Shown: positions 1 through 19,622 of the stretch, one piece after another
Layout of the letters: each line of letters starts with the position of its first letter
How positions within the stretch are numbered: the stretch's first letter is position 1
Assembly: GCA_964584455.1 (NCBI GenBank)
Contig: CAZPAE010000003.1
Location: 1 to 19,622, forward strand
Reading direction: 5' to 3'
DNA: 19,622 nucleotides
DNA from: an uncultured Thioalkalispiraceae bacterium
GTDB lineage: Bacteria > Pseudomonadota > Gammaproteobacteria > UBA6429 > Thiohalophilaceae
The notes under the pieces: generated by a model
What the model was told of the DNA's origin: nothing
Database searches by the model: none
What the model saw: the letters and a program-made list of their open reading frames with translations, nothing else
Made by a program: the position numbers and the translations under genes

Positions 1-346
1 TTCTGTACGTCTCCGATTTGATAATAAAGATGAATCACTTAAGCCAAACATGTTTGCCAGTGTATCGATTTTTGCCGGGCCAAAAGAAAATATCATTATC
101 ATCCCTCGCGAAGCATTGATTCGAACCGGAGCACAAGAGCGAGTGGTGCTAGCTGAAGGGGAAGGGCGCTTCTCGGTAAGATCAGTGCAGGCTGGCATGG
201 AATCAGGTCAGTGGGTTGAAGTACTGCATGGTTTAGAGGAAGGCGAGCGAATCGTTACATCAGGGCAGTTCTTGATTGACTCTGAGGCAAGTTTAAGTGC
301 CAGCATTCAACGTATGGACCCACATGCTGGGCATGGAGGCCATTAA
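1..346 (+). CDS. cusB: 3' fragment of the periplasmic adaptor (membrane fusion protein) of a Cu(I)/Ag(I) RND efflux system, CusB-like. The frame is open from base 2 and the gene start lies upstream of the window.
   Basis: Reading frame 2 is open from the window edge to the TAA at 344-346. Translation ...[67 protein letters not shown] matches the CusB/CzcB C-terminal barrel region. It has a His-rich tail (DPHAGHGGH). It sits directly upstream of cusA with a 2-nt spacer, and a GGAGG Shine-Dalgarno lies 9 nt before the cusA ATG. Confidence 0.82.
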
Positions 347-348
347 TC

Positions 349-3300
349 ATGATTGGGCGAATTATCTCATGGTCGGTTGGCAATCGTTTTCTAGTATTGG
401 TGCTGACAGTATTGCTTGTCGGCTGGGGTATCTATGCAATGAAGCAAACCCCATTAGATGCCATACCCGATTTATCTGATGTACAAGTGATTATTAAAAC
501 TACTTATGCTGGGCAAGCCCCGCAAGTTATTGAGGATCAAGTTACTTACCCGCTAACAACAGCGATGTTATCGGTACCCGGTGCCGTTACTGTACGTGGT
601 TATAGCTTTTTTAATGATTCCTATGTTTATGTGATTTTTGAAGATGGCACTGATCCTTATTGGGCACGTTCTCGGGTATTAGAGTATTTAAGCCAAGTAT
701 CTGCCAGATTACCTGCTGCTGCACGACCTGAGTTAGGACCGGATGCAACAGGAGTAGGTTGGATTTATGAGTATGCTTTGGTGGATAGGCAGGGTGGTCA
801 TGATTTATCGCAATTGCGTAGCATTCAGGACTGGTTTTTAAAATATGAATTGCAAACGGTCAAAGGTGTATCCGAAGTAGCAACTGTGGGCGGCATGGTA
901 AAGCAATATCAGGTAGTTGTTTATCCTGATAGGCTTCGTGCCTATAACATTCCTCTAGCCACTATTCGAAATGCCATTATTAATGCAAATCAAGAAGTGG
1001 GTGGTTCAGTTATTGAGATGGCTGAAGCAGAATATATGGTAAAAGCTGGTGGATATATTAGTTCGATCGATGATTTACGTGCAGTACCGGTGACAGTAAA
1101 TGAAAATGGTACACCGGTATTATTAAAAGATATTGCAGATGTGCGTGTAGGGCCACAACTTCGGCGCGGTATTGCTGAGTTAAACGGTGAAGGGGAAGTG
1201 GTTGGTGGTATCGTGGTAATGCGTTGGGGGGAGAATGCATTAACAACCATTGAAGCAGTAAAAGAAAAACTTGCTGATTTACAGGCTGGGTTACCTGAAG
1301 GTGTTGAGATTGTCACAACTTACGATCGCTCAGGCCTTATTCTTCGGGCAGTGGATAATTTACAGACAAAGCTATTCCAAGAGTTTATCTTAGTTGTCAT
1401 TGTTTGCGCTGTCTTTTTATTCCATTTGCGCTCGTCCTTAGTCGTTGTTATTAGTTTACCTATCGGGATTATAGGTGCATTTGTCATTATGCATTTACAA
1501 GGTATTAACGCCAACATTATGTCCCTGGGCGGAATTGCCATTGCTATTGGTGCCATGGTGGATGCGGCGATTGTGATGATTGAGAATGTTCATAAACATA
1601 TTGAACAGGCAAAGGGCAAAATAGATAATCATTGGCGTTTAATACTTGATGCTTCGATGGAAGTTGGACCATCCTTATTTTTCTCGCTATTGATTATCAC
1701 TTTGAGTTTCTTACCGGTTTTTGCCCTAGAGGCACAAGAGGGGCGATTATTCTCACCACTTGCTTATACAAAAACCTATGCAATGGCGGTGGCGGCAGGG
1801 TTATCTATTACCCTGGTACCGGTTCTCATGGGCATTTTCATTCAAGGTAAAATTACACCGGAATCAGCTAATCCCGTTAATCGGTTTTTAATGAAAGGGT
1901 ATAGGCCGTTATTGGTTTTGGCTCTGCGTTATCCTTGGCAGGTTATTGTGATAACCGGGGTATTGGTGGTAATCGGGTTTTATCCGTTTATGAAAATGGA
2001 AAGTGAGTTTATGCCGGCCTTAGATGAAGGCGACTTGCTTTATATGCCAACTACGTTCCCTGCTTTATCCGTGGGTAAAGCTCAGGAGTTACTGCAACAA
2101 ACTGATAAACTCATCCGCACTGTTCCTGAAGTGGAAACCGTGTTTGGTAAAATTGGGCGGGCAGAAACAGCAACGGACCCAGCACCATTGACCATGATTG
2201 AAACAACCATTCAACTCAAGCCTAAATCACAATGGCGTCCAGGCATGGATTTAGAGAAACTCAAACAAGAGTTAAATCGCATCGTCAACATTCCTTCTTT
2301 GGCTAATACGTGGGATCCACCCATTAAAATTCGTATTGATATGTTATCAACCGGAATTAAATCTGATGTGGGGATAAAAATAGCCGGGCCGGACCTAACA
2401 GTTATTCAACAAGTCGGTGAACAAATAGAGCAAGTCTTAAAAGACTTACCGGGTACGGCAAGCATATTTTCAGAGCGCGTTGCCAGTGGGCGCTATGTGG
2501 ATGTGGATATTAACCGCTTAGCTGCGTCGCGCTTAGGTTTGAATGTGAGCGATATTCAAGAGGTAGTGAGTACTGCCGTGGGTGGTATGACCATATCAGA
2601 AAGTGTTGAAGGTCTGGAGCGCTACCCGATTAATTTACGTTATCCGCGTGAATTACGTGACTCACCCACTAAGTTAGCTAATCTTCCTATTGTTACACCC
2701 AGTGGGGCTCGGATTCCTTTAAGTGATGTAGCGGATATTAAAATTACCGATGGCCCGGCGATGATTAAAAGTGAAAATGCCCGTCCTAATGGCTGGGTCT
2801 ACATAGAAATTGCTGGCCAAGGTCTTTCTTCATATGTGAAACAAGCTAAACAGCGTGTTGCTGAGCAGGTGACAGTTCCTGCGGGATATAGCATAGGCTG
2901 GTCTGGACAGTTTGAATATTATGAACGGGCAAGCCAGCGCTTAATCGTGGTAGTCCCATTCACGTTGATCATTATTATTGTTTTGTTATATCTCAACTTT
3001 AAAAATATAACCGAAGTTTTTTTAATATTAGCTACCTTGCCTTTGGCATTGGTTGGTGGTGGTTGGTTATTGTATTGGCTGGGCTTTAAGATGTCAGTGG
3101 CGGTAGCAATGGGCTTTATTGCGCTCGCCGGTGTTGCTGTAGAAACGGGAGTCGTGATGTTGTTGTATTTAAATTTAGCTTGGCAGCGTCAAGTTCGACT
3201 ACAACAAACAAGCCGAACGGATTTGCTCAATGCCATTATTGAAGGTGCCTTACATCGTTTACGGCCTAAGCTTATGACGGTGCTAACGATTATTGCCGGC

Positions 3301-3465
3301 TTGTTACCTATTATGTTTGGTACTGGCACAGGTTCTGAAGTGATGCAACGGATTGCTGCACCCATGATAGGCGGTATGGTCAGTTCAGCAATCTTGACTT
3401 TGATTGTGTTACCAGCAGTGTTTTTATTATGGAAGTCACATCAGCTTAATAGGGTAAATAGTTGA
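349..3465 (+). CDS. cusA: Heavy-metal efflux RND permease of the CusA/CzcA family (HME-RND), 1038 aa.
   Basis: The N-terminus [19 protein letters not shown]...[80 protein letters not shown] is near-colinear with E. coli CusA. The length and 12-TM/large-periplasmic-loop layout fit the family. It is operonic with the cusB fragment. Confidence 0.95.
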
Positions 3466-3652
3466 TCTATGTTAGATAAGTGGTTTAGTGAGAAAACAGT
3501 TTTCGTTAGTATGACAATGCCTTTTTAACTTGATGTGATTATAATGACAGTAGTACGAGATGTTATATTATGATATTTAGTTAAACTAAATAGCCGGTGA
3601 TGTGTCTTATTAACGATGGTGGCAGTACTATCATGATAAAGGTGGGTAGCAT

Positions 3653-3675
3653 GCAGCTTAATAATATTAAGCTGC
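3653..3675. repeat. Perfect 23-nt palindrome (11-bp arms, single-nt centre) that covers the stop codon of the HDOD gene.
   Basis: GCAGCTTAATA a TATTAAGCTGC is read directly from the sequence. It lies in the cusA/HDOD convergent intergenic region. It is not followed by a U-run on either strand, so it is not a canonical intrinsic terminator. Confidence 0.5.
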
Positions 3676-4524
3676 AAGATCGTAATAGAGTAGTTCCAAC
3701 AGTTCATCCAACATGCTGTACACTTTTCCGTAATAACGCTCGATAGTGGCTTGATCTAGGTTAAGTAACTCAAGTGCACCTTGGTCTAGAATGGTATCGT
3801 CTACCTTTGATACAGGTGCTTGGATATTGTTAGCAATGACATTAGCGACATGCAAAATACAGGTATCGGTTTTAAAGTCATCTTCACAGGTGAGATCATG
3901 GTGATGCAAAATAGGTTCATAAATCGACTTTGGGAAGTACCATGCCTTGAGCAATGCATGCCCCAGTTCTTCATGGGTAAAACCGAAGATCTCTTTTTCC
4001 AGACCATTGTAGCTGACCTTCTTTTTTCGGCAGGCCCTCTTTAGTTTAAATGACTCATTGGGTACCAGTAGATACATTGCCATGACACCAATATCATGTA
4101 ACAAACCACCGATAAAAAGCCTCTCAGAGTTGGGGATATCTTTATCTAAAGCAATGGCGCGAGCGGCTAAACCGGCGGTAATGCTATGGCACCAAAATGC
4201 TTCAACATCGAATTCTTTGTCGATGCCTTTGCTAAAACGGTTAACGATAGTGGATGCAAAGACTAAATCACGTAATTGGCGTGTGCCTAATACGGTCACC
4301 GCCATACTGAGTGTTTCTATTTTTGAAGGAAAGTTATAAAACGGGCTATTAACAAATTTTAATAACCGAACAGTTAGCGCAGGATCCTGGCCGATACATT
4401 CTGCAATATCCACAGCAGATGAGCCCGGTTCGTTAAGTAAGGTATTCACCCGCTGTATAACTGCAGGTAAAGAGACAAGTTTAATGTTTTTATTAACCAA
4501 ATCATCCGGTGACATTGATGACAC
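3667..4524 (-). CDS. HDOD (HD-related output domain) signalling protein, 285 aa. Encoded on the minus strand with a GTG start at 4524.
   Basis: The reverse complement of 4524..3667 translates to MSSMSPDD...LYYDLAA*. The forward strand at 3667 reads L S C K..., so the '+' label in the ORF track is wrong. AGGAG lies 7 nt upstream of the GTG on the minus strand. Sequence motifs (AVIQRVNTLLNEPGSSAVDIAECIGQDPALTVRLLKFVNSPFY...GLLHDIGVMAM...HHHDL) are typical of the HDOD family. Confidence 0.78.
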   Translation of the reverse strand: MSSMSPDDLVNKNIKLVSLPAVIQRVNTLLNEPGSSAVDIAECIGQDPALTVRLLKFVNSPFYNFPSKIETLSMAVTVLGTRQLRDLVFASTIVNRFSKGIDKEFDVEAFWCHSITAGLAARAIALDKDIPNSERLFIGGLLHDIGVMAMYLLVPNESFKLKRACRKKKVSYNGLEKEIFGFTHEELGHALLKAWYFPKSIYEPILHHHDLTCEDDFKTDTCILHVANVIANNIQAPVSKVDDTILDQGALELLNLDQATIERYYGKVYSMLDELLELLYYDLAA

Positions 4525-4797
4525 GATAATCTCCTAGTACGAGTTTTATCTATAGAGCAATGCTACCACCAGAGGGACTTGGACGTAGACAACGACTGTA
4601 AAAATAGTTAAGCAATGATGATAGTAAAGATATTACAAATAGCTAACACATGTTTCAATCAATTATTTATATATTGCGACTCTTATCAACTTAACTTTAA
4701 TAATGCCTATGTAACTAAGGGACATTTATAGCATTATGGGGAATTTGATTACCATTATTATAAAAATGATAGACCATATGAGGCCAATTTTATTGTT

Positions 4798-7047
4798 ATG
4801 AGTAAAGAATTTATTTTATCGGTTAATGGTATGAGCTGCGCAGGTTGTGTTAGCTCTGTAGAGAAAGCACTACGTGCCGTCGTTGGTGTAGAGCATGTTG
4901 ATATTAACTTTGCAGAACATACGGCTGTTGTTAAAGGTACAACCAATGTGAGCCAATTGATCGAAGCAGTAAGGTCTGCTGGTTATGATGCTGCCGAGTT
5001 ACGTGATATGGCCGATGAGGAAAATAAACAACAAGCCGAGCAACAACACTATCAGCAGCTTGTCCGTCAATCGGTGGTCGCAGCGGTGATTGGAATACCA
5101 CTTTTTTTGTTAGGGATGACAGGTATGTTGCCAGCAATCGCAACAAGCGATGGTCAATCAGCATTGAATATAGGACAAGTGACGTGGTTAATTGTCGCAG
5201 CACTCACATTAGGCGTCATGATTTATTCAGGGCGCCAATTTTTTGTTGGCGCATGGAAGTCATTAACCACACACAATGCAAATATGGATACCTTGATTGC
5301 ACTAGGCACAGGTACAGCATGGTTATATTCCGTTTTTGTTGTATTGGCGCCAGATACTATTATTTCGTTTAACCAACATGTGTATTTTGAGGCGGCCATT
5401 ATCATTATTGGGTTAATCAATTTTGGTAGCGCATTAGAGATGCGGGCACGTGGCAAAACATCACAAGCCATTCAACGTTTAATCGGTTTACAGCCTAAGA
5501 CAGCGCGTGTGGTTCGTGATGGGCAGGAGCAGGATATACCTATCGCACGGATTGGTCTGGGGGAAACATTGCGTGTAAGACCCGGTGAGCGGATTGCTGT
5601 TGATGGCAATATCATTGAAGGTCGGTCTTATGTGGATGAGTCAATGTTGACAGGGGAACCGATGCATATTGAAAAGAATATCGGGGATGAAGTGGTTGCT
5701 GGGACCATGAATGTCTCCGGCACATTCCTATATCAATCTCAACGAATTGGTGCTGACACGGTTTTAGCACAAATTATTCAGTTAGTGCGCCAAGCACAAT
5801 CCAGTAAACCAGCTATAGGTCGTTTAGTGGATAAAGTAGCAGCTGTGTTTGTGCCCAGTGTACTGATTATTGCCATTATTAGCTTTCTGGTATGGGCTAA
5901 TTTTGGTGGTGACAATGCAATGGGCCTAGCCATCATTACGACGATGACCGTACTTATTATTGCTTGTCCGTGTGCTTTGGGCCTAGCCACACCCATATCA
6001 ATCATGGTTGGCATTGGCAAAGCTGCAGAGCTTGGGGTGTTAATTCGCAATGGTGAAGCATTACAAGCTGCCTCGAAGATCTCCACGGTGGTTTTAGATA
6101 AAACCGGTACTATCACCCAAGGTACACCAACAGTAACCGATGTTGCCACGGTTAGTTCGGTTAACGAAGAAAAGGTTCTCCAATTAGCAGCGAGCTTAGA
6201 GCAAGGCTCAGAACACCCATTGGCACAAGCCATTTTGGTGAAGGCTCAGGAGAGACAGATAGTGTTGTTACCGTCTGAGCATTTTCAGGCAATATCTGGG
6301 ATGGGGGTTGTAGCACACATTGCCGATCAGCAAGTGCTATTGGGCAATGATAAATTGATGCAACAGTATAATGTGGATTATACGCTGTTAAGCGATGCTG
6401 CTAAGCGTTATGCACAACAAGCTAAAACAGCAATATACTTAGCCCGTGACAGACAATTACAAGCGGTGATTGCCATTGCGGATCCTATTAAACCAGGGTC
6501 GGCTGATGCCATTGCGCAATTACAGTCGCGAGGTTTAAAAGTGGTGATGTTGACAGGCGATAATGAAGTCACAGCCAATGCTGTTGCCAAGTCGGTAAAA
6601 GTGGCGCATGTGATTGCCGGTGTTTTACCGCAGGATAAGGATAAGCATATTGCAACTTTACAAGCTAGCCAAGAAGTGGTGGCGATGGTGGGGGATGGGA
6701 TTAATGATGCACCGGCATTAGCGCGGGCCAATATCGGTTTTGCCATTGGCACTGGAACCGACGTGGCGATAGAAAGTGCCGATGTGACCCTTATGCAGGG
6801 TTCATTACATGGTGTGGTCGATGCGATTAATATTTCACAGGCAACATTACGGAATATTAAACAAAATCTGCTTGGGGCCTTCTTTTATAATACATTAGGT
6901 ATTCCCATTGCTGCCGGGGTGCTCTATCCATTTTTTGGTATCCTGCTTAATCCGATGATTGCTGGGGCAGCGATGGCACTGTCTTCGGTCACGGTGGTTA
7001 CCAATGCTAATCGCTTACGGATGTTGAGATCGGAGCGTCAGCAATGA
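4798..7047 (+). CDS. copA: Cu(I)-translocating P1B-1-type ATPase, CopA-like, with a single N-terminal HMA domain. 749 aa.
   Basis: GMSCAGC metal-binding motif at the N-terminus. CPC motif in the TM6 region ([13 protein letters not shown]). DKTGTIT phosphorylation site, SEHPLA and [10 protein letters not shown] nucleotide-domain motifs. Cu(I)-specific YN (FFYNTLGIP) and M(A)LSS (MALSSVTV) transmembrane signatures are present. Confidence 0.95.
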
Positions 7048-7115
7048 TAGAACTCATCAATATAATAGGTGTCGGGCTCATTGTACTGATTATTTGGTGG
7101 TTCTGGTTATCTTAG
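7044..7115 (+). CDS. Candidate 23-aa single-TM mini-protein ([23 protein letters not shown]) that is translationally coupled to copA.
   Basis: The ATG overlaps the copA stop (CAATGATAG gives an ATGA overlap). GGAG lies 8 nt upstream. The frame is open for 23 codons to a TAG. The peptide is entirely hydrophobic with a WWFW cluster and resembles the N-terminal TM segment of CcoS/FixS-type peptides that follow CcoI/FixI Cu-ATPases, but it lacks their conserved RSGQ(F/Y)DD tail. It falls below the ORF-track length cutoff. Confidence 0.3.
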
Positions 7116-7285
7116 CCATGTGTGCCATCAAAATGGGGTGTCATCGAGGCCATTAGTCTGTGTATTGAGCAATCTGTTGCGGTGGTGGTTCCCACCAACC
7201 GGCCAGGGGAATACGCTTTTACCTGTCATATGCAGATGTATCGTGGCACACTTACTATATACGAAAGATAGAAAGGGGCATTTTT

Positions 7286-8095
7286 ATGTCATGGTGGGGA
7301 AAATTAGTCGGCGGTGCATTGGGGTTTGCCATGGGAGGCCCGATTGGCGCAATGGTAGGCGCATTTGCCGGACACCAGCTTGATCAGGGTTTGAAGCGAG
7401 CAGCGGAGTATGATGCGCTAGGGCATGGTACCGGGCAACATCAGGCTCGTGCGCAAACAGCTTTTTTTACCACGTTATTTTCTGTGATGGGACACTTGGC
7501 CAAGGCAGATGGACGAGTGAGCGAAACAGAGATACAAATGGCGCGCAATGTCATGCAGCAAATGCAGCTGGATGAGCAACAAAAACGGTTTGCCATTGAG
7601 TTGTTTGGAAAAGGCAAGGCGGCTGATTTTCCACTAGACGAGATTTTGGATCAGTTCCATCGTGAGTGCAGCCGTAATCGTAATTTAATGCAAATGTTTA
7701 TTGAGATTCTATTGCATGCGGCCTATGCCGATGGACACATGCATGATGCAGAACGCCATGTCTTTATTCGGATTTGCAAAAAAATCGGTTTTTCGCAATC
7801 AGAATTTGCGCGATTAGAGCGTATGGTACATGCACAACGCAATTTCCATGGCCAAGGGCAACAACAGGCAGGTAAATCTCAAGCCGATTTACTCCAAGAA
7901 GCCTATGTTGCATTAGGTGTGGATGCCTCTGCCAGTGATGCAGAAGTGAAAAAAGCCTATCGTCGACAAATGAATCAACATCATCCGGACAAATTAGTAG
8001 CCAAAGGACTACCAGAAGAGATGATTAAGCTAGCGAATGAGAAGACCCAAGAGATCAAAGCTGCCTACGAAACCATTAAGCGTGCACGTAACTAA
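7286..8095 (+). CDS. djlA: DnaJ-like co-chaperone DjlA, built as an N-terminal TM segment, a TerB-like middle domain and a C-terminal J domain.
   Basis: N-terminus MSWWGKLVGGALGFAMGGPIGAMVGAFAGH, as in DjlA. C-terminal J domain DLLQEAYVALGVDASASDAEVKKAYRRQMNQHHPDKL carries the HPD motif. AAAGGGG Shine-Dalgarno upstream of the ATG. Confidence 0.85.
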   Translation: MSWWGKLVGGALGFAMGGPIGAMVGAFAGHQLDQGLKRAAEYDALGHGTGQHQARAQTAFFTTLFSVMGHLAKADGRVSETEIQMARNVMQQMQLDEQQKRFAIELFGKGKAADFPLDEILDQFHRECSRNRNLMQMFIEILLHAAYADGHMHDAERHVFIRICKKIGFSQSEFARLERMVHAQRNFHGQGQQQAGKSQADLLQEAYVALGVDASASDAEVKKAYRRQMNQHHPDKLVAKGLPEEMIKLANEKTQEIKAAYETIKRARN

Positions 8096-9564
8096 AGGCT
8101 ATTTAAGAAAGCATAAAGTTGTTGTTTTTCTTCTTCAGAAAGTTCAGCAAAACGATTTCGTACAATTTCAGCTTCACCACCATGCGCTAAAATCGCATCA
8201 CGTAAGGTTGTTGCCCGACCATCATGCAAATACTGTTTACGTAAATGTAATCCCCACAGTGGGGCTGTACGCCAATCGCGACCACCTGCCTCACCCTGGA
8301 TGATTTTATCATCTAAGTCAGGCCCCATATCATGCAAAAGCAAATCGGAATAGACGAAGATCTTTTTACCATCAACCTCGAAAAAAGGCGTATGACATTT
8401 AACGCAGCCTGTTTCGTGGAAAAGTTTTTCGCCACCTAAGCGGGTGTCTGGTAATGATACTGAATAGCCAGTTTGTATTTGGCTGGTATAAAACATATTG
8501 GCACCAAAGCCCATTGAGTTAAATCCATAAGCCAGTGCGCCACTGATTGTGAATAAAAAGGCAAATAAAATGACCGGGGCGATGAGCAATTTTTTGCTTA
8601 ATTGTTTCACATCACGAAAGTGAGTTTGCATGCCCAATGCGGCCATCACTAAAACAAATAAAAAGGTAGTGATTTGGGCGATAGTTTGCGTAATGGTTTC
8701 GTCAGGTGCAGCTAAAGAGTTGATAATAACAGCAATGATAAAACCGATGATAAACCAGGGGAATGTACGTGCAAGACTCTTTTTCTCTTTACTATGGAAT
8801 ATCAGGGAGCCGACAATCAATAATACCGGGATTAATAAAAGAACACGGCTTAGCTTAACAATGGTGGCTGCGTTACCTGCATCCTGTGATACGTTATAAC
8901 CGGCACCAACAACTTGTACGACTTCATGTAATGAGGCGCCAGCTAATACACCGTAGGTGGATTCATTGAGCGGACCGAACAAACCCGCATTATACATAAT
9001 AGGTAGTACAATCATGGCAATGGTGCCAAGAATGGTTATCACCGTCACTGCCAGTACAGTTTGATGATGCTTCGCTTTTAATAGCGGTGCAGTGGCAAAG
9101 ATGGCAACTGCACCACAGATGGCGGTGCCCATAATAATCAAAAAGCTAGTGGTGTATTCAAGTTTGAACCAGCGAATAAATAAAATATAGCCAAATAGCA
9201 AGGTCGTGATGACAGCAATCACCGCTATGATAATGCCTTCAATACCAAAACCAAATAATTCACCAATCGTCAGCTGAAAGCCAATTAAAATAACACTAAA
9301 CCGCAATAAACGTTTTAAGACAAAATTGAGCCCTGCCCACCAAGAGGGGGGAATGGTAAAAGTGTTACCAATTAATAACCCGAAGATGAGCCCCATAAAT
9401 AAAGGACTGCTGCTAAGAAAACCCTTCACCCCCGTGGATATGTAATAAGCAAGCCCACCAACGATGATGGTGGCAATTAATCCTGGCATAATTTGTAGCA
9501 ACGGGTTATGTGCCATATGCGGGGAAAATAGGTTTAACACTTGTTGGCGAGAGAGAGAAGACAT
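8092..9564 (-). CDS. Chimeric ORF with two parts. The first ~365 aa form a YeiH/UPF0324 (PF03601-like) polytopic membrane protein. It runs in-frame into ~120 aa matching the C-terminal part of a DUF1111-type di-heme c-type cytochrome domain (CVKCH heme site, YSDLLLHDMG, RTAPLWG, YLHDGRA, HGGEA, FLNSL).
   Basis: Near-colinear with E. coli YeiH (PGL...LIGN...LLR-x-ILIGFQLT...IMGTAICGAVAIFATAP...ASLHEVVQVVGAG...FPWFIIGFI...LLIAPVILF). There is no stop after the last TM. The frame continues into GGEKLFHETGCVKCH...HGGEAEIVRNRFAELSEEEKQQLYAFLNSL. The start is placed at ATG 9564 (M20 of the track ORF). That position gives an N-terminal length like other YeiH proteins and sits 1 nt after the upstream gene's TAA. 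The track start at 9621 would create a 56-nt overlap with that upstream gene. Neither candidate start has an obvious Shine-Dalgarno. Confidence 0.7.
   Translation of the reverse strand: MSSLSRQQVLNLFSPHMAHNPLLQIMPGLIATIIVGGLAYYISTGVKGFLSSSPLFMGLIFGLLIGNTFTIPPSWWAGLNFVLKRLLRFSVILIGFQLTIGELFGFGIEGIIIAVIAVITTLLFGYILFIRWFKLEYTTSFLIIMGTAICGAVAIFATAPLLKAKHHQTVLAVTVITILGTIAMIVLPIMYNAGLFGPLNESTYGVLAGASLHEVVQVVGAGYNVSQDAGNAATIVKLSRVLLLIPVLLIVGSLIFHSKEKKSLARTFPWFIIGFIIAVIINSLAAPDETITQTIAQITTFLFVLVMAALGMQTHFRDVKQLSKKLLIAPVILFAFLFTISGALAYGFNSMGFGANMFYTSQIQTGYSVSLPDTRLGGEKLFHETGCVKCHTPFFEVDGKKIFVYSDLLLHDMGPDLDDKIIQGEAGGRDWRTAPLWGLHLRKQYLHDGRATTLRDAILAHGGEAEIVRNRFAELSEEEKQQLYAFLNSL
8451..8457. repeat. GTAATGA (plus strand; TCATTAC in coding sense). 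This is the distal copy of a 7-bp direct repeat at the YeiH-to-DUF1111 junction.
   Basis: Read directly from the sequence. An identical 7-mer sits at 9592-9598 at the homologous point of the interrupted DUF1111 frame (codons TCA TTA C = Ser-Leu in both fragments). Confidence 0.45.
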
Positions 9565-9591
9565 CTTATTGTGTAACTTGGGTTGGAATTT
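8458..9591 (-). other. Putative 1,134-bp inserted segment carrying exactly one gene (yeiH-like). It is bounded by the 7-bp direct repeats, and deleting it in silico rejoins the two DUF1111 halves in frame.
   Basis: Joining ...GCC TTT ATT CGG TCA TTA C | CA GAC ACC CGC TTA GGT GGC GAA... gives ...AFIRSL PDTRLGGEKLFHETGCVKCH..., a continuous DUF1111-like sequence. On the coding strand the segment begins with an in-frame TAA for the upstream fragment, 1 nt, then the yeiH-like ATG. No transposase, integrase or terminal inverted repeats are present. Confidence 0.4.
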
Positions 9592-11650
9592 GTAATGACC
9601 GAATAAAGGCTGATACATCATGGATTAAATCCACAGGATGATCATAAACTAATTGTTCATCTGCATTATTAAATGCTTGGCGAGTTGTACTTGCTTGTAA
9701 CATCAAGGGCGTAGTAATACCGAGTTCTGTCGCAAACGCCTCAGCAACCATAATGTTTAAAGTAGGGTTGTGTGCTTTCCAGCCATACTTACCTACATAC
9801 ATCTTGCCATCGGCACCTCTTGCTAAGTTCGGTTTACCATGAATACCATCCCCTTTCGGTACAGCACCTTTGAGAATCAACTCATCAGGGATAAGATCAA
9901 TTAAGCCGAGACCATATAAAGGTGGTGCTGTTCGTATTGATGTGACATTGGCTTGTTGCGGGATACCCACAATATGGTTTTCATCATCGCTGCTAATGGC
10001 GTGGCGGCGAATTTGTGGTCCACCACGACCTGTTAAGTCATCAAAGCCACCACTTAAATTTTCAAGTATGCCAACGCGTATGGCTGTTGTTGCTTCACCA
10101 ATACCAGCACCGCCCACCGAGGGCACATTATGGCAACTAACACAGTTGCGATCATTAAAGCGTGGACCTAACCCTTCACTTACGGTAAAGGAATGCATAA
10201 AAGATTTTTTGCCGCGTAGAACTTGTTCGGCAGGCAAATTCACTTCATTATAAAATTGTTGATTGTTGGCATACATTTGTGGCTGGGCAGTAGCGCTAAA
10301 CGCAGGTACTTCAATCAAAATACCAGGATGCTTGGGGTAATTAGGTAGACTACCGTTTAAAGTGAGACGAATTTTTTGTGCATCGGCTGAAATCGCAATG
10401 CCATTAATGCGGCCTGCGTTGATTAGTCCTAGTCCTGGCACATGGATTTTGGCAACGGCACTGACTTCACCATGTTGGTTCATGCGTAATAAAGAACCGT
10501 TACCACGGTTTGCTACAAACATATCTGCGCCACCGGCTAAGGGTGTGTGACTAGTAAAGCCAGAATTAGCAATTTCAGGAATTGCCGGTGCAACATCGAT
10601 GGGAAAGGAAAAATAACGCGAACGAAGACGTTGTAATTTATCAACATGAAACAAGTGCGCATCTTGTTTTAGATCGACTTTAGCAATACTGTTGGTTGTC
10701 GGTTCCGTAATAAATAGTGTTTTTACCGGTGTCCAGTTAAAGGCCATGCCCACATGGGTTGCATTCATGTCTAACGGATTGTGACGATTGACCACAGTGT
10801 TAATTCGTAGCGTAGTAGCGGGGAGTAGGCCATCTACACCATCACGTACATGTACTTGGGTAATTTCCCCGTTGGATTGCACCACGGCAAATACCGCAAA
10901 GCCAGAACCATCAGGTGACTTGCCCATAAAGGCAGTGCTAATGGCGCACGTCATTAAGTCTCCCGTGACATATTGTTTAGGTCGGCGATTGGTTTTACTT
11001 CCAGTAAAAACGCCACCGGCAACGACACTGGGTGGGTTTGCCAAAGGTCGACCTGTTGCATCAATCACGGTGCTAGTACCAGGTCCGCTATCGCCAAAGG
11101 GGCAATTAGCAAACCAGGGACGACCAAATGCATTATTAATAGAAATATACTTTGGGTTTGCCACGGATAACTGTTCTGCTGAGATCGTTGTGGGGTTATT
11201 CTTACGGTTGCTGAACGCAGCATGTTGCGCTGTAAATACACGTACATGACCATTAAGCGTTGCCGCTTGCCCACCATCGATAGCAAAGTGAGGCGGTATC
11301 ACTAATGTCTCGGTTTGAAATGGATCAATAGAAAGAATCGTCCCGCCTCGTTGACTGCTAATGGCCAGAGGTGCACCGTAGTTAACGTGACTGGTAACAA
11401 GCAACCGTTTGGGATCTAACACTTCTCCAGGACGGGTGAATTGATTAAATTCCGGTAAATGGTTAATCGGGCTATCTGGGTGAAAATAGCCTACCTCTCT
11501 AACGCTTCCAATACCTGGGATACCTACGGCGATGATACGTGCTTTTAATTCTAGCTCAGTAATATCTGTAGCACTGGCAAAACCTGTTGCCCACAGTAAA
11601 GCAAACAGGGTACCTGTTTTGAGTTTGGACAGCATAGCCATGGCGTTCAC
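9566..11650 (-). CDS. Exported protein (signal peptide ...ATGFASA|TD) of 694 aa in two parts. The first ~450 aa form an uncharacterised, possibly beta-propeller-like domain. The last ~200 aa match the first part of a DUF1111 di-heme domain (GLGPRFNDRNCVSCH, then GKYGWKAHNPTL, then DHPVDLIHDVSAFIRSLQIP). It ends prematurely relative to the family.
   Basis: Typical Sec signal peptide. The first CXXCH with the GLGP-FN-x-x-C-x-x-CH context and the GWKA-x-PTL block is characteristic of DUF1111 ('putative thiol oxidoreductase/di-heme peroxidase') proteins. The ORF stops immediately before the yeiH-like ATG, and the rest of the domain is found downstream fused to the YeiH-like protein. Start is ambiguous: GTG 11650 overlaps the preceding gene's stop, and ATG 11641 is an alternative. 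Confidence 0.68.
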   Translation of the reverse strand: MNAMAMLSKLKTGTLFALLWATGFASATDITELELKARIIAVGIPGIGSVREVGYFHPDSPINHLPEFNQFTRPGEVLDPKRLLVTSHVNYGAPLAISSQRGGTILSIDPFQTETLVIPPHFAIDGGQAATLNGHVRVFTAQHAAFSNRKNNPTTISAEQLSVANPKYISINNAFGRPWFANCPFGDSGPGTSTVIDATGRPLANPPSVVAGGVFTGSKTNRRPKQYVTGDLMTCAISTAFMGKSPDGSGFAVFAVVQSNGEITQVHVRDGVDGLLPATTLRINTVVNRHNPLDMNATHVGMAFNWTPVKTLFITEPTTNSIAKVDLKQDAHLFHVDKLQRLRSRYFSFPIDVAPAIPEIANSGFTSHTPLAGGADMFVANRGNGSLLRMNQHGEVSAVAKIHVPGLGLINAGRINGIAISADAQKIRLTLNGSLPNYPKHPGILIEVPAFSATAQPQMYANNQQFYNEVNLPAEQVLRGKKSFMHSFTVSEGLGPRFNDRNCVSCHNVPSVGGAGIGEATTAIRVGILENLSGGFDDLTGRGGPQIRRHAISSDDENHIVGIPQQANVTSIRTAPPLYGLGLIDLIPDELILKGAVPKGDGIHGKPNLARGADGKMYVGKYGWKAHNPTLNIMVAEAFATELGITTPLMLQASTTRQAFNNADEQLVYDHPVDLIHDVSAFIRSLQIPTQVTQ
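9592..9598. repeat. GTAATGA (plus strand). This is the proximal copy of the 7-bp direct repeat, at the point where the upstream DUF1111 fragment diverges.
   Basis: Read directly from the sequence. It encodes the Ser-Leu of ...FIRSLQIP... and matches the Ser-Leu of ...SVSLPDTRLGG... at 8451-8457. Confidence 0.45.
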
Positions 11651-13311
11651 TTAAACTGTTTTGCAAACTTAGGCGCAGTTGTCTCTTTATCTTGTTCAAG
11701 AAACTCAAGAATATTACTGGCACCTAAGACTGCGGCAGGGCCATTCAATCCGTTGCTTTCACCTTGCACTAATACTGTAGGGACTTTCACCATTTCTGGA
11801 TTATTCTTTGCTGCATCCAGTACTTCCTTGAGCATAGTGAGTTTTAATACCCGATCTTTACCAAATACAGAAACCATGGCTTGTTGACCTTGTGCCACTT
11901 CACGCAGACGTAGCTTTTCAGCGCGGCCGCGCAGTTTCATGGTATCAATTTGTTTATTCGCCACTTGTTGTTCTACTTCTGCTTTGGCTAAGGTGGCTTG
12001 TTCATTTGCGCTTGCTTTGGTTTTTTCTAATTCAATTCGTTTTTGTTGTGCTAAATGTTCCTTTTCAAACGTACTGCTGAGCATACCGGCTAGTTGCTTA
12101 CGTTGGTTAGCAGCAAGGATTTCGGCTGGGATGGCTAACTCGCCCAGGCGTACTGATTGTAACATTACACCAATATGCGCAAGTTCGGGCTCAAGTTTAT
12201 TATGGATGGCGGCTTCGAGTTCTGCTCGGCGCGAGATAATATCGGCAACTGGAATGTTTTTCTCAGATACAATGTTTTGTACTTCACTACGCAAGAAGGG
12301 TGTAATAACCGTTTGTTTCACTTGTTCCAGATCGCCAATATTCGCAACTAAGCGTGGTGCGTTATTCGGTGACACATTAATGGTTAATCGAATTTCAGTG
12401 GCAATCGGCCAACCTTGAAACATTACTGTAATCGCTTGATCTGTGGCATCAATCGGTTGTTCAATCACAGAGCTTGATACTTGTTGTACAACATTACCAT
12501 CATTTGCAACAGATAATTCAATTTGGCGTTTGGTATAGCCGCCTTTATAAGAAACTTGTTGTGATAGCGTCGGAATAATCGTGGCTTGGTATGCTAAGTG
12601 GTTAAGATAATATTTGCCTGGGCCAAGGACCTCTTGCCAAACGCCAGCACAACCTTGTTTTACCAATGGTGTGTGTTCAGATGAAGCAATGGTTTGACAG
12701 TCTTCTGATTGGTTGATGTTTGATTTAACTACGGCCACTTCACCTGCACGTACATCTAATGGCTCTTGATTGGTAATCTCATATAAGTAGTGATTAATCC
12801 GGTATTGCCCCGGTTTGAGTACCATCAGTTGCGGCCCTTTTTGGCCGCCTTGGGTTAGAAAGTATTCGGCATTAAGGAATGCACTATGCTGATCAGCAGG
12901 CCAAGGATCAGATAAAAACTGACCTGGTTGAAGTTGTTGCCCGTCTTTTGCGGTAATCAGACCATATTGATCATTGGGAATAGAAACAATGGGGAGCTCT
13001 TCTATATCGTAAATAACCGTTAATAAGGGTGAGAAATGAAAGCCAGGCCCCAGTACGCGTGCTTGTGGACCATTTTGTCCCTCTAGGGCAATGATTTGTC
13101 CTGCCTTTAGGGGATCACCAAAATAAATACGAGTGAGATGACCGACTTTATCTTTATCAACAATGTGTATTGATGTTAACGATAAACTAGTGACGGCAAG
13201 TATACTGCTTAGTACAAGTGTAGGATAGTAATAACGTGATTGTTTTTTTAAAGACAAGTAGCTCCATACTGCTACGCTAATAAATATGATGCTTAAGCTC
13301 AGATACAACAT
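11647..13311 (-). CDS. Flotillin-like (YqiK family) SPFH/band-7 inner-membrane protein, ~554 aa from ATG 13311.
   Basis: N-terminal TM segment(s), then an SPFH-like start (VDKDKVGHLTRIYFGDPLKAGQIIALEGQNGPQARVLGPGFHF). The C-terminal coiled-coil and tail (…EKTKASANEQATLAKAEVEQQ…KDRVLKLTMLKEVLDAAKNNPEMVKVPTVLVQGESNG) are colinear with the E. coli YqiK C-terminus. The start is moved from the track's TTG 13323 to ATG 13311, which has a GGAGG 6 nt upstream. Its stop overlaps the start of the next gene. Confidence 0.65.
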   Translation of the reverse strand: MLYLSLSIIFISVAVWSYLSLKKQSRYYYPTLVLSSILAVTSLSLTSIHIVDKDKVGHLTRIYFGDPLKAGQIIALEGQNGPQARVLGPGFHFSPLLTVIYDIEELPIVSIPNDQYGLITAKDGQQLQPGQFLSDPWPADQHSAFLNAEYFLTQGGQKGPQLMVLKPGQYRINHYLYEITNQEPLDVRAGEVAVVKSNINQSEDCQTIASSEHTPLVKQGCAGVWQEVLGPGKYYLNHLAYQATIIPTLSQQVSYKGGYTKRQIELSVANDGNVVQQVSSSVIEQPIDATDQAITVMFQGWPIATEIRLTINVSPNNAPRLVANIGDLEQVKQTVITPFLRSEVQNIVSEKNIPVADIISRRAELEAAIHNKLEPELAHIGVMLQSVRLGELAIPAEILAANQRKQLAGMLSSTFEKEHLAQQKRIELEKTKASANEQATLAKAEVEQQVANKQIDTMKLRGRAEKLRLREVAQGQQAMVSVFGKDRVLKLTMLKEVLDAAKNNPEMVKVPTVLVQGESNGLNGPAAVLGASNILEFLEQDKETTAPKFAKQFK

Positions 13312-13354
13312 AATGCCCTCCAACCTAATGCGATGCTGAACACCTGCTCGTCTG

Positions 13355-13374
13355 CTTTGATCTTATCAAAGATC
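13355..13374. promoter_or_regulatory. Interlocked palindromes (CTTTGAT ctt ATCAAAG and GATCT...AGATC) in the 5' region of the flotillin-like gene. Candidate operator.
   Basis: Read directly. Located ~45-65 nt upstream of the ATG at 13311 on the minus strand, next to a TTGACC -35-like hexamer. Confidence 0.25.
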
Positions 13375-13598
13375 TCGGGTCAACATGATAATAAAAAGGT
13401 TTTGTTACTACGTTACTATAAGCACTATAAAAATAATGTTATAGCGATGTAGATAATTAAACCTACCGATAGGGGCATTTCGGTAATGAAACTATGTATA
13501 CAAGATCAACAATAGTGAATGAGACTAATTGTTACACTTTGTTACGTAGAGTGCATACAAAATCTAGGTAAGTATGATTATACCGAAAGATGGCAGCA

Positions 13599-14069
13599 TT
13601 ATAATGTGAAGTAACGTCCACCACCGGCAATTAATACGACTAATAAGCCAAGTGATAAATTAAGAGCGATCAATTTACGAATTTGGTTTAACCGTTTACC
13701 ACCATCTGGCCAATCTTGTTTGATCACCGCTTGTTTTAAACGTTTATACGGTGCAAAGAATACATGCATATATATAAGTATCATTGCGATACCTAGTCCA
13801 TTCATCATATGCACATATACAGGGGTTTGTGCAAAGCTACCCCAAGTGGAAAACAACATGTAATAGCCAGTGCCCAGTAACAAAATAATTGAAAGCCAGA
13901 CAAAAGGGAAAAAATGGTTAAACACTCCGACCCATAAAGTCAGTCGTTGTGGTGGTTCAAGTTGCTGGGCGGCAACAGGGCGCAATGCCATATAGGCGAA
14001 AAACATACCGCCGACCCAAATGACAGCAGAAAGTAAATGAAGTATTAAGGTAAGCGATTTAATCGTCAT
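13599..14069 (-). CDS. Small 4-TM membrane protein of the HemJ/CopD superfamily (UPF0093-like). Possibly a HemJ-type protoporphyrinogen oxidase or a CopD-like protein.
   Basis: 156 aa with four hydrophobic helices. His in TM1 (LILHLLSAVIWVGGMFF...R) and a second conserved His (IYMHVFF). A basic loop (KRLKQAVIKQDWPDGGKRLNQIRK) precedes the last TM, as in HemJ. Assignment is from pattern recall only. Confidence 0.4.
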   Translation of the reverse strand: MTIKSLTLILHLLSAVIWVGGMFFAYMALRPVAAQQLEPPQRLTLWVGVFNHFFPFVWLSIILLLGTGYYMLFSTWGSFAQTPVYVHMMNGLGIAMILIYMHVFFAPYKRLKQAVIKQDWPDGGKRLNQIRKLIALNLSLGLLVVLIAGGGRYFTL

Positions 14070-14083
14070 AAGATTCTCATTAT

Positions 14084-14893
14084 TTAATTGGTTTTAAGTT
14101 CAACACCCTTGGCATGTTTATTAAGCCAACCACGAATGCGTTTGATCAGTATGTCATTCATATTATCAAAAAAATGGTTCGCGCCTGGTACTTTAATTTG
14201 TGTGTAAGTGGGTTTATTGGCTTGTTTGCCTGCACGAAGCCGTACATCAGCACTGGATACAACGGAGCTTAAATCTTCACTGCCATAGATGTCGAGAATA
14301 GGCATCTGGATCTTAGCGAGGTTTTTTACATTGCTATAACGATCATCGAATGAGAAACGGCTCATACCAATGGCTACATAAGCTCTTACCGTTGGGTCCG
14401 GTTTATTCGCGAGATAGTATGCGGACATAACGGTGCCCAAACTATGAGCAATAATCACAATATTGTTTATCCCTTTTGCTTTTAAGAAATTAACCCCGGC
14501 CTTAATACGACTGGGCACCTCTTCCATGAGTGGAACATAATCTTTCGACTCAGCTTCATTGGGTAAAATGGGCATTTGTAACGATAGGGTATGCCAGCCA
14601 TGTTCAGGTAAATCGATTCGAGTTGGCTCAATAATGTCCGGCCAAGCAGGATGAATCCCAATACCATGGATGACTAAAGCGGCACCATGCGTATGGTCAG
14701 CCTCATTTTCTGTATAGAGAGCTAGAAACTCTGTGCCGTTAGCTTTGAGTTTGACCGCATCGCCAACCATCAAGCTGGGTACAATTTGTTCTTCCCAGCG
14801 CTTTTCTTTGGCCAAGTCTGACGTTGATGCGGCAATGCAAATGCTCGAAATCGCCAAAAATACCAGGCTAATCAGGTATCTGGGTAGGGTCAT
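14084..14893 (-). CDS. Secreted or lipoprotein alpha/beta-fold hydrolase.
   Basis: Signal peptide. HG oxyanion motif (VIHGIGIHP). Nucleophile elbow IIAHSLGTV (G/A-x-S-x-G). C-terminal GANHFF with the catalytic His. GGAG Shine-Dalgarno 9 nt upstream. A 14-nt gap separates it from the downstream membrane-protein gene, so the two are likely an operon. Confidence 0.72.
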   Translation of the reverse strand: MTLPRYLISLVFLAISSICIAASTSDLAKEKRWEEQIVPSLMVGDAVKLKANGTEFLALYTENEADHTHGAALVIHGIGIHPAWPDIIEPTRIDLPEHGWHTLSLQMPILPNEAESKDYVPLMEEVPSRIKAGVNFLKAKGINNIVIIAHSLGTVMSAYYLANKPDPTVRAYVAIGMSRFSFDDRYSNVKNLAKIQMPILDIYGSEDLSSVVSSADVRLRAGKQANKPTYTQIKVPGANHFFDNMNDILIKRIRGWLNKHAKGVELKTN

Positions 14894-15059
14894 AAGTGGG
14901 CTCCTGTATAGCTAAGGTCTTGTTTTAGATAGTATAAACCACACTTGGGGGGCTAAAAAGCTGCAATGGTCGGGTTTTTCCGGTAGAGTTGCGGTTCATT
15001 TTTTGGTGTGTTGGCGAAAGCGAACGCAAATTTAGATTTAGAATTACGAGGCAGTCGGT

Positions 15060-15749
15060 ATGGCAGATTTTGCAATTGCTCCGTCCATTTTATCTGCAGA
15101 TTTTGCGAAATTGGGCGAGGAAGTCGATAACGTATTAGCATCAGGCGCAGACATTGTGCATTTTGATGTAATGGATAACCACTATGTGCCTAATCTGACC
15201 ATTGGTCCGTTGGTGTGTGAGGCATTACGCAAGCACGGTGTGACTGCACCTATTGATGTGCACTTAATGGTGAAACCAGTGGATCGCATTATTCCTGACT
15301 TTGCTCAGGCCGGAGCAACCTACATAACATTTCATCCAGAAGCTTCGGAGCATATCGATCGGACCTTACAATTGATCCAAGCCGAAGGCTGTAAAGCAGG
15401 GTTAGTATTTAACCCGGCAACTTCGTTAGACCATTTGAAATATGTTATCGATAAAATCGATATGGTGTTGCTAATGTCGGTTAACCCGGGCTTTGGTGGT
15501 CAAAGCTTTATTCCTTCCGCGTTAGAAAAACTACGTGAAGCACGCAAAATCATTGATGCTTCAGGTCGTGATATTCGCCTTGAGATTGATGGTGGTGTAA
15601 AGGTGGATAACATTCGTGAAATTGCACAGGCCGGTGCCGATACGTTTGTGTCGGGCTCAGGTATCTTCGGTAAGAAATCCGATAGCGATCCCCATGGCTA
15701 CGACAGCATTGTTAAGCAAATGCGTGATGAGCTAGCCCAAGTAAAATAA
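15060..15749 (+). CDS. rpe: Ribulose-phosphate 3-epimerase.
   Basis: [22 protein letters not shown]...[17 protein letters not shown]...[14 protein letters not shown]...DGGVK is near-identical in pattern to E. coli Rpe. Confidence 0.95.
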
Positions 15750-15755
15750 AAGAAT

Positions 15756-16448
15756 ATGTTAAGTAAACCTGAACTTGTTTTGATCGACGTGGACGGCACA
15801 CTGGTTGACAGTGTGCCGGACTTGGCTCTTTGCGTCGATGAAATGATGAAACAACTCGATATGCCAGTGCATGGTGAAGACAAAGTTCGCGAATGGGTAG
15901 GCAATGGGGTAGAGCGTCTTACTCGGCGTGCCTTAGTTGGCCAACTGGATGGTGAACCGGATGAGTCGCTATTTGAGAAGTCCTATCCCATTTTTCTTGA
16001 ACTCTATGCGCAAAACACATCGAAGCGTAGTGTTTTGTTTCCTGGTGTGAAAGAAGGCTTGGCATATTTAAAGGCGGCTAACTATCATTTGGGCTGTGTT
16101 ACCAACAAGGCTGAGCAATTTACCTTACCTTTGCTCAAGGACCTTGGGATCTATGATGACTTTTCCATTGTGGTCAGTGGTGATACGCTAGAGAAGAAAA
16201 AACCTGATCCCATGCCACTATTGCATGTCGCAAAACACTTTGGTGTGGCACCGAGTCGTTCACTCATGGTGGGAGATTCGGTCAGCGATGTAAAAGCGGC
16301 ACGGGCGGCGGAGTTTCAAATTGTCTGCATGAGTTATGGTTATAATCATGGCATGGACATTCGCACGGCTAACCCGGATGCTGTCATTGATAGTATGGCT
16401 GAACTACAGGGGTTGCTGGAATCGGCCAAGCAACAAGGTGTTGCTTAA
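15756..16448 (+). CDS. gph: Phosphoglycolate phosphatase (HAD superfamily).
   Basis: HAD motif I LIDVDGTLVDS, VTNK, and GDSxxD motifs. Conserved position directly downstream of rpe. Confidence 0.85.
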   Translation: MLSKPELVLIDVDGTLVDSVPDLALCVDEMMKQLDMPVHGEDKVREWVGNGVERLTRRALVGQLDGEPDESLFEKSYPIFLELYAQNTSKRSVLFPGVKEGLAYLKAANYHLGCVTNKAEQFTLPLLKDLGIYDDFSIVVSGDTLEKKKPDPMPLLHVAKHFGVAPSRSLMVGDSVSDVKAARAAEFQIVCMSYGYNHGMDIRTANPDAVIDSMAELQGLLESAKQQGVA

Positions 16449-16577
16449 AATATTAACTGTTAAGTAAAGACCCAAACATATGTCAATACATACACAAACT
16501 GTAAAACAACGATGGCGACGCTAGTGAGGCGTTAAAGTGTGTTGGTGTTTAGTGTTTTTTAAATTATTGACTGGGTA

Positions 16578-18053
16578 ATGATAGTGACAGAACAGGAATT
16601 TCAGGCGCTTGCAAAGCAGGGTTATACGGCTATTCCTATCTTGCGAGAAGTATTAGCAGATTTGGATACGCCGTTAAGTACCTACCTTAAATTGGCCAAT
16701 GGGCCTTACTCTTATTTATTTGAATCAGTACATGGTGGTGAGAAATGGGGGCGATACTCCATTATTGGCTTGCCTTGCCAACGTATTATTCGTGTCTATG
16801 GTCAAACGGTCAAAGTATATGACAATAATCAATTGGTTGAAGAACATGAGGTTGATGATCCATTGGCATGGATCGAAAATTTACAAGCGAGCTATAAACA
16901 TCCTGAGATACCGGACATGCCGAAGTTTACAGGTGGCTTGGTTGGCTACTTTGGCTATGATTGTATTCGATACATTGAGTCGCGTTTAGCCGGTAAACAA
17001 AAAGACGATCCATTACAGTTGCCGGATATCTTATTAATGGTATCAGAGCAGGTAATTGTCTTTGATAACCTAAGTGGCAAGCTCTATATCATTATTCACG
17101 CCGATCCTAAACAAGCCAATGCCTTTGCCGAGGCACATACACAAATTGATCAGCTCATTGAGCAAATGCGTGGGGAAACGCCGAGTCATGTTAACCAGCA
17201 GCGTCGTGATGTAAAAGAAACTGACTTTGTTTCTGGTTTTGAGTCCGCGGTTGATAAGATTAAACAGTATATTATCGATGGCGATGTGATGCAGGTTGTG
17301 GTGTCACAGCGTTTGTCAGTGCCGTTTCATTCTCGGCCGTTAGACTTGTATCGTGCCTTGCGTAGTCTTAACCCGTCACCTTATATGTATTATTTGGATC
17401 TAGATGATTTCTATGTTGTAGGTTCATCACCAGAAATATTGGTACGTTTTGAAGATGGCATTGTCACTGTCCGGCCCATTGCCGGTACTAGACCTCGCGG
17501 CAAAACAGAGCAAGAAGATAAAGCACTGGAAGCAGATTTATTAGCCGATCCTAAAGAGTTAGCTGAGCACTTAATGTTAATCGACTTGGGGCGTAATGAT
17601 GTGGGGCGTATTGCAAAGACGGGCAGTGTTGAGTTAACCCATAAAATGTTGATTGAACGTTATTCCCATGTCATGCATATCGTGTCTAATGTGACGGGGC
17701 AAATCAAAGAGAACATGAGTGCCATGGATGTATTAAGGGCGACTTTTCCTGCAGGGACCCTATCCGGTGCACCCAAGATTCGAGCCATGGAAATTATTGA
17801 TGAACTTGAGCCGGTCAAGCGGGGTGTGTATTCCGGCGCCGTAGGATACCTAGGTTGGTCTGGCAATATGGACACCGCCATTGCGATACGTACTGCGGTG
17901 ATTAAAGATCAAACCTTACATATACAGGCTGGTGCAGGTATTGTTTACGACTCTGTGCCACGTAGTGAATGGGATGAGACCATGAATAAAGGGCGTGCAG
18001 TATTTAGAGCAGTTGCCATGGCCGAACAAGGTCTTGATGGTGCACATAAATGA
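16578..18053 (+). CDS. trpE: Anthranilate synthase component I.
   Basis: Family-typical N-terminus (…[26 protein letters not shown]…). Chorismate-binding core with IAGTRPRG and GYFGYD motifs. Followed by trpG. Confidence 0.95.
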
Positions 18054-18073
18054 TCAATGTATGAGGATGTGTC

Positions 18074-18658
18074 ATGCTGTTGATGATAGATAATTATGAT
18101 TCGTTTACCTATAACCTAGTGCAATACCTCGGTGAGTTAGGTGCGGATGTGGTCGTGCATCGTAATGATCAAATTACCCTTGAGCAAATTGAACAATTAG
18201 ATCCAAAGTATATTGTGATATCCCCAGGGCCATGCACACCCAATGAGGCCGGTATTTCATTGTCGGCGATCCAACATTTTGCCGGTAAGAAGCCCATACT
18301 CGGTGTTTGTTTAGGGCATCAAAGTATTGGTCAGGCGTTTGGCGGTAAAGTGGTACATGCAAAGTCGATTATGCATGGCAAAACCTCAATGATGTGGCAT
18401 AACGACGTGGGTGTATTCAAAGGCATGAGTAATCCCTTTGAGGCAACCCGTTACCATTCACTGGTGGTAGAAAAAGAGAGCTTACCAGAGTGTCTCGAAG
18501 TAACGGCATGGACACAACACGACAATGGCGACATCGATGAGATTATGGGCTTGCGGCATAAGACACTCGCTATTGAGGGTATGCAGTTTCATCCCGAGTC
18601 TATTTTGACAACGGTGGGGCATGATTTATTAAAAAACTTCCTAGAAACATACCAATAA
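18074..18658 (+). CDS. trpG: Anthranilate synthase component II (class-I glutamine amidotransferase).
   Basis: GVCLGHQ catalytic-Cys motif and HPES near the C-terminus. GAGGA Shine-Dalgarno. Confidence 0.95.
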
Positions 18659-18675
18659 TAGAATAAGGAAACCGC

Positions 18676-19622
18676 ATGGACATACAAGCAGCATTACGTC
18701 TTTTATTAGAAGGTAAGCACCTAAGCCATGAGCAAATGGTGGTTGTGATGCGGTTGATTATGACCGGTGAAGCAACACCTGCGCAAATTGGTGGTTTTCT
18801 GGTGGCATTACGTATCAAAGGTGAAACCATTGATGAGATTGCGGCTGCCGCACAAGTGATGCGTGAGTTAGCAACCGGTGTTAAAGTAACTGGCGAACAT
18901 GTGGTTGATATCGTCGGTACAGGCGGAGATAGTCTCTCCACTTTCAATATTTCTACCGCCAGTTGTTTTGTAGTAGCGGCAGCCGGTGGCAAAGTGGCAA
19001 AACACGGTAATCGTTCTATTACCAGCAGTTCAGGTAGTGCGGATTTATTAGAAGCAGCCGGTGTTAATTTAAATATTAATGCTGAACAAGTCGCACAATG
19101 TGTAGAGCAAGTGGGTGTCGGGTTTATGTTTGCACCATTGCATCATAGCGCCATGAAACATGCCATTGGGCCACGTAAAGAAATGGGTGTGCGGACTATT
19201 TTCAATGTCCTCGGGCCATTAACCAATCCTGCCGGTGTTAAAAACTTTTTACTAGGTGTTTTTTCTAAAGACCTGGTTTTACCCTTAGCCGAAGTATTAC
19301 ATAAGCTAGGGAGTGAGCATGTGATGGTAGTACATTCTGATGATGGTATGGATGAAATCAGCATTGGGGCCACAACCCATGTGGCAGAATTAAAACAAGG
19401 TGAAATCAAAACCTATACCATTTCACCCAATGATTTTGGTTTGCAAAAAGCGGATATTAAGCAACTTGTTGTCAATGATGCACAAGAATCCCTCGACATG
19501 ATCAAATCAGTCTTTAATGGCGAAGCTGGGCCTGCACGTGATATTGTCACTTTGAATGCCGGTGCCGCCATTTATGTTGCTGGATTAGCGAAGTCACATG
19601 CCGAAGGTATTGAACAAGCACA
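18676..19622 (+). CDS. trpD: Anthranilate phosphoribosyltransferase, 5' portion. The gene continues beyond the window.
   Basis: The frame is open from ATG 18676 (AAGGA Shine-Dalgarno) to the window edge. Translation [17 protein letters not shown]...[15 protein letters not shown]...KHGNRS matches TrpD. It is absent from the ORF track because no stop falls within the window. Confidence 0.9.

Follow-up and report, generated by a model that had tools for sequence, protein, structure and literature searches.

A di-heme oxidoreductase apparently split between an exported propeller protein and a YeiH-type transporter

The window (the whole stretch of DNA that was analysed, 19,622 nucleotides) comes from an uncultured Thioalkalispiraceae bacterium, and its minus strand encodes an SPFH protein, an exported beta-propeller protein (ORF-A) and an anion transporter of the YeiH/PSE family (ORF-B), in that order. 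The two heme domains of a DHOR (DUF1111) unit, H1 and H2, are divided between ORF-A and ORF-B. We propose, with a probability of about 0.6, that this conserved operon specifies a naturally split di-heme oxidoreductase built on a transporter, whose H1 and H2 reassemble in the periplasm. The split pair is an undescribed variant of known families within the literature that could be searched. The initial annotation had described it as previously unseen, which holds for that literature but not for the databases, where the proteins are already present and automatically labelled PF03601 plus PF06537. To our knowledge, DHOR/DUF1111 has no biochemically characterised member. YeiH/PSE transporters were linked genetically to sulfite resistance only recently, and the split pair provides a testable clue to the function of both families.

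The features of the locus are listed in Table 1. The SPFH gene is the first gene of the operon, and its stop codon (TGA, 11649-11647) overlaps the GTG start codon of ORF-A at 11650. The junction between ORF-A and ORF-B is consistent with translational coupling, and homologues carry a 4-nt ATGA overlap at the same position. A second ATG for ORF-B is found upstream, at 9621; homologue alignments favour the start at 9564. The sigma-70-like promoter matches upstream of the SPFH gene, a weak form of evidence, are the only ones on the minus strand in 7900-13700, and consensus matches overall are fewer than expected by chance.

Table 1. Coordinates of the features of the split locus in the window
Feature	Position	Strand	Basis or remark
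SPFH/Band-7 gene, 558 aa	11647..13323	-	PF01145, E 6.3e-16
ORF-A, exported propeller plus H1 protein, 694 aa	9566..11650	-	GTG start at 11650
Sec signal peptide, aa 1-27	11570..11650	-	read from the sequence; ends ...WATGFASA, then TD; homologue alignments start after it
Six-bladed NHL/SGL-type beta-propeller, aa 28-470	10241..11569	-	no Pfam family
H1, N-terminal heme domain of the DHOR unit, aa 471-694	9569..10240	-	PF06537 positions 211-309
ORF-A/ORF-B junction	9562..9568	-	TAA 9568-9566, one spacer base 9565, ATG 9564-9562
ORF-B, YeiH/PSE transporter plus second heme domain, 490 aa	8092..9564	-	ATG start at 9564
Complete YeiH/PSE (PF03601) module, aa 1-352	8509..9564	-	PF03601 positions 1-303 of 304
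Linker, 22 residues, none charged	8449..8514	-	connects last TM helix to H2; modelled with low pLDDT
H2, C-terminal heme domain of the DHOR unit, aa 373-490, predicted periplasmic	8095..8448	-	PF06537 positions 365-499 of 499
Sigma-70-like promoter matches	13415..13453	-	upstream of the SPFH start; weak evidence

Translation of ORF-A from an alternative ATG at 11641 would yield 691 aa. Its propeller matched neither DUF1513 nor any other Pfam family, and contains many invariant aromatic and charged residues, among them W172 and W300 (P0135 numbering). The H1 domain scored above the PF06537 cut-off of 22 bits both alone (30.1 bits, E 2.4e-7) and within the whole of ORF-A (25.5 bits). It carries the only CxxCH of the protein (CVSCH, aa 503-507, 10130-10144), which is invariant across 112 homologues, together with an invariant GWKA motif at 9773-9784. 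The protein ends with ...FIRSLQIPTQVTQ; full-length alignment to the upstream partners in Ideonella and Rhizobium gave 39-40% identity.

ORF-B matched PF03601 with an E-value of 1.9e-78 (263.9 bits; cut-off 24.5), is collinear with E. coli YeiH (36% identity over residues 10-347 of 349), and keeps the family core motifs AICGAVA (ICGA) and HEVVQVV (HEVxQVV). Its score against NCBIfam TIGR00698, 192.1 bits, is under the cut-off of 232.6, and ORF-B thus represents a divergent YeiH subfamily. Transporters of the PSE family have a cytoplasmic N-terminus and 9 or 11 TM helices (PMC8396727). In ORF-B, K/R-rich loops that are predicted to be cytoplasmic lie ahead of the last TM helix (aa 328-350), which is predicted by positive-inside analysis to run from inside to outside. 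The domain beyond it, H2, matched PF06537 at 94.8 bits (E 5.6e-27; cut-off 22) and contains the only CxxCH of ORF-B (CVKCH, aa 387-391, 8392-8406), invariant across 99 homologues. A periplasmic location is required for c-type heme attachment by cytochrome c maturation. In PDB sequence matches, all of them weak (E 4e-4 to 0.45), H2 aligned with the C-terminal heme domain of the bacterial di-heme peroxidases 3o5c and 1iqc; when modelled alone it gave a poor pLDDT of about 40-60.

The two proteins together possess the two heme-binding CxxCH motifs of a DHOR, one on each, but a stop codon, a change of frame and the YeiH module lie between the heme domains that a DHOR holds in one polypeptide. The initial annotation had described a DUF1111 domain divided over two ORFs, about 1.1 kb apart and in different frames, with a yeiH-like gene between the halves that continues into the distal one. 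Profile alignment confirmed this description together with the PF06537 and PF03601 domain boundaries: H1 and H2 cover successive segments of one profile, with E-values far past chance.

Contiguous propeller-H1-H2 proteins of about 790 aa (P0135, P0151, P0141 and P0177) show where the division lies: the YeiH module occupies exactly their H1-H2 linker. At the unsplit locus L003, the end of H1 (8004) lies close to the start of H2 (8032), and thus no segment is lacking at the point of division. The H2 of the window shares 50-57.5% identity with the C-terminal domain of the unsplit proteins, and an AF2 model of P0135 reached a pLDDT of 90 and a pTM of 0.76. Unsplit forms were found without a nearby YeiH gene, which argues that the enzyme is able to work without a tethered transporter. 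The natural three-part architecture, one of two possibilities raised in the initial annotation, is thus what the relatives support.

A pair made up of propeller-H1 and YeiH-H2 recurs at about 40% identity in Alpha-, Beta- and Gammaproteobacteria and in one Chloroflexota MAG. It was seen in more than 120 protein clusters, and of the best 80 of 391 GTDB species loci, 33 carry the split pair intact. The genes of the pair are on the same strand in Ideonella, Rhizobium and Gallionellaceae, where they overlap or nearly abut. Split-type forms make up one clade (100/100 bootstrap). In six pairs, dN/dS was 0.02-0.25 for all four modules, with 0.05-0.18 for the YeiH part, and the distance matrices of the two genes gave a Mantel r of 0.965, a correlation that partly reflects shared species history. 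Judged from these sequence comparisons, the split pair is inherited as a unit, and the split form is of single origin and is kept by purifying selection across several proteobacterial classes.

The SPFH protein scored 59.4 bits against PF01145 (cut-off 23.6) and 15.4 bits against the NCBIfam hflC equivalog, where the cut-off is 134.4. Its hydropathy profile contains two N-terminal hydrophobic helices (aa 5-22 and 34-52) with a K/R-rich loop between them, and the prediction places the SPFH domain on the periplasmic side, where the SPFH domains of HflK/C also lie (PMC12048511). An SPFH gene is also located upstream in L035, and in L036, P0125, P0126 and P0128 SPFH is fused to the mature N-terminus of ORF-A with no TM segment between. 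The initial annotation had noted a flotillin-like gene, which is indeed present, and had missed that in the window's sub-branch it belongs to the operon. In all three other gammaproteobacterial contexts checked, SPFH relatives stand alone; a role of SPFH would therefore be specific to the window's sub-branch.

A second link to YeiH, also missed by the initial annotation, was observed in Actinomycetota (type T4), where YeiH is fused to the propeller while H1-H2 is a separate protein with its own TM anchor. The T4 clan (100/100 support) is nested among unsplit forms, and the YeiH parts of the split-type and T4 fusions are at least as distant from each other as each is from E. coli YeiH. By these groupings and distances, the Actinomycetota fusion is independent of the proteobacterial one. 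Because YeiH joins the propeller in T4 and H1-H2 anchors itself there, the common denominator appears to be proximity to YeiH, not electron entry via H2. Two independent fusions, a proteobacterial one to H2 and one to the propeller in Actinomycetota, constitute a strong Rosetta-stone signal and imply physical cooperation between the DHOR-type system and YeiH. They also name a concrete partner and a place of action for the YeiH cargo.

In the mechanism that we propose, once ORF-A has passed through the Sec pathway and acquired heme, H1 would dock non-covalently onto the membrane-tethered H2. The two domains would then reconstitute a CCP/MauG-like redox unit with two hemes where the transporter opens to the periplasm, and since the unit would sit there, the YeiH cargo could be oxidised or otherwise processed on emergence. 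In the window's sub-branch, the SPFH protein, whose domain is predicted to be periplasmic, probably acts as a scaffold or enclosure for the assembly, by analogy with HflK/C and FtsH. The least certain step is the substrate, which may be sulfite, exported by YeiH and detoxified by the heme/propeller enzyme outside the cytoplasm. Sulfite sensitivity of yeiH mutants, or induction of the gene by sulfite, is known from Salmonella, B. pertussis and H. denitrificans, and an intact APS-reductase gene, cysH, directly adjoins the gene that carries YeiH in both Mesorhizobium (L055) and Actinomycetota (L053). It is the genetics of YeiH and this adjacency in two phyla that make sulfite the best guess. cysH is adjacent at 13 of 35 split-type (T2) loci, three of five YeiH::propeller (T4) loci and none of 43 YeiH-less loci; within Proteobacteria the link is essentially that of one rhizobial lineage, and cysH was found neither in the window nor at most split-type loci. 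The system contains neither a molybdenum domain nor any other domain known to oxidise sulfite, and canonical DUF1111 proteins are tied to iron uptake, not to sulfur. We therefore put forward only tentatively, and with low confidence, that the YeiH-tethered propeller/di-heme assembly is a Mo-independent extracytoplasmic sulfite-detoxifying enzyme, in which YeiH hands exported sulfite to a two-polypeptide heme enzyme, in some lineages inside an SPFH cage. If true, the assembly would be the first of its kind in two respects, as a natural split enzyme of the CCP/MauG type and as a transporter-enzyme machine that exports and oxidises sulfite.

The other possibility raised in the initial annotation was that yeiH had recently inserted as cargo into a DHOR gene, leaving a disrupted gene and an accidental, non-functional chimera or pseudogene. 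The location of YeiH exactly in the linker of a gene that is unsplit in other organisms, and the different frames of the two halves, would fit such an event, and because YeiH occupies the inter-heme linker, it is fair to describe the transporter gene as nested between the halves, provided that the event is taken as ancient and since fixed. A recent or damaging insertion is rejected by the occurrence of the same arrangement in three proteobacterial classes and Chloroflexota, by its single origin, by the dN/dS of all modules and by the invariant heme motifs; a conserved split in related genomes is what the initial annotation itself had named as evidence against disruption. In addition, no mobile-element features are present at the locus, and the GC content over 8000-13500 is unremarkable. 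We consider this explanation highly improbable. An assembly or binning artefact might be suspected because the contig is short (19.6 kb) and probably belongs to a metagenome-assembled genome. However, an independently assembled ENA scaffold (L087, 4020 nt) is 99.9% identical, with 0 gaps, to 12715..8696 of the window. It covers both gene junctions, thereby excluding a chimeric assembly. The split junction also occurs in isolate genomes (Ideonella azotifigens, Rhizobium sp. 007 and Mesorhizobium spp.), and the probability left to an artefact is negligible.

Three further explanations accept the split pair as functional and assign it another role. YeiH could be a mere membrane anchor or electron-entry platform, so that a tethered peroxidase, like the quinol peroxidases or YhjA, would hold H2 at the membrane for electrons with no coupling to transport. 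H2 does have its counterpart in the C-terminal domain of bacterial di-heme peroxidases, whose heme serves electron transfer, membrane-anchored relatives of bCCP exist, and the unsplit forms appear to work without YeiH. Nonetheless, a mere anchor would not be expected to keep the full-length profile, the binding-site motifs and the low dN/dS of the YeiH part; in Actinomycetota YeiH is joined to the propeller and not to H2; and we know of no quinol-binding or redox cofactor in the PSE family. Such a role is unlikely. Alternatively, the di-heme unit might act in maturation as MauG or MbnH does, oxidising residues of the propeller or of another protein to a protein-derived cofactor, with YeiH supplying or removing a small molecule. 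CCP/MauG and DHOR are sister families, the linkage of enzyme and propeller is constant, the invariant propeller residues (including the two tryptophans) would suit such chemistry, and H2 has weak NCBIfam matches to hydrazine synthase gamma, MbnH and MauG. Yet the MauG and MbnH matches are all far under the family cut-offs, and propeller-only genes in Acidobacteriota have no heme partner in the matched region, so that we regard maturation as improbable. The chance is similarly slim that the pair has the iron role of canonical DUF1111 proteins in imelysin/EfeO-type operons, namely periplasmic oxidation or reduction of Fe(II)/Fe(III), with the propeller as an equivalent of DUF1513. DUF1111 shares iron-uptake operons with the beta-propeller protein DUF1513, and split-type loci are found in Gallionellaceae and in Leptothrix-group Burkholderiales, but genes for imelysin, EfeO, EfeU, Ftr1 and bacterioferritin were not found among the neighbours checked, the propeller lacks a DUF1513 match, and we know of no link between YeiH and iron.

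The split di-heme unit on a transporter, our preferred reading, would be a natural split-enzyme experiment, in which a two-heme unit is cut at its interdomain linker and one half is placed on a transporter. It bears on the assembly of CCP/MauG-type enzymes and on the passage of electrons between their hemes. Annotation pipelines name ORF-B "sulfate exporter" and ORF-A "hypothetical" or "di-heme oxidoreductase", which masks that neither is complete alone. The propeller merits a family model of its own.

Among the closest known systems is DHOR/DUF1111 (PF06537; putative peroxidases), with which the pair shares H1 and H2 as successive parts of the profile above the gathering score, two CxxCH in total, and the motifs GWKA, LHDMG, (Y/F)LHDG and HGGEA. 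A canonical DHOR is one soluble polypeptide, usually encoded in imelysin/EfeO-type iron-uptake operons, whereas here two polypeptides are involved, H1 follows an unclassified propeller, H2 is carried by a transporter, and no iron genes are nearby. The di-heme CCP/MauG enzymes (PF03150; 3o5c, 1iqc) have the same two-domain, two-heme design, and H2 aligns with residues ~179-290 of 3o5c (E 4e-4), including the (Y/F)(F/L)HDG motif. The similarity is weak: the window proteins gave no match to PF03150 at E<=0.01, and an unsplit homologue scored 16.9 bits, under the cut-off of 25.6. No CCP/MauG enzyme is known to us that is divided over separate polypeptides or joined to a transporter, and a literature search for such an enzyme found none.

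ORF-B resembles the YeiH/PSE transporters (PF03601, TC 2.A.98; YeiH of E. coli and Salmonella, BP2808 of B. pertussis, Hden_0834 of H. denitrificans and SuyZ of Paracoccus) in its full-length match, its motifs and its predicted outside C-terminus. Characterised members, in contrast, stand alone, are ~350 aa long and typically adjoin the gene of the LysR regulator YeiE, whereas ORF-B has a 140-aa periplasmic heme extension, has no yeiE neighbour and falls under the TIGR00698 cut-off. HflK/HflC-FtsH and other SPFH ring or cage assemblies are similar in that the SPFH domain is predicted to be periplasmic and the gene is co-operonic, and sometimes fused, with a presumed client. The window's SPFH protein is not an HflK/C orthologue, however, and its presumed client, which it may enclose, would be a redox/transport complex instead of a protease. 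The membrane-anchored bCCP proteins (quinol peroxidase and E. coli YhjA) offer a further analogy, as they place a di-heme peroxidase-like unit at the periplasmic face of the inner membrane, where that of the split pair would also sit; unlike the split pair, each consists of one polypeptide that has a TM helix at its N-terminus and an additional heme domain.

Three tightly packed minus-strand genes, flanked in the window by djlA and a CopD-like gene, encode an SPFH protein, ORF-A and ORF-B. The stop of the SPFH gene is overlapped by the GTG start of ORF-A (aaGTGAac; an ATG at 11641 is an alternative), and a single base separates the stop of ORF-A from the start of ORF-B (caaTAAgATG). A second candidate start for ORF-B, the ATG at 9621, lies further upstream; homologues align with the start at 9564. 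Minus-strand promoter-like matches of the region occur only upstream of the SPFH gene, which is weak evidence. djlA and ORF-B converge, with a 4-nt overlap of their 3' ends (8092-8095), and no intrinsic-terminator-like site was found between them. The presence of the CopA-type ATPase and CopD-family genes at a distance on either side is probably coincidental, as the neighbours differ in other genomes. A mobile element or horizontally acquired island was also considered and rejected; composition stays even along the region, and the window contains no tRNA genes. The GC content of about 43% and the SPFH relatives point to a gammaproteobacterium.

Features of the window and modules of ORF-A and ORF-B
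Feature	Position	Strand	Length	Remarks
CopA-type P1B ATPase gene	4798-7047	+		flanks operon at distance
djlA	7286-8095	+		neighbour of ORF-B
ORF-B	9564..8092	-	490 aa	
ORF-B YeiH module				303/304 profile positions of PF03601, E 1.9e-78
ORF-B linker			22 residues	between YeiH module and H2
ORF-B H2 (second heme domain)				DHOR profile positions 365-499 of 499, E 5.6e-27; single CVKCH, aa 387-391
ORF-A	11650..9566	-	694 aa	
ORF-A signal peptide	aa 1-27			A-x-A type
ORF-A propeller	10241-11569	-	440 residues	no match in Pfam or NCBIfam, even at E<=10
ORF-A H1 (first heme domain)			224 residues	PF06537 (DHOR/DUF1111) profile positions 211-309; single CVSCH, aa 503-507
SPFH/Band-7 gene	13323..11647	-	558 aa	PF01145, E 6e-16
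CopD-like gene (small CopD-family membrane protein)	13599-14069	-		flanks operon at distance

The initial annotation described a DUF1111 gene divided in two, with a YeiH-type transporter gene between the halves. This description is right in every particular, and the profile statistics are far beyond chance. Escherichia coli YeiH (349 aa) aligns with residues 19-351 of ORF-B at 36% identity, and the alignment stops exactly at the start of the linker; ORF-B falls below the cut-off of the NCBIfam YeiH subfamily. The possibility of a chimeric contig was checked against an independent assembly: an ENA scaffold (L087) matches window positions 12715..8696 with 99.9% identity and 0 gaps and contains both junctions. 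An assembly artefact is thereby excluded.

The break point can be read from an unsplit relative (P0135), in which the sequence runs ...FVRSLEPLRPRTAQGEGERLFASAGCTACH... ORF-A ends with ...FIRSLQIPTQVTQ and a stop, and H2 in ORF-B picks up at ...GGEKLFHETGCVKCH. In another unsplit gene (L003), H1 extends to 8004 and H2 begins at 8032, a gap of about nine codons. No sequence is lost in the split form, and the YeiH module sits exactly in the interdomain linker. Compared with the C-terminal domain of unsplit proteins, the window H2 shows 50-57.5% identity (E 1e-39 to 1e-43); it is therefore their orthologous domain and was not recruited from another source. A Mesorhizobium sp. MAG (L054, 7845-11555) carries propeller, H1, YeiH and H2 in one stop-free ORF, which reads ...AVASYSASAPPARWGKAMSLALTLS... 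where gene A would normally end; either all four modules are genuinely fused or the MAG sequence has a 1-nt indel error. In an alphaproteobacterial MAG of the split-type clade (L047, 10025-11400), the YeiH::H2 gene is broken across three frames, probably as a pseudogene or through sequencing error.

Searching with ORF-B yielded more than 120 protein clusters (37-43% identity), every one with both PF03601 and PF06537; the named genomes include Ideonella, Roseateles and Rhizobium. The gene immediately upstream overlaps the YeiH::H2 gene by 4 nt in both Ideonella azotifigens and Rhizobium sp. 007, and encodes a protein of 708 or 719 aa that is 39-40% identical to full-length ORF-A (E 1e-140 and 1e-154). 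The ORF-A family is rare, with only 103 clusters (50% identity) at E<=1e-30 among 1.84 billion representatives. With each GTDB species represented by a single genome, a scan gave 391 loci with an ORF-A relative, and the best 80 of these were typed by phmmer with the propeller, H1, YeiH, H2 and SPFH modules of the window.

Five architectures were found among these 80 loci. In T1 (Calidithermus, Acetobacteraceae, Xanthobacteraceae, Bradyrhizobium, Myxococcota and Eremiobacterota), one gene encodes propeller-H1-H2, and YeiH is absent nearby. T2, the window type, pairs propeller-H1 with YeiH-H2 and occurs in many Burkholderiales, about 12 Mesorhizobium species, Rhizobium tropici, Beijerinckiaceae, Gallionellaceae and one Ardenticatenaceae MAG. 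T3, a further fission state, has the propeller and H1-H2 as separate adjacent genes (Chloroflexota; L037, L051, L062 and L067). T4, in Actinomycetota, consists of a YeiH-propeller ORF and a convergent H1-H2 gene. For example, L053 encodes a 908-aa fusion of YeiH, a ~110-aa unknown linker domain and the propeller (6552-9278), and a 378-aa di-heme protein with its own N-terminal TM anchor (9328-10464); L064, L079, L082 and L086 have the same independent architecture. T5 (Acidobacteriota; L078, L081, L083-L085), likewise a fission state, comprises propeller-only genes whose matched region lacks a heme partner.

In a neighbour-joining tree of propeller plus H1 (75 loci, 583 columns), all T2 loci form one clan (100/100 bootstrap), and T4 forms a separate clan (100/100) nested among T1 and T3 forms. 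The contiguous state is taken as ancestral because DHOR proteins are generally single polypeptides, and the split had a single origin and then spread. The YeiH parts of T2 and T4 share 26-36% identity with each other and 30-37% with E. coli YeiH, and so are no more similar to one another than to the E. coli protein; YeiH was therefore recruited twice. Across six closely related T2 pairs, dN/dS was 0.02-0.25 for each of the propeller, H1, YeiH and H2, as under purifying selection. For 33 loci, the gene A and gene B distance matrices agree closely (r = 0.965, Mantel p = 0.001); the two genes are inherited as a unit, and their co-inheritance is strict. Of the two readings initially proposed, disruption of a heme-protein gene by insertion is therefore refuted, since the same split is conserved in relatives and is under purifying selection, and that of a natural three-part architecture is supported and extended.

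The propeller contains many invariant residues, for example in the motifs FH..GPI, ISINNAFGRPW, VxDGVDGL, PEIAN and VANRGDG. An assignment to DUF1513 was rejected on the Pfam and NCBIfam searches, and the propeller, which lacks a family model, would justify the definition of a new family. Three long proteins, P0370 (1160 aa), P0367 (886 aa) and P0417 (924 aa), carry a C-terminal propeller (e.g., residues 733-1158), which implies that this propeller family has further fusion partners.

A confident AF2 model of the unsplit P0135 (pLDDT 90, pTM 0.76) shows a six-bladed propeller (~27-445), a short low-confidence linker and a helical/heme region. A structure search with this full model found only generic six-bladed propellers, the heme half being swamped in the full-length query. 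The ORF-B model is good for YeiH and poor for H2, and its Foldseek matches are only weak CPA/CitS/NhaP transporters; to our knowledge, no YeiH structure has been solved. H2 aligns by sequence with the C-terminal electron-transfer heme domain of a bacterial di-heme peroxidase (3o5c, residues 179-290; E 4e-4). Attachment of c-type heme requires a periplasmic location, and hence a periplasmic C-terminus of ORF-B. K/R-rich segments (259-269 and 316-326) flank helices of ORF-B such that the last helix (328-350) is predicted to run from inside to outside. Members of the PSE family have a cytoplasmic N-terminus and 9 or 11 TM helices with two re-entrant loops (PMC8396727), so that their C-terminus lies outside.

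Two hydrophobic segments, with SLKKQSRYYY between them, lie at the N-terminus of the SPFH protein, and the SPFH domain is predicted by the positive-inside rule to be periplasmic. In a Gallionellaceae protein (L036/P0128) and two metagenomic ones (P0125 and P0126), the SPFH domain runs straight into the mature ORF-A N-terminus (...VPSYELxARvvAVGIPG), and no hydrophobic segment intervenes, which places both in one compartment. A separate SPFH gene lies upstream in the Ardenticatenaceae locus (L035). The subfamily is common in Gammaproteobacteria and stands alone in 3/3 other contexts checked; a role as a general component of the system was rejected for that reason. It appears instead to be an accessory of the deepest T2 sub-branch. 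HflK/C cages surround FtsH (PMC12048511), and by analogy the SPFH protein may act as a scaffold or enclosure for the complex.

ORFs within 6 kb of the 80 loci were clustered, and same-strand adjacent genes at 10 diverse split-type loci were searched against Pfam; no universal partner gene emerged. Neighbours included a MobA-like transferase, an MFS transporter, a PAP2-like protein, an NHL protein, a Ser/Thr kinase and unknowns, and the clusters of ABC ATPases and kinases appear to be background. Large Ser/Thr protein kinases with TPR regions lie near the module at 11 loci of four architecture types (L046 12144-15221, L073 4859-7708 and 9 others), and may merely mirror kinase abundance in these genomes. 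The sole meaningfully recurring neighbour is cysH, whose APS-reductase-type product makes sulfite. It is adjacent to the module at 13/35 T2, 3/5 T4 and 0/43 YeiH-less loci. In L053, an intact cysH of this type ends 31 nt upstream of the YeiH::propeller gene; in Mesorhizobium escarrei (L055), an intact cysH (11438-12163, 241 aa) starts 28 nt downstream of YeiH::H2. The cysH downstream of the module in Rhizobium sp. 007 (L002, 7477-8268) has an in-frame stop and a divergent C-terminus and is probably decaying.

ORF-A is an exported propeller-H1 protein, ORF-B is a YeiH transporter with H2 at its periplasmic end, and H1 and H2 descend from one di-heme enzyme. We infer that H1 docks on the tethered H2, which would re-form the two-heme unit at the periplasmic mouth of YeiH. 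The fusion might otherwise serve electron entry through H2, an explanation that leaves the T4 fusion unaccounted for. YeiH is attached at a different point in each of two phyla, so what both fusions require seems to be that transporter and enzyme are physically close, i.e., substrate hand-over. As to the substrate, YeiH gives sulfite resistance in Salmonella (bioRxiv 10.1101/2025.07.27.662810) and, in H. denitrificans and B. pertussis, is the foremost candidate for a sulfite exporter. Given these genetics and the cysH adjacency, the reading we favor is export-coupled extracytoplasmic detoxification of sulfite by YeiH and the di-heme assembly. This reading is tentative (probability about 0.3), since the window has no cysH, the system has no known sulfite-oxidising cofactor, and canonical DUF1111 proteins are linked to iron uptake.

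No paper on the YeiH-H2 fusion, the split or the propeller-DHOR family was found in the literature searched. For two families of unknown function, the arrangement yields a concrete and testable hypothesis of a transporter working with an enzyme, and it offers a rare case of a multi-heme enzyme split in nature. Both component families, DHOR/DUF1111 and YeiH/PSE, are known, and the fusion already carries both Pfam labels in databases. A single polypeptide is one defining feature of DHOR/DUF1111 proteins, and the di-heme unit of the window departs from it in being split over two. The parts are ordinary, and the architecture is unusual and informative.

What the first reader, a model, noticed from the sequence alone, without database searches (positions are those of the whole stretch)
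8451..9598. 7-bp direct repeats (GTAATGA) sit exactly at the two breakpoints, and deleting the segment between them restores an in-frame DUF1111 gene
The same heptamer (TCA TTA C in coding sense, Ser-Leu in both frames) occurs at 9592-9598, just before the upstream fragment diverges into ...QIPTQVTQ*. It occurs again at 8451-8457, just before the downstream fragment resumes with PDTRLGGEKLF. Excising 8458-9591 gives ...DHPVDLIHDVSAFIRSL-PDTRLGGEKLFHETGCVKCH..., which matches the canonical DUF1111 progression. This looks like a target-site duplication or a short-homology recombination scar. The 1,134-bp segment contains only the yeiH-like gene, prefixed by TAA-n-ATG, and no transposase or terminal inverted repeats. 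It therefore does not resemble a classical IS or transposon. It may be a non-autonomous insertion, an illegitimate-recombination product or a precise gene-cassette-like event.
Basis: seen in the sequence. Interest (0 to 1): 0.7.

Follow-up and report, generated by a model that had tools for sequence, protein, structure and literature searches.

The report
Ancient split haem gene, coincidental repeat
The 7-base repeat is real but most likely a coincidence: the "interrupted" gene is an old, widely conserved and apparently functional two-gene arrangement, in which the second haem domain of a periplasmic oxidoreductase is fused to a YeiH-type membrane transporter.

Summary
GTAATGA does occur at 8451-8457 and 9592-9598. 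Removing one copy plus the spacer (1141 nt, not the stated 1134) does give an open 802-codon DHOR/DUF1111 frame. The repeat is not at the homology breakpoints, though. Gene A continues for 8 more codons that align with the linker of intact relatives, and it stops at the position most common among A-type relatives. The rejoined linker would be 5-7 residues shorter than in 14 scored intact homologues. Matches of this kind occur by chance in 4-17% of comparable zone pairs, and in 4 of 6 homologous loci at unrelated positions.

What is really there is a conserved gene pair. Gene A (9566-11641, minus strand) encodes a signal peptide, a six-bladed beta-propeller and haem domain 1. Gene B (8092-9564, minus strand) encodes a YeiH/PF03601 transporter fused in frame, with no stop codon, to haem domain 2. 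The same A-then-B pair occurs in Chloroflexota, Cyanobacteria and Alpha-, Beta- and Gammaproteobacteria. Split and intact forms are separate clades (bootstrap 100/100), and fused YeiH moieties form one clade (82/100). One old event therefore explains them all.

The real indel in this genome is the whole 5.5-kb SPFH-A-B module, which is absent between djlA and copD in related genomes. The function is inferred only: a membrane-tethered split di-haem enzyme.

The parts
9592..9598 (-). Upstream heptamer copy (TCATTAC in coding sense). It covers codons Ser682-Leu683 and the first base of Gln684 in gene A. This is the conserved [S/T/A]-L that ends the last helix of haem domain 1.
   Evidence: The motif is conserved in A-type and intact homologues. 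In the AF2 model of intact homologue P0002, the matching helix is 654-665.
8451..8457 (-). Downstream heptamer copy. It covers codons Ser370-Leu371 and the first base of Pro372 in gene B, inside the variable linker between the last transmembrane helix and haem domain 2.
   Evidence: The linker is not conserved, and Ser-Leu is absent from other B proteins.
8928..8934 (-). Third copy of the same heptamer, inside the YeiH-like coding part.
   Evidence: 9 copies in the window against 3.3 expected.
9566..11641 (-). Gene A, 691 aa. It has a Sec-type signal peptide (MAMLSKLKTGTLFALLWATGFASA), a six-bladed beta-propeller of about 440 aa, and haem domain 1 (CVSCH). The stop codon TAA is at 9568-9566.
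8092..9564 (-). Gene B, 490 aa, one open frame. It begins at ATG 9564-9562, one nucleotide after A's TAA, and ends at TAG 8094-8092.
   Evidence: The start at 9564 aligns with the starts of 34 homologues. The database record calls a 509-aa product, which matches the ATG-9621 ORF.
8509..9564 (-). YeiH/PSE (PF03601) transporter moiety of B, residues about 1-352. It has about 9 transmembrane helices and 2 re-entrant helices.
   Evidence: PF03601, 264 bits, profile positions 1-303 of 304. AF2 helices. 24 positions are at least 90% identical in both fused and stand-alone YeiH. N-in topology with a periplasmic C-terminus is taken from PMC8396727 and PMC12880088.
8443..8508 (-). Variable linker of B, residues about 353-374.
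   Evidence: Alignment A2 shows no conservation and variable length here. AF2 pLDDT is below 50 for residues 354-374.
8095..8442 (-). Haem domain 2 of B, residues about 375-490. It carries CVKCH and the motifs YSDLLLHDMG, DWRT.PL and LHDGRA.
   Evidence: PF06537, 94.9 bits, profile positions 365-499 of 499. Invariant columns are listed. Identity is 57-68% to haem domain 2 of other B proteins and 50-57% to that of intact forms.
11647..13323 (-). SPFH/Band-7 membrane protein gene, first gene of the module. Its TGA stop at 11649-11647 lies 5 nt (11646-11642) before A's ATG at 11641. The likely start is ATG 13311.
   Evidence: The same SPFH-A-B order is seen in an Ardenticatenaceae MAG. SPFH-A fusion proteins are P0016 and P0018.
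13324..13598 (-). AT-rich 5' non-coding region of the module, with two weak sigma-70-like matches on the minus strand (13453-13415).
   Evidence: These are consensus matches only, and there were fewer than in shuffled sequence.
8080..13611 (.). The 5.5-kb SPFH-A-B module, which is the real indel of this genome. Relatives have 39 bp (L087) or about 145 bp (L088) here, between djlA and copD.
   Evidence: No tRNA gene, no flanking repeats and no Rfam match.

Best explanation
The heptamer pair is a chance match of a common word (the Ser-Leu codons TCA-TTA followed by C) inside an old, conserved two-gene locus that looks intact and constrained. It is not the scar of an insertion in this genome.

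In an ancestor of this gene family, a contiguous periplasmic protein (beta-propeller, then haem domain 1, then haem domain 2) was split in the loop between its two c-type haem domains. A YeiH-type transporter gene ended up between the halves, and three things followed:
- Gene A stops about 8 codons after the last helix of haem domain 1.
- The transporter gene starts at once, overlapping A's end or within a few nucleotides of it in 9 of 11 loci, which suggests translational coupling.
- The transporter has no stop codon and reads directly into haem domain 2.

YeiH-family proteins are predicted to be N-in with a periplasmic C-terminus. The fused haem domain therefore stays in the periplasm, where c-type haem is attached.

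Most likely working model (inferred, not shown): secreted protein A docks its haem-1 domain onto the transporter-tethered haem-2 domain. This rebuilds a DHOR-type di-haem oxidoreductase at the membrane surface, physically coupled to a transporter whose conserved core residues are retained. In this genome it sits beside an SPFH scaffold protein.

The pair travels as a unit. In this gammaproteobacterial MAG the whole SPFH-A-B module is a 5.5-kb indel relative to two related genomes: present here, absent there.
For: Shown:
- An identical A-then-B architecture is found in Mesorhizobium, Ardenticatenaceae, Nostoc, Ideonella, Rhizobacter and other beta-proteobacterial MAGs. A's stop and B's start overlap by 4 nt or lie 1-3 nt apart in the window and six of these loci. 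L006 has a 10-nt gap and L025 a gap of at most about 59 nt. L003 has a 200-nt gap. L007 and L008 were not resolved.
- All 120 best hits of B are PF03601+PF06537 fusions of 435-529 aa.
- Of the 120 best hits of the rejoined protein, 84 have one haem (A type), 20 have two haems (intact) and 16 are propeller-only.
- An NJ tree of the shared part separates intact and split forms, with bootstrap 100/100.
- Fused YeiH moieties form one clade apart from 39-40 stand-alone YeiH proteins, with bootstrap 82/100.
- Distances co-vary: A against B-YeiH r = 0.96, and A against B-haem-2 r = 0.85, Mantel p <= 0.0005.
- The position of A's stop is conserved: 8 residues after the motif in 32 of 54 proteins.
- Both CXXCH motifs and all family motifs are retained.
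- 24 transporter-core positions are shared with stand-alone YeiH.
- In the AF2 model of intact homologue P0002, the break maps to the coil 666-676 between the last helix of haem domain 1 and the first helix of haem domain 2.
- Chance level of the heptamer.
- An independent assembly reproduces the A/B junction.
- The module is absent at the syntenic site of two relatives.

From the literature: YeiH is predicted to have 9 transmembrane helices, an N-in orientation and a periplasmic C-terminus (PMC8396727, PMC12880088).
Against: - No experimental data exist for any member, and A-B complex formation is inferred only.
- The trees are neighbour-joining trees built on the best 120 hits only, and support for the fused-YeiH clade is moderate (82/100).
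- The 16 A-B pairs used in the Mantel test, apart from the window's own, were matched by equal contig length, not by reading the contigs.
- The frame-restoring property of the heptamer has a chance level of about 1-5.5%, which is low but not negligible.
- No close relative of the window's locus exists in the databases (nearest B is 43% identical, nearest A 46-49%). The recent history of this particular junction therefore cannot be observed directly.
- The AF2 model of B alone gives low confidence for haem domain 2, so its fold in the fusion is not independently modelled.
Confidence: 0.88

Rival explanations
1. A non-autonomous element or gene cassette carrying only yeiH recently inserted into an intact DHOR gene of this genome. 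It duplicated 7 bp of target (TCATTAC) and disrupted the gene.
For: The heptamers are present, and a 1141-nt excision restores an open 802-codon frame. Chance of a frame-restoring 7-mer is 1-5.5%.
Against: - The same split and fusion occurs in at least 10 other loci with only 34-68% protein identity, and the split forms are monophyletic.
- A continues homologous to the target for 8 codons past the 'TSD', and its stop position is the commonest among A-type relatives.
- The rejoined linker is 5-7 residues too short.
- There are no terminal inverted repeats, no recombinase, and no non-coding 3' end that could hold an attC site.
- GC content is unremarkable: 41.8% against 43.5% for the window.
- Relatives lack the whole module rather than carrying an 'empty' DHOR gene.
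Confidence: 0.02
2. The heptamer is a surviving trace of the microhomology used in the original, ancient illegitimate-recombination event that created the split. Selection on the Ser-Leu codons has kept it.
For: The upstream copy encodes a conserved [S/T/A]-L motif, so part of it is under selection. The downstream copy lies within about 3 codons of where homology to intact forms resumes.
Against: - The downstream Ser-Leu is not conserved in any other B protein examined.
- Synonymous sites would have been saturated at 35-45% protein identity.
- Other split loci show different, non-equivalent 7-8-mers.
- The upstream breakpoint by homology is at A's stop codon, 24 nt further on.
Confidence: 0.03
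3. The locus is a decaying pseudogene pair. The DHOR gene was destroyed and neither fragment functions, so the YeiH part alone matters.
For: A scores only just above the Pfam threshold (25.5 against 22 bits). AF2 gives low confidence for haem domain 2 in B.
Against: - Both frames are open over 691 and 490 codons.
- Both CXXCH motifs are kept, and 60-70 invariant columns are kept across 35-45 homologues at about 40% identity.
- A and B are always adjacent and co-diverge.
- The weak Pfam score reflects the divergent propeller-bearing subfamily, because intact members behave the same way.
Confidence: 0.03
4. The YeiH moiety in B is only a membrane anchor for haem domain 2. There is no functional coupling between transport and redox chemistry.
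For: The genomic context of the A-B pair varies and points to no pathway. Fusing c-type cytochrome domains to membrane proteins as tethers is common (own knowledge, for example caa3 oxidase subunit II). One residue that is invariant in stand-alone YeiH (R240) is Lys in 97% of fused forms.
Against: 24 core positions, including the G-x3-C-G-A-x-A-I and E214 motifs, are kept at 90% or more in fused forms, as in stand-alone YeiH. A simple anchor would not need a 9-helix transporter fold under such constraint.
Confidence: 0.3

Closest known systems
DHOR / DUF1111 (Pfam PF06537) di-haem 'putative peroxidase' proteins. Examples are those in imelysin/EfeO-like iron-uptake operons (PMC3143127; bioRxiv 10.1101/072470).
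   Same: Both haem domains carry the family motifs: CXXCH twice, YSDLLLHDMG, DWRT.PL and LHDGRA. Pfam hits are above threshold for both A and B. Sequence similarity to bacterial di-haem cytochrome c peroxidases is distant.
   Different: Here the two haem domains are on two polypeptides. Haem domain 1 is preceded by a six-bladed beta-propeller of about 440 aa with no Pfam match. Haem domain 2 is fused to a transporter. There are no imelysin/EfeO neighbours.
YeiH / PSE family transporters (Pfam PF03601, TIGR00698). These are needed for sulfite resistance in Salmonella (PMC12880088) and are implicated in sulfur homeostasis in Bordetella pertussis (bioRxiv 10.64898/2026.04.22.720190).
   Same: The Pfam match is full length (264 bits). 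The helix pattern is the same, and 24 core positions are shared at 90% or more.
   Different: B carries a C-terminal c-type cytochrome domain that stand-alone YeiH lacks. The fused forms are a separate clade. There is no adjacent YeiE-type LysR regulator in the window.
Contiguous propeller-DHOR proteins of about 800 aa (for example P0002-P0007; loci L005 and L038), and the propeller-only plus separate DHOR gene pair (L089).
   Same: The domains are in the same order, with 37-46% identity to the rejoined window protein over 96-99% of its length. These are the sister clade of the split forms.
   Different: They have no YeiH gene next to them, and both haem domains are in one chain.
IS, transposon or MITE insertions with target-site duplications, and integron gene cassettes.
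   Same: A short direct repeat brackets a segment that holds a single gene.
   Different: There are no terminal inverted repeats, no transposase or integrase, no attC-capable non-coding end, and no extra copies. The repeat is not at the homology breakpoints, and the arrangement is conserved across phyla.
Gene fission and fusion ('Rosetta-stone') rearrangements, and c-type cytochrome domains fused to membrane proteins (own knowledge, for example subunit II of caa3-type oxidases).
   Same: A domain of one protein is transferred onto a neighbouring membrane protein. The rest is kept as a separate adjacent gene, which implies physical interaction.
   Different: In this case a two-domain redox module is itself cut in half, and one half is tethered to a secondary-transporter fold. 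I found no description of this case in the searchable literature.

Membership tests
Transposable element (IS/MITE) insertion with target-site duplication | Terminal inverted repeats at the ends of the inserted segment | tested here: not met
   The repeat finder on 7900-13800 found no inverted pair with arms at about 8458 and about 9591. The nearest pair (8819-8836 and 9476-9493) is internal and only 83% complementary.
Transposable element (IS/MITE) insertion with target-site duplication | A transposase or recombinase, or for non-autonomous elements other copies of the segment | tested here: not met
   The only reading frame in the segment is PF03601. There is no second copy in the 19.6-kb window. 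The rest of the genome is not available.
Transposable element (IS/MITE) insertion with target-site duplication | The duplication abuts the element ends, so that target homology stops at the repeat and removal restores the native target | tested here: not met
   Target homology continues 8 codons past the upstream copy. The restored linker has 15 residues, against 20-22 in the 14 scored intact homologues.
Transposable element (IS/MITE) insertion with target-site duplication | Empty-site alleles in close relatives | tested here: not met
   Relatives with 80-83% identical TrpE lack the whole SPFH-A-B module; they do not carry an uninterrupted DHOR gene. The nearest B homologue anywhere is 43% identical.
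Integron gene cassette | An attC recombination site at the 3' end of the cassette, and an integrase or attI nearby | tested here: not met
   The YeiH frame has no stop codon and no 3' non-coding sequence; it reads straight into haem domain 2. No integrase is present in the window. Rfam gave no match.
DHOR / DUF1111 (PF06537) | Pfam model match above the gathering score | tested here: met
   A scores 25.5 bits (cut-off 22), profile positions 212-308. B scores 94.9 bits, profile positions 365-499.
DHOR / DUF1111 (PF06537) | Two CXXCH haem-binding motifs in one polypeptide | tested here: not met
   There is one motif in A (CVSCH) and one in B (CVKCH). The pair together has both.
YeiH / PSE transporters (PF03601) | Full-length Pfam match and the family's conserved core motifs | tested here: met
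   264 bits, profile positions 1-303 of 304. 24 positions are shared at 90% or more with 39 stand-alone YeiH proteins.
YeiH / PSE transporters (PF03601) | 9 transmembrane helices plus 2 re-entrant helices, N-in, periplasmic C-terminus | tested here: inconclusive
   The AF2 helices of B fit the pattern. The orientation is taken from the literature, not determined here.
YeiH / PSE transporters (PF03601) | Transport activity, or a sulfite-resistance phenotype | not testable with these tools
   This needs genetics or transport assays.
Conserved split pair: one-haem propeller protein followed by a YeiH-haem-2 fusion | A immediately upstream of B on the same strand; A stops about 8 residues after the [S/T/A]-L motif; B has PF03601 and PF06537 in one frame | tested here: met
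   Window. Ten other loci are L001, L003, L006, L007, L008, L025, L090, L091, L092 and L093. Stop position.
Conserved split pair: one-haem propeller protein followed by a YeiH-haem-2 fusion | Phylogenetic placement inside the split clade, for both A and the YeiH moiety | tested here: met
   100/100; 82/100. The window's proteins sit on long branches within both clades.
Bacterial di-haem cytochrome c peroxidase / MauG superfamily | Significant similarity of both haem domains to solved bCCP structures | tested here: inconclusive
   phmmer against PDB sequences gave E = 3.7e-6 to 3e-3 over short stretches only. Fold searches were dominated by the propeller.

The most novel reading that the evidence does not exclude
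The A/B pair may be an undescribed kind of transporter-coupled enzyme. A DHOR-type di-haem centre would be rebuilt from two polypeptides directly above the periplasmic mouth of a YeiH-type transporter, with a beta-propeller substrate-binding domain. The species moved by the transporter would then be oxidised or reduced as it emerges or before it enters. That species could be sulfite or a related small anion, given the YeiH phenotypes in Salmonella and Bordetella. If so, this would be a Rosetta-stone clue to the chemistry of two poorly understood families, YeiH/PSE and DUF1111.
Probability: 0.3. Interest if true: 0.6.

Novelty: new variant of a known kind. Interest (0 to 1): 0.35.

Why it matters
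The claimed insertion scar is not real, so it reveals no new mobile-element mechanism.

The locus does show a clean natural experiment in domain rearrangement. A two-haem enzyme was cut at its inter-domain loop, and one half was grafted onto the periplasmic C-terminus of a transporter. The result is conserved across several phyla.

Such fusions usually report physical and functional partnership. This one links the YeiH/PSE family, for which only sulfite-resistance phenotypes are known, to periplasmic haem redox chemistry. It also gives a testable hypothesis for both families.

There is a practical point as well. Annotation pipelines label B simply as a 'putative sulfate exporter' and A as a 'di-heme oxidoreductase', although A has only one haem motif.

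Tried and rejected
- Exact look-up of the database's 509-aa version of B found no indexed contig, and cluster look-up gave no names. The organism could therefore only be placed as an uncultured gammaproteobacterium, through TrpE homologues.
- phmmer of the rejoined di-haem part against PDB sequences gave only weak bCCP hits and no close solved structure.
- The AF2 model of B is good for the membrane part but poor for haem domain 2, so it was not used for docking arguments.
It returned mostly stand-alone YeiH and classical DHOR loci, with only four new split loci.
- Searches for flanking repeats, tRNA genes and Rfam families around the 5.5-kb module found nothing that explains how it was acquired.
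- The promoter scan found fewer sites than in shuffled sequence.
- Four literature searches found no paper on the YeiH-cytochrome fusion.
- The genomic neighbourhoods of eight A-B loci share no third gene apart from SPFH in some of them, so context gave no pathway assignment.
- Programmed frameshifting that would join A and B was considered and rejected. The A-B spacing varies from -4 to +200 nt, and an A-B fusion would put the YeiH N-terminus on the wrong side of the membrane.

Full report
**1. The observation**

On the minus strand, two adjacent reading frames cover the region. Gene A runs from 11641 to 9566 (691 aa) and ends ...DVSAFIRSLQIPTQVTQ-TAA. One nucleotide later, ATG 9564 opens gene B, which runs to TAG 8094-8092 (490 aa).

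- Pfam places PF06537 (DHOR/DUF1111) at the end of A: 25.5 bits, profile positions 212-308.
- In B, Pfam places PF03601 (YeiH-like) at residues 28-330 (264 bits) and PF06537 at residues 378-491 (94.9 bits, profile positions 365-499).
- The heptamer GTAATGA is at 8451-8457 and 9592-9598, and the match does not extend beyond 7 nt.
- Excising 8458-9591 as written (1134 nt) leaves both copies and frameshifts. Excising 1141 nt restores an 802-codon frame.
- An independent ENA metagenome assembly is 99.9% identical over 8696-12715, so the A/B junction is not an assembly artefact.

**2. Is the repeat more than chance, and is it at the breakpoints?**

The word occurs 9 times in the window against 3.3 expected, including once more at 8928-8934 inside the segment.

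- Zone pairs 1141 nt apart in this window share a 7-mer or longer in 3.5% of cases at +-15 nt and 16.7% at +-30 nt. With frame-restoring spacing the figures are 1.1% and 5.5%.
- In six homologous split loci, four have a 7-8-mer shared between the equivalent zones, at non-equivalent places.
- Homology puts the breakpoints elsewhere. In an alignment with intact two-haem relatives, A's tail SL-QIPTQVTQ aligns with their SL-xPxxP linker. B rejoins the alignment at about (R)LGGEKLF.
- In the 14 intact homologues where the motif was located automatically, there are 20-22 residues between the conserved Leu and the Cys of the second CXXCH. Six further intact homologues were not scored. The heptamer-rejoined product would have 15 residues. 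A's 8-residue tail plus B from RLGG gives 20.
- Among 54 A-type proteins where the motif could be located, 32 stop exactly 8 residues after that Leu, and 49 have Pro at +2 to +4.
- The Ser-Leu in B's linker is not conserved in other B proteins.

The upstream copy is therefore ordinary conserved coding sequence. The downstream copy lies in a variable linker.

**3. What the locus is**

Searching with the rejoined protein gave 84 one-haem proteins (about 690 aa), 20 two-haem proteins (about 800 aa) and 16 haem-less proteins (about 450 aa) among the best 120 hits. Searching with B gave 120 of 120 best hits as PF03601+PF06537 fusions of 435-529 aa, 37-44% identical to B. Where sources named them, they came from Gallionellaceae, Burkholderiales, Ideonella, Rubrivivax, Roseateles, Pseudoduganella and Nostoc.

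Reading the contigs shows the same A-then-B pair in these places:
- Mesorhizobium (L001)
- an Ardenticatenaceae MAG (L003, with an SPFH gene upstream, as in the window)
- beta-proteobacterial MAGs and Rhizobacter (L006, L007, L008, L025)
- Nostoc (L090)
- Ideonella (L091)
- two further contigs (L092, L093)

In the window and in L001, L090, L091, L092 and L093, A's stop and B's start overlap by 4 nt or lie 1-3 nt apart. L006 has a 10-nt gap and L025 a gap of at most about 59 nt. L003 has a 200-nt gap. L007 and L008 were not resolved.

Contiguous forms have no YeiH neighbour (L005, L038). A third architecture also exists, with a propeller-only gene followed by a separate two-haem DHOR gene (L089).

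**4. One old event**

- A neighbour-joining tree of the part shared by A-type and intact proteins splits them into two clean clades, with bootstrap 100/100 on a 48-taxon subset.
- The YeiH moieties of fused proteins form one clade apart from 39-40 stand-alone YeiH proteins, with bootstrap 82/100. Mesorhizobium has both kinds.
- Across 17 A-B pairs, pairwise distances of A correlate with those of B's YeiH part (r = 0.96) and of B's haem domain (r = 0.85), Mantel p <= 0.0005.
- The window's proteins are long-branch members. The nearest B is 43% identical and the nearest A is 46-49% identical.

At that divergence no nucleotide-level duplication from the founding event could be expected to survive.

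**5. Anatomy and likely mechanism**

- A starts with a typical Sec signal peptide.
- In that model, the helix ending ...FVRSL (654-665) closes haem domain 1. A coil (666-676) follows, and helix 677-684 opens haem domain 2 just before CXXCH. The split forms break in that coil.
- B's membrane part models as about 9 transmembrane helices plus two short helix pairs. This matches the published PSE_1 topology of 9 helices plus 2 re-entrant helices, N-in (PMC8396727), and a periplasmic C-terminus (PMC12880088). Haem domain 2 therefore stays in the compartment where c-type haem is attached. This step is an inference from the literature.
- 24 core positions are at least 90% identical in both fused and stand-alone YeiH, so the transporter core is under the same constraint.
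- All DHOR motifs of haem domain 2 are invariant or nearly so across 45 B proteins.

I infer that secreted A docks on B's tethered haem domain and rebuilds a di-haem oxidoreductase at the membrane. In some lineages an SPFH protein is also associated. It is adjacent in the window and L003, and fused to A in P0016 and P0018.

YeiH homologues are required for sulfite resistance in Salmonella (PMC12880088) and are implicated in sulfur homeostasis in Bordetella pertussis (bioRxiv 10.64898/2026.04.22.720190). That makes a sulfur oxyanion a candidate substrate, but nothing here tests it. Neighbouring genes differ from locus to locus.

**6. The real indel in this genome**

TrpE places the contig in an uncultured gammaproteobacterial lineage. 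Two relatives with 80-83% identical TrpE keep the order HDOD-(CopA)-DjlA-CopD-DUF3530-Rpe-Gph-TrpE-TrpG but lack SPFH-A-B.

By blastn, 39 bp in L087 correspond to window 8080-13611. B's TAG and djlA's TAA overlap (CTAA). No tRNA gene, flanking repeat, recombinase or compositional anomaly marks the module.

**7. Comparison with known systems, and novelty**

The domains belong to known families (PF06537, PF03601) and the fusion is present in the sequence databases. The sources that name it call it a 'putative sulfate exporter family transporter'. I found no description of it in the searchable literature.

The locus fails every tested defining feature of an IS/MITE insertion or an integron cassette. 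It is best described as a new, uncharacterised variant of a di-haem oxidoreductase, split and transporter-tethered. The window holds a divergent member of it.

**8. Verdict**

- The sequence observation is partly right.
- The interpretation as an insertion scar is not supported, although the idea that a YeiH gene lies between two halves of one ancestral gene is correct.
- Interest is modest. There is no new mobility mechanism, but there is a clear and conserved domain-rearrangement clue to two poorly understood families.

Noticed in passing
window 8080-13611: The whole SPFH-A-B module (about 5.5 kb) is present here but absent between djlA and copD in two related gammaproteobacterial genomes (L087, L088). 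No tRNA gene, recombinase or flanking repeat explains how it got here.
   Followed up: partly
window 8092-8095: The stop codons of the convergent genes djlA (TAA, plus strand) and B (TAG, minus strand) overlap in the four bases CTAA. The module therefore abuts djlA with no intergenic space.
   Followed up: no
window 9562-9621: The database record calls a 509-aa product for B. This matches the ORF from ATG 9621, which overlaps A by 56 nt. Alignment with 34 homologues supports ATG 9564 (490 aa), one nucleotide after A's stop.
   Followed up: yes
L089 5001-7441: A third architecture of the same family: a propeller-only gene (452 aa) followed by a separate two-haem DHOR gene (348 aa). Sixteen of the best 120 hits are such haem-less propeller proteins.
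   Followed up: partly
P0016, P0018 (Gallionellaceae); window 11641-13323; L003 3347-5023: An SPFH/Band-7 protein is fused to A in some lineages and is encoded immediately upstream in others. It is absent in Mesorhizobium, Nostoc, Ideonella and several MAGs. A fusion to a haem-bearing periplasmic protein would imply a periplasmic SPFH domain.
   Followed up: partly
B residue 240 (window about 8845-8847): A position that is Arg in 100% of 39 stand-alone YeiH proteins is Lys in 97% of fused forms. Position 213 is His in stand-alone forms and mostly Tyr in fused forms, but the window keeps His.
   Followed up: no
window, whole: GTAATGA/TCATTAC is over-represented: 9 copies against 3.3 expected, with none of 200 shuffles reaching 9. 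Seven of the 9 copies are on the plus strand.
   Followed up: no
L001 8633-9346: In Mesorhizobium, a PAPS-reductase-family gene (PF01507) lies directly downstream of B. This is a possible sulfur link, but it is not seen in the other loci.
   Followed up: no
window 349-7047 and 13599-14893: The neighbourhood is rich in metal and efflux genes: an AcrB-type RND pump, an HDOD protein, a CopA-type P1B ATPase with an HMA domain, a CopD-like protein and DUF3530. These are syntenic in relatives, so they are not part of the module.
   Followed up: partly
model mdde586540cec (B) versus m450a41d4abff (intact homologue): AF2 gives pLDDT of 36-50 for haem domain 2 when it is modelled in B with 45 sequences. 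The same domain scores about 70-96 (mostly 80-96) in the intact homologue, where only 20 sequences cover it. This is consistent with the domain depending on its partner, but alignment effects could also explain it.
   Followed up: no
(representative library): At 50% identity clustering, only about four full-length fused representatives appear, against at least 120 clusters at 90% identity. The fused family is therefore compact in sequence yet spread over several phyla, which suggests horizontal spread.
   Followed up: no
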